Shown: positions 1-64,000 of the stretch, piece after piece | Position numbering within the stretch: the stretch's first letter is position 1 | Layout: the number at the start of each line of letters is the position of its first letter | NCBI GenBank assembly: GCA_024698505.1 | Contig: JAILRE010000009.1 | Location: forward strand, 870-64,869 | Direction: 5' to 3' | DNA from: Clostridiales bacterium | GTDB lineage: Bacteria; Bacillota; Clostridia; Christensenellales; CAG-138 | Length of the DNA stretch: 64,000 nt | Notes under the pieces: model-generated | The model's database searches: none | Told to the model about the DNA's origin: nothing | Seen by the model: the letters and a program-made list of their open reading frames with translations, nothing else | Made by a program: the position numbers and the translations under genes

Positions 1-51
1 CCTACACCTGATTTCGAGTCAGGACCGTTATGACCGCTTCGATACCGCTCC
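1..51 (-). tRNA. tRNA-Ser (anticodon CGA), 5' part only; the 3' end lies beyond the window start
   Basis: Reverse complement of 1-51 reads GGAGCGG-TA-TCG..CGG-T-CCTGA-CTCGAAA-TCAGG-TGTAGG. This gives an acceptor arm, a D arm, a 5-bp anticodon stem with loop CU-CGA-AA, then the start of a long variable arm (class II tRNA). Confidence 0.6.
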
Positions 52-136
52 GTTTGATTTCGAACTATTATACAGCAGGCGGCGGGATTTTTCAACAGGG
101 AAAGAAGATATATACCTTATGACGCCTCGGGGGGCT

Positions 137-1627
137 TCACCTTTCGGTATTCAGTATCGCGAGTATGCGCTCCTCGGCCGCGGCGAGCTGGCTTCTTACG
201 GAGGGGACGGCGTCATAGTCCGTCGGGACGACCACGAATCCCTTGCCGAGGAAGGAATGTATCACGCGGCAGGGGTGGAATATCTCCTCCGAGAGGGTGA
301 CAGTTCCCGCCTCGTCCCTTTTAAGCTTCAGCTCGAGCACGACGGTGTCGTTGCAGATGGATCTGCTCATGCTGGAAACGAAATTGCCCAGCGAATACAT
401 GCAAAGAACGTTCCTGCCGTCGGCGGCGGTTATGTACGCGCTCGTCTGCAGGCAGTGGGAATGCGAGCCGCAGATGACGTCCGCGCCCGCGTCGGCGATA
501 AGCTGCGCGTGCTTTCGGACGTTGTCGGTCGGGGTATCTATGTACTCGCGGCCCCAGTGCTCGTAAACGACTATGAATTCGGCGCCCTTCGCCTTGGCGT
601 ACGCAATGTCGCGGCGGACGGCCTCGATGTAGTATCGGTTCAGCATATAGCCGTACCCGTCGGAGACGATGGGGACGTCGAAGCCGTTGAAGAACTCGGA
701 ATACGACAGCAGGCCCACCTTGATGCCGTTGACGTCCAGTATGGCGAAGCGTTCCTCGCCGTTTTCCGCGAAGAGCCCGGTATGGATGAAGCCCGCGCTA
801 TCGACGGCGTCGAGCGTCTCCGTTATGCCGGTAAGCCCCGCGTCGCAGCAATGATTGTTGGCGAGCACGAGCGCGTCGAAGCCCGCGTATTTGAGCGCGG
901 CGAGATATTCGGCGGGGCTGTTGCAGTTGGGCTTGCCGCCGATATGCTTCTGCTGGGCGGTGTAGGGCGCGGAGGGGGAGATCACCGTTTCGAGATTCCC
1001 CACGGTGCAGTCCGCGCGGGAAAACAGGGCCCGAACCAGCTCGAAGGACGGCCTGAAATCATATTTCTCGCCGCCGGAAGCCTGATTCCTCGCGATGTAC
1101 TGCTGCGCGGAAAGGCACATGAGATCGCCCACGCACATCATTACGCCCTCCCTCGGCAGGCCCGTCACGGGAGGAGCGGGGGTGGGGAAGGCAGCGGGAT
1201 CCGGCTTGGGCGTGTTCGTCGCCTTGGGAGTGGTGACGGGCGTCGCCGTTGGCTTGGGAGAGGGCGTCGCTGCGCCGCTTTCCGTGGGTTTGGGCGCGTC
1301 CGTAGGCTTCGCCGTGGGCTTCGGGGTATCCTCGGGAGTCTCGGTGTTTTTAACGGGTTCGGCGGTGGGCGCTTCGGTCGGCTCCTCCGTGGGGACGGGA
1401 GTGACCGCTTCCTCCGTAATAGAAGGCGCTTCCGTGGGCGCTTCCGTCGGGGCGTCCGTTATGGCGGGCTCCTGCGAGGGAGCTTCAGTCGGGGCGGGGG
1501 AGGCGAGGGCTTCCCTTTCCGAAGGGAGCGTGCCCCGCGCGCCGAACGGGCAAAGCAAAAGCACCGCCGCCATTATGAGCGCCAGGAGCCTTTTCATTAT
1601 GCTTGCGGAAGAGTTGCCGTTTTCCAT
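137..1627 (-). CDS. Secreted CapA/PGA_cap-family metallophosphatase-like protein with a Pro/Thr/Glu/Ala-rich linker
   Basis: 496-aa ORF. N-terminal signal-like MKRLLALIMAAVLLLC, a long PTEAPTEAP linker, then CapA-type motifs (GDLMC, VGNLET, LANNHCCD, YEHWGREY, GSHSHC). Confidence 0.8.
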   Translation of the reverse strand: MENGNSSASIMKRLLALIMAAVLLLCPFGARGTLPSEREALASPAPTEAPSQEPAITDAPTEAPTEAPSITEEAVTPVPTEEPTEAPTAEPVKNTETPEDTPKPTAKPTDAPKPTESGAATPSPKPTATPVTTPKATNTPKPDPAAFPTPAPPVTGLPREGVMMCVGDLMCLSAQQYIARNQASGGEKYDFRPSFELVRALFSRADCTVGNLETVISPSAPYTAQQKHIGGKPNCNSPAEYLAALKYAGFDALVLANNHCCDAGLTGITETLDAVDSAGFIHTGLFAENGEERFAILDVNGIKVGLLSYSEFFNGFDVPIVSDGYGYMLNRYYIEAVRRDIAYAKAKGAEFIVVYEHWGREYIDTPTDNVRKHAQLIADAGADVICGSHSHCLQTSAYITAADGRNVLCMYSLGNFVSSMSRSICNDTVVLELKLKRDEAGTVTLSEEIFHPCRVIHSFLGKGFVVVPTDYDAVPSVRSQLAAAEERILAILNTER

Positions 1628-1712
1628 GGGACCGCCTTATGATAATACTGATAAAACAAGTATACCCATCGGCGGCGGTTTGTCAATAAGAAACGGCGTT
1701 TTTCGACGGTTA

Positions 1713-1741
1713 TTGACACCCGCCGCGCCTATATGTATAAT
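1713..1741 (+). promoter_or_regulatory. Sigma-70-type promoter (TTGACA-17-TATAAT) for the downstream membrane-protein/HAD genes
   Basis: TTGACA at 1713-1718 and TATAAT at 1736-1741 with a 17-nt spacer, about 70 nt upstream of the ATG at 1810. Confidence 0.55.
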
Positions 1742-1809
1742 CTAAATGCGCTCCCGCCGCGGCTGAAACGGCGGATAAAGCGCAATACAACCCGAAAGGG
1801 GATCGGCTG

Positions 1810-2586
1810 ATGAGAGAATTCTTCGGTTTCGGCGGCTATTCGCGCCCTGCGGAGGGCTATCTTTCCTGGCAGCATCTCGTGTTCGTAACGAGCCTCATGG
1901 CGATCATGACGGCGCTTGCGGTCATACTCGGCAGAAGGAACCGCAATAAGCCCGCCGACGTCAAGAACCGCGTGCTCGTGATCGCGGCGATACTGATCGA
2001 CGCTGCGGAGCTTTTCAAAATAGTGCTCCTGTGCTTCCGCAGTCACAATCCTATGGACTGGATCTACAATCTGCCCCTGTTCCTTTGCAGCATACAGCTC
2101 ATCACGATACCCCTCGCGGCGTTCTCCAAGGGCAGGATCAAGGAAGCTGCGCTCGATTTCGTCTTCGTTTTCGGCCTGCTCGGCGCGGTGCTGGGCACCT
2201 ACGGCGCGGGCAACAACTATTCCGCATATCCCGTGCTCGGGTTCGACAACGCAGTGTCGGGCTTTACCCATTCCATATCGGGCTTCTGCGCGCTCTATAT
2301 AGGCATTTCCGGCATGGCGAGCATGAAGCGCGGCAATCTGCCGATCACGTTTGCGATAATCGTCGGCGTTTCCGCACTGGCGTATATCGCGGACAGACTG
2401 ATCCCCTACAACTACATGTTCCTGATCAGGGGCGACGGCACCCCGTACGATATCATCTACGGCATCGTAAAGGGAAGCCCCGTGCTCTATCCCCTGACCG
2501 TGGTGCTGCTGTTCATACTGTACATCTGCCTTTTCTACCTTATCTATTATCTTGCAAAGCGCAGAAAGAACGGGGCCGGAGAGTGA
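1810..2586 (+). CDS. Polytopic integral membrane protein (YwaF/TIGR02206-like)
   Basis: 258 aa with about 7 hydrophobic helices; RBS AAAGGGGA upstream of the ATG. The family assignment is from memory only. Confidence 0.55.
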   Translation: MREFFGFGGYSRPAEGYLSWQHLVFVTSLMAIMTALAVILGRRNRNKPADVKNRVLVIAAILIDAAELFKIVLLCFRSHNPMDWIYNLPLFLCSIQLITIPLAAFSKGRIKEAALDFVFVFGLLGAVLGTYGAGNNYSAYPVLGFDNAVSGFTHSISGFCALYIGISGMASMKRGNLPITFAIIVGVSALAYIADRLIPYNYMFLIRGDGTPYDIIYGIVKGSPVLYPLTVVLLFILYICLFYLIYYLAKRRKNGAGE

Positions 2587-3308
2587 ACCGTTACGCGAAT
2601 TACATATTCGACCTTTACGGCACGCTGGTCGACATTAAAACGGACGAGACCCTTCCGGGGCTCTGGGACGCGCTGGCGCTCGTTATGAGCGACTGCGGCG
2701 CCTTTTCGCGCACCGGCGATGAGATGAGGGAGGCCTATCTGAGGCTCTGCGCAAAGGAGCAGGCGAAGGCCGCCGATCCCCTTTACGAAATCGAGCTTCG
2801 CCGCGTGTTCGCCGGGCTCTACGCCGAGAACGGCGTCGAGGCGGATAATAACCTCATCGACGAGACGGCGTACTTCTTCCGCGCCGCTTCCACAATAAAG
2901 CTCAGGCTCTATCCCTGGGTGCTCCCCGTTTTCGAAAGGATAAGAAGGGGCGGCTCGCGGATATTCCTCCTCAGCAACGCGCAGGCCTGCTTCACGCTCC
3001 CGGAGCTTGAAAAGCTCGGCATTTCGGACGCGTTCGACGGCATAGCCATTTCGTCCGACGCGGGCTTCAGGAAGCCCGACCGCCGCATAATGCAGGGCCT
3101 TATCGACAGGTTCGGCATAGATCCCGCGGCGTCCCTCATGACGGGCAACGACAGGACGACCGACGTTGAGATCGCAAACAGGTTCGGCATGGATTCGCTG
3201 TATCTCAGGACGGAGACCTCCTTTGAGATACCCGGCGCGCCGAGGGCTACCTTCGAGCTGACGGACGGGGATCTCACGGGGCTTGAAGGGCTCATGGGCA
3301 TAGAATGA
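2583..3308 (+). CDS. HAD-superfamily hydrolase
   Basis: GTG start overlaps the upstream stop. N-terminus VNRYANYIFDLYGTLVDI contains HAD motif I (DxYGT); C-terminal GNDRTTDV is motif-IV-like. This is the 3' part of ORF 2031..3308. Confidence 0.75.
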   Translation: MNRYANYIFDLYGTLVDIKTDETLPGLWDALALVMSDCGAFSRTGDEMREAYLRLCAKEQAKAADPLYEIELRRVFAGLYAENGVEADNNLIDETAYFFRAASTIKLRLYPWVLPVFERIRRGGSRIFLLSNAQACFTLPELEKLGISDAFDGIAISSDAGFRKPDRRIMQGLIDRFGIDPAASLMTGNDRTTDVEIANRFGMDSLYLRTETSFEIPGAPRATFELTDGDLTGLEGLMGIE

Positions 3309-3323
3309 ACGGGCCGCGCGGTA

Positions 3324-3352
3324 TTGACATTGCCGCGCGCTTTGTTTATTAT
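3324..3352 (+). promoter_or_regulatory. Candidate promoter for fumC (TTGACA-17-TATTAT)
   Basis: TTGACA at 3324-3329 and TATTAT at 3347-3352. An imperfect hairpin (CTGAAGGCGGGG..CCCCGCGGCTTCAG) follows, just before the RBS. Confidence 0.45.
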
Positions 3353-3414
3353 TTATTAATGAAATAAAAGGGCTGAAGGCGGGGTTTTCCCCGCGGCTTC
3401 AGGGAGAGGATACA

Positions 3415-4791
3415 ATGGATCATCGCATAGAGCACGACAGCATGGGCGAGATGAAGGTCCCCGCGGACCGCTATTGGGGCGCGCAGACGGAAAGATCCCG
3501 CCTCAATTTCCCGATAGGCGCGGGCCGCGAGACGATGCCCAAGGAGATCGTTCGCGCGTTCGGCCTTCTGAAAAGGGCCGCGGCCGCCGCTAACCGCGAG
3601 CTCCTGCCCGAAAGGATGACGGAGGAGAAATTCGAGGCGATCGACAGGGCCGCCGAAGAGGTCGCAAACGGCCTGCTTTACGATCATTTCCCGCTCGTAG
3701 TATGGCAGACGGGCTCCGGCACGCAGACCAACATGAACGCCAACGAGGTAATAAAGAACCGCGGCAACGAGATCGCCGGGAGGACGCTCCTGCATCCGAA
3801 CGACGACGTGAACATGTCCCAGTCCTCAAACGACACCTTCCCCACCGCGATGCATATAGCGGCGGTGACCGCGCTCGAAGACGAGCTGCTCCCCGCGGCG
3901 GAAAGGTTTGCAGAGACTCTGAAGGAGCTTGAAAGGGCCAACGAGGACGTTATTAAGATAGGCCGCACCCATCTTCAGGACGCGACTCCCCTAAGGTTCT
4001 CGCAGGAGATCTCCGGCTGGCGCGCCGGCGTGGAGCGCGGCTGCGAGCTGATTAGGGCCGCGGAAAAGCCCCTCTTCGAGATCGCCCTCGGCGGAACGGC
4101 CGTCGGCACGGGCATAAACGCGCCCGAGGGCTTCGGCGAGGCCGCGGCAAGGGCTCTCGCCGAAATAACGGGCAAGCCCTTCGTCTCCGCCGGGAACAAG
4201 TTCCACGCGCTCACCTCGAAGGACGAGCTGGTATCCGCGCACGGCGCGGTCAAGGCGCTGGCGTGCGACATGATGAAGATAGCCAACGACGTAAGGTGGC
4301 TCGCCTCCGGCCCGAGGTGCGGTATAGGCGAGATCAGCATCCCCGAGAACGAGCCCGGCTCCTCCATAATGCCGGGGAAGGTGAACCCCACCCAGTGCGA
4401 GCAGGTCACTATGGTGGCCGTGCAGGTGATGGGCAACGACGCCGCGATAGGCTTCGCCGCCTCGCAGGGGAATTTCGAGCTCAACGTGTTCATGCCCGTC
4501 ATAGCCTATAACTTCCTTCAGTCCGTAAGGCTGCTCGCCGAATCGATAGCCTCCTTCGACGAGCGCTGCGCAAGGGGGATAAAGGCGAACAGGGAGAGGA
4601 TGCGCGCCAATCTCGAAAGATCGCTGATGCTCGTAACGGCGCTGAGCCCCGCGATAGGCTACGAGCGCGCCGCAGAGGTCGCGAAAAAGGCCCACCGCGA
4701 GGGGATCACCCTCAGGGAGGCCTGCCTTCTTCTCGGATACGCGGACGGCAAGAGCTTCGACGAGCTCGTCCGCCCGGAGAAGCTCGTTTGA
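3415..4791 (+). CDS. fumC: Class II fumarate hydratase
   Basis: 458 aa. N-terminus RIEHDSMGEMKVPADRYWGAQTERS and signature GSSIMPGKVNPTQCE. Confidence 0.95.
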   Translation: MDHRIEHDSMGEMKVPADRYWGAQTERSRLNFPIGAGRETMPKEIVRAFGLLKRAAAAANRELLPERMTEEKFEAIDRAAEEVANGLLYDHFPLVVWQTGSGTQTNMNANEVIKNRGNEIAGRTLLHPNDDVNMSQSSNDTFPTAMHIAAVTALEDELLPAAERFAETLKELERANEDVIKIGRTHLQDATPLRFSQEISGWRAGVERGCELIRAAEKPLFEIALGGTAVGTGINAPEGFGEAAARALAEITGKPFVSAGNKFHALTSKDELVSAHGAVKALACDMMKIANDVRWLASGPRCGIGEISIPENEPGSSIMPGKVNPTQCEQVTMVAVQVMGNDAAIGFAASQGNFELNVFMPVIAYNFLQSVRLLAESIASFDERCARGIKANRERMRANLERSLMLVTALSPAIGYERAAEVAKKAHREGITLREACLLLGYADGKSFDELVRPEKLV

Positions 4792-4838
4792 GGAAGGCCC
4801 CGCTCCCGCGAAAAATACCGCGTCGTTACATATTTGTA

Positions 4839-4868
4839 TTTGACAACGCAGCGCGGCAAGGGTATAAT
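4839..4868 (+). promoter_or_regulatory. Promoter of the purC-purA-purB operon
   Basis: TTGACA at 4839-4844 and TATAAT at 4863-4868 with an 18-nt spacer. Confidence 0.55.
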
Positions 4869-4876
4869 TATTCTGT

Positions 4877-4929
4877 TGCAGACAGAGGCGTCACTAAGCT
4901 GTTTTCGTTTGGGGCGCCTGCATTTTTTT
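4877..4929 (+). terminator. Leader hairpin followed by T7: candidate attenuator in the purC 5' UTR
   Basis: TGCAG..GGCG at 4877-4890 can pair with CGCC..CTGCA at 4913-4922, followed directly by TTTTTTT (4923-4929). It lies between the promoter and the purC RBS. Confidence 0.4.
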
Positions 4930-4972
4930 GAAACGATCACACGAACAATCAAGGAACCGGAGGTGCATATCC

Positions 4973-5686
4973 ATGGAAAAAACCGTACAGCTTTACGAGG
5001 GAAAGGCCAAGAAGGTCTTCGCCACCGAGAATGAGGAGCTCCTTATCGTCTCCTACAAGGACGACGCGACCGCGTTCAACGGTCTCAAGAAGGGCACCAT
5101 AGTCGGCAAGGGCGCCATCAACAACCGTATGAGCAACCTGCTCATGCAGATGCTCGAAAAGAAGGGCGTCCCCACGCATTTCGTAGAGGAGCTGAACGAC
5201 CGCGAGACGGTCGTCAAGCGCGTTTCCATAGTTCCCCTCGAGGTAATAATCCGCAATATCTCCGCGGGCTCCTTCGCCAAGCGCTACGGCGTGCCCGAGG
5301 GCATAGTTTTCGACGCTCCCACGATCGAGTTCTCCTATAAGAACGACGATCTGGGCGATCCGCTCATCAATTCGTATCACGCGCTCGCGCTGAAGCTCGC
5401 GACTCCCGAAGAGATCGAGACCATCAAGACATACGCCTTCAAGGTGAACGAGGAGCTCAGGAAGTTCTGGACGGAGTGCGGCGTCACCCTCGTCGATTTC
5501 AAGCTCGAGTTCGGCAGGCTCTCGGACGGGACGATCGTCCTCGCCGACGAGATCAGCCCCGATACCTGCAGGCTTTGGGATTCCGCCACCGGCGAAAAGC
5601 TCGATAAGGACAGGTTCCGCCGCGATATGGGCGGCGTAGAGGATGCGTACGCCGAGATAATGAGAAGGCTTCTCGAAAACGTCTGA
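4973..5686 (+). CDS. purC: Phosphoribosylaminoimidazole-succinocarboxamide (SAICAR) synthase
   Basis: [18 protein letters not shown]... is a typical PurC N-terminus; RBS GGAGG upstream. In frame within ORF 4928..5686. Confidence 0.9.
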
Positions 5687-5700
5687 CGGAGGAAAGATCC

Positions 5701-6975
5701 ATGGCAAACAGCGCGATAGTCGGCGTCAACTGGGGCGATGAGGGCAAGGGCAGGATGGTCGACCTCCTGACCGAGAACTACGATATCGTCGTCAGGTTCC
5801 AGGGCGGCGGAAACGCCGGTCACACCGTAATTAACGACAGGGGCAAGTTCGCTCTGCATCTTCTGCCTTCCGGCATATTCAGGGAGGGCGTCGTCAACAT
5901 ACTCGGAAACGGCGTTGCGCTCGATCCCGAAAACCTCTGGAAGGAAATGACGGAGGTAATGGGGAAGGGCGTTTCGATAACCCCCGACAATCTCAAAATA
6001 TCGAGCAGGGCCTCCCTTCTTATGCCCTGGCACCGCGATCTCGACGAGCTCGAGGAAAGGCGCCTCAAGGACAAGAAATTCGGCTCCACGAAGCAGGGCA
6101 TAGCCCCCTTCTATTCCGATAAATACCAGAAGAAGACCGTCCTCGCGGGCGAGCTCTTCTATCCCGAAAAGCTCAGGGCGCACCTTCGCGATCTGATGGA
6201 GTGGAAGAACCTCATACTCACCTCCGTTTACGGCGCGGAGCCCTATACGGAGGAAAGGCTCGATGAGTGGCTCTCCTCCTACTGCGAGAGGATAAAGCCC
6301 TTCATATGCGATACGGGCGAGTATCTGAAGCGCGCTCACGACGAGGGCAAGAGCATCCTCTTCGAGGCGCAGCTCGGCTCCCTCAGGGATATCGATTACG
6401 GCATACATCCCTTCACCACCTCCTCCAACACGCTGGCGGCATACGCGCCCATCGGCTCCGGCTGCCCCCAGGTCAAGATCACGAACGTCATCGGCGTAGT
6501 CAAGGCCTATTCCACCTGCGTAGGCGAGGGCCCGTTCGTCTGCGAGATGGAGGGCGAGGAGGCCGAAAGGCTCAGGCAGGAGGGCGCGGAATACGGCGCC
6601 AAGACCGGCAGGCCCAGGCGCGTCGGCCCGATAGACCTCGTCGCAACGAGGTACGGCGCCGAGATGCAGGCCGCGACCGAGATCGCCCTGACCAAGCTCG
6701 ACGTATTGAGCTACCTCGATAAGATACCCGTCTGCTCCCATTACGAGCTGGACGGAGAGATAGTCGATATCTTCCCGTTCCCCGCCGCGCTGGACGACGC
6801 GAAGCCCGTTATCGAGTATCTTGACGGCTGGAAATGCGATATTTCGAAAGTGCGCCGCTTCGAGGATCTTCCCGAAGCCGCAAGGGAATACGTGCTCTAC
6901 GTGCAGAGGGCGATAGGCTGTCCCATAACCTACGTCTCCGTCGGCCCCGAGCGCGAAAGCATAATCATCAGGTAA
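5701..6975 (+). CDS. purA: Adenylosuccinate synthase
   Basis: 424 aa with P-loop-like VGVNWGDEGKGRMVD and GGGNAGHTV. Confidence 0.95.
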   Translation: MANSAIVGVNWGDEGKGRMVDLLTENYDIVVRFQGGGNAGHTVINDRGKFALHLLPSGIFREGVVNILGNGVALDPENLWKEMTEVMGKGVSITPDNLKISSRASLLMPWHRDLDELEERRLKDKKFGSTKQGIAPFYSDKYQKKTVLAGELFYPEKLRAHLRDLMEWKNLILTSVYGAEPYTEERLDEWLSSYCERIKPFICDTGEYLKRAHDEGKSILFEAQLGSLRDIDYGIHPFTTSSNTLAAYAPIGSGCPQVKITNVIGVVKAYSTCVGEGPFVCEMEGEEAERLRQEGAEYGAKTGRPRRVGPIDLVATRYGAEMQAATEIALTKLDVLSYLDKIPVCSHYELDGEIVDIFPFPAALDDAKPVIEYLDGWKCDISKVRRFEDLPEAAREYVLYVQRAIGCPITYVSVGPERESIIIR

Positions 6976-6987
6976 GGAGGGACGAAA

Positions 6988-8412
6988 GTGGATCAGTCGA
7001 CCGCCGCATATCAATCCCCGCTCGCGTCAAGGTACGCGTCGGACTATATGCTCAAGCTCTTCTCCGCGGATACGAGGATAAGGACCTGGAGAAGGCTCTG
7101 GGTATCCCTTGCAAAGGCGGAGATGAAGCTCGGCCTTCCCATAACGCAGGAGCAGGTCAACGAGCTCGAGGCGCATATCGGGGATATCGACTTCGAATGC
7201 GCCGCCAGGCGCGAAAAGGAAGTCCGCCACGACGTCATGGCCCACGTCTATACCTACGGCAAGGCCGCTCCCTCCGCCGCGGGAATAATCCACCTCGGCG
7301 CCACCAGCTGCTACGTCACCGATAACGCGGATCTCGTCATCTACCGCGACGGCCTCCGCTATATAAGGAGCGAGCTGCTCGCCGTTATCAGGAACCTCGC
7401 CGATTTCGCGGAGGAATACAGATCCCTGCCCACTCTGGGCTACACCCACTATCAGCCCGCGCAGCTCGTCACCGTAGGCAAGCGCGCGACGCTGTGGATG
7501 CAGGATCTTGTTTCCGACGTTAACGAGATCGACTTCGCCATCCGCAACATCAGGTTCCTCGGCTGCCGCGGCACCACGGGCACCGAGGCGAGCTTCATGG
7601 ATCTTTTCGAGGGCGATTCCGCGAAAATCGACGAGATGAACCGCATGATCGCCGCCGATTTCGGCTTTGACGAGCTGTTCGCCGTCTGCGGTCAGACCTA
7701 TCCCCGCAAGACGGACAGCCGCATACTCAACGCGCTCTCCTCCGTCGCGCAGAGCCTCAGCCGCATGGCGAACGATATAAGGCTCCTTCAGCACGACAGG
7801 CAGCTCGAGGAGCCCTTCGAAAAGAACCAGATAGGCTCCTCCGCAATGGCGTATAAGCGCAATCCCATGCGCTGCGAAAGGATCTGCTCGCTCGCAAGGT
7901 ACCTCATGGCGGACGCTGCGAACGCCTCCATGACGGCCTCCGTGCAGTGGCTAGAACGCACGCTGGACGATTCCGCCAACCGCCGCATCTCCCTGCCCGA
8001 GGGCTTCCTCTGCGCGGACGCGATACTGAGGCTCGCCGCCAACGTGACCGACGGGCTCCACGTCAACGAGAAGATAGTCGAGCGCACCGTTATGGAATAC
8101 CTGCCCTTCATCGCGACCGAGAACCTCATGATGGAGGGCGTCAAGAGGGGCGGCGACCGTCAGGAGCTTCACGAGATAATCAGGACCTGCTCCATGGAGG
8201 CGACCAGGCGCATGAAGGAGGGCTATGACTGCGATCTGCTCTCCCGCCTCAAGGAAAGAAAGGAGTTCGGCCTGACCGGCGACGAGATGGACGAGCTTCT
8301 GAGGCCCGAAAAGTACATAGGACGCTGTCCCGAGCAGGTCACGGCGTTCGTGAACGCGATAAGGCCGATGCTCGAAGGCGCGGCCGAGGAAAAACAGGAT
8401 ATAGAACTGTAA
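6988..8412 (+). CDS. purB: Adenylosuccinate lyase
   Basis: 474 aa; GTG start after AAGGAGGG. Fumarate-lyase signature GSSAMAYKRNPMRCE. Confidence 0.9.
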   Translation: MDQSTAAYQSPLASRYASDYMLKLFSADTRIRTWRRLWVSLAKAEMKLGLPITQEQVNELEAHIGDIDFECAARREKEVRHDVMAHVYTYGKAAPSAAGIIHLGATSCYVTDNADLVIYRDGLRYIRSELLAVIRNLADFAEEYRSLPTLGYTHYQPAQLVTVGKRATLWMQDLVSDVNEIDFAIRNIRFLGCRGTTGTEASFMDLFEGDSAKIDEMNRMIAADFGFDELFAVCGQTYPRKTDSRILNALSSVAQSLSRMANDIRLLQHDRQLEEPFEKNQIGSSAMAYKRNPMRCERICSLARYLMADAANASMTASVQWLERTLDDSANRRISLPEGFLCADAILRLAANVTDGLHVNEKIVERTVMEYLPFIATENLMMEGVKRGGDRQELHEIIRTCSMEATRRMKEGYDCDLLSRLKERKEFGLTGDEMDELLRPEKYIGRCPEQVTAFVNAIRPMLEGAAEEKQDIEL

Positions 8413-8460
8413 CGGAGAGGGCGGGGAAACACCCCGCCCGCCGCTTGAAAAGGCGAAAGA

Positions 8461-9684
8461 ATGAACAAACACGAAAAGCGAAAGGGAATATTCGCAGCCC
8501 TTGCCGCGCTCTTGTCGGCGCTGCTCCTTTTCGCGTCCTGCAAGCTTACGAATAATGAAGCGAACGCCTCGCAGGAGCCCCGAAACACCGGTACGGCCGC
8601 GGAGCTTCCCGCCGGGGAGCCGACCGAAACCGCGGAGCTTTCCGAAACGGAGCTCCCGGATGATACGGCAGATCCCGCCGCGACCCGGGGCGAAGCTTCC
8701 GAAGCGCCCGCCGTCACGGGCTCTCCCGATGCCTCTTCGGATGCGCCTACCGAAGCTCCCGAAAACACGCCCGCTCCCACGGAGGGGGCGGGGAAAACGG
8801 CTGCTCCCACTGCGGCGCCTACCGCCGCTCCGTCTTCTGCGCCCTCGCAGACCGCCGCGCCTGCGGCGACTCTAACACCGACGGCGACTCTTGCGCCGAC
8901 TCCCGCGCCGACTCCCGCACCGACTGTTGCTCCGACTGTTGCTCCGACTGCGGCTCCGACCGCGGCTCCGACTCCCGCTCCGACTCCCGCGCCTACCGCG
9001 ACGCCGAAGCCGACGAACACTCCCGTTCCCGAGCCCACGCCCGAGCCCTCCTATACTCCGCTTACGGAGGAGGAGCTCTCCCGCCTCGTCAATTTCGAGA
9101 ACCGTCTGCCCGATGATTTCGTCCCGCACGATCTCGTCAAGGCAAAGACGCTTATGGGGGACGCTGCGACCGTCAGGAAGAGCAGCATAAAGATCCAGTA
9201 TGAGGTCGGCCTGCACCTGAAGGAGATGTTCCTCGCCGCTTACGCCGAGGGGATAACCTGCCGCTACCGCATCAACAGCGCGTACCGCACGCAGGAAGCG
9301 CAGTGGAACCTCTGGAACAACAAGCTGGCGAACGATCCCGATTACGGCTCCGATCCGTATAACGATCCCGTCGGCGCAATGCCCGGCAACGCGAGCGAGC
9401 ACTGCGCGGGGCTTGCGGTGGATCTCGCCTCCACCGATTTCCCGCAGGAGGACGCCGCCTTCGGCAGCACGCCGGAGGGGATCTGGCTCCGCGATAACGC
9501 GCACAGGTTCGGCTTCATATTAAGATACCCCGCCGATAAGACGCACGTGACCGGCGTCAAGTGGGAGCCGTGGCATTTCCGCTACGTCGGGACGGAGCTC
9601 GCCCGCCTTATCTATGAGAGCGGCCTCTGCATGGAGGAATACTTCGCGCAGAACGAGCCCGGCATAGGGGAGAGCAGGCCGTAA
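8461..9684 (+). CDS. Lipoprotein D,D-carboxypeptidase, VanY / peptidase M15 family, with a Pro/Thr/Ala linker
   Basis: Lipobox LLFASC, about 190 aa of a PT/PA-rich linker, then M15 motifs (SAYRTQEAQ, SEHCAGLAVDL, WEPWHFRYVG). Confidence 0.85.
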   Translation: MNKHEKRKGIFAALAALLSALLLFASCKLTNNEANASQEPRNTGTAAELPAGEPTETAELSETELPDDTADPAATRGEASEAPAVTGSPDASSDAPTEAPENTPAPTEGAGKTAAPTAAPTAAPSSAPSQTAAPAATLTPTATLAPTPAPTPAPTVAPTVAPTAAPTAAPTPAPTPAPTATPKPTNTPVPEPTPEPSYTPLTEEELSRLVNFENRLPDDFVPHDLVKAKTLMGDAATVRKSSIKIQYEVGLHLKEMFLAAYAEGITCRYRINSAYRTQEAQWNLWNNKLANDPDYGSDPYNDPVGAMPGNASEHCAGLAVDLASTDFPQEDAAFGSTPEGIWLRDNAHRFGFILRYPADKTHVTGVKWEPWHFRYVGTELARLIYESGLCMEEYFAQNEPGIGESRP

Positions 9685-9758
9685 AACGCCCCGAACAAGC
9701 CCCGAAAAGCGACTTGGATTTCCGCCGGGGCAGGATTGCTGAAAACAATTTACAGAAC

Positions 9759-9797
9759 AGCCCGCCGCTTCTTTTTGAAGCGAGCGGGCTTTTTCTT
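9759..9797 (+). terminator. Rho-independent terminator after the M15 peptidase gene
   Basis: AGCCCGCCGCTTC / GAAGCGAGCGGGCT stem with one bulge, followed by TTTTTC. Confidence 0.7.
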
Positions 9798-10155
9798 TAT
9801 TGTCAGGAGGCGGGGGCGGCGCGGAGGGGAAGACGCCGGTTTTTCCTTATAAAACCGCGAAAAAATATATCGCCGAAACCGAACGGGAAGGGCTTTTTGC
9901 GATATACGATCCCACAAAAACGGGGGTGAAATATATCGGGTAACGCCCGCGGCGCGTCCGTAATAATATATAAGAGGCTCCGAAACCGCCTGTAAATTGG
10001 TTTAACAATGCCATAAAAACGGCGTAAAAAAGCCGCTTTTGAAAATATATTATAACTTTTGCCGTTTTGCCTATGGACAATATATGGCAAGGTGAGTATA
10101 ATATATCCAACACTCGAAAGGTAACACCTTTCGGAATATATCAGGAGGAAAGAAA

Positions 10156-12564
10156 ATGCACAGTAGTATGAAGAAGATCGTATGTGCCATCGTCGCCGCT
10201 CTGATGATACTGGCAATCCTGCCCGTAGCTTCCATGGCAGCGCAGATCACATCTGCGAGGACCGAATCCCGTATGCTCGCCAAGGCGGCCAACGCCTGGG
10301 CGGAGATCGACGCGGTCGAAAAGGACGTGCTCGCCAAGAGGGCGACGCCCGCCGCAGTCACTATGGCAGCTTTCAACGCCGCTTCCAACAGCAAGCTCGT
10401 TGATAAGGGCAGCATCGTTTGGGAAGGTCCCGAACAGTTCGCCTTCACCGTTAACGGCATGCACTGCGTCTACGTATACCGTGTACGCAACACCACCTAT
10501 CAGCCCGCTGTGACCCAGAAGGTCTTCGATTCCATCGTAAAGGGCACCTGCGGCACCGCCGGCAGCAAGAACGTTCTTCTCGTCGGTCCCTATTACAACT
10601 CCGATTCCAGCTTCACCAACCAGTATAAGAACGAGTCCACCTCCATCGCGAACGCCACCGGCGGCACCTGCACTCAGCTGGTAAACTCCAACGCCACCGG
10701 TCCCAACATCGCTTCCAACTACACCAACAAGGGCGTTGTTATTTATGACTCCCACGGCGCTCAGTCCGGCACCACCTCTTACCTCTGCCTGACCTCCAGC
10801 ACCGGTCTTACCACCACCGACTACAACAAAGGCTGGGCTATCAACGGCGGTTCCTGGTACGGCATCGACGGCCGCTACGTTCAGAACCACGTTTCCGGCA
10901 CCCTCTCCAACTGCATCGTCTGGATGGCTATCTGCGAAGGCATGAAGAAAGAGGGCAAGGGTACCACCGGTACCGCTCTGCTCGCTGCAGGCGCGGCCTG
11001 CGTTTACGGCTATTCCCAGTCCGTCTCCTTCACGGGCGACTATAAGTACGAGGCCAAGTTCTGGACCGAGATGAAGAACGGCGCCACCGTCAAGGATGCT
11101 ATTGCCGCTATGAAGAGCACCTACGGCGTGCCCGATCCCGTTTCCGGCGGTGATGCATACCCCATCGTAATGAGCGCGCTGGATTCCTTCCCCAGCAATC
11201 CTGACGCCAACCAGACCGTTAAGTGCGACTGGACGCTCATCGGCGGCAGCTCAACTCCCGTAACGATCACCTCCGTTTCCGTTGCGAACGTTAACGTCAA
11301 GGTCGGCGGCACCGCGAACGTATCCGTCACGGTCAACCCCTCCAACGCCAACTATACCATCACCTCTTACGCAAGCTCCAACACCTCGGTAGCTACCGTT
11401 TCCTCCTCCGGCGTCGTAACCGGTAAGGCTGCGGGCACCGCTACCCTCACCGTAAAGGTCAAGGACAACAACTCCGGCACCACCTACACCAAGACGGCCA
11501 CCATCACCGTCTCCGAGTTCACCGGCTACACCCTCGTATCCGCTCCCACCGCGGGCGGCCAGTACATCATCGTTTCCGGCGGCTATGCCGTAGGCAACAC
11601 GATCTACTCCAGCAACCACTATCTGACCTCCTACGCGGTCACCGTCAACTCCGACAACACCCTGACGATCCCCTCCTCCGTAACCGTCAACAACATCCTC
11701 TGGACTGCGGGCGGCAACGCGACGAGCGGCTGGACCTTCAAGAATGTCGGCAACAGCAAGTACATGGGTCTTGATTCCTCCCAGTACCTGTATCCGTCTT
11801 CCACCTCCGTCGCATGGCTCTATTCCGGCGGCGACCTCAATAACCAGGTAGACTCCGACGGTTACTACTATCTGTCCCTCGGTTCCAGCAAGGCCTACTT
11901 CACGACCAGCAAGAACACGGGCAACAGCATCCAGTTCTATCAGTACGTATCCGGCGGCACCACGCCGACCGCGGCTCCCACGGCTGCTCCCACCGCGGCT
12001 CCCACGGCTGCTCCCACTGCGGCGCCCACCTCGGCTCCCACCGGCACCTACTATGCGCCGACCACCACGATCACGACCGGCACCGAGTATCTGATCGGCT
12101 ACACCGACGGCACCAACACCTACCTGCTGATGAACTACAACCCCTACACCAGCAACCACTACTACTACAACTCCAGCTCCAACTACTACGGCTATGCGAT
12201 CAGGGCGATCATGAGCGGCAGCAACGTCGTCGGCGTTGACACCACCACGATGACCAGCGCGACCCTCAGCAACGTCACCTGGAAGTTCGTAGCGAACGGC
12301 AGCTACTACAAGATCCAGTCCGGCTACAACAGCAGCTACTATCTCCGCGTATACTCCAGCAAGAGCTACGCCGATATGTATCCCGCTTCCGGCACCAGCT
12401 ACGCCACCAAGTGGCAGTACACCGGCGGCATGCTGAAGTACACCGTATCCTCCAGCGTCATCAAGTACGCCAACTTCTACTCCGGCGCGGCCGATGACTA
12501 CGGCTTCTTCGGAGCCACCACCGGCAGCGGTGTTCAGATCGTCCTCTTCAAGAAGGTCGGCTGA
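10156..12564 (+). CDS. Large secreted surface protein: putative caspase-fold Cys-peptidase-like domain, Big_2 Ig-like domain, two related C-terminal domains joined by a (PTAA)n linker
   Basis: 802 aa with a signal peptide (MKKIVCAIVAALMILAILPVASMAA). Candidate His/Cys pair in VIYDSHGAQ and WMAICEGM. Big_2-like segment VTITSVSVANV..ATLTVKV. PTAAPTAAPTAA repeats. Strong RBS AGGAGGA. Uses the narrow optimal-codon set (ACC, TCC, GGC, AAC, TAC). Confidence 0.7.
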   Translation: MHSSMKKIVCAIVAALMILAILPVASMAAQITSARTESRMLAKAANAWAEIDAVEKDVLAKRATPAAVTMAAFNAASNSKLVDKGSIVWEGPEQFAFTVNGMHCVYVYRVRNTTYQPAVTQKVFDSIVKGTCGTAGSKNVLLVGPYYNSDSSFTNQYKNESTSIANATGGTCTQLVNSNATGPNIASNYTNKGVVIYDSHGAQSGTTSYLCLTSSTGLTTTDYNKGWAINGGSWYGIDGRYVQNHVSGTLSNCIVWMAICEGMKKEGKGTTGTALLAAGAACVYGYSQSVSFTGDYKYEAKFWTEMKNGATVKDAIAAMKSTYGVPDPVSGGDAYPIVMSALDSFPSNPDANQTVKCDWTLIGGSSTPVTITSVSVANVNVKVGGTANVSVTVNPSNANYTITSYASSNTSVATVSSSGVVTGKAAGTATLTVKVKDNNSGTTYTKTATITVSEFTGYTLVSAPTAGGQYIIVSGGYAVGNTIYSSNHYLTSYAVTVNSDNTLTIPSSVTVNNILWTAGGNATSGWTFKNVGNSKYMGLDSSQYLYPSSTSVAWLYSGGDLNNQVDSDGYYYLSLGSSKAYFTTSKNTGNSIQFYQYVSGGTTPTAAPTAAPTAAPTAAPTAAPTSAPTGTYYAPTTTITTGTEYLIGYTDGTNTYLLMNYNPYTSNHYYYNSSSNYYGYAIRAIMSGSNVVGVDTTTMTSATLSNVTWKFVANGSYYKIQSGYNSSYYLRVYSSKSYADMYPASGTSYATKWQYTGGMLKYTVSSSVIKYANFYSGAADDYGFFGATTGSGVQIVLFKKVG
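11965..12042 (+). repeat. In-frame 12-nt tandem repeat (6.5 units) encoding (PTAA)n
   Basis: CCGACCGCGGCT / CCCACGGCTGCT units repeated head to tail. Confidence 0.9.
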
Positions 12565-12581
12565 GAAAAAACCAACCACAG

Positions 12582-12614
12582 GCGGGCGCGCGGATGCGCG
12601 CCCGCTTTCCTTTG
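12582..12614 (+). terminator. Rho-independent terminator
   Basis: Perfect 10-bp stem GCGGGCGCGC-GGAT-GCGCGCCCGC followed by TTTCCTTT. Confidence 0.75.
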
Positions 12615-12711
12615 CTCAAAAATTCACAAAAAAGCCCATAACAGGGCATTGAACCGCATAGAACAGTATGGTAGAATCAGGTATCGGGATCCGCAGAAAG
12701 GAGGATGCGCC

Positions 12712-13920
12712 ATGAAAAGAAAGGTAAAAACCGCAGCGATGCTGCTTCTTGCCGCGCTTGTTTTCTGCCTCGCCGCCTGCGGGGAAAAGAAGCCGAAGGA
12801 TAACTCCGCCAAGTACGGCGCGCCCGTTGAATTCGAAGGCCCCCCGCACGAGGTCTCGGTCATGTTCGTAAACGTCGGCAAGGCGGACTGCGCCGTAGTC
12901 ATGGTAGACGGGCATACCTGGCTCGTCGACACCGGCACGGAGGAGAGCTTCATAAAGACCTTCGCCGCGCTGAAGCTGCTCGGCGCAGAGACGATCGACG
13001 GCGTGATACTCTCGCACGGGCATTCCGATCACTCGGGCGGCCTCGCTCCCATTTCGGAGAGCTTCCCCATAGGCAGGGTATGTTATCCCGGTTATCTTAT
13101 CGACAGGGACAGGATAGCTTCCATGATCGCGGATCTCGGCCTCGTGGGCGCGGCGGTCTCCGTGGGGGACAGGATCGGCGTGACGGAGGGCGTCAGCTTC
13201 CTCGCGCTCGCGCCGTTAACGCTGAACGTGAACGACGACAACGACAATTCCCTCGTGCTCATGCTGGAGGTCAACGGCCGCAGGTGCCTCTTCACGGGCG
13301 ATATGCAGTTTGCTGAGGACGGCGAGCTCGTCGCCTCCGGCGCGGATATCTCCTGCGACGTATTGAAGGTCCCCAATCACGGCAATCCCGACGCGGTCTC
13401 CGAAGCCTTCGCAAACGCCGCGAAGCCCCTTATCTCCGTTACCTCCACCGATACCGGCGTCGACGCGAACTCCGCCAACCGCAGGGTGCTCGCAAAGCTC
13501 GGCATGTCGGATAATTTCATCACCGAGAATTACGGCATGGGCGTGCTCGTGACCGTCTCCCCGCGCGGAGAGATAGCCTTGACCTTCCCCGAACAGCCGG
13601 AGGCGGCGAAGACCGGCCTTTCCGTATCCGAGGCCGACAAGCCCGGTCAGTTCCTCACCATTAAGAACGAAGGCGCGGAGGCTGCCGATATTTCGGGCTG
13701 GTTCGTCTATTCCTCGAAGGGCTTCGAGACCTTCCGATTCCCGAACGGGACGGTCGTCCCCGCGGGCGGAAGCATTACCGTCGCCTGCAAAAACAGCGCG
13801 GCGGCGCAGTACGCAGACCTCATCTGGAACAAGAAGAAGATATTTGCCGACAAGAAGGAGGACAGCGCGGTCCTGTGCGATCCCTTCGGGAACGAGATAT
13901 CGCGCCTGATAAGTCAATAA
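12712..13920 (+). CDS. Lipoprotein with a ComEC-type metallo-beta-lactamase domain and a C-terminal lamin-tail (LTD) domain
   Basis: RBS GAAAGGAGG then ATG at 12712. Lipobox CLAACG. MBL motif SHGHSDHSGG and LKVPNHGN. C-terminal LTIKNEGAEAADISGWFV resembles an LTD. Confidence 0.75.
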   Translation: MKRKVKTAAMLLLAALVFCLAACGEKKPKDNSAKYGAPVEFEGPPHEVSVMFVNVGKADCAVVMVDGHTWLVDTGTEESFIKTFAALKLLGAETIDGVILSHGHSDHSGGLAPISESFPIGRVCYPGYLIDRDRIASMIADLGLVGAAVSVGDRIGVTEGVSFLALAPLTLNVNDDNDNSLVLMLEVNGRRCLFTGDMQFAEDGELVASGADISCDVLKVPNHGNPDAVSEAFANAAKPLISVTSTDTGVDANSANRRVLAKLGMSDNFITENYGMGVLVTVSPRGEIALTFPEQPEAAKTGLSVSEADKPGQFLTIKNEGAEAADISGWFVYSSKGFETFRFPNGTVVPAGGSITVACKNSAAAQYADLIWNKKKIFADKKEDSAVLCDPFGNEISRLISQ

Positions 13921-13929
13921 CGGCTCCCA

Positions 13930-13954
13930 AGCTCCGCCGAGGCGGGGCTTTTTG
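13930..13954 (+). terminator. Rho-independent terminator
   Basis: AGCTCCGCC / GGCGGGGCT stem followed by TTTTT. Confidence 0.6.
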
Positions 13955-13976
13955 ATTGCCCGTGATCCGATTATAT

Positions 13977-14005
13977 TTGACACTTCATCGGCGCGGGCGT
14001 ATAAT
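13977..14005 (+). promoter_or_regulatory. Promoter of feoAB (TTGACA-17-TATAAT)
   Basis: Both hexamers are exact consensus, 34 nt upstream of the ATG. Confidence 0.65.
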
Positions 14006-14038
14006 TATACCGAAAAATACGGATAAGGTGCACAAAAG

Positions 14039-16603
14039 ATGGCGAACGAAAAGAACGACCGCACGCTTGCGGAGCTGGGCATTGGCCAAACGGCCTACTG
14101 CCGCAGGCTCACCGCCGAGGAGCCCGCGCTGAGGCGCAGGCTGTTCGACATGGGCATTACGCCCGGAACGGCGATAACGGTCAAAAAACGCGCCCCGATG
14201 GGCGACCCGCTCGAGCTTTCCATAAGGGGCTACGCGCTCTCCTTAAGGCTCGAGGACGCGAAAAAGATAGAACTCATGACCGATGACGAGGCGGGGGACG
14301 CGCTCCGCGCCAAGGCCGAAGCCATCGCGGATTTCATGCGCACCGGCCGAAGCCTCCTCGAAGCCGAGACCGACACCGACCGCGAGGATAAGAACGTCCA
14401 CGAGCGGGCGGCCAAGCTCACAGAGCTGATGCTCTCCCCGCTGGAGGGCTGCGAGGTCTGCGGCAGGAAGCACAACAAGGGCAAGGGCGGCGAGGCCTGC
14501 CCCAAGGAGCTCTTCCCCGATAAGCCCGTTAAGCTCGCGCTCGCGGGGAACCCCAACTGCGGCAAGACGACGCTCTTCAACGCCATGACGGGCTCAAGGG
14601 AATACGTGGGCAATTTCCCCGGCGTGACCGTTGAAAAGAAGGAGGGCAAGATCAAGACGGACGGCGGCCTCTGCACAATGGGCCACGAAATGACGCTCGT
14701 CGATCTGCCCGGCATATACTCGCTCTCGCCCTACACTATGGAGGAGATCGTCGCAAGGCGGTTCATAGTGGACGAGCAGCCCGACGCGATAATCAACATA
14801 ATCGACGGCACCAATCTCGAGAGGAACCTGTATCTCACGGTCCAGCTCCTCGAGCTGGAGCGCCCCATGATAATCGCCCTCAACATGATGGACGAGGTCG
14901 AGAAGAACGGCGACAGGATCGACTGCAAGCGTCTGTCGTTGGAGCTCGGCATACCCGTGATCCCCATCTCCGCGAGGACGGGGGAGGGCGTGAAGGATCT
15001 CGTATCGCAGGCGCAGAGGCTGATACTCGCCGTGCATACGCAGTTCCACGAGGGCTTCCGCCTCGAGCCCGACCATCTCTACGACGATTTCACTCACGGC
15101 ATACATCATAAGCTGGACGCGGTGATCGACGAATACGCCCGAAAAGCCGGCCTTCCCACGCACTGGGCGGCTATGAAGCTCCTCGAGGGCGACGTTCCCG
15201 TGGAGGAAAGGCTGAAGCTCCCCGAGGATAAGCTCGGCGAAGTCCGCGCAATCGTCAACGAATACGCCACCGCCTCCGCAAGCCCCTACACCGATAACAT
15301 CGCCCTTCTGGCCGACAGCCGCTACCGCTATATCGACGGCGTGGTCGCCGCCTGCTATTTCAAAAAGGACAAGGGCGGCAAGCCCGGCCTCTCCGACAAG
15401 ATCGACCGGGTGCTCACCAATAAATACCTCGCAATACCCATATTCCTCGGCATAATGGCGCTCATATTCGCGCTCACGTTCTCCACGGTCGGCGCGAAGC
15501 TGCAGGAGTTCATGGAGTGGCTGATATTCGATACCGCCGTTCCCGCCGTGTCGAAGGGGCTGGAGGCGGCCTCCGCGCCCGTGTGGTTCGTTTCGCTCGT
15601 CTGCGACGGCATACTGCGCGGCGTGGGCGGAGTGCTCTCGTTCCTTCCGCAGATAGCGGTGCTGTTCCTCTGCCTTTCCCTGCTTGAGGACAGCGGCTAT
15701 ATGAGCCGCATAGCGTTCATGATGGATAAGCCCATGCGAAGGTTCGGCCTTTCAGGCAAGAGCTTCATACCCCTGCTCATGGGCTTCGGCTGCTCCGTTC
15801 CCGCCATAATGGGCACGAGGACCATGGAGAACATGAAGGACAAGCGCAATACCATGCTGCTCATACCCTTCATGAGCTGTTCCGCGAAGCTCCCCGTATA
15901 CGGGCTGATAGCGGGCGCGTTCTTCGGAGGCAAGGCCGCGCTCGTGATAATCGGGCTCTATATCATCGGAATAATACTCGGCATAGTCTCGGGGCTCCTT
16001 TTCAAAAAGACGCTCTTCCGCGGGAACGACGCCGCGTTCATGATAGAGCTTCCCCCGTACAGGCTGCCGAAATTCAAGGATACGATGCTCCACGTTTGGG
16101 AAAGGGTAAAGCACTTCCTCCTGAAAGCGGGCACGCTGATATTCGCAATGAGCGTCGTCATCTGGTTCCTGATGCGCTTTGATTTCAGGTTCCGCCTGCT
16201 TTCCGAGGAGGAGATAGGCTCCTCGATAATCGGCACGATAGGCGGCTTCATAGCGCCCGTATTCAAGCCGATGGGCTTCGGCACTTGGATGGCTGCCGTC
16301 GCTCTTCTGACGGGCTTCGTAGCCAAGGAGAGCGTGGTTTCGACGCTCTCGATACTCTACGGCTTCGCAATGGGCTCGGGCTCCGCCGCGTTCCAAGCCA
16401 TGACCGCGGGCGGCTTCACCGCAAGGGCCGCGCTCGCGTTCCTCGTTTTCGTACTGCTCTACGTGCCCTGCGTCGGCGCGACGGCCACCCTTTCGAGGGA
16501 GATCGGCAGCCGCAAATGGACGGCGTTCTCGATAGCTTATCAGATAGCGATCGCCTACGCCGCTTCGCTCGCGGCGTATCTGATCGCCGGGCTGTTCATG
16601 TAA
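14039..16603 (+). CDS. feoB: Ferrous iron transporter, FeoA-FeoB fusion
   Basis: 854 aa. N-terminal FeoA-like SH3 segment (RRLFDMGITPGTAITVKKRAPMGDPLEL), about a 110-aa linker, G-domain GNPNCGKTTLFNAMTG, then a polytopic membrane domain. Confidence 0.9.
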   Translation: MANEKNDRTLAELGIGQTAYCRRLTAEEPALRRRLFDMGITPGTAITVKKRAPMGDPLELSIRGYALSLRLEDAKKIELMTDDEAGDALRAKAEAIADFMRTGRSLLEAETDTDREDKNVHERAAKLTELMLSPLEGCEVCGRKHNKGKGGEACPKELFPDKPVKLALAGNPNCGKTTLFNAMTGSREYVGNFPGVTVEKKEGKIKTDGGLCTMGHEMTLVDLPGIYSLSPYTMEEIVARRFIVDEQPDAIINIIDGTNLERNLYLTVQLLELERPMIIALNMMDEVEKNGDRIDCKRLSLELGIPVIPISARTGEGVKDLVSQAQRLILAVHTQFHEGFRLEPDHLYDDFTHGIHHKLDAVIDEYARKAGLPTHWAAMKLLEGDVPVEERLKLPEDKLGEVRAIVNEYATASASPYTDNIALLADSRYRYIDGVVAACYFKKDKGGKPGLSDKIDRVLTNKYLAIPIFLGIMALIFALTFSTVGAKLQEFMEWLIFDTAVPAVSKGLEAASAPVWFVSLVCDGILRGVGGVLSFLPQIAVLFLCLSLLEDSGYMSRIAFMMDKPMRRFGLSGKSFIPLLMGFGCSVPAIMGTRTMENMKDKRNTMLLIPFMSCSAKLPVYGLIAGAFFGGKAALVIIGLYIIGIILGIVSGLLFKKTLFRGNDAAFMIELPPYRLPKFKDTMLHVWERVKHFLLKAGTLIFAMSVVIWFLMRFDFRFRLLSEEEIGSSIIGTIGGFIAPVFKPMGFGTWMAAVALLTGFVAKESVVSTLSILYGFAMGSGSAAFQAMTAGGFTARAALAFLVFVLLYVPCVGATATLSREIGSRKWTAFSIAYQIAIAYAASLAAYLIAGLFM

Positions 16604-16645
16604 GGCCAGGAAAAACAGGCATACCGCACGATAAAAAAACGAATA

Positions 16646-16680
16646 ACCGCCGCTCGTATCGATCGAGCGGCGGTTTCATA
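16646..16680 (+). terminator. Rho-independent terminator after feoB
   Basis: ACCGCCGCTCG / CGAGCGGCGGT 11-bp stem followed by TTTCATATT. Confidence 0.65.
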
Positions 16681-16732
16681 TTCTCACGCCTTTCGGAATA
16701 CACATCAAAAAAACGTGAAAGGCGAATAAAAC

Positions 16733-18007
16733 ATGGAAACACTTCGATACGGCGGCAGGGGGAACCAAGTACTGCTCCTGCAGCTCGCGCTTAAAAGGGC
16801 GGGCTTTTATCACGAGACTCCCGACGGAGTTTTCGGCACGAAAACGCTCAACATGCTCAAACGCTTCCAAAGGGCGTCGGGACTCTCCCCGGACGGAATT
16901 GCGGGGAACAGGACATGGGCCGCGGCGGAGCCATATATTTACGGATACGTCGGCGCGAAGCTCCGCCAGGGGGATACCTTCTACCGCCTCGCCAAACGAT
17001 ACGGGACGGACGCAGACGCTATCGCCGCGGCGAATCCGTCGCTCGATCCCGCGGATCTGAGGCTCGGCGCAAACGCAGTCGTCCCGCTGGGGTTCCCCGT
17101 GACTGCGACGGACGTGCCGTGGTCTTCCCTCCTTGCAAAGATAACGGCGGAGGGCCTTATGAAAAGGTACCCCTTCATATCCACGGAGCTCATGGGCTAT
17201 TCCGTTCTCGGCAGGGAGCTCTTCGCTCTTAAAATGGGGAAGGGCAAACGGGAGGTCTTCATTAACGCCGCGCATCACGCGAACGAGTGGATAACCGCCC
17301 CGCTCGTGTTCGATTTCCTCGAGACCTGCGCCGAAGCCTACGCCTCGGGCGGGGAGGTGGAGGGCAGGAGCGCGGCCTCGCTCTTTTCGGAAACGAAGCT
17401 CTTTATCACGCCGATGGTCGATCCCGACGGCGTGGATCTTGTTAACGGAGCCGCCCCGCGGGAGGGGTACGAGAGGGCGCGCGCCATAGCGGAGGATTAC
17501 CCCGATATCCCGTTCCCTTCGGGCTGGAAGGCGAATATCGAAGGCACGGACCTAAACCTCAACTATCCCGCCGAATGGGATACGGCAAGGGACAATAAGT
17601 ACCGAATGGGTTACGTCAAGCCAGCTCCGAGGGACTTCGTGGGCGGATATCCCCTCTCCGCGCCCGAATCCGCCGCGGTGTACGGCTTCACCAAGAGGCA
17701 CGATTTCGCGCTGACCGTCTCATATCACACGCAGGGCGGCGAGATCTACTGGCAGTTCGCCGGCATAGAGCCCGAGGGCGGGGAAGCGCTCGCAAGGAAA
17801 ATGGCGGAGGTCTCCGGCTACAAGGCGGCGGAGGCGCCGTATGAGTCCGGCTTCGCGGGGTATAAGGACTGGTTCATACTGGAATACCGCCGCCCGGGCT
17901 TTACCGTGGAGGCGGGGCGGGGGAGCAATCCGCTGCCGCTTTCGCAGTACGGGAGCATAAGAAGGGAGAACTTCCCCATAATGGCCGCCGCGCTTGCGGG
18001 GGAATGA
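16733..18007 (+). CDS. Peptidoglycan-binding / LysM / M14 carboxypeptidase (gamma-D-glutamyl-diamino-acid peptidase-like)
   Basis: PG_binding_1-like N-terminus (GNQVLLLQLALKRAGFY), LysM-like LRQGDTFYRLAKRYGTDADAIAAANP, and M14 zinc motif AAHHANEWIT. Confidence 0.8.
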   Translation: METLRYGGRGNQVLLLQLALKRAGFYHETPDGVFGTKTLNMLKRFQRASGLSPDGIAGNRTWAAAEPYIYGYVGAKLRQGDTFYRLAKRYGTDADAIAAANPSLDPADLRLGANAVVPLGFPVTATDVPWSSLLAKITAEGLMKRYPFISTELMGYSVLGRELFALKMGKGKREVFINAAHHANEWITAPLVFDFLETCAEAYASGGEVEGRSAASLFSETKLFITPMVDPDGVDLVNGAAPREGYERARAIAEDYPDIPFPSGWKANIEGTDLNLNYPAEWDTARDNKYRMGYVKPAPRDFVGGYPLSAPESAAVYGFTKRHDFALTVSYHTQGGEIYWQFAGIEPEGGEALARKMAEVSGYKAAEAPYESGFAGYKDWFILEYRRPGFTVEAGRGSNPLPLSQYGSIRRENFPIMAAALAGE

Positions 18008-18164
18008 ATCCGAAGCTCTGCCGAGGCAGAGCTTTTTTACAAAATATAAATGCTCAAATTCCCTTTTTCCGGTTGAAATATATCGAATTATATTGTATCA
18101 TTCAAGTGTATGGGCATTGAAGAACTTCATGCCGATCCATTATGAAAAACAGAAGGAGAGCACC

Positions 18165-20414
18165 ATGATCGATCTTTATGAAAAAGGCGTATATCTGGTA
18201 AACGGCAAGCCCCAGTGCGAGCCCGTTCCCGGCGTCACCCCCGAAGAGGGCCGCGAGAACACCATCGCTTATCAGATACTCAGGGCGCACAACACTTCCG
18301 ACGATGCGAAGAAGATGCGTATCCGTTTCGACTGCCTCATGTCGCACGACATCACCTACGTCGGCATCATCCAGACGGCGAGGGCTTCCGGCCTCAAGGA
18401 ATTCCCCATCCCCTATGCGATGACCAACTGCCACAACAGCCTCTGCGCCGTCGGCGGCACCATCAATGAGGACGACCACGTATTCGGCCTTTCCGCTGCC
18501 AAGAAGTACGGCGGCATCTACGTTCCCGTCAATCAGAGCGTCATCCACAGCTACGCGCGCGAGGCGATGGCGAACTGCGGCAACATGATCCTCGGCTCCG
18601 ACTCCCACACCCGTTACGGCGCTCTCGGCACCATGGGCGTTGGCGAAGGCGGCCCCGAGCTCGTCAAGCAGCTCCTCAAGAACACCTGGGATATCAACGC
18701 TCCCGAGGTAGTCCTCGTTTACATGACCGGCGCCCCCAGGAAGGGCATCGGCCCGCACGACGTCGCGCTCGCTCTCGTCAAGGCGACCTTCGCGAACGGC
18801 TTCGTCAAGAACAAGGTCATGGAGTTCGTCGGCCCGGGCATCGAGAGCCTGCCCTACGACTTCAGGAACGGCATCGACGTTATGACCACCGAGACCACCT
18901 GTCTCTCCTCCATCTGGGAGACCGACGCCGAGATCGAGAAGTATTACCGCATCCACGGCCGTCCCGAGGGCTTCAAGAAGCTCGCTCCCAAGGGCGTCGC
19001 TTACTATGACAGCATGATCACCGTCGATCTCTCCAAGATCGAGAGCATGATCGCGCTGCCATTCCATCCCTCCAACGCCTACACCATCCACGAGTTCCTC
19101 GCGAACCCCGTCGAGATACTCAAGTCCGTCGAGGCCGAGGCCGAGAAGAAGTTCGGCTCCAAGGTCCATCTCAAGCTGACCGACAAGGTCGTTGACGGCA
19201 AGGTCTACGCGGATCAGGGCGTTATCGCGGGCTGCTCCGGCGGCACCTTCGACAACTGCGTAGCCGCCGCTCAGATAATGGACGGTCACGACGTCGGCGA
19301 CGGATACTTCGGCTTCTCCGTATATCCCACCAGCGTTCCCACCTCCCTCGAGCTGACCAGGATCGGCATGACCGAGAAGCTCCTCGAGAGCGGCACCATC
19401 ATCAAGCAGAGCTTCTGCGGCCCGTGCTTCGGCGCAGGCGACGTTCCCGCCAACAATGGTCTCTCCCTCCGCCACACCACCAGGAACTTCCCCAACCGCG
19501 AAGGCTCCAAGCCCGGCGAGGGCCAGATCTCCACGGTCGCCCTTATGGACTCCCGCTCCATAGCCGCCACCGCGAGGAACCACGGCGCCATCACCGCCGC
19601 CACCGATATCGACTTCGACGATACCCATTACGAGTATCACTTCGATAAGTCCGTCTACGACAGGCGCGTTTACAACGGCTTCGGCAAGGCCGATCCCTCC
19701 GTCGAGCTCAAGCTCGGGCCCAACATCACCGATTGGCCCGCCATGTACGCTCTTACGGACAACGTCCTCCTCGAGCTGGACGCCGTCATCCGCGATCCCG
19801 TCACCACCACCGACGAGCTGATCCCCTCCGGCGAGACCTCGTCCTACCGCTCCAATCCCATCAGGCTTGCCGAGTTCGCACTCTCCCGCCGCGTGCCCGA
19901 GTACGTCGGCCGCAGCAAGCAGGTCATGGCTATGGATTTCGAGCGCCGCGACGGCAAGAAGCCCGAGCGCATCATGAACGCTCTCGCAAAGGTCGGCAAC
20001 GCCGATGAGCTCATCGAAAAAACCGGCTTCGGCTCCTGCGTATTCGCGAACAAGCCCGGCGACGGCTCCGCCCGCGAGCAGGCCGCTTCCTGCCAGAGGG
20101 TGCTCGGCGGCTTCGCCAACATCTGCTACGAGTACGCCACCAAGCGTTATCGTTCCAACTGCATCAACTGGGGCATCCTCCCGTTCACCCTCCCCGAGGG
20201 CGCGGAGTTCCCCTATGAGTGCGGCGACTTCGTCTACGTCGAGGGCGTCCGCGAGGCGGTCAAAAACGGCGTCGAGACGATCCCCGCAAAGGTCATCGCC
20301 AAAGACGGCGTGCACGATATCACGCTGAACATCAAGGGCCTCACCGCCGACGAGAAGGAGATCCTCCTCGAGGGCAACCTGATGAACTACTACAAGGCCC
20401 ACATGAAGGACTAA
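18165..20414 (+). CDS. Aconitase-family Fe-S hydratase (aconitate hydratase-like)
   Basis: RBS AGAAGGAGAG then ATG at 18165 (internal Met of ORF 17994..20414). Motifs GSDSHT, CGPCFG, and swivel-domain GDGSAREQAASCQR. Confidence 0.8.
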   Translation: MIDLYEKGVYLVNGKPQCEPVPGVTPEEGRENTIAYQILRAHNTSDDAKKMRIRFDCLMSHDITYVGIIQTARASGLKEFPIPYAMTNCHNSLCAVGGTINEDDHVFGLSAAKKYGGIYVPVNQSVIHSYAREAMANCGNMILGSDSHTRYGALGTMGVGEGGPELVKQLLKNTWDINAPEVVLVYMTGAPRKGIGPHDVALALVKATFANGFVKNKVMEFVGPGIESLPYDFRNGIDVMTTETTCLSSIWETDAEIEKYYRIHGRPEGFKKLAPKGVAYYDSMITVDLSKIESMIALPFHPSNAYTIHEFLANPVEILKSVEAEAEKKFGSKVHLKLTDKVVDGKVYADQGVIAGCSGGTFDNCVAAAQIMDGHDVGDGYFGFSVYPTSVPTSLELTRIGMTEKLLESGTIIKQSFCGPCFGAGDVPANNGLSLRHTTRNFPNREGSKPGEGQISTVALMDSRSIAATARNHGAITAATDIDFDDTHYEYHFDKSVYDRRVYNGFGKADPSVELKLGPNITDWPAMYALTDNVLLELDAVIRDPVTTTDELIPSGETSSYRSNPIRLAEFALSRRVPEYVGRSKQVMAMDFERRDGKKPERIMNALAKVGNADELIEKTGFGSCVFANKPGDGSAREQAASCQRVLGGFANICYEYATKRYRSNCINWGILPFTLPEGAEFPYECGDFVYVEGVREAVKNGVETIPAKVIAKDGVHDITLNIKGLTADEKEILLEGNLMNYYKAHMKD

Positions 20415-20430
20415 GACCGTATCGGCCTGC

Positions 20431-20459
20431 GGGCGGAGCGAATGCTCCGCCCGTTTTTC
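20431..20459 (+). terminator. Rho-independent terminator
   Basis: GGGCGGAGC-GAAT-GCTCCGCCC followed by GTTTTTC. Confidence 0.8.
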
Positions 20460-20515
20460 TTTCCGCGCGGCGCGAAGAGGCAAAAAATATTTTTATCAAA
20501 ACCGACAAATAGGGG

Positions 20516-20571
20516 TTGACAACTGTTATCCAAAGCGGTATCATACGGGTAGAGGATAACAAGAGTTATCC
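20516..20571 (+). promoter_or_regulatory. blaI-like promoter (TTGACA-17-TATCAT) with a GTTATCC site and a GGATAAC-N4-GTTATCC palindrome
   Basis: TTGACA at 20516-20521 and TATCAT at 20539-20544. GTTATCC at 20525-20531. Perfect palindrome at 20554-20571, between the -10 and the start codon. Confidence 0.55.
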
Positions 20572-20585
20572 ATGTTTGAAACGAG

Positions 20586-20972
20586 GTGAACGCTGTGAAG
20601 AAGATATCCCTTTCCGACGGCGAATGGAAGCTCATGAATCTCCTGTGGGACAGCGAGCCCAGGACGATAGGCGAAATGGTGACCGCTCTGAAGCACGATA
20701 CCGGCTGGACGAAGGCGACGATCAACATTATGCTTACCCGCCTTGCCGAAAAGGAGGCCGTCCGCATAGAGACGGGGGGCAGGGCAAAGCTGTTCTATCC
20801 CATCGTTAAGAGGGACGAGGCCGTCGTGCAGGAGGCGAAGGACACCCTCGGCAAGATAAGGCCCTCCGGCCTCGGGCTGCTCGTCAGCACCATGACTAAG
20901 GAATCGAAGCTCTCCGACAGCGAGATCGACGAGCTTCTTGCCATTCTGAAGGAGGCGAAGGAACGTGACTGA
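20586..20972 (+). CDS. BlaI/MecI/CopY-family transcriptional repressor
   Basis: 128 aa. Winged-helix N-terminus LSDGEWKLMNLLWDSEPRTIGEMV..TKATINIMLTRLAEKEAV. An alternative GTG start lies at 20595. Confidence 0.85.
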   Translation: MNAVKKISLSDGEWKLMNLLWDSEPRTIGEMVTALKHDTGWTKATINIMLTRLAEKEAVRIETGGRAKLFYPIVKRDEAVVQEAKDTLGKIRPSGLGLLVSTMTKESKLSDSEIDELLAILKEAKERD

Positions 20973-23064
20973 TCTTATTTGGGTCATATCTTCATCGGTT
21001 TTGATAATCGCCGTAACGGTCATCCGCGCCGCGCTGGGCAAAAGGATGAGCGCGGGGCTGAGGTATGCGCTTTGGGGCATAGTGCTCGTAAGGCTGCTCA
21101 TACCCGGGATGATATTCTCAAGCCCCGTCAGCATCGAGAACGCCGCCGACAGGACGGAGATAGTGAGGGACATGGAGGCCGTGCGAGAGGTCAGCGCCAT
21201 CGCGCAGGCCGAGGACGGCTCCGTCGTGGGCCTTTTGAAGAGGCCCGCGCAGCAGACCTCCGCGAACGAGGGCGAGACAAAGCCCGCGCCTGCAGTCTCC
21301 GCAAAGCCGGAGCCGGCAGTTTCCGCAAAGCCCGCGCCCGCCGCTTCCGAAAAGCCGGATCCCAAACAGGACGAGGCGCAGCAGACCGCCGCTCCCGCCG
21401 GGGAGAAGGTCAGGACCGCGGTGATACTTTCCGAAGCCACGCCCGAGCGCTTCACGAAAATGCAGAAGACTCTGAAGCTCCGCGACGTGCTGAACGTAAT
21501 CTGGTACACGGGCATGGGCCTTGCAGCCGTCTACTTCATCGCGGCGAACCTGCGCTTCTATCTCAGGCTCAGAAAGAGGCGCGAGCGCATAGGGGAAGCC
21601 CCCGGCTGCCGCGTATACAGCGTGGAGGGGCTCACCTCCTCCTGCCTGTTCCTCAATTCGATATACGTCTCGAAGGAGACCGCAAACGACGCGGAGAAGC
21701 TCCGTTACGTGCTGGCGCATGAGCGCGCGCATTTCCGCCATGGGGACAGCGTATTCGCCCTGCTCCGCTCGGCGGCGATAGTGCTCCACTGGTACAATCC
21801 CCTCGTCTGGCTGGCGGCCTTCCTTTCAAGGCATGACAGCGAGCTCTTTGCCGACGCTGGAGCTGTTTCCGCGGTCGGCGAGGACGAAAGGGAGCGCTAC
21901 GGCAAGACGCTGATCGAGCTTTCGGCGCGTTCCTCCGTGTATGCTCCCATAGCCTGCGCCGCGACCATGATGACGAGCGGCAAGGCGGAGCTCAAGAGCC
22001 GCATAACCCATATCGCGAAGCGCCGCAGGATGGGCCTTGCAATAGCCGCGGCCGTGCTCGTGCTGGCGCTCGCCGCAGTCGGCTGCTCCTTCATAGGCGG
22101 CCAAAAGAAGCCCGACGAAAACGGACCCAAGACCACCGAGGCGCCGACGGAGGAGCCTACCGCAACACCGACCGAGGTTCCCACCGAGGAGCCGACGGCC
22201 GAGCCGACGGAGGCGTCTGCTCCGACGGAAGCGCCTGCTCCGACGGAGGAGCCTACTCCGGAGCCTACTGCGACTCCCGAGCCCACTCCCGATCCCATCC
22301 CGACGGGCGTGCCGTATCTTCGCGTGACGTGTACTACCGTTTATGAGGACGGCAGCCTGACGCGTATTACCGGAGGCGTTTTGGATGCGTACGATAGCGT
22401 GCTCTATAACTATTCGGAGGATCATTACGACGATCCGGATACGATCTTCGAGTACAACGAGCGCGGGGACCTCGTCAGGGAGCAGCGGCGCGGAGCTTTT
22501 TACGAATACGTATGGGAGTATAACGAAGCCGGGCGTCCCACGAAGCAATCGGTCTATTTCGGCTACGACGGAAAAGAGGCCGACCTCATGAACTACTTGT
22601 GCTATGATTACGATGAGGATGGAAAGCTCGTCGCGATAAGGTCGTATTTCTACGACGACAGACTGGTGGGCACCACGGAATTCGATGAATTCGAGAGGCC
22701 GAAAAGGAACTACAAAGACGATCCGGAGCAGCCCTCAAGCGAACTCTTATATGAATACGACGAGCACGGAGAGCAGACGATTCGTACCCAGAAGTATTAC
22801 CGCGACGGTGAACTCGTGCGTTGGCAGACCGATCGGAATGAGATGACTTACGATGAGAACGGCCGCGTTACCGAGAGAATCAGTTACAGCAGCGAATCTT
22901 CATACGGCAATGAGATCGAGGAGCATCCGACGGGAAAACGCGTCCGTGAGTACGATGAAGCCGGCAGGCTGATAAAGGAATATTGCTACGAATACATAGA
23001 CGGTGAGTTTGTGCTGTTCTCGACAACGATCAACGAATTCGAGATCATTTACGAAGGCGAATAA
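20965..23064 (+). CDS. BlaR1/M56-family membrane metalloprotease sensor with a C-terminal YD-repeat ectodomain
   Basis: GTG start overlaps the blaI-like stop by 8 nt. HEXXH in LAHERAHFRHGD. A TM segment then a PTEEPT linker. At least 6 YD-type repeats (EYNERGDLV, EYNEAGRPT, YDYDEDGKLV, YEYDEHGEQT, TYDENGRVT, EYDEAGRLI). Confidence 0.8.
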   Translation: MTDLIWVISSSVLIIAVTVIRAALGKRMSAGLRYALWGIVLVRLLIPGMIFSSPVSIENAADRTEIVRDMEAVREVSAIAQAEDGSVVGLLKRPAQQTSANEGETKPAPAVSAKPEPAVSAKPAPAASEKPDPKQDEAQQTAAPAGEKVRTAVILSEATPERFTKMQKTLKLRDVLNVIWYTGMGLAAVYFIAANLRFYLRLRKRRERIGEAPGCRVYSVEGLTSSCLFLNSIYVSKETANDAEKLRYVLAHERAHFRHGDSVFALLRSAAIVLHWYNPLVWLAAFLSRHDSELFADAGAVSAVGEDERERYGKTLIELSARSSVYAPIACAATMMTSGKAELKSRITHIAKRRRMGLAIAAAVLVLALAAVGCSFIGGQKKPDENGPKTTEAPTEEPTATPTEVPTEEPTAEPTEASAPTEAPAPTEEPTPEPTATPEPTPDPIPTGVPYLRVTCTTVYEDGSLTRITGGVLDAYDSVLYNYSEDHYDDPDTIFEYNERGDLVREQRRGAFYEYVWEYNEAGRPTKQSVYFGYDGKEADLMNYLCYDYDEDGKLVAIRSYFYDDRLVGTTEFDEFERPKRNYKDDPEQPSSELLYEYDEHGEQTIRTQKYYRDGELVRWQTDRNEMTYDENGRVTERISYSSESSYGNEIEEHPTGKRVREYDEAGRLIKEYCYEYIDGEFVLFSTTINEFEIIYEGE

Positions 23065-23077
23065 TAAAGATCGAATG

Positions 23078-23106
23078 AAAAACTCCCTTGAAAAAGGGAG
23101 TTTTTT
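23078..23106. terminator. Bidirectional-looking terminator hairpin
   Basis: AAAAACTCCCTT-GAAA-AAGGGAGTTTTTT. Confidence 0.75.
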
Positions 23107-23475
23107 ACATGCCCGAAATTTCGAAAAAACGAATCGGCGATCTTCCTTTCGGGCATGATAGGCTCATGGAAAGAACGAACGAAACTATCGGGCGGGAGAG
23201 AAGGGGAAGAGGCTTCCCCTCCCGCGAAGGAGCCGGGGAGGAGTTCCCCGAAAAGCAGTGGGAAAGACAGAAGGCGGACGTGCCGGACGTCTTCCCGGAG
23301 GAGATGCCCGCGGAGCATCCGCACGAAACGCATGAGTATCAGCCCTTCTGCGGTAACGATATTTTCGAGATGACGGGCCTGGGGACTGTGAACATGCCTT
23401 ACCGCGCGCAAACAAGGCCGGGGTTCGGTGATGATGGGCTTGCGCCCGGGGCCCTTGCGGAAGGGATCGGCACGC

Positions 23476-23517
23476 TCCCGCCCTCCGATTTGTAAGGCGC
23501 AAAACAAAAAAGGCGGC
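23476..23517. repeat. 42-bp direct repeat, copy 1
   Basis: TCCCGCCCTCCGATTTGTAAGGCGCAAAACAAAAAAGGCGGC, identical to 23701-23742. Confidence 0.95.
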
Positions 23518-23700
23518 GGTTCTACGTCCGCCCCACCGCTCAGCCTCCCTTCCTCCGGAGGGGAGGCGTCGAACCGACGCAGTCGGAGAGACGGAGGGGC
23601 AGCTCTTCCTGCAATCAGCTCTTTGCACGATACCCCTCAGTCGGCATACGCCGACAGCTCCCCTGCAGAGCAAGGGAGCCTGTTCGGACGCACACCCGCG
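23518..23700. repeat. 183-bp hairpin-rich insert belonging to the intergenic repeat family
   Basis: Contains GTCGAACCGACGCAGTCGGAGAGACGGAGGGGC, a near copy of 34605-34640, plus the palindrome CCTCCGGAGG and a GTCGGC..GCCGAC hairpin. Confidence 0.7.
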
Positions 23701-23742
23701 TCCCGCCCTCCGATTTGTAAGGCGCAAAACAAAAAAGGCGGC
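23701..23742. repeat. 42-bp direct repeat, copy 2
   Basis: Identical to 23476-23517. Its 3' end forms the left arm of the terminator hairpin at 23737-23751. Confidence 0.95.
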
Positions 23743-23757
23743 AAAGCCGCCTTTTTT
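23731..23757. terminator. Bidirectional terminator shared by the convergent genes
   Basis: AAAAAAGGCGGC-AAA-GCCGCCTTTTTT. Confidence 0.8.
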
Positions 23758-23766
23758 CGTTAGCTC

Positions 23767-25035
23767 TTACTGTTTCTTAGCCTTTTTGGCTCCGGCCTTC
23801 TTCTCGAGCACGGAGAGCTTGAGGCCGGTGTTGTAGAAGTCCTTGGTGGTGCAGCCCGCTCGGCCGCCGCCCGCGCAGGCGCAGGCGCACGCGCAGGCGC
23901 AGGAATGAGCGCAGGCGCAGGAGGAATGCGCGCAGCCACCGCTCCTCGTGGAGCCGCCGCCGGAGGAACGCGGCCTCGAGACGGGGATCGTCACGACGTG
24001 CACGCGCATATAGGTGTTGGGATCGGGACCGTAATGGTAGGTGCCGTCGGTCTTCTTGTCCTTCACCTCTTCGGGGACCTGCTCCTCGGTAACGGTCTCC
24101 TTGCTCTTGATGAAGCTCGTTCCGCAGTACGCGCAGTTATCCTTGCCCTCGGGCCTCGGCGCGCCGCAGTTCGGGCAGGACTCGTGATAGACTATCTTCT
24201 CCCTCGTGATCTTCTTTTCGGAAGAGGCGCCCGAGAAGCCCGAGCCGCCCTTGAACACGGCCTGGAACGCGCTCTTGATCGCGCTTATCACGCCGACCAC
24301 GATCATGAAGAACACGACCGCGGAGATGCCCGTTGCAAAGTCGCAGCCGAGATCCTGACAGCTGGAACCGTCGTCATAATCGCCGCCGCCGCCAAAGCCC
24401 TTTTCTATCGTCTTGGAGCTGTCGAAGGCGTACGCGTCGTTTTCGTACGTGACGCCGACCGTGTAGGTATCGTTCGCGGCGAGCGCGGTCTCCCAGGTGT
24501 AATAGCCGTCCTCCTTCAGAAGGCAGGCGGGGGTAACGGATTTGACGAGCCTGCTGTCCCACTTGATTATCAGCTTGTCGACCGAGCAGTCGAACCAACC
24601 GGGGGTGAATTCATAATAGGTCTCGCCCTCGGTGAAGTAGTTCATCTGGTACATATAGTCCTGCACCACTTCGAAATCGAAGCTGACTACCTCGCCCTCG
24701 TAATACTTCCTGTCAAGGTCGACCCTCGCGTAGGTGCCGCTCTTGGAGTAATAGGTCACGCTGTCGACCGTATCGGAAAGGCCGCGCATGGAGAGATAGT
24801 TGGAATTCGGTATGCCGACCTTTACCCATTCGAGCGGGCCCTCGCTGGAGCTGTCAAGCACCTTCCAATCGAAATGATAGGTGAGTGTCAGCGTGCCGTC
24901 CTCGTTCACGTCAACGGTGATGCGGTATTCCAGTATCTCGTCGAGAGGGCCGGCCGCCTTTGCCTTGGGAGCGACCCCAATGAGTACCGTCAGAAGCAGC
25001 GCGAGCGCCGCGATAATAACAACAGCTTTTTTCAT
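23767..25035 (-). CDS. DUF2207-N-like membrane protein with a cytoplasmic zinc ribbon and a C-terminal (Cys-Ala)n tail
   Basis: RBS AAGGAGGG then ATG at 25035 (MKKAVVIIAALALLL). Beta-rich ectodomain EYRITVDVNEDGTLTLTYHFDWKV, TM segment ISAVVFFMIVVGVISAI, CPNCG..CAYCG, and tail GGCAHSSCACAHSCACACACACAGGGRAGC. Confidence 0.75.
   Translation of the reverse strand: MKKAVVIIAALALLLTVLIGVAPKAKAAGPLDEILEYRITVDVNEDGTLTLTYHFDWKVLDSSSEGPLEWVKVGIPNSNYLSMRGLSDTVDSVTYYSKSGTYARVDLDRKYYEGEVVSFDFEVVQDYMYQMNYFTEGETYYEFTPGWFDCSVDKLIIKWDSRLVKSVTPACLLKEDGYYTWETALAANDTYTVGVTYENDAYAFDSSKTIEKGFGGGGDYDDGSSCQDLGCDFATGISAVVFFMIVVGVISAIKSAFQAVFKGGSGFSGASSEKKITREKIVYHESCPNCGAPRPEGKDNCAYCGTSFIKSKETVTEEQVPEEVKDKKTDGTYHYGPDPNTYMRVHVVTIPVSRPRSSGGGSTRSGGCAHSSCACAHSCACACACACAGGGRAGCTTKDFYNTGLKLSVLEKKAGAKKAKKQ
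23873..23937. repeat. GCGCAG/GCGCAC hexamer tandem tract encoding the Cys-Ala repeats
   Basis: GCGCAGGCGCAGGCGCACGCGCAGGCGCAGG...GCGCAGGCGCAGG, read on the minus strand as (CA)n. Confidence 0.9.
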
Positions 25036-25049
25036 GCCGGTCGCCCTCC

Positions 25050-26423
25050 TTATCGATCCCTGTGTATGCGCAGGGGACATTCGCCGCTCATAAGAGCGGA
25101 GTTTTCGCGTATCCTCGAACACGCCTCGCCGTTCCACACGGCTTCCCAATCATCCTCGAGCATGCTGCCGAGCGCATTCCCCGAAAGCCAGCTCTGGCAG
25201 GGGACTATGCTCCCTCCGGGCGTGACCGCCATATTGGAGAGGCACGCGCCGCAGGTGGGCGTGCTTATGCCGAGCTCGCCGCAGAGCGCGGCGTCCACCC
25301 AGCCGGGGGAGGTGAAGCTTATCTCCATCTCGTTTGCGTAGCAGTAATCGACGGCTTCCCTCAGTATGGCCGTTATCTCTTCCTTCGTCAGCTGCAGCCT
25401 CTCGGAGGGATCCTTCGCGGCGTTGCCCGTCGTGATGAGGCCGGAGCAGGTGACGTAGGTCACTCCGAGCCCGCGCAGGAATTTCAGCGTGGAGAGGTAA
25501 TCGCGGTTCAGCGTGCAGAGCGGCGTGTTCACCGAAAGGCTGAGGCCCGCGGCAAGCGCGTTTTTGATGCCGTTCACGGTGTCGCCGTATTTCTCCGCGC
25601 CGACGAGCGCGTTATGCACCTTCTCATCCGAGGAATAGAACGTGACCTGCACGCTGTCGAGCGAAGCCTCGCGGAGCTTTAAGACGTAATCCTCCGTCAG
25701 CAGTATGCCGTTCGTGTTGAGCCTCGTTATGAACCATTTCGCGTAGTCGATAAGCTCGGGAAGATCGGGCCTGATCGTCGGCTCGCCGCCCGTGAAGGTG
25801 ACCTGCGTAACGCCGATCTCACGGCATTTGTCGATTATCCTCTTCCAATCGTCGGTCGAAAGCTCGGCCTCCTCGGCGTGCTGCTGACCGGCGGCGTAGC
25901 AGTGGACGCATTTCTGATTGCAGTGCCATACGCCGTCCTTCGTCATGGCGCTCACCATGAGATCCATCCTGTGCGGAGCGCGCATGAAGGGCGCGTACTC
26001 GCCCAGGGTGACGTATTCGATATCCTCGGTCACCTTCTCGCCCCGCGCGACCTGCTTGAAGGTGTTCATTATCGTGTAGATATCCTCGCGCAGACGCTTC
26101 CTGCCGAGAAGGGGATAGACCTTCCGCACGGCCTTTTCGGTGCTGCGCATTATGGTCTCGGTCTCCTCCTCGCCGACGGGGCGGCCCGCGTACTTATTCA
26201 CCTCGTTTATGAACTCGATCAGGAGTATGCTCCATGAACGGTTGACGGGTATCACGTCCTGACCGTTGATTATCGCGCAGGACGCCGCGATCTCGTTCCC
26301 CTGAACGACGGGCGGAACGAGATGTATCCTCACTACGCCGGGCCCCTCGGGGTTGAGCGTGGTGTGGTAGACCTCGTTGAAATGCTCCGCCGCGTAGCGC
26401 AGTTCTCGCTTCGATGTTTTCAT
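25050..26423 (-). CDS. Radical SAM enzyme with a C-terminal SPASM/twitch-like Cys cluster and a ~150-aa N-terminal extension
   Basis: 457 aa. CxxxCxxC in HCNQKCVHCYAAG, GGEP motif FTGGEPT, and C-terminal cysteines in VTCSGL.., TCGACLSNMAVTPGGSIVPCQSW, EACSRI, GECP. Confidence 0.85.
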   Translation of the reverse strand: MKTSKRELRYAAEHFNEVYHTTLNPEGPGVVRIHLVPPVVQGNEIAASCAIINGQDVIPVNRSWSILLIEFINEVNKYAGRPVGEEETETIMRSTEKAVRKVYPLLGRKRLREDIYTIMNTFKQVARGEKVTEDIEYVTLGEYAPFMRAPHRMDLMVSAMTKDGVWHCNQKCVHCYAAGQQHAEEAELSTDDWKRIIDKCREIGVTQVTFTGGEPTIRPDLPELIDYAKWFITRLNTNGILLTEDYVLKLREASLDSVQVTFYSSDEKVHNALVGAEKYGDTVNGIKNALAAGLSLSVNTPLCTLNRDYLSTLKFLRGLGVTYVTCSGLITTGNAAKDPSERLQLTKEEITAILREAVDYCYANEMEISFTSPGWVDAALCGELGISTPTCGACLSNMAVTPGGSIVPCQSWLSGNALGSMLEDDWEAVWNGEACSRIRENSALMSGECPLRIHRDR

Positions 26424-26466
26424 TTATCTACCTCCTGTGTGTTTTTCGGGAGTTTGGGTTCTTATT

Positions 26467-27177
26467 TCATTCGGCTTCGGCCTTCTTTTTTTCGCGCCTT
26501 TTCACGAACAGCAGAAGGAATACGGCGTATAAGGCCGCGGCCGCCGCGTCGATGATCGCGGTGACGTAGGGGCGGCCCTCCCAAAGCAGGGAGCCGAGCG
26601 CCCCGGCAAGCCCTATCACGCAGGCCGCCAGGAGCAGGGCCGTCAGGTTCTTTTTGGAAAGCAGTTTTTTAAGCGGCACGTTCGGAAAGATCGCCTTCTC
26701 GGCCGCGAGTATCAGCGCGAAGACGGCGGCTGCCCCGATAAGGAGCTTTATTAAAGCCCCGACGAAGGGTATGCCGAGGGCGCCCGTCAGCGCGGCGACG
26801 CCCCAGACTATGCCGGACCCGACCGCCCAAACGGGCAGCAGCACGAGCAGCCTTGCAATAAGGGGCATGGAGCGGAGCCTGTCCCCGAGCTTGGCCCGAA
26901 GACCGCGCTTTCTTTCGGAATCGTCGGGCGCGGGTATCAGCTCCGGCTCGGCGGAGGGAAGCTCCATCGTCTGCACGACGGCGGCGGGGGAGGCGAGCTG
27001 CTCGGGGGTGAGCGCCTCCTTCTGAGGGGCGAACATGCCGCCGAAGAAAAGCGAAGCCGCAAGCGCCGTTCCCGCGGCAGCCTGCTTCGCCTTTTTGCCC
27101 AGCTTTTTAATATCGGGCTTCTTCAGTTTATGCTCGTTTTCCATAGGGGGAATACCGCCCTTTCCGTCTGAACGCAT
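26467..27177 (-). CDS. Hypothetical polytopic membrane protein with a Lys-rich N-terminus (start uncertain)
   Basis: Minus-strand promoter TTGTTT-17-TGGTATAAT (-10 at 27188-27193) lies 10 nt upstream of ATG 27177. Alternative starts are ATG 27144 and TTG 27216. About 5 hydrophobic helices; stop is 43 nt before the rSAM start. Confidence 0.5.
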   Translation of the reverse strand: MRSDGKGGIPPMENEHKLKKPDIKKLGKKAKQAAAGTALAASLFFGGMFAPQKEALTPEQLASPAAVVQTMELPSAEPELIPAPDDSERKRGLRAKLGDRLRSMPLIARLLVLLPVWAVGSGIVWGVAALTGALGIPFVGALIKLLIGAAAVFALILAAEKAIFPNVPLKKLLSKKNLTALLLAACVIGLAGALGSLLWEGRPYVTAIIDAAAAALYAVFLLLFVKRREKKKAEAE

Positions 27178-27262
27178 ATCCTTATGGATTATACCATATA
27201 TTTTCGGCAAAAACAATTCCCCGGGCGAAGTATTTCACGGGTACAAATCTTCGTTATTCGGC

Positions 27263-27291
27263 TTGACAGAGGGCCGCGTTTCCCTTATAAT
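27263..27291 (+). promoter_or_regulatory. Promoter of the lysine-fermentation operon (TTGACA-17-TATAAT)
   Basis: Both hexamers are exact consensus, immediately upstream of the riboswitch. Confidence 0.7.
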
Positions 27292-27296
27292 AGAAG

Positions 27297-27510
27297 GGTA
27301 GAGGCGCAGGAGGTCAGGTAGCGCGCCGCGCATGGGCTGCGGAGCTTATGCGGCGCGTGAATGGGGCTTCTGCCGAAGGTGTGCTTTATCCGTGAAAGGC
27401 GCATCTGGGCGTACGGCCGAGCGCCGTGCGACTGTCATTGCTTGTCAATGGTGCGCTATTGTTCCGGGCTGCTTTTGTGCGGCCCGCGGACGGGAGCGCC
27501 TTTTTATTTC
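27297..27510 (+). ncRNA. Lysine riboswitch (L-box) aptamer plus a U-tract expression platform
   Basis: L-box core elements in the correct order: AGAGGCGC, CAGGTAGCG, GTGAATGGGGCTTCTGCCGAAGG, TCTGGGCGTACGG, GACTGTCA. A GC-rich hairpin region ending in CCTTTTTATTT (27499-27509) follows. Confidence 0.85.
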
Positions 27511-27534
27511 AATCACTATTCGGAGGTATCATCC

Positions 27535-27942
27535 ATGGAACAGAAGATCACATCCACCATCCGTCTCCGCATGAGCGCGCAGGACGCGCATTACGGCGGA
27601 AATCTTGTCGACGGCGCGCATATGCTCGCCCTCTTCGGCGACGTCGCGACCGAGCTCCTCATCAAGCTTGACGGCGACGAGGGCCTCTTCAAGGCTTATG
27701 ATATGGTCGAGTTCATCGCTCCCGTTTTCGCGGGCGACTATATCGAGGCCTACGGCGAGATCACCCATATCGGCAACACCTCCCGCAAGATGGTCTTCGA
27801 GGCCAGGAAGGTGATAGCTCCCCGTCCCGACATCAACGATTCCGCTTGCGACGTTCTGGCTGAGCCGATCGTCGTCTGCAGGGCCTCCGGCACCTGCGTC
27901 GTCCCCAAGGACAAGAAGCGCGGCAATTACGAGAACCTGTAA
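27535..27942 (+). CDS. kal: 3-aminobutyryl-CoA ammonia-lyase (hotdog fold)
   Basis: RBS CGGAGGT then ATG at 27535. 135 aa ([28 protein letters not shown]). Position in the kce-kdd-kam operon. Confidence 0.8.
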
Positions 27943-27955
27943 GAGGAGATAACAA

Positions 27956-28783
27956 ATGGAAAAGCTGATCATCACGGCCGCCATCTGCGGAGCAGAGGTC
28001 ACGAAGGCCAATAATCCCGCCGTTCCCTACACCGTTGAGGAGATGGTGAACGAGGCAAGGTCCGCCTACAACGCGGGCGCGGCCATAATCCACGTCCACG
28101 TCCGTGAGGACGACGGCACCCCCACCCAGAGCCGCGAGCGCTTCCGCGTCGTGATGGACGCGATAAGGCGCGAGCTGCCCGACGTCATAATGATCCCCTC
28201 CACCGGCGGCGCCACCGGCATGAGCCCGGAGGAGCGTCTCCAGCCCACGGAGCTCTTCCCCGAAATGGCCACCCTTGACTGCGGCACCTGCAATTTCGGC
28301 GACGAGATATTCGACAACACGATGCCCACCATGCGCGCCTTCGGCAAGCGCATGATCGAGAACGGCATAAAGCCCGAGTACGAGTGCTTCGAGATGGGCC
28401 ATATCGACACCATCCTCGACATGGCGAGGAAGGGCGAAGTCCCCGGCGATCCCATGCAGTTCAACTTCGTTCTCGGCGTCAAGGGCTGCACCCCCGCTAC
28501 GGTGCAGAACCTCGTCTGGATGGTCAACGCCATCCCCAAGAACGCCACCTGGACCTCCACCGGCGTAGGCCGCGCCGCTTTCACTCTCGCCGCTCCCACC
28601 ATCGTTATGGGCGGCAACGTCAGAGTCGGCTTCGAGGATAACATCTACCTCTCCAGGGGCGTGAAGGCCGCCTCCAACGGCGAGCTCGTTGAGAAGGTCG
28701 TAAGGCTCTCCAGGGAGCTCGGCCGCGAGATCGCTTCCCCCGAGGAGGCAAGGCGCATACTCTCCCTCAAGCCCAGGATGTAA
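27956..28783 (+). CDS. kce: 3-keto-5-aminohexanoate cleavage enzyme (BKACE/DUF849)
   Basis: 275 aa; MEKLIITAAICGAEVTKANNPAVPYTVEEMV is a typical BKACE N-terminus. Confidence 0.9.
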   Translation: MEKLIITAAICGAEVTKANNPAVPYTVEEMVNEARSAYNAGAAIIHVHVREDDGTPTQSRERFRVVMDAIRRELPDVIMIPSTGGATGMSPEERLQPTELFPEMATLDCGTCNFGDEIFDNTMPTMRAFGKRMIENGIKPEYECFEMGHIDTILDMARKGEVPGDPMQFNFVLGVKGCTPATVQNLVWMVNAIPKNATWTSTGVGRAAFTLAAPTIVMGGNVRVGFEDNIYLSRGVKAASNGELVEKVVRLSRELGREIASPEEARRILSLKPRM

Positions 28784-28878
28784 GGCTTTCAGAGGGCGGA
28801 CGAAACAGTTACCAACCCCCTTTTTCAGGGCGGTAAACCAAATAGAATAAAAAAACATTAACACGGAGGAATAATACA

Positions 28879-29919
28879 ATGGCACTCAAAGGCAACAAGT
28901 ACGGTACTCACAGGGTCATCGAGCCCCAGGGCGTTCTCACTCAGGCCGCCTGGAAGATCGACAACGACATGACCAAGCGTTACTCCAACGAGATCATCTG
29001 CGACGTTATCTCCCTCAACATCGACTCCGCTTCCTTCACTCAGATCGAGGAAGCCTGCGAGGGCGACGAGAAGAGGATCGGCGAGATGATAATGGGCATC
29101 GTCGCCGAGCGCGGCAAGCAGCAGAACCCCGTTACCGGTTCCGGCGGCATGTTCATCGGCAAGGTCGCCTACATCGGCGAGGATCTCAAGGACCGCGACC
29201 TGAAGGTCGGCGACAAGATCGCTTCCCTCGTTTCCCTGTCCCTCACTCCCCTCAAGATCGACAAGATCCTTGCCATCCACAAGGATATCGACCGCGTTGA
29301 CATCATCGGTCAGGCCGTCCTCTTCGAGAGCGGCATCTACGCGAAGCTGCCCGACGACATGAGCGAGCCTCTGGCCCTCGCGGCCCTCGACGTAGCGGGC
29401 GCTCCCGCTCAGGCGCGCAAGCTCCCCAAGGAGGGCGACAGCGTCCTCATTCTCGGCGCAAACGGCAAGTCCGGCGTTCTCTGCGGCTATGAGGCCATGA
29501 AGAAGGTCGGCCCCAAGGGCAACGTCGTCGGCGTCGTAAGGAACCCGAAGCAGGTCCCCGCTCTCATGGAGCTGGGCGTTTACAATAAGGTCATCGTCGC
29601 CTCCGCGACGGAGCCCATCGCCGTTCTCAACGCCGCTCTCGAGGCGAACGACGGCAAGGAGTACGATATCTCCATCAGCTGCGTCAACGTCGAGTCCTGC
29701 GAGATGAGCGCGATCCTCCCCGTCCGTGACGACGGTATCGTCTACTTCTTCTCCATGGCCACCTCCTTCACCAAGGCCGCTCTCGGCGCAGAAGGCATCG
29801 GCAAGGACGTCACCATGATCGTCGGCAACGGCTACACCAAGGATCATGCCGAGATCACCCTCAACGTTCTCCGCGAGAACGAGAAGCTCCGCAAGCTCTT
29901 CGACGAGAAGTACTGCTGA
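28879..29919 (+). CDS. kdd: L-erythro-3,5-diaminohexanoate dehydrogenase
   Basis: 346 aa (MALKGNKYGTHRVIEPQGVLTQAAWKIDND). Rossmann-like LILGANGKSG. Operon context. Confidence 0.85.
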   Translation: MALKGNKYGTHRVIEPQGVLTQAAWKIDNDMTKRYSNEIICDVISLNIDSASFTQIEEACEGDEKRIGEMIMGIVAERGKQQNPVTGSGGMFIGKVAYIGEDLKDRDLKVGDKIASLVSLSLTPLKIDKILAIHKDIDRVDIIGQAVLFESGIYAKLPDDMSEPLALAALDVAGAPAQARKLPKEGDSVLILGANGKSGVLCGYEAMKKVGPKGNVVGVVRNPKQVPALMELGVYNKVIVASATEPIAVLNAALEANDGKEYDISISCVNVESCEMSAILPVRDDGIVYFFSMATSFTKAALGAEGIGKDVTMIVGNGYTKDHAEITLNVLRENEKLRKLFDEKYC

Positions 29920-29930
29920 TAACGTATATC

Positions 29931-29977
29931 GCCGCCCCGCGCAGTCCGATAAAGCGTCCGCGCGGGAGCGGCTTTTT
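29931..29977 (+). terminator. Internal terminator-like hairpin between kdd and the lipoprotein gene
   Basis: GCCGCCCCGCGC / GCGCGGGAGCGGC stem with one bulge, followed by TTTTT. Confidence 0.55.
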
Positions 29978-30013
29978 CGCAAAAACCTTTCCCCTAAAAC
30001 GGAGACCGACCGT

Positions 30014-30652
30014 ATGAAAAAAACAATTTCTCTTCTGCTCCTCGTCCTGCTGGCAGTATCGCTCTTTGCGGGCTGCAAGAAGGATCCCTACGTTCCCGAA
30101 GGCCCCACGATAGTCGATTACGGCGAGGTCGAGTACGTCCCCTACAGTGATGAAACCGCCCTCTCCTTCAGCTATCTCGACTGCTTCGCAAGGGCAACGG
30201 AGGACGGCCCCTTCGTAGCCAACACCCCGGATAAAAAGGGCGTGCTGACCTACGATTTCTACGATTCCTTCAAGGAATACGAGGGCACGCAGCAGTATTA
30301 CCAGATCCCGAGCCGCACCTTTGCCGAGATTGCCGCCTTCTCCGACAGCGAGGCGTACGAGTACCTCGAGGCCGCCCTCGGCATGGTAGAGGCCATGAAC
30401 GCCGATTACCACGTCGACGATTTCATCTTCGAAAAGGATGACAAGCTCATCACCCTCGGCATGGAGGTCACTGCGACCTACCGCACGACGGGGGAGATAC
30501 AGAAGATGTTCATCAGGAAGTTCATCGTCGAGAACGAGCGCGTTTACACTGTCCAGTACGTCGTCCCCGCGAGCTGCATTGAAAAATACGGCCCCTGCGT
30601 GAAGGGCATGATACTGGATCTTGCCAACGCTCTTGAGGGCTCGGCCGACTAA
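30014..30652 (+). CDS. Hypothetical lipoprotein embedded in the lysine-fermentation operon
   Basis: MKKTISLLLLVLLAVSLFAGC lipobox. 212 aa with no recognisable domain. Confidence 0.7.
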   Translation: MKKTISLLLLVLLAVSLFAGCKKDPYVPEGPTIVDYGEVEYVPYSDETALSFSYLDCFARATEDGPFVANTPDKKGVLTYDFYDSFKEYEGTQQYYQIPSRTFAEIAAFSDSEAYEYLEAALGMVEAMNADYHVDDFIFEKDDKLITLGMEVTATYRTTGEIQKMFIRKFIVENERVYTVQYVVPASCIEKYGPCVKGMILDLANALEGSAD

Positions 30653-30684
30653 GAGCATTCAATAATTCAGAAAGGATCAAGAAA

Positions 30685-31962
30685 ATGGTCACGATCAATC
30701 AGAGCCGCGCATACGGGCTTTTCAAGGATATCCCCGACGAGCTGTGGAACGACTGGCAGTGGCAGGTCGCCAACCGCATTGAGACCCTTGAGGATCTCAA
30801 AAAGTACGTCAAGCTCACCCCCGAAGAGGAGGACGGCGTCAGGAAGTGCCTCGGCACGCTCCGCATGGCGATCACGCCCTATTATCTCTCCCTCATCAAT
30901 CCGGACGATCCCTTCGATCCCGTAAGGCGTCAGGCGATCCCCACCGCGGCGGAGCTCTATCAGGCCCCCGAGGATCAGCTCGATCCTCTGCATGAGGACA
31001 CCGATTCGCCCGTTCCCGGCCTCACCCACAGGTATCCCGACCGCGTACTCTTTCTCGTTACCGACCAGTGCTCCATGTACTGCCGTCACTGCACGAGGAG
31101 GCGCTTCGCCGGCCAGACCGACACCGCCGTTCCCGACTGCCAGATCGAGGGCTGCCTCGATTACATCAGGAAGCATCCCGAGGTGCGCGACGTACTGCTC
31201 TCCGGCGGCGATGTGCTGATGCTCTCCGACGAGAAGCTCGAGTACATCATCTCCGAGCTGCGCAAGATCCCCCACGTGGAGATCGTAAGGCTCGGCTCCA
31301 GGACTCCCGTCGTCTGCCCCCAGAGGATCACTCCCGCCCTCTGCGCCATGCTGAGGAAGTATCATCCCATCTGGCTGAACACCCACTTCAACCATCCCAA
31401 TGAGATCACCGAGGAATCCAAGCGCGCCTGCGCCATGCTGGCCGACGCCGGCATCCCCCTCGGCAACCAGTCGGTGCTGCTCCACGGCGTGAACGACTGC
31501 GTCCACGTTATGAAGAAGCTCGTCCAGGCGCTCGTCTACATCAGGGTAAGGCCGTATTACATCTACGTCTGCGACCTGTCGATGGGCCTCACGCATTTCC
31601 GCACCCCCGTTTCCAAGGGCATCGAGATAATCGAGGGCCTCAGGGGGCATACCTCCGGCTACGCCGTGCCCACTTTCGTGGTCGACGCTCCCGGCGGCGG
31701 CGGCAAGACGCCCGTCATGCCCAACTACGTCATCTCCCAGACCCCGAGGAAGACCATACTCAGGAATTTCGAGGGCGTCATCACCACCTATACCGAGCCC
31801 GAGAACTACGTTGAGGACTGCCACTGCGAGGAATGCCGCAAGGCGAAGGAGCAGAGGTTCGAGCCCGTCGGCGTAGCGGGCCTCGAGCAGGGCCGCAGGG
31901 ACGGCGCGATCTCCCTTGAGCCCAAGGGCCTCGCAAGGCTGGAGCGCGGCAGAAAGCACTGA
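30685..31962 (+). CDS. kamA: L-lysine 2,3-aminomutase (radical SAM, PLP)
   Basis: 425 aa with CSMYCRHCTRRR (CxxxCxxC) and a typical KamA N-terminus. Confidence 0.95.
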   Translation: MVTINQSRAYGLFKDIPDELWNDWQWQVANRIETLEDLKKYVKLTPEEEDGVRKCLGTLRMAITPYYLSLINPDDPFDPVRRQAIPTAAELYQAPEDQLDPLHEDTDSPVPGLTHRYPDRVLFLVTDQCSMYCRHCTRRRFAGQTDTAVPDCQIEGCLDYIRKHPEVRDVLLSGGDVLMLSDEKLEYIISELRKIPHVEIVRLGSRTPVVCPQRITPALCAMLRKYHPIWLNTHFNHPNEITEESKRACAMLADAGIPLGNQSVLLHGVNDCVHVMKKLVQALVYIRVRPYYIYVCDLSMGLTHFRTPVSKGIEIIEGLRGHTSGYAVPTFVVDAPGGGGKTPVMPNYVISQTPRKTILRNFEGVITTYTEPENYVEDCHCEECRKAKEQRFEPVGVAGLEQGRRDGAISLEPKGLARLERGRKH

Positions 31963-32005
31963 GCGGGCGGATAAGCCGCCAAATACTAAAAGTCAGGAGA
32001 ATACC

Positions 32006-33559
32006 ATGACTGAAAAACTCAGACTTAATCAGGAAAACGTGAAGAAAGCGCGTGAATCCGCCCACAGGATAGCGGTCGAGACGCAGAGCTTCATCGATCT
32101 GCACACCACCGTTACCGTCGAGAGGACGGTCTGCCGTCTGCTCGGCATCGACGGTATAAACGCGCTGGACGTTCCCCTGCCCAACGTGGTCGTCGATCAC
32201 ATGAGCGAGAAGGGCCTCCTGGGCGTCGGCGCGGCGTACCTTCTGGGCACGGCCATGCTGGATACCGGCAAGACCCCGCAGGAGATCGCCGAGGCCATAG
32301 ACGAGGGCACGATAGACCTTTCCAAGCTCCCTCCCCGCAGCATCGAGGATATCCGCTCGGTCATAATGCCCGTCGCGGAAGCCACCGCCGAGAGGGTAAG
32401 GAAGAACGTCGCCAAGCGTAACGAGTATCTCAAGGAGTTCGGTGATAAGACCGATCCGTACCTCTACGTAATAGTCGCAACGGGCAATATCTACGAGGAC
32501 ATCACCCAGGCCAAGGCCGCCGCCAAGCAGGGCGCGGACATAATCGCCGTCATCAGGACGACGGGCCAGAGCCTCCTCGATTACGTTCCCTTCGGAGCGA
32601 CGACGGAGGGCTTCGGCGGCACCTACGCCACGCAGGAGAATTTCCGTCTCATGCGCGCCGCGCTCGACGAGGTGGGCGAGGAGGAGCACCGCTACATAAG
32701 GCTGTGCAACTACTGCTCCGGCCTCTGCATGCCCGAGATAGCCGCAATGGGCGCTCTCGAAAGGCTCGACGTCATGCTGAACGACGCGCTTTACGGCATA
32801 CTCTTCCGCGATATCAACCCCCAGCGCACCATAATCGACCAGTACATGAGCCGCGTCATCAACTCCTTCGCGGGCGTCATAATCAACACGGGCGAGGATA
32901 ACTACCTCACCACCGCGGACGCCGTCGAGGAGGCGCACACCGTGCTCGCGTCCCAGTTCCTCAACGAGCAGTTCGCTCTCGAGGCGGGTCTTCCCGAAGA
33001 GCAGCAGGGCCTCGGCCATGCCTTCGAGATCAATCCCGACGTCGAGAACGGCTTCCTCTACGAGCTGGCGCAGGCGCAGATGGCAAGGCAGATATTCCCG
33101 AAGGCGCCTTTAAAATACATGCCCCCGACCAAGTTCATGACGGGCAATATCTTCCGCGGCCACGTGCAGGACGCGCTCTTCAACATCGTAACGATACTCA
33201 CGGGGCAGAAGCTCCACCTCCTCGGAATGCTCACTGAGGCGATACATACCCCCTTCATGAGCGACCGCGCGCTTTCCATCGAGAACGCGCAGTACATATT
33301 CCGCACCATGCACGACCTCGGCGACGATATCACCTTCCGTGAGGGCGGCATTATGGAGACGAGGGCGAACGAAGTCCTTAAGAAGGCGGCCGACCTTCTG
33401 GGCGAGATCGAGAAGATGGGCCTCTTCGCCACTCTGGAGAAGGGCATTTTCGCCGATATCAAGCGTTCGAGGGACGGCGGCAAGGGCCTTGCGGGCGTCA
33501 CCAGGAAGGACGCCGTCTACTTCAACCCCTTCATAGAGCTTATGAAAAGGGAGGTGTAA
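32006..33559 (+). CDS. kamD: D-lysine/beta-lysine 5,6-aminomutase alpha subunit
   Basis: RBS AGGAGA then ATG at 32006. About 517 aa, directly followed by the B12-binding beta subunit. Confidence 0.85.
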   Translation: MTEKLRLNQENVKKARESAHRIAVETQSFIDLHTTVTVERTVCRLLGIDGINALDVPLPNVVVDHMSEKGLLGVGAAYLLGTAMLDTGKTPQEIAEAIDEGTIDLSKLPPRSIEDIRSVIMPVAEATAERVRKNVAKRNEYLKEFGDKTDPYLYVIVATGNIYEDITQAKAAAKQGADIIAVIRTTGQSLLDYVPFGATTEGFGGTYATQENFRLMRAALDEVGEEEHRYIRLCNYCSGLCMPEIAAMGALERLDVMLNDALYGILFRDINPQRTIIDQYMSRVINSFAGVIINTGEDNYLTTADAVEEAHTVLASQFLNEQFALEAGLPEEQQGLGHAFEINPDVENGFLYELAQAQMARQIFPKAPLKYMPPTKFMTGNIFRGHVQDALFNIVTILTGQKLHLLGMLTEAIHTPFMSDRALSIENAQYIFRTMHDLGDDITFREGGIMETRANEVLKKAADLLGEIEKMGLFATLEKGIFADIKRSRDGGKGLAGVTRKDAVYFNPFIELMKREV

Positions 33560-33562
33560 GGC

Positions 33563-34351
33563 ATGAGCAGCGGTTTATACAACACGCATAAAGCGGATTT
33601 CGATACGAAGTTCGACCCGACGAGGGTAAAGGCCTACGGCGACACGATGAACGACGGCAAGGTGCAGTTCTCGTTCACATTGCCCGTCAAGAACGATGAG
33701 CGCGGCATAGAGGCCGCCCGTCAGCTCGTCCGCAAGATGGGCGTCGACGAGCCGAACGTCGCCTGCGCGAAGACTCTCGATAAGGAGTTCACGTTCTTCG
33801 TCGTTTACGGCTCCGTCTCCCATTCCGTCGACTATGAGAACATACACGTCCTCACCGTCGAGGAGGAGACCATGAGCATGGAGGAGACCGACGCCTACAT
33901 CAAGGAGCATTTCGGCCGCAAGATAGTGATGGTCGGCGCCTCCACCGGCACCGACGCGCACACCGTCGGCATCGACGCGATAATGAACCGCAAGGGCTTT
34001 GCGGGGCATTACGGTCTTGAGCGTTACGAAATGATCGAGGCCTACAACTGGGGCGCTCAGGTCCCCAACGAGGAATTCGTCAAGAAGGCGCTCGAGGTCA
34101 ACGCCGACGTGCTGCTCGTCTCGCAGACGGTCACGCAGAAGGATATCCACATCCAGAACCTCACCGAGCTCGTCGAGTATCTCGAGGCCGAGGGCCTTCG
34201 CGACAGGTTCATTCTGATCTGCGGCGGCGCCAGGATCACCCATGAGCTCGCCAAGGAGCTGGGCTACGACGCGGGCTTCGGCGCCGGCAAGTACGCCGAC
34301 GACGTCGCAACCTTCGCCGTGACCGAGATGGTCAAGCGCGGGATGAAATAA
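33563..34351 (+). CDS. kamE: D-lysine/beta-lysine 5,6-aminomutase beta subunit (B12-binding)
   Basis: 262 aa. Cobalamin-binding region VMVGASTGTDAHTVG (DxHxxG). Confidence 0.85.
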   Translation: MSSGLYNTHKADFDTKFDPTRVKAYGDTMNDGKVQFSFTLPVKNDERGIEAARQLVRKMGVDEPNVACAKTLDKEFTFFVVYGSVSHSVDYENIHVLTVEEETMSMEETDAYIKEHFGRKIVMVGASTGTDAHTVGIDAIMNRKGFAGHYGLERYEMIEAYNWGAQVPNEEFVKKALEVNADVLLVSQTVTQKDIHIQNLTELVEYLEAEGLRDRFILICGGARITHELAKELGYDAGFGAGKYADDVATFAVTEMVKRGMK

Positions 34352-34371
34352 GCGAAATAATTTGGCACGAT

Positions 34372-34398
34372 AAAAAGGGCTGCGATGCAGCCCTTTTA
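34372..34398 (+). terminator. Rho-independent terminator after kamE
   Basis: GGGCTGC-GAT-GCAGCCC flanked by an A-run and TTTT. Confidence 0.75.
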
Positions 34399-34447
34399 AT
34401 ATTTCCGCGGGAGGAGATTCGAGCGTGAGGCAGACAGCCCCGCAGGC

Positions 34448-34680
34448 TTTTTCTTCTCATTTCTTTTGCTCCCTTTTTTCGTTCGGATCATTCGGAAAGG
34501 ATCCCCCTGCCGAGGGATCCTTTTGAGCATTTCCCCTCATCCACCGCAAGCGGTCCCCCTTCTCCACCAAGGAGAAGGCTGAGCGTAAAGCGGCCGGTAA
34601 AAGTGTCGAGCCGACGCAGTCGGCGAGACTGATGAGGGGCGGAGGGGGGAATGAGAAAGGCAGTAAAGGGGCGGCCTTCC
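34448..34680. repeat. Intergenic hairpin-rich repeat element (full-length copy)
   Basis: 34448-34582 is a near copy of 41839-41977; 34605-34640 of 23568-23600; 34647-34672 of 41427-41453. Contains a 9-bp closing stem CCCCTCATC/GATGAGGGG around three hairpins. Confidence 0.8.
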
Positions 34681-34684
34681 CCCA

Positions 34685-35641
34685 TCAATCGAACGTCTTT
34701 CCGTCGCATCTGTCGCGGAAGATCCAGGTCCTGCCGCCGTCCGTCGTTTCAAACCAGACGTCGCAGGTATCGGGGTCGTACTCATCCCTGCGGTCGGAAG
34801 CAACGTAAACGGGGATCACCCCGTGATCGCCGTTGAATACAGGAACGAGATACTGCGGCGCGTAGAAATAAGGCCTGACCTCTTCCGGAAGATCAAGATC
34901 CGCCATATGGCTCCACGTCTTTCCGCCGTTGAACGTGGCGTAAACGCAGGAATCGAAGATGGTCGTATCGTGACTGCACTCGGTGAAATTGTAGCAGATG
35001 AAGGCTGTTTTCTCATCCTTTACGCATGCACCGGTTATCCCGAGACCGCCGACCTTCTCCTCGGGGCGATCCATTCTCTTCCAATTGCCTTCATCGTCCA
35101 AATACCACAGCAGGAAGTCGTCCACCATATCGGGCCAGTAGGGGATGGCGGCGAAGTTATCGCCGATATAGCCGAAAAGATTTGGGCGCTCATCCCATGT
35201 TTCCTTGGGCGCCGGCGCAATGAGCTCTGCCGGCAGAGTTCGGACGAGACGCATTTTCGTAAGCGTCTCGTCGGTCTCGTAAACGCCGAGCCCATCCTCG
35301 GTTTCTTCAAGCAGATAAATGCACTTGTTGACGTGCACGAGGATATCGGAGGTCTCACCGTTAAGGAGCGCGGCGCAAAGAGCATAGTATTCCTCCTCAA
35401 CGGCGGCAAAGGGCTCGTCGGTAGCGGGGACCGCCGTATCCTCCGGCGTCTCCGTCGGCGCGGGCGGGGTCGTCTCAAGGACCGTGGGGGAGGGCGTATC
35501 GAAAGCTGCCGCAGCCTCGGTCGGGCTTAATGAGGGTTCCTCGCTCCCGTCGCTCGGGCGGTTTCCGTGCGGCGTGCAGGAGACGAGGAGGATCAGCGCA
35601 AGCACAACGGCAGGCAATGCATACAAAGATTTCTTTTTCAT
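34685..35641 (-). CDS. Lipoprotein with C-terminal Asp-box-like (DGGxTW) motifs; paralog of 55956..56993
   Basis: Lipobox LILLVSC, a PT-rich linker, then FNGGKTW and FETTDGGRTWIF. Confidence 0.7.
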   Translation of the reverse strand: MKKKSLYALPAVVLALILLVSCTPHGNRPSDGSEEPSLSPTEAAAAFDTPSPTVLETTPPAPTETPEDTAVPATDEPFAAVEEEYYALCAALLNGETSDILVHVNKCIYLLEETEDGLGVYETDETLTKMRLVRTLPAELIAPAPKETWDERPNLFGYIGDNFAAIPYWPDMVDDFLLWYLDDEGNWKRMDRPEEKVGGLGITGACVKDEKTAFICYNFTECSHDTTIFDSCVYATFNGGKTWSHMADLDLPEEVRPYFYAPQYLVPVFNGDHGVIPVYVASDRRDEYDPDTCDVWFETTDGGRTWIFRDRCDGKTFD

Positions 35642-35800
35642 TTTAGCATCCTCCGAATTTTCCTATGCCTTCAGTTTATCGTATTCAAAGAGAATAATCA
35701 ATGTATTTCTTCGCGATATTACAGCTTTATGACGATTCTGTTTTTTCGACCGGCTCGCACAAGGGGTGGATAACGGACCGAAATTTCCCAAATTTCCCTG

Positions 35801-35828
35801 TTGACATTTAGAACAAACGTGTTATAAT
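35801..35828 (+). promoter_or_regulatory. Promoter (TTGACA-16-TATAAT) with an overlapping GAAC-type operator; leaderless configuration
   Basis: AGAACAAACGTGTT at 35810-35823 abuts the -10. The ATG at 35835 is 6 nt after the -10. A second GAACAAACG lies at 35838-35846. Confidence 0.55.
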
Positions 35829-35834
35829 ACAGAT

Positions 35835-37865
35835 ATGGAACAAACGAGCGAAAGAACCTATATCTGCATCGACCTGAAATCCTTCTACGCGTCCGTCGAG
35901 TGCGTGGCGCGCGGGCTGGATCCGCTCGGCGTGAATCTTGTCGTCGCGGATGAGACGAGGACGGAAAAGACGATCTGCCTTGCCGTCTCGCCCTCACTGA
36001 AGGCTTACGGGATATCCGGCAGGGCGCGCCTTTTCGAGGTGGTGCAGAGGGTCGCGGAGCTCAATTCCGACCGCAGGTATGCGGCGAGGGGCAGGAAGCT
36101 CACGGGCTCCTCGTGGGTGGACGCCGAGCTGAAGGCCGATAAGAGCCTCGCGATAGACTATATCGTCGCTCCCCCGCGCATGGCGAAATACATGGCGGTC
36201 AGCACGCAGATCTACAACATCTATTTAAGGTACATCGCGCCGGAGGATATCCACGTCTATTCGGTGGACGAGGTGTTTATCGACGCCACGAATTACGGCA
36301 GGCTCTACCGCATGACCCCGCGCGAGCTGGCGATGAAGATGATAGGGGACGTACTCAATGAGACGGGCATCACGGCGACGGTAGGCATAGGCACGAACAT
36401 GTACCTTGCCAAGATCGCGATGGACATTGACGCGAAGCACATGAAGCCCGACGAGAACGGCGTCCGCATCTCCGAGCTGGACGAGATGAGCTACCGCAGG
36501 CGGCTCTGGTCGCACACGCCGATAACCGATTTCTGGCGGATAGGGAAGGGCATAGCAAGGCGGCTCGACGAATACGGCATACGGACGATGGGGGATATCG
36601 CCCTCTGCTCCGTGGCGGACAAGCGCAGCGCCCTCAACGAGGATTTCCTCTACAAGCTCTTCGGCATAAACGCGGAGCTTCTGATCGACCACGCCTGGGG
36701 GTACGAGCCCTGCACCATGGCGGACGTGAAGGCCTACCGCCCGCGGACGCACAGCCTCAGCCTGGGGCAGGTGCTGAAGGAGCCCTACGAATTCGAAAGG
36801 GCGAGGCTGATAGTGCGGGAGATGGCGGACGACCTCTCGATGGACGTTTTCGCGAAGGGCCTCGTCACCGATCAGGTGGTGCTGACGGTCTGCTACGATA
36901 CGGAAAACGTGCGCGATCCCGAGAGGCGGAGGCGCTACAAGGGCCCCATAGAGGCCGACGGCTACGGCAGGCAGGCGCCCAAGTCCGCCCACGGCTCGTT
37001 CAATCTGCCCATGACCTCCTCGACGAAGCTCTTCACCGAGGGCGCGGTCGCGCTTTTCGACAGGATAGCTGACAGGTCGCTCACGGTAAGGCGGATATAC
37101 GTCGTCGCGAATCATACCGTGCCGAAGGAAGCCCTGCCGAGCGGCCCCGTTTACGAGCAGCTCGATCTTTTCACCGACCCGGAGGAGCAAAAGCGCGCCT
37201 TCGAGAGGGAGCGCTTCGCCCGCGAAAGGGAGGAGCGCCGCCAGGACGCGCTCGTGAAGATACGCGGCAAATTCGGCAAGAACGCCATTCTGAAGGGCAT
37301 GAACTACGAGGAGGGCGCCACCTCGATAGAGCGCAACGGCCAGATAGGCGGCCACCGCGCGGGCGATCCCGAGCAGGGCGGCCAAACGCCGGGAGGCGTA
37401 AAAAAAAACAGTACCGGTGGCACAACGTGCCCCTGTGAATATGAGGAGGACGGCATGAGAAGGGGAGAAGACGCCTACGAGGAGATAATCGGTCTGCCGC
37501 ATCACAAGTCCGCGGAAAGGCCGCATATGTCAAATTACGACAGGGCGGCGCAGTTCGCCCCCTTCGCGGCGCTCACGGGATACGAGGAGGCGGTCTCGGA
37601 AACGGCCCGCCTGACCGAACAAAAGCCCGAGCTGGACGAGGACGAGAAGCAGCTCATAGACGCATGGCTCCGAAGGCTGAGGCAGGATCCCGGCTCGGTG
37701 GATGCGGGCGTGACCTACTTCACGGCCGACAAGCGCAAAAAGGGCGGCGCGATACTTGAATCGAAGGCCGCCGTCGCCGGGATAGACGAACACGCCCGCG
37801 CCGTCGTATTCGAGGACGGAACGAGCGTGCCGATAGACGATATAATCGCCGTGGACGGGGAATGA
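35835..37865 (+). CDS. Y-family DNA polymerase (UmuC/DinB-like) read through into a YolD-like C-terminal module
   Basis: 676 aa. N-terminus ICIDLKSFYASVECVARGLDP, polymerase core to about aa 510, then after the A9 tract an internal SD (GAGGAGGA) plus ATG 37455 and YolD-like HMSNYDRAAQFAPFAALTGYEEAV. Confidence 0.8.
   Translation: MEQTSERTYICIDLKSFYASVECVARGLDPLGVNLVVADETRTEKTICLAVSPSLKAYGISGRARLFEVVQRVAELNSDRRYAARGRKLTGSSWVDAELKADKSLAIDYIVAPPRMAKYMAVSTQIYNIYLRYIAPEDIHVYSVDEVFIDATNYGRLYRMTPRELAMKMIGDVLNETGITATVGIGTNMYLAKIAMDIDAKHMKPDENGVRISELDEMSYRRRLWSHTPITDFWRIGKGIARRLDEYGIRTMGDIALCSVADKRSALNEDFLYKLFGINAELLIDHAWGYEPCTMADVKAYRPRTHSLSLGQVLKEPYEFERARLIVREMADDLSMDVFAKGLVTDQVVLTVCYDTENVRDPERRRRYKGPIEADGYGRQAPKSAHGSFNLPMTSSTKLFTEGAVALFDRIADRSLTVRRIYVVANHTVPKEALPSGPVYEQLDLFTDPEEQKRAFERERFAREREERRQDALVKIRGKFGKNAILKGMNYEEGATSIERNGQIGGHRAGDPEQGGQTPGGVKKNSTGGTTCPCEYEEDGMRRGEDAYEEIIGLPHHKSAERPHMSNYDRAAQFAPFAALTGYEEAVSETARLTEQKPELDEDEKQLIDAWLRRLRQDPGSVDAGVTYFTADKRKKGGAILESKAAVAGIDEHARAVVFEDGTSVPIDDIIAVDGE
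37400..37408 (+). repeat. A9 homopolymer at the polymerase/YolD-like junction
   Basis: Nine consecutive A residues. An A8 version would end the polymerase at the TGA overlapping ATG 37455 (ATGA). Confidence 0.95.
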
Positions 37866-37987
37866 CGCCTCGTACAGACGGACGAAACCCCGGACGGCGC
37901 GGCCGACGAATGGTTCGGCCATTCGTCCGAAAATGTCGGCCGAACGGCTGAACGGAGTGCGTTAAACGGTACTTTACGAACGGCCGA

Positions 37988-38344
37988 TCAGAACAGAAAC
38001 TCTTTTGCGTCAAGGATTTTTCCGCCGGCGGTGCAGGCTGCGCAGGTGCAGTAGGCAACGCCGTTTTTCTTGGCCTCGAGCGCCTCGCCGAGCATGGTCT
38101 TCGCTTTCTCTTCACCGAAGTATTCAGCGGCCATGGGGGAGGAGTAGAAGCCTATCGCGTCGTCGATCCCGTTCACGTCCTCGGAAAGCTCGGCTATGAA
38201 GGCAAAGGCTTTGGCCCTTTGGCCCTCGGTCCCTATGGAGGCAAGCCAGCCGTTCGCGGCCTCCCTCAGCTCTTTGCAGCACATGGGAGCGGCAATAAGC
38301 TCCTCCGTGTATTTTTTCATATCCTCAGTCGTCATTGAAAACAC
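37988..38344 (-). CDS. Small conserved-looking cytoplasmic protein with CC and CxC..C motifs (function unknown)
   Basis: 118 aa. PMCCKELREAANGWL and AYCTCAACTAGG. Typical codon usage. Confidence 0.55.
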   Translation of the reverse strand: MFSMTTEDMKKYTEELIAAPMCCKELREAANGWLASIGTEGQRAKAFAFIAELSEDVNGIDDAIGFYSSPMAAEYFGEEKAKTMLGEALEAKKNGVAYCTCAACTAGGKILDAKEFLF

Positions 38345-38425
38345 CTCCTTTGAGTTCGGCCCTATTATAACATTTTTACGTCCGTTTGTGAATATCGGGC
38401 TTTATTGTTTATCGTCCGTTTTGCT

Positions 38426-38454
38426 TTGACATGCGGCCCTTGCGATGGTATAAT
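38426..38454 (+). promoter_or_regulatory. Promoter (TTGACA-17-TGGTATAAT), leaderless configuration
   Basis: The -10 ends at 38454 and the ATG at 38461 is 6 nt later, with no SD. Confidence 0.55.
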
Positions 38455-38460
38455 GCGGGT

Positions 38461-39018
38461 ATGGAGAACAACGAGTCGAAAAAACGCAAAGGCGTGCTTT
38501 CGCTCACGTTCTGCGCCATAATGGCGGCGCTGGGCGTGGGCATTATCCTCGTGGGCGGGCTGATCGGCGTCGCCACTTACGCCGCGCCGCTCATCGCCTC
38601 GATGTGCCTCATACCCGTCATCTACGAATTCGGCTCGGGCAGGGCGTGGCTCGCCTGGCTCGCGACGGCGCTGCTCGCCGCGCTGCTCTCGGCGGATAAG
38701 GAGGCCGCGGCCTTCTACGTCTTCCTCGGGTACTACCCGATAATCCGCCCCGTTTTCAACAGGATCCGTCCGAGGGCGCTTCGCCTGCTCGTCAAATTCC
38801 TGTATTTCGCGGCGGTCATACTCGCAATGTACGCGCTGCTCTGCTTCGTTGTAAAGCTCGACGCGGTGCTGTACGAGATCTATTCGGAGGCGGCGTGGGT
38901 GAACGTATTGCTCTTCTTCGCGCTCGTCGCCGTCATGCTCCTCTACGACGCGGCGGTGAGGGCGGCGGAGGTCGTCTACCTGAAGCGCATAAGGGACAAG
39001 CTCCGCTTCCTCGGCTGA
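38461..39018 (+). CDS. Hypothetical polytopic membrane protein
   Basis: 185 aa from MENNESKKRKG, with about 5 hydrophobic helices. Confidence 0.6.
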   Translation: MENNESKKRKGVLSLTFCAIMAALGVGIILVGGLIGVATYAAPLIASMCLIPVIYEFGSGRAWLAWLATALLAALLSADKEAAAFYVFLGYYPIIRPVFNRIRPRALRLLVKFLYFAAVILAMYALLCFVVKLDAVLYEIYSEAAWVNVLLFFALVAVMLLYDAAVRAAEVVYLKRIRDKLRFLG

Positions 39019-39037
39019 ACCCGATCTTTTGAAAGCT

Positions 39038-40420
39038 ATGAAGAAATTCATCGGAGACAGGGCGTTTTACCGCAAGCTTTTCGCGGTGATGCTGCCCATA
39101 CTCGTCCAAAACGTAATAACGAATCTCGTCGGCCTGCTGGATAACATAATGGTCGGCAGGCTCGGCACGGAGCAGATGAGCGGCGTTGCGATAGTCAACC
39201 AGCTCATTTTCGTGTTCGCGCTCTGCATATTCGGCGGCATATCAGGCGCGGGCATTTTCACCACGCAGTATTACGGCAAGGGCGACGACGAGGGCGTAAG
39301 GCACACCGTCAGGATCAAGTTCTACATCGTTATCGCGGCGGTGACGCTCTTCGCGCTCGTATTCACGTTCTTCGGCGAAAGGCTCATCTCCTTCTTCCTG
39401 CACGAGGGCAAGGAGAAACTCGATCTGGAGGCGACGCTGGACTTCGGAAAGCAGTACCTCGCCGTAATGATCTGGCAGATGCTCCCGTTCGCCGTGATGC
39501 AGATCTATTCCGGCACGCTCAGGGAAACGGGGGAGACGGTCATCCCGATGGTATCGGGCATAGCCGCGATATTCGTGAACCTCTTCCTCAACTGGGTGCT
39601 GATATTCGGCAAGCTCGGCGCGCCCGCATTGGGCGTCCGCGGCGCGGCGTACGCCACGCTCATCGCAAGGTTCGTGGAGCTCGGCGTCGTCGTGATCTGG
39701 GCGCATACGCACAAGAAGCGCTGCCCCTATATAAAGGGGCTTTACAGCTCGTTCCGAGTGCCCGGCTCGCTCTTGAAAAACGTTGCGATAAAGGGCACGC
39801 CCCTGCTCGTGAACGAGGTGCTCTGGTCGAGCGGAATGACCATGCTGAACCAGTGCTACTCGCGCCGCGGGCTCGAGGTCGTCTCGGCGGTCAACATCTC
39901 GTCGACGGTATCGAACCTCTTCTTCTGCTCGTTCTTCGCAATGGGCTCCACCGTCGCTATAATCGTCGGCCAGCTCCTCGGCGCGGGCGAACACGAGCGG
40001 GCCGTTAGGGAGGACCGCCAGCTCATAGCTTTCTCGGTGTTCCTCTGCACGCTGACGGGCGTCGTCATGGCGGTGCTGGCTCCGCTGATACCCAGGATCT
40101 ACAACACCACGGCAGGCGTAAAGGCGCTCGCCGCGGAGATTCTCATCGTAAGCGCCTGCATGATGCCGATGGACGCCTTCACCAACGCGAGCTACTTCAC
40201 GTTGAGATCCGGAGGCAAGACCTTCATCACGTTCCTGTTTGACAGCGGCTTCGTCTGGTCGATCTGCGTGCCCGCGGCGTTCGTGCTCTCGAGATACACG
40301 AGCGTTCCCATACTGCCGATGTTCATAATCGTGAGATGCCTCGATCTCATCAAATGCGTGATAGGCTATATCCTCATCAAAAAGCGCGCCTGGGTGCACG
40401 ACCTGACGAAAGACCGGTAG
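39038..40420 (+). CDS. MATE-family efflux transporter
   Basis: About 460 aa with 12 predicted helices. N-terminus FYRKLFAVMLPILVQNVITNLVGLLDNIMVGRLG is typical of MATE. Confidence 0.85.
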   Translation: MKKFIGDRAFYRKLFAVMLPILVQNVITNLVGLLDNIMVGRLGTEQMSGVAIVNQLIFVFALCIFGGISGAGIFTTQYYGKGDDEGVRHTVRIKFYIVIAAVTLFALVFTFFGERLISFFLHEGKEKLDLEATLDFGKQYLAVMIWQMLPFAVMQIYSGTLRETGETVIPMVSGIAAIFVNLFLNWVLIFGKLGAPALGVRGAAYATLIARFVELGVVVIWAHTHKKRCPYIKGLYSSFRVPGSLLKNVAIKGTPLLVNEVLWSSGMTMLNQCYSRRGLEVVSAVNISSTVSNLFFCSFFAMGSTVAIIVGQLLGAGEHERAVREDRQLIAFSVFLCTLTGVVMAVLAPLIPRIYNTTAGVKALAAEILIVSACMMPMDAFTNASYFTLRSGGKTFITFLFDSGFVWSICVPAAFVLSRYTSVPILPMFIIVRCLDLIKCVIGYILIKKRAWVHDLTKDR

Positions 40421-40470
40421 AGCGAAATGAATGAATAAGCCCCGACAGGGGCTTATTTTCGTTATACTCC

Positions 40471-40500
40471 TTGACAGCAAACGAACAAATGTGCTATAAT
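40471..40500 (+). promoter_or_regulatory. Promoter (TTGACA-18-TGCTATAAT) with the same GAAC-type operator as the polymerase promoter
   Basis: CGAACAAATGTGCT at 40482-40495, in the same register relative to the -10 as 35810-35823. Confidence 0.55.
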
Positions 40501-40511
40501 ATAATTGTGGG

Positions 40512-40784
40512 GTGAAAAAAGCGAAGCTTGACAACTTAATATCGCATATTATAAATATTGAATCTATAGATGAAATAGAAATTTTTAAAAATTCTTTTTT
40601 CTATAGGATCATTCTATTATTGATTCTATTATTCATTCTATCATTCATTCTATTATTCAATCTGTTTTATCTATGGTTTGTTCTATGTTTCATTCTATTG
40701 TTCATTCTATGTTTCATTCTATTATTCATTCTGTGTTTCGTTCTATACTATGCTTTTGATACTCCGTGGGGATATGAGGGATAA
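40512..40784 (+). CDS. Putative small hydrophobic protein (90 aa, GTG start) built from 12-nt repeats; coding status uncertain
   Basis: ORF MKKAKLDNLISHIINIESIDEIEIFKNSFFYRIILLLILLFILSFILLF.. About 25% GC, atypical codons (ATT, ATA, CTA, TTA), no clear SD. Confidence 0.35.
   Translation: MKKAKLDNLISHIINIESIDEIEIFKNSFFYRIILLLILLFILSFILLFNLFYLWFVLCFILLFILCFILLFILCFVLYYAFDTPWGYEG
40612..40752 (+). repeat. About twelve tandem copies of a 12-nt unit (TTCTATNNTTCA-like)
   Basis: TTCTAT/TTCTGT starts at 40612, 40624, 40636, 40648, 40660, then 40681, 40693, 40705, 40717, 40729, 40741. Confidence 0.9.
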
Positions 40785-40812
40785 GGAACGGGGAACCGAA
40801 AAAACGATAGGG

Positions 40813-40842
40813 CTTGACAAGCCGATATAAGTGTGTTAATAT
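40813..40842 (+). promoter_or_regulatory. Candidate promoter for the VanZ-like gene
   Basis: TTGACA at 40813-40818 and TGTGTTAATAT about 17-18 nt downstream. Confidence 0.45.
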
Positions 40843-40876
40843 TGTTAGTACAGTAACGAACGGGATACGAAGGGAT

Positions 40877-41383
40877 ATGCAAATGAAGAGAAGCTCCAAA
40901 GCGTTTACGACAGCGGTGTTCGCCGTTTATATGATACTGCTCGTCTGGCTCGTGATGTTCAAGCTGGAGACGGATATTTCCCTGCTCTCGCGGTACAGGA
41001 GGGTGCTGCTGATCCCGTTTTGCCGCCCGGGATCTTCGAGCCTCCGCTTCGAGGCGGGGGAGATGCTTTTGAACCTGTTCGCGTTCATGCCGCTCGGGTA
41101 CTGGCTCGCCATGCTGGACTTTCCGAAAAAGCCGTGGGCGAGGACGCTTGCGGCGTTCTGCCTCAGCCTGCTCCTCGAGACGCTGCAGTACTTGTTTTTC
41201 CTCGGCACCTCCGACGTGACGGACCTTATCCTGAACACGCTCGGAGCTGTGCTGGGCGGGCTCGCGTTCAAAGGAGCGAAGCGGCTTATGGGGGAGAGGG
41301 CCGAAAAGGTCTCGAACGCTGCGGGGCTCTGCGTGATGCTGTTTCTGACAGCCGCCTGGGCGTTCCTGAACCTGATGAACTGA
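40877..41383 (+). CDS. VanZ-family membrane protein
   Basis: MQMKRSSKAFTTAVFAVYMILLVWLV, then LNLFAFMPLGYWL and GTSDVTDLILNTLGAVLG. Confidence 0.75.
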   Translation: MQMKRSSKAFTTAVFAVYMILLVWLVMFKLETDISLLSRYRRVLLIPFCRPGSSSLRFEAGEMLLNLFAFMPLGYWLAMLDFPKKPWARTLAAFCLSLLLETLQYLFFLGTSDVTDLILNTLGAVLGGLAFKGAKRLMGERAEKVSNAAGLCVMLFLTAAWAFLNLMN

Positions 41384-41448
41384 AAAGGTCCCTTGCTTTG
41401 CAGGGCGGCTGAGAGCCGACCGGAGCGGGGAATGAGAAATGCGGAAAA

Positions 41449-41707
41449 GGGTGCATTCACTTAAGGAGATGCAGGTTTTCAGCCGAAAAAAACTCAACGA
41501 ATAAAAAAGATCCGGGGATAGCGATATCCTCGGATCTTTCTATCGTTTTCAGGCTGAAAACCGTGAAGCGTCTCAAAAGTGGAGATTTTTGTGCCGGGCA
41601 AGGCGAAAAGCGCAGGAATACCCGTTAGCCGTCTTCCGAGCATGAAAGGCGCAGCACGGCGCAAAAAGATACCTTTTGAGGCTGTTTATCCTTAAGTGAA
41701 TGCGCCC
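41449..41707. repeat. 259-bp palindromic element bounded by 19-bp terminal inverted repeats (MITE-like)
   Basis: GGGTGCATTCACTTAAGGA at 41449-41467 versus the reverse complement of 41689-41707 (18/19 match). Inner 11-bp inverted repeat at 41474-41484 / 41552-41562. Central 15-bp hairpin at 41506-41539. Confidence 0.7.
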
Positions 41708-41977
41708 AAGAGCTGCCCCTTCCTTTATCCATGGGAAGGCTGATCGGCGGCGCGGACTGCCAAAAGGCCTCTCCCCGGTGGAGAGGCTCCCCCGAAGGGG
41801 GTGGCGAGGGGGTATGATATGAGAAAAACCCCGCGGGGTTTTTCTTCGCGTTTCTTTTACTCCCTTTATTTTTTCGTTCGGATCATTCGGGAAGGATCCC
41901 CCTGCCGAGGGATCCTTTTGAGTATTTCCCCTCATCCACCGCAAGCGGTCCCCCTTCTCCACCAAGGAGAAGGCTGA
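41708..41977. repeat. Further modules of the intergenic repeat family (truncated copy)
   Basis: 41839-41977 is a near copy of 34448-34582. Upstream hairpins are CCTTCC..GGAAGG-CTGA, GCCTCTCC-CCGGT-GGAGAGGC, CCCCC-GAA-GGGGG and the palindrome AAAAACCCCGCGGGGTTTTT. Confidence 0.8.
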
Positions 41978-42000
41978 TAACCTCCTGCAGTTAAAAACAA

Positions 42001-42038
42001 AGCATGGCGCGGAGTACGGCTCCGCCGCCATGCTTTTT
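42001..42038. terminator. Strong bidirectional terminator downstream of the HerA-like gene
   Basis: AGCATGGCGCGGAG-TACGG-CTCCGCCGCCATGCT stem flanked by an A-run and TTTTT. Confidence 0.75.
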
Positions 42039-42109
42039 GCAAACGGTTTTTCGGAAAACGAGGGCTTTTCGCCGCGGGAGTTCAAATGCCCGCGGTTTCG
42101 GTCAGGGCC

Positions 42110-43624
42110 TCATTTCCTCTTCAGGATGTTGAGTATGCCGCGGAATATCGTCCTGCCGAGCTCGCGGCCTATCGAGGTGGCGGTGGAGCCCGCTACCTTG
42201 CCGAGAGCCGAATTCTTCTTGCGGGAGTTCTTCTTTTTCTCGGCCTCCTTCTCCTTCTTCTCGCGCTCCTTCTCGGCCTTGGCGGCGGCCTTGGCTTCCT
42301 CCTCCTTCTTCTTTTCCTCGGCCTTCTCCTCCTCTATGCGGAGCTTGTCGGCGGTTATCTGCTCGTAGGCGGATTCGTTGTCCGCCGCGGTATCGTATCT
42401 GCCGTAAAGATCGGAGGCCTCTATCTCGGCCCTGCGCCTCTCGTCGTCGATCGTGCCCATCATGGACTGCGGCGGGAGTATCGTCACCCTTTCGGCGACG
42501 GTGGGGCGGCCCTTCTCGTCAAGGAAGCTGACGACGGCCTCGCCCGTGCCGAGGGAGGTTATCGCCTCCTCGGTATCGAAGGCGGGATTCTCGCGGAAGG
42601 TCTGCGCGGCGGCGCGTATCGCCTTCTGCTCGGCGGGGGTGTAGGCCCTTAAAGCGTGCTGCACGCGGTTGCCGAGCTGAGCGAGTATCGGATCGGGTAT
42701 GTCGGAGGGCTGCTGCGTTATGAAATAGACGCCCACACCCTTGCTTCGTATCAGCTTCACGACCTGCTCGATGTTCTCCTTCAGGGCCTTGGGCGCGCCG
42801 TTGAAGAGCAGATGCGCCTCGTCGAAGAAGAATACGAGCTTGGGCTTTTCAAGATCGCCCTCCTCGGGCAGCTCCTCGAAGAGCTCGGCCAAAAGCCAGA
42901 GCATGAAGGTCGAGTAGAGCAGGGGGGAGCGGAACAGCTTCGCGCAGTGGAAGACGTTTATATAGCCGCGGCCGTCCTCGTCCCGGCGCATCCAGTCGTG
43001 TATGTCGATGGCGGGCTCGCCGAAGAAGATATCGCCGCCCGCGTCCTCAAGCTGCAGGAGCGCGCGCTGCACGGCCCCCGCCGACTGCCGCGAAACGTTG
43101 CCGTAATCGTTCAGAAGCTCGGAGGCGTGATCGGCGGTGTAGGCCACCATGGCGCGAAGATCCTTCAGATCGGTCAGGAGCCAGCCCTTGTCGTCCGCAA
43201 GGCGGAAGACTATCGCGAGCACGCCCGTCTGCGCCTCGGTAAGGCCGAGGAGCCTCGCAAGGAGCGTCGAGCCCATATCGCTGACGGTCGTCCTGACGGG
43301 ATGCCCGCCCTCGGAGAATACGTCCCAGAAGCAGACGGGGAAGCTTCGCATGGGGAATTCCTCGGGATCGATCCCGATGCTTTCGAGCCGCTTTTCGATG
43401 ACGCTCATATCGCCCGCCTTAACGCAGGCGCCGAGATCGCCCTTGACGTCCGCGAGGAACACGGGCACGCCGAGGGAGGAGAAGCTCTCCGCCATGACCT
43501 TCAGCGTTATCGTCTTGCCGGTGCCCGTCGCGCCCGCGATGAGCCCGTGGCGGTTCGCCATTTGGGGGAGGATAAAGGCCTCTTTTTCGCCTTTTCCGAC
43601 GAGTATCCTGCCGTCCTTGAGCAT
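42110..43624 (-). CDS. HerA-like P-loop NTPase, DUF853/YjgR family
   Basis: RBS AAAGGAG then ATG at 43624. Walker A GATGTGKT, Walker B LVFFFDEAHLLF, K/E-rich region and a basic C-terminal tail. Confidence 0.85.
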   Translation of the reverse strand: MLKDGRILVGKGEKEAFILPQMANRHGLIAGATGTGKTITLKVMAESFSSLGVPVFLADVKGDLGACVKAGDMSVIEKRLESIGIDPEEFPMRSFPVCFWDVFSEGGHPVRTTVSDMGSTLLARLLGLTEAQTGVLAIVFRLADDKGWLLTDLKDLRAMVAYTADHASELLNDYGNVSRQSAGAVQRALLQLEDAGGDIFFGEPAIDIHDWMRRDEDGRGYINVFHCAKLFRSPLLYSTFMLWLLAELFEELPEEGDLEKPKLVFFFDEAHLLFNGAPKALKENIEQVVKLIRSKGVGVYFITQQPSDIPDPILAQLGNRVQHALRAYTPAEQKAIRAAAQTFRENPAFDTEEAITSLGTGEAVVSFLDEKGRPTVAERVTILPPQSMMGTIDDERRRAEIEASDLYGRYDTAADNESAYEQITADKLRIEEEKAEEKKKEEEAKAAAKAEKEREKKEKEAEKKKNSRKKNSALGKVAGSTATSIGRELGRTIFRGILNILKRK

Positions 43625-43682
43625 GGTGAAACTCCTTTGATTTGATGAGTAAACTATAACAGGGGTGAGGGGCGGTGTCAAG

Positions 43683-44159
43683 TCATTCGATGCTTTTCAG
43701 CCCGTCGTACAGATCGTTGAAGGACTTCGTTTTTTCGCATCTGCCGAAGGAGAGCTCGCGGTCCTCCCCGAATTCGAGGAGGAAGCATTTGGCAAGCTCG
43801 GCAACGGTCTGCTCCAGCGCGGTGAAGAACTGCGTGTAGGCGAATTCGCGGGCGGGAGTTCCCTCGCCGAAATTGGAAACGATGAGCGATTCCGTCACCT
43901 GATCGAGAGGATAGAGCTTTATATGCATCAGCTCGTGGACTATGACCTCCTCGAGATTGGCGTTCCTGGGGTTTGCGGAATTGATGAGGAGTATCGCCTT
44001 GCGGTCGTCGCAGTCGATCTTGAAATCGCCCGTCTTGCGCCATTCGGGATCGCGGACGAGCTCCAGCTTAACGTCCCACTGCGGGGAAATGCGGAGTTTG
44101 CGGACGTATTTTTCGAATAATTCGTTGAGCTTTTCTTCGTTCATTTTCTTTCCTTTCAT
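43683..44159 (-). CDS. Small HExxH protein (putative SprT/WLM-like metallopeptidase fold)
   Basis: 158 aa with VIVHELMHIKL. The start ATG overlaps the upstream stop (ATGA). An alternative ATG at 44144 has a good SD. Confidence 0.6.
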   Translation of the reverse strand: MKGKKMNEEKLNELFEKYVRKLRISPQWDVKLELVRDPEWRKTGDFKIDCDDRKAILLINSANPRNANLEEVIVHELMHIKLYPLDQVTESLIVSNFGEGTPAREFAYTQFFTALEQTVAELAKCFLLEFGEDRELSFGRCEKTKSFNDLYDGLKSIE

Positions 44160-44749
44160 TCCCGCGGGTCCTCTCCGGCTTTGGCTCTTGCCATCAGCAG
44201 ACCGCCGTTATTTTTGAGCCACGCCCTCTGCTGTTTACAGCCCGGCAGTATCCTCTCGACCTCCGCCCAGAACGCCTTTGAGTGATCGGGATGGATGATA
44301 TGGCATAGCTCGTGGACTATCACGTAATCGAGCACGGCCTCGGGCGCGAGCATCAGAAGGCAGTTGAAATTGAGGTTCCCCTTAGAAGAGCAGCTGCCCC
44401 ATTTCGTTTTCTGACAGCGGACGGTAACCTTCCCGTAGCTGACCTTCAGCAGGGAGGCGAAATGGCGGAGCTTTTCGGGGAGGGCCTTCTTCATGGAGGA
44501 GGAGAGGGCAGAAATCTCCCGCTCCGAGAGGCAGCCCGCGGCGTCGGCTCTGCTTTTTATTTCCAGAGCCTGCCTCTGCTTCTTTTCTATCCAGCCGGAA
44601 TAGGCCTCGACGAAGCATGCTATCTCGGCCTTGGGGCACCGCAGAGGCGCGCGGACGACGACCCGTCCGTCCTCCGTGACCTGAATGCCGAGCGTTTTCC
44701 GCTTTGAGCGTATTACCGTGAATGGGGGGATGTTCATATTATTCGTCAT
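44156..44749 (-). CDS. YgjP-like (DUF45) metal-dependent hydrolase
   Basis: FTVIRSKRKTLGIQV N-terminus and VIVHELCHIIHPDHSKAFWAEV. An alternative start lies at 44737. Confidence 0.8.
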   Translation of the reverse strand: MTNNMNIPPFTVIRSKRKTLGIQVTEDGRVVVRAPLRCPKAEIACFVEAYSGWIEKKQRQALEIKSRADAAGCLSEREISALSSSMKKALPEKLRHFASLLKVSYGKVTVRCQKTKWGSCSSKGNLNFNCLLMLAPEAVLDYVIVHELCHIIHPDHSKAFWAEVERILPGCKQQRAWLKNNGGLLMARAKAGEDPRE

Positions 44750-44945
44750 GATATGATTATAACACGGAAAGGGCGGTTCGGCAACGGAAAACGGATCGGC
44801 AGCCGCACGCAAATATACATTGGAAACGGGGTGCCGTCCCCTTTACTTTCGGGCGGTTTTATGGTATCATTATCCCAAAGGTATTACCTATAAAAAGAGC
44901 CTCGGACGGGGGATCCGCTCCCGCCCCGACGAAAGGAATATTGCC

Positions 44946-45428
44946 ATGAAAAAAACAGCGTTGATACTCGGAAGCGACAGCGACCTGCCCATCGCGGAGA
45001 AGGCCGCGGCGGTTTTGAAGAAGCTCGGTATGCCCTACGAGGCGCATATCATGAGCGCGCACCGCACCCCCGAGAGGACGGAGGCCTTCGCAAAGGCCGC
45101 CCATGAAAACGGCTTCGGCGCGATAATCGCCTTCGCGGGGAAGGCCGCGCATCTTGCGGGCGTTATTGCGGCGAACACCTGCGTTCCCGTGATAGGCGTG
45201 CCGATCAAGGGCTCGGATCTCGGCGGACTCGACGCGCTCCTTGCCACGGTGCAGATGCCCTCCGGCATACCCGTGGCGACCGTTGCGATAGACGGCGGAG
45301 CCAACGCGGCGTGGCTCGCGGCGAGGATGATAGCCTCCTCCGAACCTGAGCTCTACGAGAAGCTCCTCGATGAAAAGAACAAAATGGCGGAGGCCGTCGC
45401 CGCAAAGGACGCGGCGCTCTCCCTCTGA
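44946..45428 (+). CDS. purE: N5-CAIR mutase / AIR carboxylase catalytic subunit
   Basis: MKKTALILGSDSDLPI, SAHRTPE, and GVPIKGS..GLDALLATVQMPSGIPVATVAIDG. Confidence 0.9.
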   Translation: MKKTALILGSDSDLPIAEKAAAVLKKLGMPYEAHIMSAHRTPERTEAFAKAAHENGFGAIIAFAGKAAHLAGVIAANTCVPVIGVPIKGSDLGGLDALLATVQMPSGIPVATVAIDGGANAAWLAARMIASSEPELYEKLLDEKNKMAEAVAAKDAALSL

Positions 45429-45466
45429 TAAACGCAAATAACGACCGTATAAAGGAGAACCAAAGC

Positions 45467-46495
45467 ATGAAGTCAAGCAGCAAGAGCTACGCCGAAGCGG
45501 GCGTCGACATCACGGCCGGCTACGAGGCCGTAAAGAGGATAAAGGATCACGTCGCCAGGACGAAGATAGCCGGCACGGCTTCGGAGCTGGGCGGTTTCGG
45601 CGGCGCGTTCGAGCTCATGGGCTATAAGGAGCCCGTTCTTATCTCCGGCACGGACGGCGTCGGCACCAAGCTGAAGCTCGCCTTCCGCATGGACAAGCAC
45701 GATACCATCGGCATAGACTGCGTCGCCATGTGCGTGAACGACGTCGTCTGCAGCGGCGCGAAGCCCATATTCTTCCTCGATTACATCGCCACGGGCAAGC
45801 TCATCCCCGAGAGGATAGAGCAGATAGTCAAGGGCGTTGCGGACGGCTGCTGCGAATCCGGCTGCGCTCTGATCGGCGGCGAGACCGCCGAGATGCCCGG
45901 CTTCTACCCCGAGAACGAGTACGACCTCGCGGGGTTCTCCGTGGGCGTAGTCGAGAAATCCGAAATGATGAGCAACGACAACGTCAAAGAGGGCGACGTC
46001 ATAATCGCAATGTCCTCCTCCGGCGTGCATTCCAACGGCTTCTCCCTCGTGAGAAAGATATTCGACGTCGAGGGGGACGAGCTTTTCGAGTACGTTCCCG
46101 AGCTCGGCATGAGGCTGGGCGACGCGCTCCTCGCGCCGACGAAGCTCTACGTAAAGCCCGTTCAGGCGCTCAGGAAGGCCGTCACGGTCCATTCCCTCGC
46201 TCACATCACGGGCGGCGGCTTCTTCGAGAACATCCCCAGGGCCATCCCCGATGGGCTGACCGCGAAGGTCGAAAAGGCGAGGGTGCGCGTGCTGCCGATA
46301 TTCGATATCATCGCAAAGCACGGCAATATCCCCGAGAGGGACATGTTCAACACCTTCAATATGGGCGTCGGCATGGTCGCCACCGTTCCCGCCGATGAAG
46401 CGGAAAGGGCGATAGGGGCCCTGCGCGAGGTCGGCTGCGAGGCCTACGCCGTGGGCGAGGTCATCGCCTCCGACGAAGGTATCATCGTATGCTGA
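45467..46495 (+). CDS. purM: Phosphoribosylformylglycinamidine cyclo-ligase (AIR synthase)
   Basis: 342 aa with SYAEAGVDI, GGFGG and DGVGTKL. Confidence 0.95.
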   Translation: MKSSSKSYAEAGVDITAGYEAVKRIKDHVARTKIAGTASELGGFGGAFELMGYKEPVLISGTDGVGTKLKLAFRMDKHDTIGIDCVAMCVNDVVCSGAKPIFFLDYIATGKLIPERIEQIVKGVADGCCESGCALIGGETAEMPGFYPENEYDLAGFSVGVVEKSEMMSNDNVKEGDVIIAMSSSGVHSNGFSLVRKIFDVEGDELFEYVPELGMRLGDALLAPTKLYVKPVQALRKAVTVHSLAHITGGGFFENIPRAIPDGLTAKVEKARVRVLPIFDIIAKHGNIPERDMFNTFNMGVGMVATVPADEAERAIGALREVGCEAYAVGEVIASDEGIIVC

Positions 46496-47088
46496 GGGCG
46501 AGAGCCGCGGTGCTGGTCTCCGGAGGCGGCACCAATCTGCAGGCGCTGATAGACGCCGAAAAGCGGGGCGAGCTGAAAAGCGCGGAGCTTTCGCTCGTCG
46601 TCTCCAACAGGGCGGACGCTTTTGCCCTGCAAAGGGCCGAAAACGCGGGCATAGAGGGCGTTTTCATTCCGGGCGGCCCCGATTTCGAGGAGAGGCTCCA
46701 AAAGGAGCTCGAGGCGAGAGGCATAGATTTTCTGATACTCGCGGGCTTCCTGAGGATACTCGCCGCCGATTTCATCGACAAATGGCAGGGGCGGATAATA
46801 AACGTCCATCCCTCGCTGATACCCTCCTTCTGCGGCAAGGGGTTTTACGGCCTCAGGGTGCACAGAGCGGCGCTCGAAAGGGGCGTGAAGGTCACGGGGG
46901 CGACGGTGCATATCGTCACCGCCGAGGCGGACGCGGGCCCCATACTTTTGCAGAAGGCCGTTGAGATAGAGGAAGGCGACACGCCCGAGATACTTCAGAG
47001 GCGCGTCATGGAGCAGGCCGAATGGATACTCCTGCCGAGGGCGGCGGAGCTCCTGGCCGAAAAAATACTGAGTGAGGGAACGAAATGA
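46489..47088 (+). CDS. purN: Phosphoribosylglycinamide formyltransferase
   Basis: 199 aa with VLVSGGGTNLQALID and NVHPSLIPSFCG. Overlaps the purM stop. Confidence 0.9.
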   Translation: MLRARAAVLVSGGGTNLQALIDAEKRGELKSAELSLVVSNRADAFALQRAENAGIEGVFIPGGPDFEERLQKELEARGIDFLILAGFLRILAADFIDKWQGRIINVHPSLIPSFCGKGFYGLRVHRAALERGVKVTGATVHIVTAEADAGPILLQKAVEIEEGDTPEILQRRVMEQAEWILLPRAAELLAEKILSEGTK

Positions 47089-47786
47089 ACGATCTTTATT
47101 CTCTTCTTCGCACGCAGACCTATTCGGGCCGCGGCATAATACTCGGCACGACTCCAAAGGGGAAGGCCGCGATCGCCTATTTCATAATGGGCAGATCCGC
47201 CTCCTCGAGGGCGCGCATATTCGAAAGGAAAGCCGACGAGCTCGTTATAAAATACACGGCCGACAGGGCCCCCGAGCACGGCGAGCTCATAATCTACTCC
47301 CCGATAAGGCTCATCGGGGATCGCATCATCGTCACGAACGGCGACCAGACGGACACCGTTTACGAAGGATTGAGGCTCGGCGGAAGCTTCGAGTCCGCCC
47401 TTCAGACGAGGTGCTTCGAGCCCGATCCCCCTCATTTCACGGCAAGGATCTCGGGCCTCGTCACGATCGAAAACGGCGTCCCCTCCTACGAGCTTTCGAT
47501 ACTCAAGGCGGGCGATCCCGAGGGGAAGACCTGCGTCAGGAACTTCTTCCGCTATGAAAAGGCCGAGGGCAGAGGGCGCTACATCCACACCTACATGGGC
47601 GGCACGGACGTTTTGAAGACTTTCGAGGGCGAGCCATACGAGGTCAACGTCCCCGACGATATCGACGAATTCAAAAACGCCGTCTGGAACGGCATAAACG
47701 AGGACAACAAGGTCGCCCTGTACGTCAGGTTCACCGACGTTGATACCCGCGAATACGAGGACAGGCTGATAAACAAATACGAATAA
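47085..47786 (+). CDS. purO: IMP cyclohydrolase, PurO (archaeal) type
   Basis: 233 aa (YSGRGIILGTTPKGKAAIAYFIMGRSASSRARIF). Lies upstream of an AICARFT-only PurH. Confidence 0.75.
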   Translation: MNDLYSLLRTQTYSGRGIILGTTPKGKAAIAYFIMGRSASSRARIFERKADELVIKYTADRAPEHGELIIYSPIRLIGDRIIVTNGDQTDTVYEGLRLGGSFESALQTRCFEPDPPHFTARISGLVTIENGVPSYELSILKAGDPEGKTCVRNFFRYEKAEGRGRYIHTYMGGTDVLKTFEGEPYEVNVPDDIDEFKNAVWNGINEDNKVALYVRFTDVDTREYEDRLINKYE

Positions 47787-47796
47787 GGAGTAAAAC

Positions 47797-48981
47797 ATGC
47801 AGGAGCTTCGCTTAAAATACGGCTGCAACCCCAATCAGATACCCGCTTCCGTCTCCATGAGGGACGGGCGCGAGCTTCCCTTCGAGGTTCTAAACGGCAA
47901 TCCCGGCTACATCAATTTCCTTGACGCGCTCAATTCCTGGCAGCTCGTCAGGGAGCTTTCGGCCGCGCTGGGGCTTCCCGCGGCGGCCTCCTTCAAGCAC
48001 GTCAGCCCCGCGGGCGCGGCGGTCGGCGTGGAGCTTTCGGACGTAATGAAGAAAAAGCTCTTCGTTGAAAACATAGAGGACATCAACGATTCAAAGCTCG
48101 CCTGCGCCTACGCAAGGGCGAGGGGCGCGGACAGGATGTCCAGCTTCGGCGATTTCATCGCGCTCTCCGAAAAATGCGATCTTATTACCGCGAAGGTCAT
48201 AAAGCCCGAGGTCTCCGACGGCGTCATCGCCCCCGATTACGACGAGGAGGCGCTTGAGCTGCTGAGGACGAAGAAGGGCGGCAAGTACTGCATAATCAGG
48301 ATGGATCCCTCCTACGAGGCCCCCGAGTGCGAAACCAAGGAGGTCTTCGGAGTGAGCTTCACCCAGAGGAGGAACGACATAAAGCTCGACGAAAGCGCGC
48401 TTACGAACATCGTGACAATGAACCGCGAGCTTCCCGATACGGCGAAGCGCGATCTCATCGTCGCCATGATAACGCTCAAATACACCCAGTCGAATTCCGT
48501 CTGCTACGCTTACGACGGGCAGGCGATAGGCGTTGGCGCGGGCCAGCAGTCCAGGATACACTGCACCAGGCTCGCCGGCGACAAGGCCGACAACTGGCTC
48601 CTGCGCGAGCATGAAAAGGTGCTCTCTCTCCCCTTCAGGGAGGGGATCGGCCGCCCCGACAGGGACAACTGCATCGACTGCTACATTTCGGATCACAGCG
48701 GCGACGTGCTCTCAGACGGCGAGTGGCAGCGCTTCTTCAGCGAAAAGCCCGAGGAGCTGACCCCCGCGGAAAAGCGCGAGTTTTTGAATACGAGGGCGGG
48801 CATAGCCCTTGCCTCCGACGCGTTCTTCCCCTTCTCGGACAACATAACTCGGGCGGCGCGCTCCGGCGTCCGCTACGTCGTGCAGGCAGGCGGCTCCAAG
48901 AGGGACGGCGACGTCATCGCGGAGTGCGACAGGCTGGGGATCACGATGGTCATGAACGGCATAAGGCTGTTCCATCACTGA
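47797..48981 (+). CDS. purH: AICAR formyltransferase (PurH lacking the MGS-like IMP cyclohydrolase domain)
   Basis: 394 aa with KYGCNPNQ, KHVSPAGAAVG and AGQQSRIHC. Confidence 0.85.
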   Translation: MQELRLKYGCNPNQIPASVSMRDGRELPFEVLNGNPGYINFLDALNSWQLVRELSAALGLPAAASFKHVSPAGAAVGVELSDVMKKKLFVENIEDINDSKLACAYARARGADRMSSFGDFIALSEKCDLITAKVIKPEVSDGVIAPDYDEEALELLRTKKGGKYCIIRMDPSYEAPECETKEVFGVSFTQRRNDIKLDESALTNIVTMNRELPDTAKRDLIVAMITLKYTQSNSVCYAYDGQAIGVGAGQQSRIHCTRLAGDKADNWLLREHEKVLSLPFREGIGRPDRDNCIDCYISDHSGDVLSDGEWQRFFSEKPEELTPAEKREFLNTRAGIALASDAFFPFSDNITRAARSGVRYVVQAGGSKRDGDVIAECDRLGITMVMNGIRLFHH

Positions 48982-48997
48982 TAAGAAAGGCGATTCT

Positions 48998-50275
48998 ATG
49001 AGGATAATGGTGATCGGCGGCGGCGGCCGCGAATACGGGATAGCGAAAAAGCTCTCGGAGGATCCGAGGGTCGATAAGCTCTTCGTACTCCCCGGCGGGG
49101 GCGGCATGGAGGAGTTCGCCGAGTGCGTTCCCATAAAGGCGACCGATCTTGAGGGCGTCTGCGGCTTCGCTTCGGAGAACGAGATCGACTTTGCCGTCGT
49201 CACGCCGGACGATCCGCTCGCGATGGGCATGGCGGACAGGCTGAGGGCCATGGGCGTGCCGTGCTTCGGCCCGAATAAGGCCGCGGCGAGGATCGAATCC
49301 AGCAAGATTTTCGCAAAGGAGCTCATGAAAAAATACGGCGTCCCCACAGCTTCTGCTGTCAGCCTCTATTCCGCGGGCGAGGCGAGGGAGTACGTCAATA
49401 ACGCCGAACTGCCCCTCGTCATAAAGGCGGACGGGCTTGCTCTCGGCAAGGGCGTTTTCATCTGCCGCACGAGGGAAGAGGCGGAGGACGCCATCACCGA
49501 GCTCATGGACAACAGGCTCTTCGGCGCCTCGGGCGAGCGGGTGCTCGTCGAGGAATTCCTTGAGGGCCCGGAGGTGACGGTATTGAGCTTCACCGACGGA
49601 AAGACCGTCGTGCCGATGGTCGCCTCCATGGATCATAAGACGATAGGCGAGGGCGGGACCGGCCCCAACACGGGCGGCATGGGCGTTATCGCCCCGAACC
49701 CCTTCTACACGAAGGAGATCGCCGCCGAGTGCATGGAAAGGATATTCCTCCCCACGGTAAACGCCATGGCCGAGGAGGGCTGCCCCTTCACGGGATGCCT
49801 CTATTTCGGCCTCATGCTGACGAAGAACGGCCCGAAGGTGATAGAGTACAACTCCCGCTTCGGCGATCCCGAGGCGCAGACGGTGCTCCCCCTCATGGAA
49901 ACGCCGCTGCTCGACGCCATGCTTGCCTGCGAGAGCGGCGATCTTGCCGAAACCCCCGTCAGGTTCTCCGATAAGGCCGCCTGCTGCGTGGTGCTCGTCT
50001 CCGGCGGGTACCCCGGCAAATACCAAAAGGGCCTGCCCATCACGTTCGGCGAGCTCGATGAAAAAACGCTCGTCGTCCACGCCGGAACGAAGAGGACGGA
50101 GGATGGTTACGTTACTAACGGCGGCAGGGTGCTGAACGTTATAAGAGTAGAGGATACCCTCGAAGAGGCCGTGAGATCCGCCTACGAAGAGGCGGAAAAG
50201 ATAAGCTTCCCCGGCGTTTACATGCGCAGGGACGTCGGAAAGACCGCGATCGACGCTTTGGCTGAAAGGGATTGA
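48998..50275 (+). CDS. purD: Phosphoribosylamine-glycine ligase
   Basis: 425 aa with MRIMVIGGGGREYGIAKKL, an ATP-grasp core and NSRFGDPE. Confidence 0.95.
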   Translation: MRIMVIGGGGREYGIAKKLSEDPRVDKLFVLPGGGGMEEFAECVPIKATDLEGVCGFASENEIDFAVVTPDDPLAMGMADRLRAMGVPCFGPNKAAARIESSKIFAKELMKKYGVPTASAVSLYSAGEAREYVNNAELPLVIKADGLALGKGVFICRTREEAEDAITELMDNRLFGASGERVLVEEFLEGPEVTVLSFTDGKTVVPMVASMDHKTIGEGGTGPNTGGMGVIAPNPFYTKEIAAECMERIFLPTVNAMAEEGCPFTGCLYFGLMLTKNGPKVIEYNSRFGDPEAQTVLPLMETPLLDAMLACESGDLAETPVRFSDKAACCVVLVSGGYPGKYQKGLPITFGELDEKTLVVHAGTKRTEDGYVTNGGRVLNVIRVEDTLEEAVRSAYEEAEKISFPGVYMRRDVGKTAIDALAERD

Positions 50276-50276
50276 T

Positions 50277-53200
50277 ATGGTTTACAGAGTCTATTCGGAA
50301 AGAAACAGGGAATTCTCGGCGGAGGCCGAGTCGCTCAAGAACGACCTCGTCTCGCTCCACGGCATAAAGGGGCTTGAGAAGGTCAGGATACTGAGAAGGT
50401 ACGACGTCGAGAACGTCACGGAGGAGACCTTCAGGAGCTGTATCAACAGCGTGTTCTCCGATCCCAGGACGGAGACGAGCTTCTTCGAGCTGCCGGGCGG
50501 CGCGGATATCGCCTTCGCGGCGGAGTATCTGCCCGGTCAGTACGATCAGTGCGCCGACGCCGCGGCCCAGTCGATAAGGCTCATAGGCCTCGGAAGCGAC
50601 GGCTCCGCGGAGCCCATAGTCAGGACGGCGCGCGTGTACCTCATCTACGGAAGCGTCTCGGAGGCCGACGCATTGAAGATCAAGGCGAGCCTCATCAACC
50701 CCGTCGATTCGAGAGAGGGCGAGCTTTCAAAGCCCGAGAGCCTCAAGCAGACCTATTTCGAGCCCTCGTCCGTTGAATTCATAAACGGCTTCACGAAGCT
50801 TGACGACGAGGGGCTTGCAAAGCTCATAAAGGACATGGGCCTCGCCATGGACCTTGCGGACGCCGTCTGCTGCCGCGATTATTTCAAAAAGGAGGGCCGC
50901 GATCCCTCCGTTACGGAGATAAAGGTGCTCGACACCTACTGGTCGGATCACTGCCGCCACACCACGTTCAACACGCATATCGACGAAGTCGAGTTCGCGG
51001 ACGAGGCCGTGAAGGAGGCCTTCGGCAGATACATGGAGCTGAGGAAGGCCGTGGGCGATAAGAAGCCCGTCTGCCTCATGGATATAGCCACGATCGGCGG
51101 CAAATACCTCAAGAGGAAGGGCTTCCTCACGAGGCTCGACGAATCCAAGGAGATAAACGCCTGCACCGTCAAGGTGGAGGTGGATCATAACGGAAAGGAA
51201 GAGCCGTGGCTCCTCCTCTTCAAGAACGAAACGCACAATCATCCCACCGAGATAGAGCCCTTCGGCGGAGCCGCGACCTGCGTCGGCGGCGCGATAAGGG
51301 ATCCGCTCTCCGGCAGGGGCTACGTATATCAGTCCATGCGCGTGACCGGCGCCGCCGATCCCACCGCGCCCGTTGAAAAGACCATCCCCGGCAAGCTCCC
51401 GCAGAGGAAGATAGTCAGGGAGGCCGCCGCGGGATTCTCCTCCTACGGCAACCAGATAGGCCTTGCGACGGGCCTCGTTCACGAGATCTATCACGAGGGC
51501 TACGCCGCTAAAAGGATGGAGGTCGGCGCGGTCATCGCCGCCGCTCCTCAGGCGAACGTAAGGCGCGAGGAACCCGAAGCGGGCGACGCCGTGATACTCA
51601 TGGGCGGCAAAACTGGGCGCGACGGCTGCGGAGGCGCGACCGGCGCTTCCAAGGCGCACACCGTCTCCTCGCTCGAGCTCTGCGGAGCCGAGGTGCAGAA
51701 GGGCAACGCCCCCGAGGAGAGGAAGCTCCAGAGGCTGTTCAGGAACCCCGAGGCCTCAAAGCTCATCAAGCGCTGCAACGATTTCGGCGCGGGCGGCGTT
51801 TCCGTCGCCATAGGCGAGCTTGCGGACGGCCTGACGATCGATCTTGACAAGGTCCCGAAGAAGTACATGGGCCTCGATTCCACCGAGCTCGCGATCTCCG
51901 AATCGCAGGAGCGCATGGCCGTCGTCGTCGGGGATAAGGACGCCGAAAAATTCATAGCTCTCTGCGCGGCGGAGGGCATAGCGGCGGTAAGGGTAGCCTC
52001 CGTTACGGACGACGAAAGGCTCACCATGTTCTTCAAGGGGCAAAAGGCCGTCGATCTTTCAAGGGAATTCATCGACTCCAACGGCGCGGCGAAGCACACC
52101 GCGATAAAGGTCGAAAAACAGAACGAATATAAGGAAAAACTGCCAGAAGGCAGCTTCGGGGAGAAGCTCAAAAAGGTCGCCTCCGATCTCAACGTCTGCT
52201 CCCAGCGCGGCCTTGCGGAGACCTTCGATTCCACCGTCGGCGCGAACACGGTGATAATGCCCTTCGGCGGCAAATACCAGCTCACGCCCACTCAGGCGAT
52301 GGCGGCGAAGTTCCCCGTGGCGGACGGCAATACCAATACCTGCTCCGTGATGAGCTACGGCTTCGATCCCTACGTTTCCGAGGCCTCGCCCTATTACGGA
52401 TCGTACCTCGCCGTGCTCTCCTCCTACGGCAGGCTCGCCGCGGCGGGCGCGGACCTTTCCGAGTGCTGGATGAGCTTCCAGGAATATTTCGAGAGGATGC
52501 GGAGCGAGACCTCCTGGGGCAAGCCGCTTGCGGCGCTGCTCGGCGCGCTCGACGCCCAGATAGATCTTCGCACCGCGGCGATAGGCGGCAAGGATTCCAT
52601 GAGCGGCAGCTTCGAGGATATCCACGTCCCGCCCACGCTCATCTCCTTCGCGGCGGCAAAGGGAAACGTTAAGAACGTCATCTCCCCCGAATTCAAGCAC
52701 GCCGACAACAGGGTGATAAGGCTCACCGCGCTTCCCGACGGCAAGACGGGCCGCATAGGCGTCAATTACCGCGAGCTTGCGAAGGCCGTCGGCAAATGCA
52801 TAGCCGAGGGCACGATAGTTTCCGCTTACGTTCCCGGCAGGATGGGCGCGGCGGAGGCCCTCGTCAAGATGGCGCTCGGCAACGGCATCGGAGTCGAGCT
52901 CTATACCGACGATATCTTCCGCATGGAGGCGGGCTCGTTCATAGTCGAATGCACGGGCGAGGCCGATATCCCCGAGGGAGTCGCCAACTGCGAGATACTG
53001 GGCATGACCATCGGCAGGCCCGAATTCGTGTTCGCGGGCGAGGCCGCTGCCATAAGCGAGATCGACAAGGCTTACGATAAAACGCTCGAGGGCATATTCC
53101 CGTCCTCGGTACCGGGCGGCGAAATGCTGACGCTCGAATGCGCGGACAGGCCCTACGTAAAGCCCTTCGGCGTAAAGACGGCGCATCCCACGGCGGTGAT

Positions 53201-53978
53201 ACCCGTTTTCCCCGGCACCAACTGCGAATTCGAGACCGAGCGCCGCTTTAAGAAGGCGGGCTTCAACACCAAAGTGGTGGTTATCCGCACCGGCTCGGAG
53301 GCGGGCCTGCGCGATTCGATAACCGAGTTCAAAAACAGCATCGATTCCTCAGAGCTCCTGTTCATTCCCGGCGGCTTCTCCAACGGCGACGAGCCCGACG
53401 GAAGCGGCAAATTCATAGCCGCGTTCATGATGACTCCCGAATGCCGCGGCGCGATAGAGGCCATGCTCTCAAGGGGCGGCCTTGCGGGCGGCATCTGCAA
53501 CGGCTTCCAGGCGCTCCTCAGAACGGGGCTCCTGCCCTACGGGAAATTCACCGTTCCCACGCCCGAAATGCCCTCGCTCACGCATAACGTCATAGCAAGG
53601 CATATGTCCCGCATAGTCAGGGTCAGGGTGGAGACGAACGCCTCCCCGTGGCTCAGGAACGTAAGGCCGGGTGAGGTCTACTGCGTGCCCATCTCCCACG
53701 GCGAGGGCCGCTTCGTGGCTCCCGAGAGCGTGATGAAGGAGCTTGCCGCGAACGGGCAGATAATAACGAGGTATTCCGATCCCGCGGGCGTTCCCTCCAT
53801 GGATATGGCGGTCAACCCCAACGGCTCCTACGGCGCGGTGGAGGGCATCTGCTCTCCCGACGGGCGCATATTCGGCAAGATGGGCCACTCCGAGAGGATA
53901 GGCGACGGGCTGTATAAGAACGTGCCCGGCTGCTACGATATGCGCGTGTTCGAGTCGGCATTCGATTTCTTCAACTGA
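50277..53978 (+). CDS. purL: Phosphoribosylformylglycinamidine synthase, single-chain large form
   Basis: 1233 aa with ETHNHPTEIEPFGGAATCVGG and a C-terminal glutaminase domain GGICNGFQ. Confidence 0.95.
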   Translation: MVYRVYSERNREFSAEAESLKNDLVSLHGIKGLEKVRILRRYDVENVTEETFRSCINSVFSDPRTETSFFELPGGADIAFAAEYLPGQYDQCADAAAQSIRLIGLGSDGSAEPIVRTARVYLIYGSVSEADALKIKASLINPVDSREGELSKPESLKQTYFEPSSVEFINGFTKLDDEGLAKLIKDMGLAMDLADAVCCRDYFKKEGRDPSVTEIKVLDTYWSDHCRHTTFNTHIDEVEFADEAVKEAFGRYMELRKAVGDKKPVCLMDIATIGGKYLKRKGFLTRLDESKEINACTVKVEVDHNGKEEPWLLLFKNETHNHPTEIEPFGGAATCVGGAIRDPLSGRGYVYQSMRVTGAADPTAPVEKTIPGKLPQRKIVREAAAGFSSYGNQIGLATGLVHEIYHEGYAAKRMEVGAVIAAAPQANVRREEPEAGDAVILMGGKTGRDGCGGATGASKAHTVSSLELCGAEVQKGNAPEERKLQRLFRNPEASKLIKRCNDFGAGGVSVAIGELADGLTIDLDKVPKKYMGLDSTELAISESQERMAVVVGDKDAEKFIALCAAEGIAAVRVASVTDDERLTMFFKGQKAVDLSREFIDSNGAAKHTAIKVEKQNEYKEKLPEGSFGEKLKKVASDLNVCSQRGLAETFDSTVGANTVIMPFGGKYQLTPTQAMAAKFPVADGNTNTCSVMSYGFDPYVSEASPYYGSYLAVLSSYGRLAAAGADLSECWMSFQEYFERMRSETSWGKPLAALLGALDAQIDLRTAAIGGKDSMSGSFEDIHVPPTLISFAAAKGNVKNVISPEFKHADNRVIRLTALPDGKTGRIGVNYRELAKAVGKCIAEGTIVSAYVPGRMGAAEALVKMALGNGIGVELYTDDIFRMEAGSFIVECTGEADIPEGVANCEILGMTIGRPEFVFAGEAAAISEIDKAYDKTLEGIFPSSVPGGEMLTLECADRPYVKPFGVKTAHPTAVIPVFPGTNCEFETERRFKKAGFNTKVVVIRTGSEAGLRDSITEFKNSIDSSELLFIPGGFSNGDEPDGSGKFIAAFMMTPECRGAIEAMLSRGGLAGGICNGFQALLRTGLLPYGKFTVPTPEMPSLTHNVIARHMSRIVRVRVETNASPWLRNVRPGEVYCVPISHGEGRFVAPESVMKELAANGQIITRYSDPAGVPSMDMAVNPNGSYGAVEGICSPDGRIFGKMGHSERIGDGLYKNVPGCYDMRVFESAFDFFN

Positions 53979-54001
53979 TAAAAGCTTTTTTCGAGGTGGA
54001 T

Positions 54002-54880
54002 ATGGCAGTTCTCATAAACGGGACCGAATTGGCAAAAAAGGTCAAGGCCGAGGTGCGGCTCGGGGCGGAGGCGATGGTCGAAGCCCTGGGCGAAGAGGCA
54101 AGGCCCGATATGACGCTCATCGTTTTTGAGGGGGACCCCGTCTCAAGGAGCCTCGTCGCCATGAAGGCGCGCGACTGCGAGGCCGCGGGCATAGTCCCCA
54201 CGGTCGTCGAACTGCCGGACGAGACGACGGAGGAGGAGCTTTTCGCCCTCATCGAAAGGCTCAACGCGGATGAGAAAGTCACCGCGATACTCTGCCAGCT
54301 TCCCGTGCCGCCCCACGTAAGCACGAAAAAGCTCTTGAACCTCATTTCCCCCGAAAAGGACGTCGACGGCTTCTCCGCAAGGCTTGACGGCGATATTACG
54401 GACTTAGCCGCCTGCACCCCCGCGGGAGTGATCCGCATGCTGGACGAGTACGGCATAGAGGTCGCGGGGAAGCACTGCGTCGTCGTAGGGCGGAGCAATA
54501 TCGTCGGCAAGCCCATGGCGGCCCAGCTCCTCATGCGGGACGCGACCGTGACCGTCTGCCACAGCAAAACGCGCGATCTCGCCTCCTTTACGAGGCAGGC
54601 GGACGTGCTGATAGTCGCGGCCGGCCATGCGGGGCTCATAACGGCGGACATGGTGAAGGACGGCGCGGCCGTCATCGACGTGGGCATGAACTACGTCGAG
54701 GGCAGGCTCGCGGGCGACGTCGATTTCGAGGGCGTCTCCCAAAAGGCCGCGTTCATATCGCCCGTTCCCGGCGGCGTCGGCCCCATGACGAGAGCATACC
54801 TGCTCAAAAACGCCCTCAGGCTCTCCGCGGAAAAGCACGGGATGGGGGGGACGGCTGTTGGGTCTCGCCCGAATGAATAA
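54002..54880 (+). CDS. folD: Bifunctional 5,10-methylene-THF dehydrogenase / methenyl-THF cyclohydrolase
   Basis: MAVLINGTELAKKVK, VVVGRSNIVGKPMA and PVPGGVGPMT. A GTG at 53996 is an alternative start. Confidence 0.9.
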   Translation: MAVLINGTELAKKVKAEVRLGAEAMVEALGEEARPDMTLIVFEGDPVSRSLVAMKARDCEAAGIVPTVVELPDETTEEELFALIERLNADEKVTAILCQLPVPPHVSTKKLLNLISPEKDVDGFSARLDGDITDLAACTPAGVIRMLDEYGIEVAGKHCVVVGRSNIVGKPMAAQLLMRDATVTVCHSKTRDLASFTRQADVLIVAAGHAGLITADMVKDGAAVIDVGMNYVEGRLAGDVDFEGVSQKAAFISPVPGGVGPMTRAYLLKNALRLSAEKHGMGGTAVGSRPNE

Positions 54881-54894
54881 CGAAATACATCAAG

Positions 54895-54920
54895 AAAGCT
54901 TCCGAGGGAGGCTTTTTTTA
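54895..54920 (+). terminator. Terminator after folD
   Basis: AGCTTCC-GAG-GGAGGCT stem (one G-U pair) followed by a T7 run. Confidence 0.5.
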
Positions 54921-54925
54921 TAGAC

Positions 54926-54954
54926 TTGACATAGGAACGGAGGTGTTATATAAT
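54926..54954 (+). promoter_or_regulatory. Promoter (TTGACA-17-TATAAT) of the low-GC gene
   Basis: Both hexamers are exact consensus, with a 76-nt AT-rich leader to the ATG at 55031. Confidence 0.65.
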
Positions 54955-55030
54955 AATGAAAAACGGAGAATGAGCGTATATAAATTACATATTTCGTTTT
55001 TTGAACGGGATTACATAAAAGGAGGAGCAA

Positions 55031-55963
55031 ATGATTTACGGATACGATACAAGTGAGAAGATAAAAAGCGATGCAAAGCTGAATGTGTTGAAATATTCCG
55101 GTCCTTATGGGAAGGGTGCTTTTATCGGCAGATATTTGACGAATGCACCGTCAGGAGAAGACAAATGCTTGGAATATGATGAAGTTAAATTTTTGTCCGA
55201 CAACGATATTAATATTGTATCCATATTTGAAACGTACGGAGGGCCGTTGTCGTATTTTACTATGGCAAGAGGGATATCCGACGCGAGAGCTTCGGTTGCT
55301 GCTGCAACTGATTTAGGTCAGCCAAGTGGGAAACCTATTTATTTTGCGGTCGACATTCCTATATATGTGGATAATCAGAACCAAGTCCAAGCAATTTGGG
55401 AATATTTTGTTGGTGTTTCCCAAATACTGTCTGATTCGAATGAGAACCCACACGGGTACACACTTGGTGTGTATGGATGTGAAGGCACATGCTTAACGGT
55501 TAGAGCAGTATATCCTAATGCGTATACAATGCAGTGTAATCCCAAAACCAATGGCTCATTTAGTGATTGGAACTTAGATCAATCACAATACAATAATGGA
55601 AATCCGATATGGTATAATGGTGTTGCAGTGACAATTGATGTTGTCACTGCGCAAAATGGTAATTATGGCGGATGGAAGCATACGCATACATATCCTTCTA
55701 ATTGGACGCCAAGCTCTGACGGCATACATCACCACAAGCATTGTACAAATTGTGGCTTTGTTCTGAAAAAAAAGCATTCTTTTCCCAGCGCATGGAGCAA
55801 CTACGGGAATGCAAAAAAGCACAGGAAGGCGTGTACAGCCTGTGGAGCATACAAATATGAGCCCCATTCTCCAAATGCCGTAGGAACAAAATGCACGAAG
55901 TGCGGATATGAAGGCAATATCATCCTGCCTTCGGCAACAGACGGGGAGGACAGCAATGAATGA
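55031..55963 (+). CDS. DUF1906 (Rv2525c-like glycoside-hydrolase-like) protein with three C-terminal CxxC zinc-ribbon-like units; no signal peptide
   Basis: 310 aa. RBS AAAGGAGGAG. YGYDTS, FIGRYL, IVSIFE, IYFAVD and GVYG motifs. HKHCTNCG, RKACTACG and TKCTKCG. About 40% GC. Confidence 0.65.
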   Translation: MIYGYDTSEKIKSDAKLNVLKYSGPYGKGAFIGRYLTNAPSGEDKCLEYDEVKFLSDNDINIVSIFETYGGPLSYFTMARGISDARASVAAATDLGQPSGKPIYFAVDIPIYVDNQNQVQAIWEYFVGVSQILSDSNENPHGYTLGVYGCEGTCLTVRAVYPNAYTMQCNPKTNGSFSDWNLDQSQYNNGNPIWYNGVAVTIDVVTAQNGNYGGWKHTHTYPSNWTPSSDGIHHHKHCTNCGFVLKKKHSFPSAWSNYGNAKKHRKACTACGAYKYEPHSPNAVGTKCTKCGYEGNIILPSATDGEDSNE

Positions 55964-56993
55964 TTTGCGAAACCGGACCCATGTAAAGCGCGCATTGGCG
56001 CTTCTGCTCGCTGCGGCGGCATGCTTTTGCATGGCTGCCTGTAATAAGGCAGGGAAGGAGGCAGGGAAGGAGGCAGCGAAGCCCACGGAAGTTCCGCAGC
56101 CGACGGAAACCGTATCGGAGCAGCCGACCGAAGCTTCTGCGCCGCAGCCTGTTCCGCCGAGGACCGAGATACCGGCGCCCACGGAGCCCGCATACCCATG
56201 GGCCGGGGGCTTCCCCGCGCCCGATCCCGACGTGATCTCGCAGGCGGACGTAACTTTGAACGATTATCTGAAATGGAGCGAGTTTTCAAAGGAGCTGCTT
56301 GAAGGAAAGGAGCCCGTGGGCTTCGAGTTCCAAAGCGAGCTGCAGAATGCGTTCTTCGGCTTCTCACAAGGAAAAACATACGCTTATTCCGCGGCGAAGT
56401 TCTTCCCGGAGACAGGAGCTGCTGCCTATATGTACCCCATGGCGGTATTCCCGGGCGAATTGGGCAGGGAGGCGCAGAAGCTCCTTACACAATACGCGGA
56501 AGACTATCTCTCCGTCCAATGGCAAGAGGGTTCAGGCCCGAACGATCGCCTCCTTGCGGGCTTCTTCGGGGATGATTACGTCGTTTTCACGCTTGCTCTC
56601 AGCGGCACAAGAGCGGTGCATTGCATTTTTTTCACGGATGACGGCTGGAAAACGTGGCGCGAGTTGGGCCATAACAACGCCGAGACGCCCTGCATGCTTA
56701 CGGGCGCGTGCATGACCTCCGAGACCGATGGGTGGCTCTGCTTCTGTCTGAGGGATGAAAAGATAAGGGTGTTCAAAACCGAGGACGGAGGGGAGACCTG
56801 GCAGGATACGGGCCTCGATTTTCCGGATGAAGGCTATGCCGGCGTGACTTATACCCAAGTCGCTTCCCCTGTGTTTGAGGGAGCTCGGGGCGTGATACCG
56901 GTGCTGTTCGATTCAAAAGAAAGATCTCACAGGCTCGGCCGGTTTGAAACTGAGGACGGCGGCCGCACGTGGACGTTCCGCGAATGCGGATAG
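55956..56993 (+). CDS. Lipoprotein with Asp-box-like DGGxTW motifs; paralog of 34685..35641
   Basis: The ATG overlaps the upstream stop by 8 nt and follows SD GGGGAGGA. Lipobox CMAAC. FKTEDGGETW and FETEDGGRTWTF. Confidence 0.75.
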   Translation: MNDLRNRTHVKRALALLLAAAACFCMAACNKAGKEAGKEAAKPTEVPQPTETVSEQPTEASAPQPVPPRTEIPAPTEPAYPWAGGFPAPDPDVISQADVTLNDYLKWSEFSKELLEGKEPVGFEFQSELQNAFFGFSQGKTYAYSAAKFFPETGAAAYMYPMAVFPGELGREAQKLLTQYAEDYLSVQWQEGSGPNDRLLAGFFGDDYVVFTLALSGTRAVHCIFFTDDGWKTWRELGHNNAETPCMLTGACMTSETDGWLCFCLRDEKIRVFKTEDGGETWQDTGLDFPDEGYAGVTYTQVASPVFEGARGVIPVLFDSKERSHRLGRFETEDGGRTWTFRECG

Positions 56994-57001
56994 GATGCAT
57001 A

Positions 57002-57037
57002 TAAAAAACATCCCGGTATTTTTTCGGGGTGTTTTTT
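57002..57037. terminator. Bidirectional terminator between convergent genes
   Basis: AACATCCCG / CGGGGTGTT stem flanked by an A-run and a T-run. Confidence 0.6.
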
Positions 57038-57054
57038 GTTTGCCGAAAGCGGGC

Positions 57055-58476
57055 TTACGCCGATGCTTCCGCCGCTTCCGCCCGCAGCTCGGCCTCCTGC
57101 CGCTTCTGGTAGCGGCTCCTTATCGTCTCGGAGAACACGAAATGCGTTATGGCGGTAAGGCTCCACGAAATGGGGTAGGAGAGGTAGACTATCCAGAGCT
57201 CGTCCACGAGCTTTACGACGGTCATTATCCAGATGACTCTGAACACGCAGGAGCCTATCAGCGATATCGCGGTGGAGGTGGTGCTCCTGCCGAGCCCGCG
57301 CAGTACGCCCGAGCCGACCTCCATGAAGGCGAGCGTGAAGTAGGGCGTCAGCATTATCTTCATTCGCAGCATGGCGGTCTCCTCAGAAAGACTGCCGAGC
57401 GAGTAGAGGCTGAGCAGGGGCTTGTGGAATATGAGGAGGATACCCGCTACGGCTATCGCGATCATGCCCGTCACGAAATAGCAGGAGCGCATTACCTCGC
57501 GTATCCTTTTGTACTTAGCCGCGCCGTAATTCTGGCTCGTGAACGAGACGGAGGCCTGGTATACGGAGTTCGTGGCGACGTAAGCGAAGCCCTCGAGATT
57601 GCCCGCTGCGGCGTTGCCGTCGATAACGTCCGAGCCGCCGGGGCAGACGCGGTTGTTGATGCCTATAACCGTCGACTGTATGAGCATATTCGAGAGCGAG
57701 AACAGCGCGCCCTGCACCCCCGCGGGCAGGCCGTCCCGAATTATCTCGCGGACGGCTTCGCGGTCGAGCCGGAGCTTTTTGAGGTCGAGACGGCAGACGC
57801 CCTTGTCGCGCATCAGCGTGAGCCCGAGAAGCAGTGTCGAGGCGACGTTCGCAAGCACCGTCGCAAGCGCAACGCCGTCCACGCTCATGCCGCAGACGAG
57901 CACGAAGAACAGGTTCATCAGCACGTTCAGAAGGCCCGTCCCCGCGAGTATCACGAGGGGAGTGGCCGTATCGCCCTTGGCCCTGAATATCGCGATGAGG
58001 TAATTCGAGAGCGCTATGAAGGGCACTCCCGCGAAATAGATCCTCGTGTAGAGGGTGGCAAGATCGAGTATGTGGCCCTGATCGCCGAGCAGCCTCAGCA
58101 CCGGGCGGCAGACCGCCTGCCCGAGTATCCCGCAGAATACGCCCGTTATCAGCCCGACTATCAGCGAGGAATGCACCGCCGCGCCCGTCGCCTCGGGATC
58201 GTTCTTGCCGATGTTCCGCGCGACGACGACGTTCGTACCCACGGAGAACCCCATGAAGACGTTCAGTATCAGGTTTATCATGGCCGTCGTCGTGCCGATG
58301 GAGCCTATCGCGCCTTTGACGTTCGACATTCCCGCAACGATCATGTCCGCGGCGTTGTACAGCACCTGGAGCATGTTCGTTATCACCAGCGGGAGCGCGA
58401 AAAGGAACACCTTGCCGAGCAAGGGCCCGTTAAGCATATCGATCTCTTTGGATCTTTCAAGGAAGCGTATCTTCAT
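57055..58476 (-). CDS. MATE-family efflux transporter
   Basis: 473 aa; LNGPLLGKVFLFALPLVITNMLQVLYNAADMIVAG is a typical MATE N-terminus. An alternative start lies at 58437. Confidence 0.85.
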   Translation of the reverse strand: MKIRFLERSKEIDMLNGPLLGKVFLFALPLVITNMLQVLYNAADMIVAGMSNVKGAIGSIGTTTAMINLILNVFMGFSVGTNVVVARNIGKNDPEATGAAVHSSLIVGLITGVFCGILGQAVCRPVLRLLGDQGHILDLATLYTRIYFAGVPFIALSNYLIAIFRAKGDTATPLVILAGTGLLNVLMNLFFVLVCGMSVDGVALATVLANVASTLLLGLTLMRDKGVCRLDLKKLRLDREAVREIIRDGLPAGVQGALFSLSNMLIQSTVIGINNRVCPGGSDVIDGNAAAGNLEGFAYVATNSVYQASVSFTSQNYGAAKYKRIREVMRSCYFVTGMIAIAVAGILLIFHKPLLSLYSLGSLSEETAMLRMKIMLTPYFTLAFMEVGSGVLRGLGRSTTSTAISLIGSCVFRVIWIMTVVKLVDELWIVYLSYPISWSLTAITHFVFSETIRSRYQKRQEAELRAEAAEASA

Positions 58477-58566
58477 TCTTCAAGGCTGTCTCCGCGATTT
58501 ATGACTTTATTCTAAACATGACGGCGATGATTGTCAATAAGCGCGGGAAAATTATAGGCAAAACGC

Positions 58567-58597
58567 AAAAAAAACGCGCCCTTGGGCGCGTTTTTTA
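58567..58597. terminator. Bidirectional terminator
   Basis: AAAAAAAACGCGCC-CTTG-GGCGCGTTTTTT. Confidence 0.75.
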
Positions 58598-58605
58598 TTA
58601 TGCGT

Positions 58606-59001
58606 TTATTCCCCGAAGAGCTTTGCGTTGCACTTGGGGCAGATGGGATCCGCCTCCTCCTGCAGGGCGTCTTCATCGAGGGGGACCACCTCGCCGCAGT
58701 TGGGGCAGGTGAAATAATCGAAATCGTCCTCCCAATCGAAATCCTCGCCGTCCTCGTCTTCGTCCTCGTCCTCGTCCTCTTCCTCGAGGAGGAAGCCGAT
58801 GACCTCGTCCAGCTCGTCGATATCGGAATCTATCTCGTCCAGCTCGGCCTCGATATTGTCGACCCTGGCGGACTCGGTCTCCATCTCGTCGGCAATGGCC
58901 TCGAGACAGTCTGCGATGGCGCGGAGCAGCTTGGTGTTGTCGTCATCGGGCAGCTTCATGCCGTCCATGAGGCCGCGAAGGTAAGCAGTCTTCTCTTTCA
59001 T
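58606..59001 (-). CDS. Acidic zinc-ribbon protein (CD1247 N-terminal-domain-like), coupled to efp
   Basis: 131 aa with an Asp/Glu run EEEDEDEDEDEDGEDFDWEDDFDY and CPNCG..CPKC. The ATG shares one nucleotide with the efp stop (TGATG). Confidence 0.7.
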   Translation of the reverse strand: MKEKTAYLRGLMDGMKLPDDDNTKLLRAIADCLEAIADEMETESARVDNIEAELDEIDSDIDELDEVIGFLLEEEDEDEDEDEDGEDFDWEDDFDYFTCPNCGEVVPLDEDALQEEADPICPKCNAKLFGE

Positions 59002-59558
59002 CAGCAGCGCTCCATGTACTCGCCCGTGCGGGTGTCGATCCTGATGCGGTCGCCCTCGTTTACGAAGAGGGGAACGCTTACGACGTAACCGGTCTCAACG
59101 GTGGCCTGCTTGGTGACGTTGGTCGCGGTATCGCCGCGGACGCCGGGCTCGCACTCGGTGATGGTCAGCTCTACGAAGTTGGGAGCCGCAACGGAGAACG
59201 CCTTGCCCTTGTAGAAGCGGATGGTGACGTTCATGTTCTCAACGATGAAGTTGATGGCGTCTTCGACCTGCTCGTGATTGAGCTCGAGCTGCTCGTAGTT
59301 CTCTATATCCATGAAGGTGTAGAGATCGCCGTCGTTGTAAAGGTACTGCATCTCACGAGTCTCGATGTGAGCGGTGGGATACTTGTCGGTGGGGGAGAAG
59401 GTCTTCTCCAGAACGGCGCCGGTCATGACGTTTTTAAGACGCGTGCGTACGAAAGCCGCGCCCTTGCCGGGCTTAACGTGCTGGAAGTCCGCGATGGACC
59501 AGACCTGACCGTCTATCTCAACGGTGACGCCTTTGCGAAAATCGCCTGCTAAAATCAT
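59001..59558 (-). CDS. efp: Elongation factor P
   Basis: 185 aa with [19 protein letters not shown]. Confidence 0.95.
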
Positions 59559-59622
59559 AGGTTACCTCCAAATAAGAAATTGTTTGTTGCTTTATACCGA
59601 AGCGGACGAATACCGCATAAGG

Positions 59623-60693
59623 TCAGATGACGATGAGCTTCTTCGTGGTGGAAGCAAGATCGATATACCCGTCCTCCGTAAGGACGCAGTCGTCCTCGAT
59701 CCTGACTCCGCCGAGATCCTCAACGTAGATGCCGGGCTCGACGGTTATAGTGGAGCCGGGAACGAGCGTATCGTCGGAACGCTGGCTTGCGTAGGGGGAT
59801 TCGTGGATGTCAAGGCCGAAGCCGTGGCCCAGGGAGTGACCGAAGCACTCGCCGTAGCCCTCCGCGGCGATGACGTCGCGCGCGATGGTATCGAGCTCCT
59901 TGGCGCTCATATTGGGACGGAGCTTGTCGAGCGCGGAGAGCTGAGCCCTGAGGACTATGTTGTAGATCTTCCTGAGCTCGTCGGAGGGCTCGCCTATCGC
60001 GATGGTCCTCGTCATATCGGAGCAGTAGCCGTTGTACCTTGCGCCGAAATCTATGACGACCAGATCGCCCTTCTGCAGCCTGCGGGGGCCGGGGGTGGCG
60101 TGGCAGAGCGCGCCGTTGGGGCCGGAGCCGACGATCGTATCGAAGGAGTTCTCGTCCGCGCCGTGGAGCCTCAGAAGATGATCCAGCTCGTTTGCGACTT
60201 CCTTCTCGGTCATGCCCTCATGGATGACGGTGATGAGCTCCGCAAAGGCGGCGTCCGCTATGGACTGGGCCTTTTTGAGCATCTCGATCTCGTACTCGTC
60301 CTTGACGAGCCTTATCCCGTCGATAACGGGAGTCATGGGGACGAGCTCGACGGGGAGCTCCCTGTAGCTGTTGAACGCGCGAACGGTGAGATAGCCGTCC
60401 TCGAAAGCGCATTTCTTAACGCCCATTTCGGTGAGGACGGAGGCGATCTCGGAAGCTGCGATCGCGCGGGAGACCTCTATGACCTCGAAATCGGGAGCGC
60501 TCAGCTGATTCGCCTGAATGGTGTAGCGGAAATCGGTGAGGAGGACGCGCCTCTTATCGGTGATTATGAGCACCGATTCGTCGCTCGTGAAGTTTGAGAA
60601 ATAGCGGATGTTCGTGCGGGAGGTGATGATCGCCCCGTCAACGCCATGCTCGGAAAGAGCGGCCATCAGCTTTTCACATCTTTCTTTTAACAT
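59623..60693 (-). CDS. M24-family Xaa-Pro aminopeptidase
   Basis: RBS GGAAGGGAG then ATG at 60693. Motifs DFGARYNGYCSDMTRT, HSLGHGFGLDIHE and GIYVEDLGGVRIED. Classic pairing with efp. Confidence 0.85.
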   Translation of the reverse strand: MLKERCEKLMAALSEHGVDGAIITSRTNIRYFSNFTSDESVLIITDKRRVLLTDFRYTIQANQLSAPDFEVIEVSRAIAASEIASVLTEMGVKKCAFEDGYLTVRAFNSYRELPVELVPMTPVIDGIRLVKDEYEIEMLKKAQSIADAAFAELITVIHEGMTEKEVANELDHLLRLHGADENSFDTIVGSGPNGALCHATPGPRRLQKGDLVVIDFGARYNGYCSDMTRTIAIGEPSDELRKIYNIVLRAQLSALDKLRPNMSAKELDTIARDVIAAEGYGECFGHSLGHGFGLDIHESPYASQRSDDTLVPGSTITVEPGIYVEDLGGVRIEDDCVLTEDGYIDLASTTKKLIVI

Positions 60694-60946
60694 AAAACTC
60701 CCTTCCGCCGCCCTTCGGCGGCTGTTGCCGGGCCCCTTTTGCGCCGCAACAAATACGCCGTACGGGGAAGCCCTCTCATACAACATATTATTATAGCATA
60801 GAAATACCCTGCCGTACAAGTGTTATTTTCCGATTTCGCGCATTTCGGCGAATAAAAAAGGCGAAAGCCGGCGCGCCGAAGGTCTATTCCGGCGCCGCGG
60901 CGCATATAATTATTTCCGAAGACGAGGGGAACGGAGGCAGTTTAAG

Positions 60947-61945
60947 GTGGACGGGCCTTCCGGAAGGAGAAACGAAAAAGCGAACAGGGAGCTTCGGGAG
61001 GCGGTTTCCCGCGCGGGAGCGCTGCTTGCCGCCGTTTTCGTGATGCTGCTTCTGATGCTCGCGGCGTCCCTCGGGGATGGCACGCGGGAGGCGATAGTCG
61101 ATATCGTCTCGGCGGGGGCTTTGGGAAAGCCCGAAGAAACGCCCCGCCCGGCGGAGGATCAAACGGTGTTCATAAGGCTCGCGGACGTAGAAAAGGACGT
61201 CGGAGCGGACGTCATAATAAGGCTGCTGAAGGCTTCCGAAACGAGCGTCGGCATGACGCTCTCGGGGGACGAGCCGCGGATCCTCATCTACCACACGCAC
61301 GACACCGAGGCTTACAGGCCGACGGACGATGACCCGTACGAGGCGAGCGAGTATTTCAGAACGGAGGACGACGAGAAGAACGTCATAGCCGTGGGGGAGG
61401 AGCTTGCGAGGATACTCCGCGAGGAGTACGGCATACCCGTCATCCACGCGAAGGAGAAGCACGAGAACCCGAATATCAACGCGGCGTACTCGCGCTCGCT
61501 CGAGACGATGCGCTATTACAAGGAGCTGTACCCGACGCTGGAAATGTTCATAGACCTGCACAGGGACGGCGTCTCCGAGACGGGCTTCGAGAAGGATTAC
61601 GTCACCGTCGGAGGGCTTCAATGCGCGAGGATGATGTTCGTCGTGGGGACGGGGAAGAGCGGCAAAAGCTCGCAGTACGCGCCGGAGGAGAGCGATACCG
61701 AGCACGATATGCCCGACTTCGAGTCGAATTACGCGCTTGCCCTGAGGCTCACGGAGACGCTCCTTTCCTACGATCCGCGCTTTATGCGGAACGTCCGCGT
61801 AAAGGCGGGCAAATACAATCAGCAGGTGTCCGACAAATGCCTCCTTATCGAGGTCGGGCACAACGCGAACACCCTCGAACAGGCCAAGAACTCCATGATC
61901 TACCTCGCGAAGGCGATCGCTGCGCTGGAAAACGGTAATGAATAA
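60947..61945 (+). CDS. spoIIP: Stage II sporulation protein P
   Basis: 332 aa with an N-terminal TM segment, ILIYHTHDTEAY and MFIDLHRDG. Confidence 0.8.
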   Translation: MDGPSGRRNEKANRELREAVSRAGALLAAVFVMLLLMLAASLGDGTREAIVDIVSAGALGKPEETPRPAEDQTVFIRLADVEKDVGADVIIRLLKASETSVGMTLSGDEPRILIYHTHDTEAYRPTDDDPYEASEYFRTEDDEKNVIAVGEELARILREEYGIPVIHAKEKHENPNINAAYSRSLETMRYYKELYPTLEMFIDLHRDGVSETGFEKDYVTVGGLQCARMMFVVGTGKSGKSSQYAPEESDTEHDMPDFESNYALALRLTETLLSYDPRFMRNVRVKAGKYNQQVSDKCLLIEVGHNANTLEQAKNSMIYLAKAIAALENGNE

Positions 61946-61971
61946 AGCCCCGGATTTTCCGGGGCTTTTTC
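61946..61971. terminator. Bidirectional terminator
   Basis: AGCCCCGGA-TTT-TCCGGGGCT followed by TTTTT. Confidence 0.8.
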
Positions 61972-61983
61972 GTCAGACGTTCA

Positions 61984-62913
61984 TTATTCCATATTCAGCT
62001 CTTCCGCCACGATGTAAAGCGGCCTGTCCTTGAGCTCGTCGTACATGCGGTTGAGGTACATGCCCTGGAGGCTCATGAAGAGCAGTGTCACGGCGTTGAG
62101 ACCGACGAGACCGCAGAGCGCCCAAAGCCATGCGGGGAAGCTCACCTTGCAGCAGGCGAGCACTATCAGCGCGACGAGACCGAGCCCGGCAAGCGTCAGG
62201 AGCACGGCGCCGAATTCGCCGCAGAGCGTCAGTGGCCTGTCGGAGAAGCCGATTATGCCGTCGGAGGCGAGCCTCAGCATCTTCTTGAGCGTGTATTTCG
62301 TCTTTCCGGCGAAGCGCTCGTTCCTCACGTATTCGATGGGGACCGCCTCGAAGCCCATCCAGCCGCTCATGCCGCGCAGGAACCTGTTATGCTCGCGCAT
62401 TTTGAGGAAGACGTCGGCGACCTTGCGGTCGATAAGGCGGAAATCGCCGGTATCGAGGGGGATGGGGGTGGCGCTCATGGACTTGAGCACGCGGTAATAG
62501 GCGAAGGCGGTGAGCTTCTTGAATATCGTTTCGCCCTTCCTCTTGAGCCTCTTGCCGTAGGCGATATCCGCGCCGTTCTCCCAGGCCTTGACCATATCGG
62601 CAATGACCTCGGGCGGATCCTGCAGGTCGACGTCTATTATTATGAGCGCGTCGCCCTTCGCGGCGTCCATACCGCAGGTGACCGCCGTCTGGTGGCCGAA
62701 ATTGCGGCTGAAGGATCTGACCTTCACCTGGGGATTCTCCTTCGCGATCTCGCGCAGGATCTTCATGGAGCCGTCGCGGCTGCCGTCGTTTACGTAGATT
62801 ATCTCATAGGGATAGCCGATCTTCTTCATCTGCTCGTCCATCTTTTCGAACGAGATCCTGAGTACCTCCTCCTCGTTATAGACGGGGACGATGAGTGAAA
62901 GCGTCTTTTCCAT
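61984..62913 (-). CDS. Family 2 glycosyltransferase (polyprenyl-phosphate glycosyltransferase, GtrB/ArnC-like) with two C-terminal TM helices
   Basis: LSLIVPVYNEEEVL, VNDGSRDGS and IIIDVDLQDPPE. Confidence 0.85.
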   Translation of the reverse strand: MEKTLSLIVPVYNEEEVLRISFEKMDEQMKKIGYPYEIIYVNDGSRDGSMKILREIAKENPQVKVRSFSRNFGHQTAVTCGMDAAKGDALIIIDVDLQDPPEVIADMVKAWENGADIAYGKRLKRKGETIFKKLTAFAYYRVLKSMSATPIPLDTGDFRLIDRKVADVFLKMREHNRFLRGMSGWMGFEAVPIEYVRNERFAGKTKYTLKKMLRLASDGIIGFSDRPLTLCGEFGAVLLTLAGLGLVALIVLACCKVSFPAWLWALCGLVGLNAVTLLFMSLQGMYLNRMYDELKDRPLYIVAEELNME

Positions 62914-63047
62914 AGAAAGACCTCCGTTGTGTGATAAGCTAATTATACCAAGCGGACGGAAAAAGTCAATTCGGGAAAAGAAACACGCCGTGGCTTTTTG
63001 GGATAAGTTGTGTTAAAATGGTAAAAAAGCAAAGGGAGGAATACCGA

Positions 63048-64000
63048 ATGCTCATTCCCGGCGAAGAAAGGCTAAAAAGGGGCCGCGCCGCCGTGATCGA
63101 ATGCGCGGACGCGGAATGCGATATCTGTTATAAAGCCTGCGGCTTTTACGCGATAGGGAAGGGGGAGGACGGACTGCCCTATTCAAACCCTCAAAAATGC
63201 GTCGGCTGCGGGGGCTGCGCCGCGGTCTGCCCCAAAAGGGCGATAAAGCTTCTGAAGGACAGGGGGGACGGCACTTACGAGGTGACGCTCCCGTGGGAAG
63301 CCGAGCTTCCCGAAATAGACGATACCGTTCTGATAACGCCCCCCGGCGCTAAGGAGCCCGTTCGCGCGAGGGTGCTCCAGGCAAGGCCGAAGAATCCGCG
63401 CGTGTTCTCCGCGCTCGTAACGACCGCCGTTCCCAAATACGGGGAGGCGCTTTGTTCCGAGCCCGAGCCTCTGCCGAAGGATTTCCTCGTGGTCGTGGAT
63501 ATGCAGAACGATTTTGTATCGGGCTCGCTCGGCACCAAGGAGGCCGAGAGCATCGTCCCCGCGGCGGTAAAGAAGATAGAGGGCTTCAAGGGCGGCGTTT
63601 TCGCAACGCTCGACACGCATTTTGAGGATTATCTCGATACCCGGGAGGGGCGGCTCCTGCCCGTGCCCCACTGCATATCGGGGACGCGCGGCCACGAGCT
63701 CGAGCCCCTCATACGGGAGGCGCTCGAAAAGAAAAGCTATACGCCCGTCGAGAAGCTGACGTTCGGCTCCGTGAACCTTCCGAACCTCGTTCAAAACGCC
63801 GCGAACGGCGCGCCCGACTCGGTGGAATTCATAGGCCTCTGCACCGATATCTGCGTCGTCAGCAACGCTCTCATTATGAAGGCCCGCTTCCCGGAAGCCT
63901 CGATCTCGGTGGACGCCTCCTGCTGCGCGGGGGTAACGCCCGAGCTGCACGAGGCCGCGCTGAAGGTCATGCAGAGCTGCCAGATAACGGTCAAAAGATG
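63048..64000 (+). CDS. 4Fe-4S ferredoxin-domain / isochorismatase-family (nicotinamidase-like) fusion, 3' end beyond the window
   Basis: Open frame from RBS AAAGGGAGGA plus ATG 63048 to the window edge (absent from the ORF track because it has no stop). CVGCGGCAAVCP, then VVVDMQNDF, PVPHCISGTRGHE and IGLCTDICV. Confidence 0.75.
   Translation, partial: MLIPGEERLKRGRAAVIECADAECDICYKACGFYAIGKGEDGLPYSNPQKCVGCGGCAAVCPKRAIKLLKDRGDGTYEVTLPWEAELPEIDDTVLITPPGAKEPVRARVLQARPKNPRVFSALVTTAVPKYGEALCSEPEPLPKDFLVVVDMQNDFVSGSLGTKEAESIVPAAVKKIEGFKGGVFATLDTHFEDYLDTREGRLLPVPHCISGTRGHELEPLIREALEKKSYTPVEKLTFGSVNLPNLVQNAANGAPDSVEFIGLCTDICVVSNALIMKARFPEASISVDASCCAGVTPELHEAALKVMQSCQITVKR

Follow-up and report, generated by a model that had tools for sequence, protein, structure and literature searches.

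Three co-directional open reading frames (ORFs) lie on the minus strand of the window, which is the whole 64,000-nucleotide stretch of DNA that was analysed. They encode a Lys-rich polytopic membrane protein (ORF A), a radical SAM enzyme and a second membrane protein that carries a Cys-Ala tail (ORF C), and they are separated by gaps of 43 nt and 14 nt. This layout had been described in an earlier note made from the sequence alone, and the ORF scan found it at the same coordinates (Table 1). The maximal extent of ORF A was 26467-27216, the start taken by the earlier note being the ATG at 27177. For ORF C it was 23767-25149, with 422 aa counted from the MKK start at 25035.

Table 1 Features of the locus. 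Positions refer to the window; aa numbers refer to the respective protein.
Feature	Position	Strand	Details
Radical SAM enzyme gene	25050..26423	-	457 aa; MCR5808192.1; ORF and Pfam
Enzyme N-terminal domain, aa 1-130: helix, four strands, three helices	26034..26423	-	Candidate substrate-recognition domain (RRE-like)
CX3CX2C radical SAM cluster motif (C168, C172, C175)	25899..25922	-	Invariant in 37/37 divergent homologues
C-terminal auxiliary-cluster region (partial SPASM, twitch-like)	25077..25253	-	Conserved C391, C394, C409, C435, C449
Spacer between enzyme gene and ORF C, 14 nt	25036..25049	-	Ribosome-binding site GGAGGG
Tail-bearing membrane protein gene (ORF C)	23767..25035	-	422 aa; MCR5808191.1
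Extracytoplasmic beta-sandwich (predicted), aa 32-198	24442..24942	-	pLDDT >90; weakly DUF2207-N-like; conserved FTPGWF
Transmembrane helix, aa 234-263	24247..24336	-	Model helix; hydrophobic stretch in alignment
Cytoplasmic beta domain (predicted) with zinc ribbon, conserved strand PNTYxRVHVVxVP	23983..24222	-	pLDDT 80-95
Cys-Ala tail core CAHSSCACAHSCACACACACAGGGRAGCTTKDFY, aa 368-401, nine Cys	23833..23934	-	Disordered in model, pLDDT <50
C-terminal basic helix after tail core, NTGLKLSVLEKKAGAKKAKKQ	23770..23832	-	Model helix 407-421
Intrinsic terminator hairpin AAAAAAGGCGGC/GCCGCCTTTTTT	23724..23764	-	Directly after tail-gene stop codon
ORF A, Lys-rich polytopic membrane protein	26467..27177	-	Adjoins the pair, outside the conserved module

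The spacer between the enzyme gene and ORF C, GGAGGGCGACCGGC, places a ribosome-binding site 8 nt ahead of the ATG. Because the two genes are adjacent, linked by this site and followed by a terminator after the second gene, they form one transcriptional unit. At other loci, the start of the tail gene either overlaps the enzyme gene or lies no more than about 30 nt from it. ORF A had been counted as a member of the operon, but it lies outside the conserved unit: no homologue of it adjoined the pair in any fetched locus, and Pfam and NCBIfam profile searches gave no family match. No small precursor ORF was conserved across the loci examined, in line with the earlier note, which had reported none.

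The pairing of enzyme and tail protein was conserved across genomes. The tail protein adjoined the enzyme in all 12 loci selected by the enzyme (12/12, 48-72% identity). When loci were selected by the tail DNA pattern alone, the enzyme was adjacent in 88 of the 92 assessable cases, upstream on the same strand in 87 and downstream in one. At locus L044 the gene order was inverted, with the two genes still adjacent. Four assessable tail genes lacked an adjacent enzyme (the second copy in L033, and those in L062, L064 and L113), and at least two of these loci look rearranged or truncated. A search with the tail only, against 1.84 billion representative proteins, returned 183 clusters at E<=0.001, and the match was at or near the C-terminus in all of the 150 best matches listed. 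The earlier note would have been refuted by orthologous enzymes that usually lack this neighbour, or by a tail that is common without the enzyme; neither was observed.

Clustering of all ORFs from ~130 loci revealed no third gene common to all clades, and no conserved protease or exporter near the pair. Flanking genes differed from clade to clade; the pair was kept together down to 41% enzyme identity. Tail and architecture classes were monophyletic on the enzyme tree, indicating that the enzyme and the tail protein diversified together. The conserved core is a two-gene module, consisting of the enzyme and the tail membrane protein. It occurs in gut and rumen anaerobes, including Lachnospiraceae, Oscillospiraceae and others, with thousands of homologue clusters, and Lachnospiraceae bacterium YSD2013 (SCX08433.1) is a cultured carrier.

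The enzyme belongs to the radical SAM superfamily (PF04055 Radical_SAM, 81.8 bits, cut-off 29.5). Its cluster motif, CNQKCVHC, is preceded by about 167 aa, which agrees with the motif and the N-terminal extension of about 150 aa noted before. Seven Cys beyond this motif are conserved, among them C303, C326 and C391, and C391, C394, C409, C435 and C449 were kept in 34-37 of 37 homologues. The reading of the C-terminal Cys motifs as SPASM held only in part. Pfam SPASM (PF13186) matched aa 391-443 above its cut-off (26.3 vs 21.5 bits) and the element C394-x9-G404-x4-C409 is present, but the Cys motif is incomplete: in the alignment of 37 homologues the second element, CX2CX5CX3C, was absent, and only C435 and C449 follow C409. 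The full SPASM criterion is CX9-15GX4C ... CX2CX5CX3C ... C, with two auxiliary clusters. Judged by its motifs, the C-terminus fits the terms twitch-like or partial SPASM better.

No NCBIfam model scored above its cut-off among the 25 best matches listed for the enzyme. The best was archaeal MoaA, with 106.8 bits against a cut-off of 325, and an assignment to MoaA, PqqE, MftC, NirJ, AhbC/D, HxsC, TrsS or the other families among the 25 listed models was rejected, all of them being far below their cut-offs. The enzyme could not be placed in any of these known cofactor or housekeeping families; such a placement was the third outcome that would have spoken against the earlier proposal. The best full-length NCBIfam alignments were to PqqE, MftC and NirJ-type models. 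By sequence, the best PDB match was the lipid-modifying GDGT-MAS, in the core region only.

The AlphaFold model of the enzyme had a mean pLDDT of 86.8. Its top Foldseek matches were the peptide maturases SkfB, CteB and SuiB, and then anSME, which had the lowest rmsd among the best matches (4.3-4.8 A). Alignments to CteB and SuiB spanned 453-480 columns, in a comparison of the full-length enzyme and not of a single domain. The modelled N-terminal domain has strands at aa 19-23, 31-36, 48-52 and 56-60, and helices at aa 62-78, 85-100 and 108-126. An RRE fold is defined by a three-stranded sheet followed by three helices, with the peptide bound as an extra strand. Within the domain, HTTLDPxGPGVVRIHLIPP...NGxDIxPLNxSWAILL was conserved in 28 homologues of 26-71% identity. 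Pfam and PDB sequence searches with the domain gave no match, PqqD (PF05402) matched neither the full enzyme nor, with E values allowed up to 10, any of the 28 N-terminal domains, and the domain profile retrieved no PDB chain that contains an RRE. The suggestion that the extension is a recognition element is compatible with the model topology and with the full-length fold match to CteB and SuiB, which bind leader peptides, but no PqqD/RRE sequence signal was found for it. The enzyme looks like a peptide maturase, with its intact CX3CX2C motif, seven further Cys, SkfB/CteB/SuiB fold and RRE-like N-terminal topology.

For ORF C, the AlphaFold model showed a signal/TM helix, a confidently predicted beta-sandwich ectodomain, a TM helix, a small beta/zinc domain, a tail predicted to be disordered and a terminal helix. 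Together with the sequence, it matches the architecture read earlier (a beta-rich ectodomain, one TM segment, CPNC..CAYC and the tail). Foldseek matched the beta-sandwich domain to ribophorin I (OST1) and to the N-domain of M1 aminopeptidases, and the GWF of FTPGWF was retained in every clade. The CPNC...CAYC zinc ribbon (C287/C290/C301/C304) is present as described, with Cys invariant in 39 homologues, but it is clade-specific and outside the core module, being found only where the enzyme shares about 54% identity or more with that of the window. The LKLxQLE pattern of the C-terminal helix is conserved within the same clade. Across clades, the tail proteins have 300-440 aa. Homologues of ORF C formed at least 2851 clusters, and no precomputed Pfam domain was assigned to any of the listed ones. 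The label "DUF2207-like" was only weakly true: the window protein scored below the Pfam cut-off (PF09972, 19.7 vs 24.4 bits), although 12 of 39 homologues matched at E<0.01 (best 2.9e-5). These scores indicate no more than a distant relationship.

The tail, CAHSSCACAHSCACACACACAGGGRAGC at aa 368-395 of ORF C, follows the consensus CACACACAGGGRAGC[ST]xKDFY. Among 349 distinct tails, the CACACACAGGGRAGC core was 94-100% conserved at most positions, and the [ST]xKDFY part 73-99%. GRAGC was 100% conserved, and the Cys-Ala units numbered from 2 to 8 per tail. The tail is far more conserved than the remainder of the membrane protein (~50% identical). In ORF C of the window, the tail has nine Cys in alternating positions. 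The 13-aa core was encoded by 90 different DNA sequences, in which codons varied freely and Arg used all six codons. The tail is under strong selection at the protein level, and its conservation is not due to chance. At the DNA level, the core consists of a GC-rich hexamer (TGCGCC) that is repeated a different number of times in different homologues. Reading of the tail sequence (...GGCAHSSCACAHSCACACACACAGGGRAGCTTKDFY...) revealed no sulfatase motif, C/S-x-P/A-x-R. The glycyl radical fingerprint R-[IVT]-[CSA]-G-[FWY], looked for solely because of an invariant Gly/Arg near a radical SAM gene, was not in the tail, and G-R-A-G-C-[ST] does not fit it. In the literature searched, no paper described the CACACACAGGGRAGC motif or the pairing of enzyme and tail protein.

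On balance, we lean towards the enzyme modifying the disordered cytoplasmic tail, probably by thioether cross-links, with the product staying on the protein; the chemistry is inferred. With a similarly slight preference, we regard the two genes as a dedicated enzyme-substrate module, in which the role of the tail as substrate is inferred and no modification has been shown. The tail is Cys-rich, disordered and C-terminal, and it lies on the predicted cytoplasmic side, within reach of an oxygen-sensitive radical SAM enzyme. In the inferred topology, the beta-sandwich would be outside the cell and the C-terminal region of the membrane protein in the cytoplasm. There, the sheet-plus-three-helix domain at the N-terminus of the enzyme would bind a conserved element of its partner; the hydrophobic strand that precedes the Ser/Gly/His linker and the KDFY...LKL helix that follows the core are candidates. 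The disordered CACACACAGGGRAGC core would then enter the active site, where S-adenosylmethionine would be reductively cleaved, and the resulting 5'-deoxyadenosyl radical would remove a hydrogen from the tail. Analogy with SkfB, CteB, AlbA and QhpD suggests that the likeliest product is at least one Cys-sulfur-to-carbon thioether cross-link, formed with the assistance of an auxiliary iron-sulfur cluster. Since the pair has no conserved protease or exporter in its vicinity, the tail is expected to stay on the membrane protein once it has been modified, where it may form a rigid, cross-linked or metal/redox-active cytoplasmic module. A more tentative extension, possible but doubtful at present, is that the enzyme equips the cytoplasmic tail of a full-length, receptor-like membrane protein either with a poly-thioether ladder or with a protein-derived cofactor that is metal- or redox-active. 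This would be unrecognised post-translational chemistry that yields a membrane-tethered module for signalling or for the handling of electrons or metals, with RiPP-type maturation repurposed for a resident membrane protein in place of a secreted peptide.

Direct evidence that the tail is modified is lacking, and the N-terminal domain without an RRE signal, the lack of the canonical CX2CX5CX3C element and the four tail genes without an adjacent enzyme also count against the proposed module. The tight coupling of a downstream substrate gene suggests a 1:1 stoichiometry, which is more typical of a stable complex, and the invariant Ala and Gly could equally mean a metal- or cluster-binding loop. 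In the corresponding alternative, which we consider rather unlikely, the tail serves for docking or cluster sharing: its Cys ladder coordinates an iron-sulfur cluster or a metal ion and keeps the enzyme permanently bound, tethering it to the membrane or gating its activity by sensing through the outer domain, and the true substrate is elsewhere. Tightly coupled or overlapping genes with the tail gene second point to equimolar production, nine alternating Cys would line one face of a beta-strand, and Ala and Gly as invariant as Cys are expected of a precise binding loop. The missing second half of the SPASM motif and the GDGT-MAS match would suit such a partner as well. However, the whole-fold matches are peptide maturases and not lipid or small-molecule enzymes, the tail is predicted to be disordered like a core peptide, and no other candidate substrate gene is conserved nearby.

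Modification of the tail might also be of another kind, possibly at a single site, with the Cys-Ala repeat serving mainly for recognition. The invariant GRAGC Cys could be oxidised to formylglycine, or there could be an epimerisation, or a carbon-carbon cross-link leading to a protein-derived cofactor, as with PqqE/PqqA and MftC/MftA. The complete conservation of GRAGC beside a variable number of Cys-Ala units would fit, as would the low rmsd of anSME and the full-length alignments to PqqE, MftC and NirJ-type models. We nevertheless hold this to be improbable: the tail has no sulfatase motif, those models score far below their cut-offs, and the tail lacks the Tyr/Glu or Val-Tyr terminus of PqqA or MftA. 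Inherited synteny without a functional link, with the tail a mere low-complexity or slippage-prone repeat, could draw on the hexamer repeat of variable copy number and on the vertical co-diversification of the two genes. It is already contradicted by the conservation data and hardly tenable, given that neighbours differ in each clade and the pair persists at 41% enzyme identity, that it stays adjacent in the inverted L044, and that the protein sequence is invariant with synonymous sites free.

Most work on radical SAM enzymes of this class concerns their part in making secreted peptide natural products or cofactors. Here, an enzyme family seems to be specialised for the tail of a single membrane protein, with a 15-residue core motif that is almost invariant. 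The pair is uncharacterised, and its enzyme probably modifies the tail of a whole membrane protein and not a small peptide. If the tail is modified, radical SAM/SPASM chemistry would extend to resident membrane proteins, genome mining would gain a new recognisable substrate motif, and a conserved envelope protein of abundant gut bacteria, so far wholly uncharacterised, would become accessible to study. Should the poly-thioether or cofactor reading be true, a membrane-tethered module would be widespread in gut and rumen Clostridia.

Among known proteins, DUF2207 members weakly resemble ORF C in having an N-terminal extracytoplasmic beta-sandwich followed by a membrane anchor. DUF2207 proteins have a Gly/Ser-rich C-terminal region, and so does the ORF C family; to our knowledge, neither an invariant Cys-Ala motif nor a linked radical SAM gene is a feature of DUF2207. 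With anSME, the proposed system would share a radical SAM/SPASM enzyme whose target is a Cys within a full-length protein, and the folds match closely. anSME has no N-terminal recognition domain and has a full seven-Cys SPASM motif, which the enzyme here lacks, as the tail lacks the anSME target motif. PqqE/PqqA and MftC/MftA, where a carbon-carbon cross-link leads to a peptide-derived redox cofactor, also combine a strongly conserved short core with a dedicated SPASM-type enzyme beside it. However, the PqqE and MftC models scored only 79-92 bits against cut-offs of 265-381, and the PqqA and MftA cores lie in free small peptides and have Glu/Tyr or Val-Tyr, in place of Cys-Ala repeats.

QhpD is a SPASM-type radical SAM enzyme that introduces Cys thioether cross-links into QhpC, the small subunit of quinohemoprotein amine dehydrogenase, which then works within a larger assembly instead of being exported as a natural product. 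No relationship to QhpD was detected at the sequence level among the 25 best NCBIfam matches listed. QhpC is small, soluble and periplasmic, and it carries Cys-to-Asp/Glu links together with a quinone cofactor, whereas the candidate here is a cytoplasmic tail whose core has no Asp/Glu. A sactipeptide or ranthipeptide RiPP cluster was rejected both with a short leader-core precursor, the only conserved neighbour being the 300-440-aa membrane protein, and with a leader protease or exporter, for want of a third gene common to the clades (~130 loci). No SCIFF-maturase or CteB model was among the 25 best NCBIfam matches listed. From SCIFF/CteB (ranthipeptides) and SkfA/SkfB (sactipeptides), the pair differs in its incomplete SPASM motif and in having no conserved protease or exporter in its vicinity, and SCIFF is a 45-aa peptide with an N-terminal leader, in contrast to the C-terminus of a 300-440-aa membrane protein. 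Shared features are a C-terminal auxiliary-cluster domain, an N-terminal peptide-binding domain, putative in the enzyme described here, and a Cys-rich substrate, here a candidate one, encoded next to the enzyme, and CteB and SkfB are the best structural matches of the enzyme. SCIFF is widespread in Clostridia, and the pair described here is likewise widespread and not sporadic.

The gene for the 457-aa radical SAM enzyme (MCR5808192.1) and the gene for the membrane protein that follows it (protein C, MCR5808191.1) form a tightly linked, co-inherited two-gene unit. The pairing was examined from both sides, in loci selected by the enzyme and in loci selected by the tail, a Cys-Ala-rich motif near the C-terminus of protein C. 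When each species was represented by a single genome, scanning gave nine enzyme-selected loci at 48-69% identity. Without exception, the gene that came next, on the same strand, encoded a protein C homologue ending in ...CACACA(G/S)(G/S)GRAGC[ST]xKDF[YF]... The same arrangement was found in three more enzyme-selected contexts, each with different flanking genes. From the tail side, a degenerate DNA pattern for CACACAGGGRAGC retrieved 120 metagenomic stretches with 121 tails. The enzyme was encoded directly upstream on the same strand for 87 of the 121 and directly downstream for one (L044), while 29 were not assessable due to contig ends. Four assessable tails had no adjacent enzyme. Among these, the L033 tail belonged to the second gene of a tandem pair truncated by the end of the contig, one had an HsdS-like N-terminal piece on the tail ORF (L062, oriented 1040-2236) and one was N-terminally truncated (L113). 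The pairing of orthologous enzymes with tail proteins, set as a test beforehand in the earlier note, was thus upheld from either side.

Clustering of all ORFs from about 130 loci showed that only the enzyme and tail protein genes recur everywhere. The other neighbours in the window (ORF A, a BlaI/BlaR1-like pair, aconitase, and the lysine-fermentation genes Kce and KamA) were not conserved with the pair across the compared loci. In a neighbour-joining tree of the enzymes, the tail protein architecture classes were monophyletic, from which we infer that the two genes diversified together. A scan of viral contigs with the enzyme alignment found one true relative, on a contig ending right after the gene, and two distant radical SAM genes, and was uninformative.

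At L044, the order is inverted: the tail protein gene (5392-6342) precedes and overlaps the enzyme gene (6335-7684), on the same strand and still adjacent. L033 carries two tail-bearing proteins in tandem (2-616 and 620-1891), so a single enzyme may work with more than one of them. The fusion of the tail ORF to the HsdS-like piece in L062, and to a DnaJ N-terminus in the compared protein P0334, are probably rearrangements or assembly chimeras via a Gly-rich or GC-rich repeat region. An intact pair (L130/L131, 8001-10741), one of the three additional enzyme-selected contexts, was present in a metagenome-assembled genome labelled Atopobiaceae (Actinomycetota), which points to horizontal transfer or mis-binning. 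Its enzyme is ~70% identical to the Clostridia version, and its partner appears from sequence to carry further hydrophobic segments beyond the first TM helix. In 27 loci, including L047 (8652-10706), L073, L018, L058, L068, L092, L109 and L120, a 685-aa AAA ATPase (AAA + AAA_lid_6) starts at or right after the tail gene stop. All 27 belong to one clade, whose tail protein has a DPDDWFWY segment in place of the zinc ribbon. The ATPase was rejected as a general third partner gene, being confined to this clade, for which it could be a specific third component.

Features of the window and of protein C, with their positions
Feature	Position	Strand	Basis or content
ORF A, Lys-rich polytopic membrane protein	26467-27216 maximum; ATG at 27177 = start used in the earlier note	-	ORF listing
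Enzyme ORF, 457 aa	25050-26423	-	ORF listing
ORF C, 422 aa from the MKK start at 25035	23767-25149 maximum	-	ORF listing
Signal or TM helix	protein C aa 2-21		structure model
Beta-sandwich, pLDDT above 90	protein C aa 32-198		structure model
Single TM helix	protein C aa 234-263		structure model
Small beta domain with the four-Cys zinc ribbon	protein C aa 272-351		structure model
Disordered stretch with the tail	protein C aa 357-403		structure model
Terminal basic helix	protein C, after the disordered stretch		structure model
BlaI-type repressor, then 699-aa BlaR1/M56 peptidase	20586-23064	+	
Lysine-fermentation gene set	27535-31962	+	4HBT thioesterase, BKACE/Kce cleavage enzyme, 346-aa ORF, lysine 2,3-aminomutase

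The ORF listing contained the three co-directional minus-strand ORFs described earlier, with gaps of 43 nt (ORF A/enzyme) and 14 nt (enzyme/protein C), and the motifs CNQKCVHC, CPNC...CAYC and the tail CAHSSCACAHSCACACACACAGGGRAGC were all present. A three-gene operon had been proposed; its enzyme and protein C part stood, but ORF A was rejected as a member, since none of the other loci contains a counterpart of it. ORF A had no Pfam match, and neither it nor protein C had a useful NCBIfam match. The 14-nt spacer (GGAGGGCGACCGGC) places a ribosome-binding site 8 nt ahead of the protein C ATG, and the enzyme gene has AGGAGG ahead of its own ATG. A perfect hairpin (AAAAAAGGCGGC-TTT-GCCGCCTTTTTT) and T residues directly follow the protein C stop codon, so the transcription unit ends there. 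A 42-nt sequence is perfectly repeated in direct orientation downstream of gene C, its copies 225 nt apart. The copy at 23701-23742 provides one arm of the terminator hairpin, and the copy at 23476-23517 is followed by a terminator-like site on the minus strand (23515-23532).

Elsewhere in the window, the C-terminal half of the BlaR1/M56 peptidase carries a Pro/Thr/Glu-rich linker and RHS-type repeats in place of a penicillin-binding sensor domain. Besides the enzyme of the pair, the window encodes another, unrelated radical SAM enzyme, the lysine 2,3-aminomutase. The 346-aa ORF had no Pfam match and is possibly a diaminohexanoate dehydrogenase.

The motif was found at the end of all 120 best protein C homologues, which are about 50% identical outside the tail. 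Across 349 distinct tails, the consensus was CACACACAGGGRAGC[ST]xKDFY. The CACACACAGGGRAGC core was 94-100% conserved per position, and [ST]xKDFY less so (S 73%/T 24%, x variable, K 99%, D 86%, F 87%, Y 96%). Tails had 2 to 8 Cys-x units and, over the 45 residues leading up to GRAGC, 4-11 Cys. The same 13 residues were encoded by 90 different DNA sequences using all six Arg codons, so selection acts on the peptide, and a DNA-level repeat artefact was rejected. When 1.84 billion representative proteins were searched with the tail alone, just 183 matched (E<=0.001), and in the best 150 of these the match always lay at or near the C-terminus. Among the short "tail-only" proteins (59-140 aa) of this library, many resemble assembly chimeras (a DnaJ N-terminus fused to a tail, for example), frameshifts or fragments, and these short proteins did not count as evidence of free precursor peptides. 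From sequence, a formylglycine target motif and a glycyl-radical fingerprint were rejected, as was a C-terminal sorting signal, there being no TM segment after the motif.

The tail is disordered, Cys-rich and near-invariant, and lies on the predicted cytoplasmic side, a topology inferred from the presence of a single TM helix after a cleavable signal peptide. The beta-sandwich of protein C is similar in fold to ribophorin I and to the M1 aminopeptidase N-domain. The ectodomain (FTPGWF motif), membrane anchor and tail persist across clades, whereas the zinc ribbon occurs only in the clade nearest the window (enzyme roughly 54% or more identical) and was rejected as a defining part. Other clades have a DPDDWFWY...VHTIHVAR segment or only a short linker instead. 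The label "DUF2207-like zinc-ribbon" holds for the presence of CPNC...CAYC, but the ribbon is limited to that clade and the N-terminal DUF2207 match was below the Pfam cut-off (19.7 vs 24.4 bits). In tail proteins of all clades, a hydrophobic strand ((T/S)-x-V-x-V or RVHVV / VHTIHV / RYVFV) precedes the Cys-rich region by 5-40 residues, for example at aa 341-351 in the window and in L038, P0259 and P0273. It is kept even without the zinc ribbon and is a candidate leader-like recognition strand.

The enzyme has the fold of peptide-modifying radical SAM maturases, plus an extra N-terminal domain. Its model was confident (pLDDT 86.8), and in full-length Foldseek comparisons SkfB, CteB and SuiB led, followed by anSME and MoaA. 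The closest solved structures by sequence matched the enzyme core only. In the model, residues 1-130 comprise one helix, then four strands, then three helices, with strong conservation of HTTLDPxGPGVVRIHLIPP...NGxDIxPLNxSWAILL. This strand-then-three-helix order is that of peptide-recognition (RRE) domains. No PqqD/RRE sequence signal was detected in the full enzyme, in 28 isolated N-terminal domains, or with the domain profile against PDB sequences. The radical SAM/SPASM assignment was supported by Pfam (Radical_SAM 81.8 bits; SPASM 26.3 bits, cut-off 21.5), but not by a complete SPASM Cys motif. Conserved Cys in 37 homologues (down to 41% identity) were 168/172/175, 303, 326, 391, 394, 409, 435 and 449. 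C394-x9-G404-x4-C409 fits the first SPASM element, and the CX2CX5CX3C element is absent from these homologues; partial SPASM, or twitch-like, is the most fitting name for the C-terminal domain. None of the 25 best NCBIfam equivalog models came near its cut-off, which leaves the enzyme outside known cofactor or housekeeping families, as the earlier proposal needed.

We consider it somewhat more probable than an even chance that the tail is a substrate of covalent modification. The N-terminal domain of the enzyme would dock on the partner at a conserved cytoplasmic element, the tail core would enter the active site, and radical chemistry would modify it. SkfB, CteB, AlbA and QhpD belong to thioether-forming families; by analogy, the modification would most plausibly be Cys thioether cross-links, and this specific chemistry is less certain than the tail being a substrate. 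With neither a protease nor an exporter conserved, the product would remain attached to the membrane protein.

The tight coupling with the tail gene second would suit a tail that is a docking or cluster-sharing partner of the enzyme and not its substrate. The tail Ala and Gly are invariant to the same degree as Cys, and the SPASM motif is incomplete, both of which favour this reading; we regard it as unlikely, though worth keeping in mind. Different or single-site chemistry, for instance at the invariant GRAGC cysteine, or the building of a cofactor, seems quite improbable. Synteny without function is effectively excluded.

No paper on the tail motif or on the enzyme/tail pairing was found in literature searches, which included the literal motif strings; the only matches to these were nucleotide sequences. 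Public annotations read only "radical SAM protein", "zinc ribbon domain-containing protein" or "hypothetical protein". Unlike RiPP, QhpD/QhpC and anSME/sulfatase systems, the pair comes without a short precursor, a protease or exporter, a family HMM match or a target motif, and it fails the membership tests of all three. Although the pair is sharply defined, widespread and open to direct test, neither its chemistry nor its biological role is known. As proposed here, the pair nevertheless operates in the manner of a RiPP maturase and its precursor, and it is also similar to QhpD/QhpC and anSME/sulfatase, in which the substrate is a protein.

Follow-up and report, generated by a model that had tools for sequence, protein, structure and literature searches.

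A conserved run of nine adenines as a candidate recoding site between a translesion polymerase and a YolD-like module in rumen Clostridia

A run of nine adenines (A9) marks the junction between a Y-family polymerase and a YolD-like module that share one open reading frame in the window, a 64,000-nucleotide stretch of a Clostridiales bacterium genome (Table 1). We interpret this run as a conserved, selected programmed slippage (recoding) site resembling that of dnaX and probably acting at transcription, a reading to which we assign a probability of roughly 55%. In the sequences compared here, the tract, its codon phase, the tail encoded in the -1 frame, the internal Shine-Dalgarno (SD) sequence with its ATG and the fused frame are all conserved, and A8 and A10 alleles occur naturally. 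By analogy, we infer RNA-level slippage in this organism, and we also infer the ratio of the products and the function of both. Direct reading confirmed the 676-aa frame, the A9 run, the SD, the ATG and the overlapping ATGA as the initial annotation had placed them. The ATG (37455-37457) is in frame with the long ORF and corresponds to residue 541, while the ATGA (37455-37458) doubles as the stop for the +1 (A8/A11) polymerase frame, and the predicted junction peptide is NSTGGTTCPCEYEEDGMR.

Table 1 Coordinates of features at the polymerase-YolD locus within the window
Feature	Position	Strand	Remarks
Sigma-70-type promoter, TTGACA, 16 nt, TG-TATAAT	35801..35828	+	12/12 matches, TG extension
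Candidate GAAC-type (LexA/SOS-like) operator AGAACAAACGTGTT, between -35 and -10	35810..35823	+	Sequence-based candidate
Genomic (0-frame) ORF: Y-family polymerase, disordered linker and YolD-like module	35835..37865	+	676 aa, 75.8 kDa
QLDLF, residues 442-446	37158..37172	+	Putative; fits beta-clamp-binding consensus QL[SD]LF
IGGH, residues 504-507	37344..37355	+	End of conserved C-terminal tail
A9 slippery tract	37400..37408	+	0-frame reading GT-A AAA AAA AA-C (V K K N)
-1-frame (A10-mRNA) tail QYRWHNVPL with TGA stop at 37436-37438	37409..37438	+	Translation of alternative frame
Invariant nucleotide island TGGCACAAC (TGGCAYAAC across lineages)	37418..37426	+	Trp-His-Asn in -1 frame
Internal Shine-Dalgarno GAGGAGGA	37443..37450	+	5 nt upstream of ATG here
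YolD-like gene with own start	37455..37865	+	136 aa, 15.0 kDa

Within one genus of rumen Clostridia, 10 species-level lineages were found to carry the same tract in the same codon phase. Exactly nine adenines in the phase NNA AAA AAA AAN occur in the genome studied here and in P0122-P0129, G001, G009, G012 and L084, with A9 also present in contigs L047 and L067, and the 11 diverged sequences that carry the exact run are highly diverged in the flanking linker (third-base identity, 0.56). Pattern scans of metagenome and genome contigs returned 80 matches, mostly due to chance, and the six true junctions among them were all A9. The run is the longest homopolymer of the window (59% GC); the 2.03-Mb genome contains four A/T runs of at least nine, three of them intergenic, leaving this tract as the only one within a long ORF. 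Lysine is encoded in this genome by AAA in 21.5% of cases and by AAG in 78.5%. Among 11 invariant lysine columns, only the two within the tract were AAA throughout, with the other nine showing AAA in zero to three of 11 sequences, and a relative with two separate genes (L010) reads AAG AAG in the corresponding tail region. The codon leading into the run is GTA, TTA or GCA, with TTA representing 1.3% of leucine codons. Judged by these codon choices, the A-run is kept against codon bias and beyond coding need.

Conservation extends to the arrangement around the tract. The distance from the tract to the ATG is 46, 49 or 52 nt, always 1 modulo 3, and the fused frame therefore survives indels. The GGAGG core and the YolD-like ATG are present in all lineages; fused orthologs lacking the internal SD and ATG, which the initial annotation had named as the mark of a stable fusion, were not found, every ortholog retaining both elements. 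The recent fusion it had proposed is contradicted by the occurrence of the arrangement in four groups, each well supported, of a radiation at genus level (about 70% amino-acid identity). Monophyly of the tract-bearing polymerases, and with it a single origin of the tract, was rejected by an AU test (at least three changes; p = 0.0013, a lenient value because the group was chosen after seeing the tree). Since these polymerases do not form one clade, the arrangement is old and has persisted through the radiation of the genus.

Downstream of the run, the -1 frame carries a signal of its own. Its peptides follow the pattern KKK[QRE]x(x)[RKTG]WHN[VIE][PYC][LIY]-stop across lineages, summarized as KKK-x3-WHN-V/I-x-L-stop, with neither the 0 nor the +1 frame conserved there, and it stops within 10-15 codons in every lineage. 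In the window, the three lysine codons of the tract together with QYRWHNVPL would form an alternative C-terminus for a predicted 534-aa, 60.5-kDa polymerase. Some differences between lineages are synonymous in this frame (GTG CCC CTG TGA, GTT CCC TTA TAG and ATC CCG CTC TGA; CAC versus CAT). The -1 frame has a synonymous fraction of 0.26, compared with 0.19 for the +1 frame and 0.08 for the 0 frame, and its signal derives from about nine codons in lineages that are not independent. Within the tail, T-GGC-AYA-AC is invariant across lineages. The column preceding this island varies among G, D, P, S and A and its third base never changes, a combination seen in 7 of 179 such columns in the background; the third base was kept in 14 of 101 invariant four-fold columns. 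ACA accounts for only 8% of threonine codons in the genome, yet it is fixed in the island. These observations suggest a second constraint in the -1 frame at the island, although TGGCAYAAC may alternatively be invariant as a nucleic-acid element. The tail is shortened to WHNE or WHNEC in the G012 and P0125 lineages and is wholly absent from the two-gene relatives, and it therefore cannot be essential.

Changes in tract length redirect the polymerase frame in ways that were largely anticipated. Removal of one A yields the predicted 540-aa polymerase, ending ..VKKTVPVAQRAPVNMRRTA at the TGA of the ATGA. An A10 variant does stop early, giving 534 aa ending ..VKKKQYRWHNVPL, but the stop lies at 37436-37438 and not, as had been given, one nucleotide earlier at 37435-37437. 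Both non-zero frames meet a stop nearby. The +1 frame uses the ATGA for this in only 9 of 11 lineages and encodes no conserved peptide, which argues against the A8-like 'textbook coupled layout' as the conserved frame. The comparative data thus favor the slippage-controlled switch between fused and separate products that the initial annotation had listed, with the amendment that the conserved alternative frame is A10-like (-1) and not the A8-like frame it had stressed.

The N-terminal part of the ORF product belongs to the Y-family polymerases (Pfam IMS, E = 7.3e-27; IMS_C, 5.5e-6; IMS_HHH, 6e-4), matches the NCBIfam Pol IV subfamily at 2.6e-43 but under that model's curated cutoff, and contains the motifs IDLKSFYASVE and SVDE, which fit the Y-family catalytic pattern by eye. 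A putative beta-clamp-binding motif (consensus QL[SD]LF; general knowledge and PMC6511836) lies upstream of the slip site and would therefore be retained in all products. Most related polymerases terminate as IGGHKA-stop, and the sequence beyond IGGH represents a genus-specific extension. The low-GC fusions P0152 and P0154 are a separate case, having originated through loss of the IGGHKA stop. The 136-aa C-terminal part matches Pfam YolD (PF08863) weakly (E = 0.024; 15.1 bits against a cutoff of 27.5); the same family was matched at E of at most 0.01 by 26 of 38 close homologs of the module (best, 9.5e-7), and 5562 free-standing homologs of about 140 aa cover 93-100% of it. Across the wider polymerase-YolD family, two separate genes are the norm, with the YolD-family gene directly downstream of a UvrX/YqjW-like polymerase gene in the same operon. 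Searching PDB sequences with the YolD-like profile gave no meaningful match and no relative of solved structure. In an AlphaFold2 model of the fusion, pLDDT was about 90 in the polymerase core, about 80-87 in the YolD module (with five strands at residues 623-674, also at 80-87, a candidate beta-rich, SH3-like C-terminal core) and below 50 at residues 509-542. YolD is not docked confidently on the polymerase tail in this model, residues 484-542 being of low confidence, and the model speaks neither for nor against such docking. The tract thus lies downstream of every functional module of an SOS-type UvrX/YqjW-like polymerase, within a linker that is genus-specific and disordered.

Under the slippage reading, the unslipped genomic frame would specify a covalent polymerase-YolD fusion of 676 aa (75.8 kDa). 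RNA polymerase would stutter on the nine A's, mostly adding one A, and translation would then enter the -1 frame to produce a free 534-aa polymerase with the short basic and aromatic tail KKK-x3-WHN-V-x-L, terminating 16 nt short of where YolD begins. If a transcript gained two A's or lost one, the polymerase would terminate at the ATGA of the YolD start or close to it, and free YolD (15 kDa) would be made from its own conserved SD and ATG. The polymerase ATG lies only 6 nt past the -10 element, so that the polymerase mRNA is probably leaderless, and GAACAAACG of the candidate operator recurs at 35838-35846. With one SOS-induced, probably leaderless transcript, the cell may thereby obtain a putative Gram-positive Pol V-like pair both as a tethered and as an untethered form.

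Two levels of slippage could be responsible. In every lineage the A9 tract also contains an in-frame (0-frame) A_AAA_AAA heptamer, on which a -1 shift by the ribosome would have the same outcome, and we consider this less likely than slippage during transcription. A hairpin or pseudoknot 5-9 nt past the heptamer, as for -1 ribosomal frameshifting, was sought and none was conserved: RNAalifold predicted 0 pairs for 11 sequences, with no conserved structure downstream of the tract. Single-sequence folds differ between lineages, and a GGCAC-AAC-GTGCC hairpin is found in this genome and P0122 only and is not conserved elsewhere. With stem-loop-mediated slippage in mind, upstream hairpins were also considered: GC-rich stems are predicted upstream in all lineages, adjoining the run in about 4 of 11 by dot-bracket reading, and their register is not conserved. 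This genome has a GGGAGG that stops 3 nt upstream of the run and, by eye, does not recur there in the flanks of the other lineages. Both tRNA-Lys UUU and CUU are present in the genome. The absence of a conserved downstream structure and the presence of both tRNAs speak for transcriptional slippage: a two-tRNA-Lys repertoire has been linked to transcriptional rather than ribosomal shifting, and bacterial RNA polymerase slips efficiently in vivo on nine A's or T's, mainly by adding A's (Atkins review, PMC5009743).

Two other elements were considered at this site and set aside. The sequence TGGCAC resembles the sigma-54 promoter consensus, TGGCAC-N5-TTGC, but the aligned lineages lack a -12 element at the spacing that this would require. 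On the minus strand, a hairpin followed by T9 (37423-37411) resembles an intrinsic terminator; this hairpin is not conserved in other lineages (by eye) and lies about 560 nt past the end of the convergent gene.

The selective constraints described above also bear on a simpler account, in which the 676-aa fusion is the only polymerase product, accompanied by YolD from the internal start, and the run and island are conserved for other reasons (as a linker or a DNA/RNA element), slipped products being noise. All A9 lineages keep the fused frame open and in phase, independent polymerase-YolD fusions without an A-run in the low-GC relatives P0152 and P0154 indicate that fusion is viable, and ImuB is regarded as an analogous fusion (PMC6511836). 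We nevertheless consider a stable fusion alone unlikely, because it leaves unexplained the use of AAA AAA against 78% AAG, the invariably A-ending codon before the run, the frozen 0-frame synonymous sites of GGC ACA ACG amid varying amino acids, and the synonymous variation of a -1 frame that always stops within 10-15 codons.

Natural length variants raise the further alternative of a phase-variable (contingency) locus, with replication slippage among A8, A9 and A10 and a tract selected for heritable switching at the DNA level; subpopulations would then have the fused gene or either of two layouts with separate genes. One species contains A8 (L115), A9 (about nine members) and A10 (L114) in contigs 98.6-98.7% identical to G001, and in a second species an A8 contig (L025) is 99.2% identical to the A9-bearing G009. 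The A10 allele in a related species encodes a homologous WHN-type tail, and all three tract lengths yield plausible gene layouts. In a G012-like cluster, a free YolD protein (P0249) was called on two contigs, which implies further non-A9 alleles. Overall, about 36 distinct fused proteins compare with three verified and two or three inferred non-A9 alleles, and A8 or A10 occurs in about 10% of strains, a DNA change that could itself be the switch. Free switching should, however, vary the modal length, whereas each of the 10 lineages has A9 as its modal state, the fused form makes up about 90% of distinct sequences and neither A8 nor A10 is fixed in any lineage. Some minority alleles could also be consensus errors of low-coverage metagenome contigs. 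We therefore regard switching at the DNA level as improbable as the main explanation, although an expressed A9 would slip at the RNA level too and the two mechanisms are not exclusive. Homopolymers are error-prone and the two-gene layout is usual in the wider family, but the sequencing or assembly error in this metagenome-assembled genome that the initial annotation had raised (with a true A8 or A10 and two ordinary genes) is scarcely credible, as the identical A9 recurs in NCBI, ENA, JGI and Logan assemblies spanning dozens of contigs from 10 diverged lineages. At least 16 of the contigs that carry it were assembled independently, the distinct fused proteins number about 36, and the fused frame survives indels, which come in multiples of 3.

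The closest parallel to programmed slippage at this locus is Thermus thermophilus dnaX (tau/gamma), in which transcriptional slippage is programmed at a 9-nt A/T run (Larsen et al. 2000, via PMC5009743 and PMC3711429). Both have exactly nine coding-strand A's, a long product in the genomic frame, near stops in both non-zero frames such that slipped mRNA gives (here, would give) a shorter product, no need for a downstream structure and two tRNA-Lys species. They differ in that dnaX is a clamp-loader gene, whereas slippage here would act on a translesion polymerase and its accessory subunit; the long product fuses two subunits that relatives encode as separate genes, the module downstream carries an SD and ATG of its own, and the -1 tail is itself conserved. 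In Escherichia coli dnaX, a -1 ribosomal frameshift occurs at A_AAA_AAG with an upstream SD-like element and a downstream hairpin. The present locus shares an in-frame A-rich heptamer (A_AAA_AAA here, A_AAA_AAG in P0129, where the run is followed by G) and a shift leading (here, by prediction) to a truncated product that ends soon after the site. Unlike E. coli dnaX, however, it has no conserved predicted downstream hairpin and no conserved upstream SD-like element that we could see, and nine A's are conserved although seven would do. Citrobacter rodentium tssM reportedly yields two length variants through poly-A transcriptional frameshifting. It likewise has a poly-A run inside a bacterial gene, but belongs to another gene family and has an interrupted genomic frame, with slippage restoring the long form that is the genomic frame here.

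Among polymerase fusions, ImuB is catalytically dead, permanently fused and partnered with DnaE2, whereas the catalytic motifs here fit the Y-family pattern by eye and fusion would be conditional on the tract. The shared trait is a Y-family polymerase-like protein fused to a small beta-rich accessory module, as proposed for ImuB (PMC6511836). The YqjW-YqjX and UvrX-YolD operons of Bacillus subtilis are a putative Gram-positive counterpart of Pol V (PMC6511836). Like the present locus, they have a candidate SOS-type operator upstream and a YolD-family gene directly behind the gene of a Y-family polymerase in which a clamp motif and a helical region are combined with a conserved C-terminal tail; they consist of two separate genes with no recoding or fusion, whereas a genus-specific A9 linker joins the genes here.

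Recoding by poly-A slippage is well known from dnaX, IS elements, tssM and mxiE, and the literature searched yielded no example from a YolD gene or the gene of a Y-family polymerase. With odds somewhat short of even, we tentatively propose that this is the first recoding in a translesion-polymerase operon, with stutter at A9 on an SOS-induced transcript fixing the ratio between a single-chain 'mutasome', in which the Y-family polymerase is tethered covalently to its YolD/UmuD-like subunit, and a free polymerase with a dedicated, conserved WHN tail; YolD made separately at the internal start might then be added to give a 2:1 YolD:polymerase complex resembling UmuD'2C. If so, a DNA-damage-tolerance system would join the short list of cellular genes that recode for two products. 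The locus also bears on the question, taken from PMC6511836, of whether UvrX/YqjW polymerases of Gram-positive bacteria have YolD as their UmuD-like partner. The genus-wide fusion provides a Rosetta-stone argument for a physical YolD-polymerase partnership and, if our reading is true, a natural fusion would be direct genetic evidence for this still unproven YolD-UvrX/YqjW pairing; it also represents a ready-made single-chain construct for biochemistry and structure determination. The A8, A9 and A10 alleles would be mistaken for pseudogenes or errors, and annotation pipelines treat the locus inconsistently, calling 676 aa or 540 + 140 aa and often 'DNA methylase'.

Re-reading the junction between the Y-family polymerase and the YolD-like protein, its putative accessory subunit, confirmed the initial annotation: a run of nine A's (A9), the Shine–Dalgarno sequence and the ATGA all lie where described, within a single ORF of 676 aa (75.8 kDa). 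The predicted A8 version, a 540-aa polymerase stopping at the TGA of ATGA, was also reproduced, as was the early stop of the A10 version (534 aa, ending VKKKQYRWHNVPL), although its coordinate, reported as 37435–37437, was off by one. Below, the 0 frame is the genomic A9 fusion, −1 the A10-like frame and +1 the A8/A11-like frame.

Features of the polymerase–YolD locus (nucleotides, window coordinates; residues, fused protein; C20, C30 and C32, other contigs of the same genome, G000)
Feature	Position	Remark
ORF	34685–35641	minus strand, 318 aa
TTGACA-16-TG-TATAAT promoter	within 35801–35846	perfect sigma-70-type; −10 ends 6 nt before polymerase ATG
GAAC-type operator candidate AGAACAAACGTGTT	within 35801–35846	promoter spacer; sequence reading
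Fused ORF	35835–37865	
A9 tract	37400–37408	encodes KKN, residues 523–525
Terminator-like call	37411–37423	minus strand; weak hairpin then T9
A10-version stop	37436–37438	
Shine–Dalgarno GAGGAGGA	37443–37450	
ATGA	37455–37458	YolD ATG at 37455
QLDLF	residues 442–446	clamp-type motif
IGGH	residues 504–507	end of conserved polymerase tail
Disordered stretch	residues 509–542	pLDDT 26–36 (AlphaFold2)
Other 9-nt A/T runs, 2.03-Mb genome	C20:45686, C30:60056, C32:26641	nearby stops in every frame

A Y-family polymerase makes up the N-terminal 500 residues (Pfam IMS, E=7e-27), with both the IDLKSFYASVE and SVDE motifs. The 136-aa product of the internal ATG has 5562 free-standing homologs of ~140 aa with end-to-end coverage; it matches Pfam YolD at only E=0.024, and 26 of its 38 close homologs match PF08863. 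In the AlphaFold2 model, the disordered stretch lies between a confidently modelled polymerase core and a YolD module rich in beta structure and, because the tract falls in this stretch after the core, all three products would keep every known polymerase module. Many of these polymerases (clusters P0129, P0133, P0143 and others) are named 'DNA methylase' at NCBI and 'DNA polymerase V' at JGI, the former apparently a propagated misannotation.

The syntenic gene order is aminomutase, B12-binding subunit, polymerase, small protein, 184–195-aa protein and MatE. Some species carry two overlapping genes there without any A-run (contigs L001, L002), and three other species of the genus (genomes G001, G009 and G012) carry the fused frame with identical A9 and codon phase. 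Searching with the whole fusion yielded eight more fused clusters of 656–692 aa (Logan, ENA, NCBI), exactly A9 in every case (in lineage P0129 followed by G, plus one additional codon), and pattern scans permitting A8 to A12 added three junction contigs, all A9. With cluster members counted, distinct fused proteins number ~36, spread over dozens of contigs, from organisms whose records point to the gut of sheep and goats ('Clostridia bacterium'). The same tract in the same phase across species and clusters leaves a sequencing error, one option first offered for the A9, with a negligible chance. A recent fusion, another option, is contradicted by this spread and by the polymerase-core tree, in which the sequences with the tract fall into four supported groups, with two-gene lineages between them. 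Constraining them together was 31.8 log-likelihood units worse (AU p=0.0013, a lenient test as the group was defined only after the tree had been seen). The arrangement is therefore old, with several losses or movement by recombination.

Across 11 fused sequences, pairwise identity was 0.72 for amino acids and 0.56 at third positions, and the linker around the tract was the protein's most variable part. Two islands in this linker are invariant: the A-run and T-GGC-AYA-AC, the second of which reads Trp-His-Asn (WHN) in the −1 frame. The tract codons are AAA AAA despite a genomic preference for AAG (78.5% of Lys codons), preceded by GTA, TTA (1.3% of Leu codons) or GCA, so that the amino acid varies and the final A is constant. 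Of the 11 invariant Lys columns, nine are AAA in just 0–3 of 11 sequences, and the only ones with AAA in every sequence are the two of the tract; at the matching part of its tail, the two-gene relative L010 uses AAG AAG. The genome contains just four A/T runs of ≥9, and the three besides the tract appear intergenic given the stops around them, making them usable as internal error controls for read-level homopolymer length. These patterns indicate that the tract is selected at the nucleotide level.

Entry into the −1 frame, equivalent to an mRNA carrying ten A's, leads to a stop within 10–15 codons in all lineages, with tails KKKQYRWHNVPL, KKKRYTWHNVPL, KKKRNKWHNVYI, KKKRPKWHNVCI, KKKRYKWHNVYL, KKKERPRWHNIPL, KKKRYGWHNVYY and KKKRRRWHNE(C). 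Lineages often differ by changes that are silent in this frame (GTG CCC CTG / GTT CCC TTA / ATC CCG CTC; CAC versus CAT) and that alter 0-frame residues and, in P0124, also create a +1-frame stop; of all codon differences, a fraction of 0.26, 0.08 and 0.19 is synonymous in the −1, 0 and +1 frames, respectively. In the 0-frame column before the WHN island the amino acid varies and the third base T is kept (background, 7/179 columns), ACA is fixed at the island although it makes up 8% of Thr codons, and the third base is kept in only 14/101 invariant four-fold columns, all of which fits a first-position constraint in −1-frame codons. As the evidence spans ~9 codons in related lineages, we grade −1-frame coding as likely, not proven; possibly the island is a nucleic-acid element instead.

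In all lineages the 0 frame runs uninterrupted and in register to the YolD ATG, 46, 49 or 52 nt from the tract, so indels come in threes. GGAGG and the ATG are invariant, and separate YolD synthesis is therefore still possible. In 9/11 lineages the +1 frame (A8 or A11) terminates at ATGA, and its peptide is unconserved.

Runs of nine A's or T's cause efficient slippage of bacterial RNA polymerase in vivo (Atkins et al. review, PMC5009743). Thermus thermophilus dnaX has such a run, where slippage mainly adds A's and about half of the product is full-length because of nearby stops in both non-zero frames; having two tRNA-Lys species may tilt the balance from ribosomal towards transcriptional shifting (PMC5009743). 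All these features are matched at our tract, with both tRNA-Lys(UUU) and tRNA-Lys(CUU) encoded in the genome, and the expected commonest slipped class, one extra A, would enter the frame whose tail is conserved. For these reasons we favour programmed transcriptional slippage: RNA polymerase would slip on A9, mostly adding one A, to give the −1 frame and a WHN-tailed free polymerase. We put at roughly 0.55 the probability of a programmed slippage site yielding fusion, free polymerase and free YolD. The slippage-controlled switch of the initial annotation thus survives as the best-weighted reading, with the conserved alternative peptide in the −1 rather than the A8/+1 frame. An identical protein would result from a ribosomal −1 shift on A_AAA_AAA, a mechanism we favour less; RNAalifold found no conserved RNA structure after the tract, and the register of upstream hairpins was not conserved between lineages. 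The terminator-like call was rejected, its hairpin being unconserved in other lineages.

Beside the uniformly open 0 frame stand the nucleotide-level selection and the putative −1 tail, and we regard a plain stable fusion as unlikely. DNA-level phase variation, a classical ON/OFF contingency switch, draws on the polymorphism of the tract. The A8 contig L025 is 99.2% identical to G009, which carries A9; within the G001-like species, L115 (A8) and L114 (A10) are 98.6–98.7% identical to the A9 form; and additional non-A9 alleles are implied by the G012-like cluster, where YolD was called as a separate protein. Given the A10 allele, a WHN-tailed polymerase with separate YolD is a natural genomic state. 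However, A9 is the modal length in each lineage and the fused frame is found in ~90% of sequences, so we take A8 and A10 to be variants that arise repeatedly in a mutable tract and have not become fixed; the switch as main function is the less likely account, yet keeps appreciable weight.

Neither fusion nor recoding is reported for UvrX/YqjW–YolD pairs in PMC6511836, Y-family polymerases are unmentioned in a recoding survey (PMC3711429) and review (PMC5009743), and targeted literature searches found no recoding of Y-family polymerase/YolD genes. The type of site is therefore already known and the Y-family polymerase–YolD case new to it, of particular interest in that a mutagenic polymerase is tethered by the genomic frame to its putative accessory subunit.

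Low-GC relatives (P0152 on L033, and P0154) have independent 663–670-aa polymerase–YolD fusions without an A-run, in which the usual IGGHKA stop is gone and the frame crosses an internal GGAGG-ATG into YolD; the name of L033 gives low multiplicity (multi_3.0), so the fusion there may be an assembly error. On two-gene contigs of the same genus, L010 (G006) and L011 (G010), the polymerase finishes in ..EKAG-TAG and YolD begins at a TTG that follows GGGAGGTG. The polymerase tails, EKNSDDEKAG and EKKCEEGEKAG, seem to align loosely by eye with the 0-frame KKN-S/D-T linker, which suggests that the ancestral polymerase was read in the 0 frame.

Upstream, the short distance from −10 to the polymerase ATG makes the mRNA probably leaderless. 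The spacer element, with GAACAAACG occurring again just inside the polymerase ORF, looks like a candidate SOS/LexA-type operator. The 318-aa ORF between the lysine aminomutase operon and the polymerase is also present on the contig of P0122 (L026), and the same spot in G009 (L099) holds ~1.5 kb that the 99%-identical L025 is without, marking a variable insertion site between operon and polymerase.

Follow-up and report, generated by a model that had tools for sequence, protein, structure and literature searches.

What is the short, extremely AT-rich and repetitive stretch that lies between a MATE gene and a VanZ-like gene of a GC-rich rumen Clostridia genome, directly behind a strong promoter with a LexA-like box? 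An earlier note, made from the sequence alone, had offered three readings in order of preference: a horizontally acquired small membrane peptide induced by DNA damage, a non-coding array of phased protein-binding sites, and an RNA gene. Here, the element is examined within its window (the whole stretch of 64,000 nucleotides that was analysed) and in comparison with related loci.

Insertion between the MATE and VanZ genes

Two conserved genes flank the element, which is a young insertion restricted to this lineage and about 390 bp long. It occupies positions 40421–40808 (+ strand), from the MATE stop codon (TAG, 40418–40420) to the conserved VanZ promoter. Alignments with four related genomes (L004, L005, L067 and L068) place the MATE stop codon only 5–55 nt from the TTGACA of the VanZ promoter, with no insert in between; the spacing of MATE and VanZ in these four is 20–55 bp. 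A homologous insert is found at the identical site in a sister genome, L066 (Logan SRR33675027), whose MATE is 90% identical; among the related loci compared, the element is present in these two genomes only. As L066 is an independent assembly, an assembly artefact was rejected and the element is regarded as real. Neither a target-site duplication nor terminal inverted repeats were found at the insert boundaries. Self-blast of the insert against the remaining window returned chance matches of 11–13 nt only, and it is thus not a multicopy element or MITE in the window. No match was obtained by blastn against phage and plasmid collections, and a scan of viral contigs with the promoter/box block gave 0 matches. 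Of the horizontal acquisition proposed earlier, what is seen is that the DNA is an insertion relative to its relatives; a donor or homologue was not found in any collection.

The drop in GC content described before was reproduced. In 100-nt windows the GC content is 17–26% at 40500–40750 versus 0.55–0.65 in the flanks, and the 300-nt bin 40501–40800 (GC 0.283) is the lowest of the whole window. Inside the insert lies a G+C-rich hairpin, AATAAGCCCC-GACA-GGGGCTTATT, followed by TTTT (40434–40457, + strand), which is read as a terminator of the MATE gene. This hairpin corresponds to inverted repeat I9 and is 100% complementary; its T-run was read from the sequence of the + strand, and the terminator scan flags the same hairpin (40457→40434) as terminator-like on the minus strand. 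L066 features a different hairpin with a T-run at the matching place. The right-hand boundary is set by the VanZ promoter, TTGACA-17-TAATAT (40814–40842, + strand), which is conserved in six genomes and precedes the gene for the VanZ-like membrane protein (40883–41383, + strand; Pfam VanZ, E = 2.3e-20; MCR5808206.1). Between this gene and MATE (MCR5808205.1) the NCBI annotation shows no CDS. The terminator scan found no + strand terminator-like site at 40500–41041, and none before VanZ in L066 either, so that read-through from the promoter of the insert, P1, would reach VanZ.

Promoter P1 and its LexA-like box

P1 has the form TTGACA-18-TATAAT with a TG extended −10 (40471–40500, + strand; 12/12 consensus match), and CGAACAAATGTGCT, a LexA (Cheo-box)-like candidate operator, overlaps its spacer and the extended −10 TG at 40482–40495 (+ strand). 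Both are as the earlier note had described them. Comparison with L066 shows that 45 of 56 positions are identical, including the box, the −10 and positions +1 to +9; the −35 has one difference (TTGACA versus TTGACG), and the box has one difference in its spacer, where the purine is retained. Over promoter, box and 5′ block the identity amounts to about 80%, compared to 76–81% in the coding flanks, and judged by this alignment P1 appears to be selectively retained in the two genomes.

At the predicted transcript start, the alignment reveals a conserved 5′ block, GTGGGGTGA (GTGAGGTGA in L066), at 40507–40515 (+ strand), and another conserved block, GAAGCTTGACA.., follows in the 5′ transcribed region (40524–40544, + strand). 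The first can be read as a mini-ORF, GTG-GGG-TGA, with a stop that overlaps GTG 40512. As RNA (GUGRGGUGA) it matches the Firmicute Shine–Dalgarno (SD) consensus, with no conserved start codon behind it; any function of this block is putative. The TATAAT-N6-start geometry of P1 is the same as for the polymerase gene polY (35835) and a 195-aa gene (38461). Another promoter-like site, TTGACA-16-TATAAA, is located at 40528–40555 (11/12 match), and its −10 is not kept in L066. Likenesses to CodY-, Fur- and response-regulator-type sites, spotted by eye, were dropped, since the base composition makes them likely and L066 does not share them.

The P1 box reads CGAAC-AAAT-GTGC. Its GAACAAAYGTGY part is found again at 35811, in the promoter of a Y-family polymerase (TTGACA-TTTA-GAACAAACGTGT-TATAAT-N6-ATG, 35801–35837, + strand), an enzyme with a classical SOS function. 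The notion that element and polymerase share the same operator thus applies to GAACAAAYGTGY and the TATAAT, and not to the full 14-mer. The box recurs in a third promoter, TTGACA-TAG-GAACGGAGGTGT-TATATAAT (54926–54954, + strand), situated upstream of a low-GC endolysin-like gene (55031–55963). This promoter, together with the lack of a terminator before VanZ, qualifies the earlier remark that nothing in the window explains the element. The motif GAAC-N4-GTGY lies directly 5′ of the −10 at P1, at the polymerase promoter, at 54935 and at P1 of L066. Within the window, the box adjoins the −10 in three out of 18 strong promoter-like sites; over about 450 kb of related loci it does so nowhere except in L066, and the polymerase orthologues in L003 and L004 have promoters without it. 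GAAC-N4-GTGY is over-represented (8 observed versus 2.7 expected, with 0/100 shuffles reaching 8), and the canonical GAAC-N4-GTTY has 0 occurrences in the window versus 3.3 expected.

The Cheo box, the LexA operator of Clostridia and Bacillus (GAAC-N4-GTTC/T), serves as a point of reference. The P1 box displays a perfect left half, CGAAC, is placed over the core promoter, and shares an RNRY spacer with the boxes of L066 P1 and polY (all three GAAC-[AG]AA[TC]). Conversely, the right half is GTGC or GTGT here, with G where every listed clostridial LexA site has T. Compared to the 14-bp Firmicute Cheo box CGAACRNRYGTTYC, CGAAC-AAAT-GTGC-T is identical at 12/14 positions, the mismatches including this G at the third position of the right half. 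The P1 box furthermore agrees at 10/12 positions with GAACAAATGTTT, the recA operator of C. difficile used in LexA binding assays (PMC4234289). The scan of the window's genes turned up neither lexA nor recA nor a uvr gene against which the motif could be calibrated. From the Cheo-box-like motif, divergent as its right half is, we infer that LexA would be the protein that binds the box.

Repeats, reading frames and the predicted peptide

The 12-nt tandem repeats reported before form an array of about 11.8 copies (40609–40746, + strand), which consists of two blocks offset by 9 nt and encodes ILLF/ILSF/ILCF quartets. Read in register, TTCTAT is phased within each block, at 40612+12k and 40681+12k. 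Tandem Repeats Finder returned a period of 12, 10.6–11.8 copies and 76–79% matches, with the consensus TCATTCTAT(T/G)(A/T)T. Allowing for at most one mismatch, TTCATTCTAT occurs nine times in the array and 13 times in the window (2.0 expected), and motifs of this type are not enriched in the window beyond the array. All repeat periods scoring at least 39 are multiples of 3 (12, 24; 6, 9, 12, 18, 24); one row in the window, with a score of 34, has a period of 8. The AT-rich imperfect palindrome was recovered as well, at 40559–40611 (unstranded). It holds two CTATAG(A/G) copies and is made up of inverted repeats I3 and I6, with arms that are 76% (40559–40575/40595–40611) and 80% complementary (40572–40586/40587–40601). 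L066 lacks the palindrome and is shorter by about 50 nt at that place. A metagenome scan with ATTCTATNNTTCATTCTATNNTTCATTCTAT provided 21 loci, all of which were rejected as unrelated low-GC contigs (17–47%) with near-perfect minisatellites; several are eukaryote-like, and 0/21 have the promoter or the MATE/VanZ context.

Beyond the shared promoter, box and 5′ block, the T-rich body of the L066 element (15–25% GC) is barely alignable. It is built from TTGTTATTGTTC and TATCATTTT units, and periods of 6, 9, 18 and 24 nt replace the unit of the window. Alignment of the two bodies gave a score of 151 versus 131 ± 8 in shuffles, i.e. marginally above, and conservation is confined to the promoter, the first ~40 nt and the VanZ-proximal end.

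The 90-codon ORF was found with the sequence quoted before, from GTG 40512 to 40784 (+ strand). Its product would comprise a polar head (residues 1–32), an uncharged I/L/F body (33–82) and a short polar tail (83–90; …YYAFDTPWGYEG). L066 has an ORF of 80 codons with the same succession of polar head, hydrophobic body and polar tail. The heads measure 32 aa in the window and 17 aa in L066, the uncharged bodies about 50 aa in both, and the tails 8 and 13 aa, with a net charge of −2 and +2, respectively. In shuffles, the longest open frame gave P = 0.006–0.009 for the window ORF; dinucleotide shuffles of the AT-rich parts gave P = 0.009 for the window and P = 0.017 for L066. Codon position 2 is occupied by T in 74% of the body of the window ORF and in 90% of the 51 body codons in L066, whose periodogram has its maximum at exactly 3.0; in other AT-rich islands of related loci the fraction is 0.32–0.47. 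Such islands (e.g. L015, 2171–2430) were considered and set aside as ordinary intergenic regions without the T-phase or the box. It should be noted that a stop-free frame follows from a T at every third base, and ORF length is thus not independent evidence.

The 90-codon ORF had been called the only long frame, which has to be modified. Across the repeats, none of the three + strand frames is interrupted by a stop, and another frame contains a second, 50-aa ORF (40678–40830); consequently, the statement rests on the ~32 non-repeat head codons, for which 9% of dinucleotide shuffles also leave one frame or another open. The codons are indeed atypical, with a CAI-like value of 0.15 versus 0.60–0.75 for host genes, and CTA is used ten times in the ORF versus 0 times in five host genes with about 2,000 codons in total. 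GTG 40512 is only ~5 nt away from the predicted transcript start and has no SD at working distance. When the window frame is carried across the conserved 5′ block it hits a TGA in L066, the ORF of L066 starts at TTG in a different frame, and no start codon is common to both loci. Similarity between the 90-aa and 80-aa products was not detectable. A check for synonymous changes between repeat units, as suggested in the earlier note, is uninformative on selection: the units vary in a dinucleotide that occupies codon positions 2–3, and the resulting changes are of the L/S/C/Y/W kind. Among generic features of genes, the locus exhibits period-3 composition, frame-preserving indels and an ORF longer than chance, and it lacks an SD-led or leaderless AUG start, a conserved frame and homologues.

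The single-sequence AlphaFold2 model of the 90-aa product shows helices at residues 2–18 and 27–83 (mean pLDDT 84.6). The model has one 57-residue helix; the hydrophobic body would be long enough for two spans. A word-indexed search of 5.8 billion clustered proteins with the 90-aa product returned nothing at E ≤ 10, scans of Pfam, NCBIfam, PHROG and PADLOC gave no family match for the peptide, and no contig encoding exactly the same product was retrieved for the window proteins looked up. The sole HMMER match among 1.84 billion representatives (P0121, E = 4e-4) is an unrelated eukaryote-like low-complexity repeat protein and was discarded.

Competing readings and a possible mechanism

Taken as a whole, the element is best described as a gene for a small membrane peptide, fast-evolving, confined to its lineage and controlled by a LexA-type operator, an assignment that we make tentatively and with somewhat less than even confidence. 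A membrane peptide behind a DNA-damage-type operator had been the first choice of the earlier note; L066 supports it by keeping promoter, box and ORF build despite a replaced repeat sequence; a conserved start, frame or SD for translation is lacking.

A serious rival, although an unlikely one, dispenses with the peptide. Here, the insertion gives VanZ a second promoter that is strong and controlled by a repressor, the transcribed body is a non-coding U-rich leader, and the ORF is incidental. Such a leader might be an untranslated spacer, possibly stabilised by the SD-like GUGRGGUGA at its 5′ end, or a Rho- or UTP-sensitive attenuator. The terminator-free path from P1 to VanZ in both loci is in line with this, and so are conservation limited to the promoter, the first ~40 nt and the VanZ-proximal end, the absence of a conserved start or frame and of an SD at working distance, the very poor codon adaptation, and a 5′ block that fits the Firmicute SD consensus with no conserved start codon after it. 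Still, a leader requires neither a T at every third base over ~150 nt and repeat periods in multiples of 3, nor the layout of polar head, 50-residue body and polar tail common to both loci. The C>G skew expected of a Rho loading site is observed in the window but not in L066, a stable or conserved RNA structure was not found, and 60 nt further downstream VanZ is already equipped with a conserved promoter.

It is rather less probable that the insertion is young and functionless, i.e. low-GC DNA or a triplet-based minisatellite that drifts beside a promoter, with the ORFs as by-products. Occurrence in two genomes only, complete turnover of the body between them and the absence of homologues in any collection searched would all be expected of such DNA, and the same 10-mer unit makes up ordinary minisatellites in unrelated low-GC metagenome contigs. 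However, identity in the promoter, box and 5′ block is 80%, about that of the coding flanks (76–81%), it would be costly for a perfect 12/12 promoter to fire into junk, the openness of the ORF and the T-phase hold through the non-repeat parts in both loci, and the box is common to two other genes.

The second choice of the earlier note, an array of phased sites with TTCTAT every 12 bp for a sequence-specific DNA-binding protein, is now very improbable. The spacing is regular and inverted copies of the motif (ATAGA) lie within the palindrome at 40559–40611, but the two loci do not share a repeat unit, which weakens this reading: L066 shows its own units in place of a TTCTAT array. Moreover, sites spaced 12 bp apart do not keep step with the turns of the helix, and the motif is not enriched in the window outside the array. 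Equally disfavoured is the third choice, a structured RNA gene or base-pairing sRNA, since the strong promoter and the lack of an obvious SD-led ORF are outweighed by fold z-scores of −1.26 (+ strand) and +0.10 (− strand), Rfam hits for 40300–41000 far below gathering scores (best E 1.1–7.8), unstructured 5′ and 3′ parts in both loci, a missing terminator and a body that is not conserved in sequence.

The preferred reading, a small membrane peptide under LexA-type control, invites comparison with known systems. LexA control has been described for TisB (PMC13159721), and type I toxins are hydrophobic peptides, typically under 60 aa with one transmembrane (TM) helix (PMC11264685). With E. coli tisB/istR-1 and dinQ/agrB the element has in common a small, very hydrophobic ORF and a LexA-type box overlapping the promoter; these systems are likewise chromosomal, lineage-restricted and missed by standard annotation pipelines. 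On the other hand, the ORFs studied here have 80–90 codons and ~50 hydrophobic residues, the body is a tandem repeat, the host is a Gram-positive Clostridia species, sequence similarity is absent, and there is no convincing antitoxin sRNA. An antisense promoter-like site, ATGATA-17-AATAAT, occurs at 40644→40616 and in L066 at 2492→2464; it is weak (9/12) and expected in such DNA. No homology to known type I toxin families was found in Pfam, NCBIfam, PADLOC, PHROGs and the protein databases.

YneA, SosA and SidA are non-homologous, fast-evolving small membrane proteins that are induced by LexA cleavage (PMC6851548, PMC13396833, PMC6051672). The predicted peptide would resemble them as a fast-evolving small membrane protein under LexA. 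Their build is different, with a single N-terminal TM helix and an extracellular domain, and their genes usually adjoin lexA; unlike the YneA/SosA type, the predicted peptide has a polar N-terminal head and a long C-terminal hydrophobic part, and no lexA is nearby. Class II (two-TM) phage holins are similar in size (65–95 aa) and in their two potential TM spans, and an endolysin-like gene in the same window bears the same promoter box. Conversely, a PHROG holin match, a strongly charged C-terminal tail and a prophage context are missing. The arrangement is not that of a lysis cassette, as the neighbours are MATE and VanZ and the endolysin-like gene is 14 kb away.

Based on the favoured membrane-peptide assignment, the insertion may be viewed as a self-contained expression module. 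It would begin with the terminator that closes the upstream MATE gene, followed by a consensus sigma-A promoter with a Cheo-box-like operator over the spacer and extended −10, the short conserved 5′ block, and a ~250-nt T-rich body that would have grown by in-frame (12-nt) repeat expansion. Translation of this body most likely yields a small membrane peptide of extreme hydrophobicity, in which a polar cytoplasmic head would be followed by ~50 uncharged residues, sufficient for a two-pass hairpin, and by a short tail. Hydrophobicity and length of the peptide would matter, its exact sequence little. In uninduced cells a LexA-type repressor at the box would occlude P1. DNA damage would lead to strong transcription of the module and hence to a membrane-active peptide that may be toxin-, holin- or division-inhibitor-like, and read-through from P1 would supply extra VanZ mRNA.

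A more far-reaching version of this scheme, which we consider improbable, would make the element a recently born (de novo or heavily remodelled) gene whose hydrophobic membrane domain is created and continually rebuilt by T-rich, 12-nt in-frame repeat expansion. Controlled by a variant LexA operator (GAAC-N4-GTGY), the peptide would serve as permeabilising partner of the signal-less endolysin-like enzyme encoded at 55031, which has the same operator, and in this uncultured rumen Clostridia lineage the two would make up a chromosomal module in split form, triggered by DNA damage and serving lysis or release.

Should the peptide be produced, the locus would clearly exemplify, for bacteria, a functional membrane-protein domain generated by repeat expansion and swapped wholesale between sister species, with architecture, promoter and operator kept. 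This would bear on the origin of small toxin-like genes and on their escape from annotation. If the body is untranslated, the locus still documents how a VanZ gene is rewired when a young insertion brings in a strong promoter that can be repressed. Lastly, the shared GAAC-N4-GTGY suggests that uncultured rumen Oscillospiraceae-like Clostridia use a variant SOS-type operator, a box that links a translesion polymerase, the repeat element (with VanZ by read-through) and an endolysin-like enzyme.

An AT-rich insertion and its single relative

The AT-rich element (40421–40808) lies between a MATE efflux gene (39029–40420), which is followed by a terminator hairpin (40434–40457), and a VanZ-family gene (40883–41383) with its own promoter (40814–40842); the Y-family polymerase gene is found 4.6 kb upstream. 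The drop in GC content described in the earlier note was borne out, at 0.17–0.26 in 100-nt windows over 40500–40750 compared to ~0.6 in the flanks, and 40501–40800 is the lowest-GC 300-nt bin of the whole window. Equally reproducible were the imperfect palindrome (40559–40611), the promoter (TTGACA-18-TATAAT with TG, a 12/12 match) and the 12-nt tandem array, which Tandem Repeats Finder places at 40609–40746 (10.6–11.8 copies, 76–79% matches) and which in register reads as two blocks with a 9-nt offset.

Relatives have MATE and VanZ close together, and ~390 bases of the window (40421–40808) are therefore regarded as extra. A scan of species-representative genomes returned 44 loci matching the MATE protein at up to 81% identity, from uncultured rumen/gut Clostridia/Oscillospiraceae, in none of which an AT-rich island follows MATE. 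Loci L004 and L005 retain the gene order polymerase–195-aa protein–MATE–VanZ, with ~20 nt between the MATE stop codon and the conserved VanZ promoter, and the gaps in L067 and L068 (82–83% identity) are 45 and 54 bp. The sole closer MATE in the protein database, P0002 (90% identity), is encoded on the contig of L066, an independent Logan assembly, where a 645-bp MATE–VanZ gap contains a homologous element. The latter consists of a hairpin and T-run, the promoter TTGACG-18-TATAAT with box CGAACGAATGTGC, a 5′ block GTGAGGTGA…GAAGCTTGACA, a T-rich body of tandem repeats (15–25% GC) and a G+C-rich tail, followed by the VanZ promoter. Its presence rules out an assembly artefact and means that the insertion took place in the ancestor shared by the two lineages. 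The promoter blocks are identical at 45/56 positions, and the coding flanks at 81% (MATE 3′ end) and 76% (VanZ), while the bodies align with a marginal excess over shuffled sequence (score 151 vs 131 ± 8).

The VanZ promoter region (40814–40860) is kept beyond its hexamers, as TTGACAA..CGATATAAGTGTGTTAATAT..AATACAGTAA, in six genomes (the window, L004, L005, L066, L067 and L068), a conservation suggesting that this promoter may have its own operator.

The operator-like box

The earlier note placed the element behind the same operator as the SOS-type polymerase. The sequence GAACAAAYGTGY occurs at two sites only, the polymerase promoter (35811) and the element promoter (40483); relaxing the pattern to GAAC-N4-GTGY beside a −10 adds a third at 54935, and the box is present in 3 of the 18 strong promoter-like sites of the window. 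Over the whole window GAAC-N4-GTGY is commoner than chance (8 observed vs 2.7 expected; 0/100 shuffles reach 8), with sites at 9017, 31121, 35811, 37819, 40296, 40483, 45175 and 54935, and for GAAC-N4-GTTY, the canonical LexA pattern of clostridia, no site exists against 3.3 expected. Within ~450 kb of related loci, the box-beside-−10 architecture recurs solely in the L066 element, where the single change to the box retains the purine of the RNRY spacer. The box is identical at 10/12 positions to the C. difficile recA operator GAACAAATGTTT, which is bound by LexA in vitro (PMC4234289). Speaking against LexA, the right half of the box carries G at a position that is invariably T in the clostridial sites compared. 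In L003 and L004 the promoter of the orthologous polymerase gene does not carry the box, and the window contains no core SOS genes to calibrate the motif. On balance, we lean slightly towards LexA control via this putative operator.

The third box promoter, TTGACA-TAG-GAACGGAGGTGT-TATATAAT (from 54926), lies upstream of a low-GC gene (55031–55963; GC3 0.39 vs ~0.8 in neighbours). Its 310-aa product has no signal, an Rv2525c-like glycoside-hydrolase domain and a Cys/His-rich C-terminus, and matches an endolysin PHROG (E = 1.5e-13). The gene has the appearance of a second foreign one under the shared box. Just 5′ of the terminator hairpin before both low-GC modules stands the 10-mer GAATGAATAA (40429–40438 and 54872–54881), which puts a stop in each of the three frames and, read in reverse complement, matches part of the repeat unit; its sharing may be coincidence. 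The Y-family polymerase (35835–37865) has 676 aa; its IMS domains end at ~residue 433, and the ~240 residues beyond them form a C-terminal extension that lacks a Pfam match and is conserved in L003 and L004.

Coding potential and the start codon

The frame opening at GTG 40512 indeed yields the 90-aa peptide quoted in the earlier note, and L066 contains one long sense frame (TTG 2365–2607, 80 aa). The two products show no similarity; common to both is a layout of polar head (32/17 aa, window/L066), uncharged I/L/V/F body of ~50 aa and polar tail (8/13 aa). Codon position 2 is T in 90% of the 51 body codons of L066 and in 74% in the window; the value is 0.32–0.47 in AT-rich islands of other related loci. 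The bias in L066 is not confined to the 12-mer array, and a periodogram of T in this locus has its peak at exactly 3.0. All repeat periods scoring at least 39 are multiples of three (the window also has one score-34 row of period 8), and the 9-nt block offset was likewise counted toward coding. The longest open frame is longer than expected from dinucleotide shuffles, in the window (P = 0.009) as in L066 (P = 0.017). A single-sequence AlphaFold2 model of the window peptide (helices 2–18 and 27–83; mean pLDDT 84.6) fits a helical hydrophobic peptide and does not tell one long helix from a hairpin.

Several points count against coding. ORF length is not independent of the period-3 pattern, because T at every third base automatically gives a stop-free frame and none of the three sense frames meets a stop within the repeats; 9% of shuffles leave the non-repeat head open in one frame or another. 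No start codon is conserved between window and L066: carried across the conserved GAAGCTTGACA block, the window frame meets TGA in L066, whose ORF uses another frame. About 5 nt separate GTG 40512 from the expected transcript start, and no SD precedes it at working distance. The ORF scores 0.15 for codon adaptation vs 0.60–0.75 in host genes, and CTA, used 10 times in it, does not occur in ~2,000 host codons. Searches of 5.8 G protein clusters and 1.84 G representatives gave no homologue of the 90-aa product, nor was there a protein family match. The MATE and VanZ accessions are consecutive at NCBI, hence no CDS is annotated in between.

Leaderless geometry offers a possible way round the missing start, as GTG 40507 sits at −10 + N6, where the polymerase and 195-aa genes have ATG. 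In both loci the ORF beginning at this GTG has just two codons, and its TGA shares bases with the next start (GTGA). Read directly off the L066 sequence, successive overlaps of this type (GTGA, ATGA, TTGA) run up to the long ORF; the significance of this arrangement is unproven. The conserved GTGRGGTGA is also Firmicute SD-like.

Two window genes have ATG exactly 7 nt past the last T of a consensus −10 (35823–35837 and 38449–38463), namely the Y-family polymerase (TATAAT-ACAGAT-ATG) and the 195-aa membrane protein (TATAAT-GCGGGT-ATG), a geometry suggesting that leaderless mRNAs may be in use in this organism. The true start of the 195-aa ORF is probably 38461, since the listed start, 38431, is upstream of the −10. 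A strong promoter-like site at 3324–3365 (TTGACA-17-TATTAT) is followed at N6 by ATG AAA TAA, a two-codon mini-ORF geometry resembling that at 40507.

Readings of the element

An SOS-type membrane peptide, the first choice of the earlier note, is the best available reading but only partly supported: ORF layout, position-2 T pattern and the box in both loci speak for it, and the missing conserved start and the lack of homologues against it. A repressor, probably LexA, would cover the spacer and extended −10 of the consensus promoter. Derepression would release a U-rich transcript from which, most likely, a very hydrophobic peptide of the membrane is translated, with selection acting on its composition and length rather than its sequence. 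The transcript would also continue into VanZ, as no + strand terminator lies in between. The main rival is a non-coding leader that merely adds a second, repressible promoter to VanZ; the insertion may also be functionless and drifting. A conserved RNA, the earlier note's third reading, is unlikely, with no Rfam match for the element and with fold z-scores of −1.26 and +0.10 when the transcript is folded whole and of ~0 when its 5′ and 3′ parts are folded separately, in the window as in L066. Its second reading, an array of phased, sequence-specific binding sites, is unlikely because the window unit TCATTCTATKWT is exchanged in L066 for TTGTTATTGTTC and 6/9/18/24-nt repeats.

The sole gathering-threshold Rfam match in the window is a lysine riboswitch at 27291–27466 (RF00168, 76.9 bits). 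Near-perfect 12-bp minisatellites (unit TTCATTCTATNN) on 21 metagenome contigs (L045–L065) have no homology to the window element; these contigs are unrelated and low in GC, come from metagenomes of marine, freshwater and soil origin, and in several cases have a eukaryotic or giant-virus-like appearance.

By analogy, the element is close to LexA-controlled type I toxins (TisB, DinQ) but differs in size and probably in antitoxin, to SOS-induced small membrane division inhibitors (YneA, SosA, SidA) but differs in topology and lexA adjacency, and to two-TM holins but without their endolysin adjacency and, apparently, their strongly charged tail. As it departs from each class in such defining features, the element is filed under none. 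It is a real, unusual and lineage-restricted module, known from two loci. Small hydrophobic ORFs controlled by an SOS box are a known kind; uncommon here is a predicted hydrophobic domain that is built from repeats and rapidly replaced.
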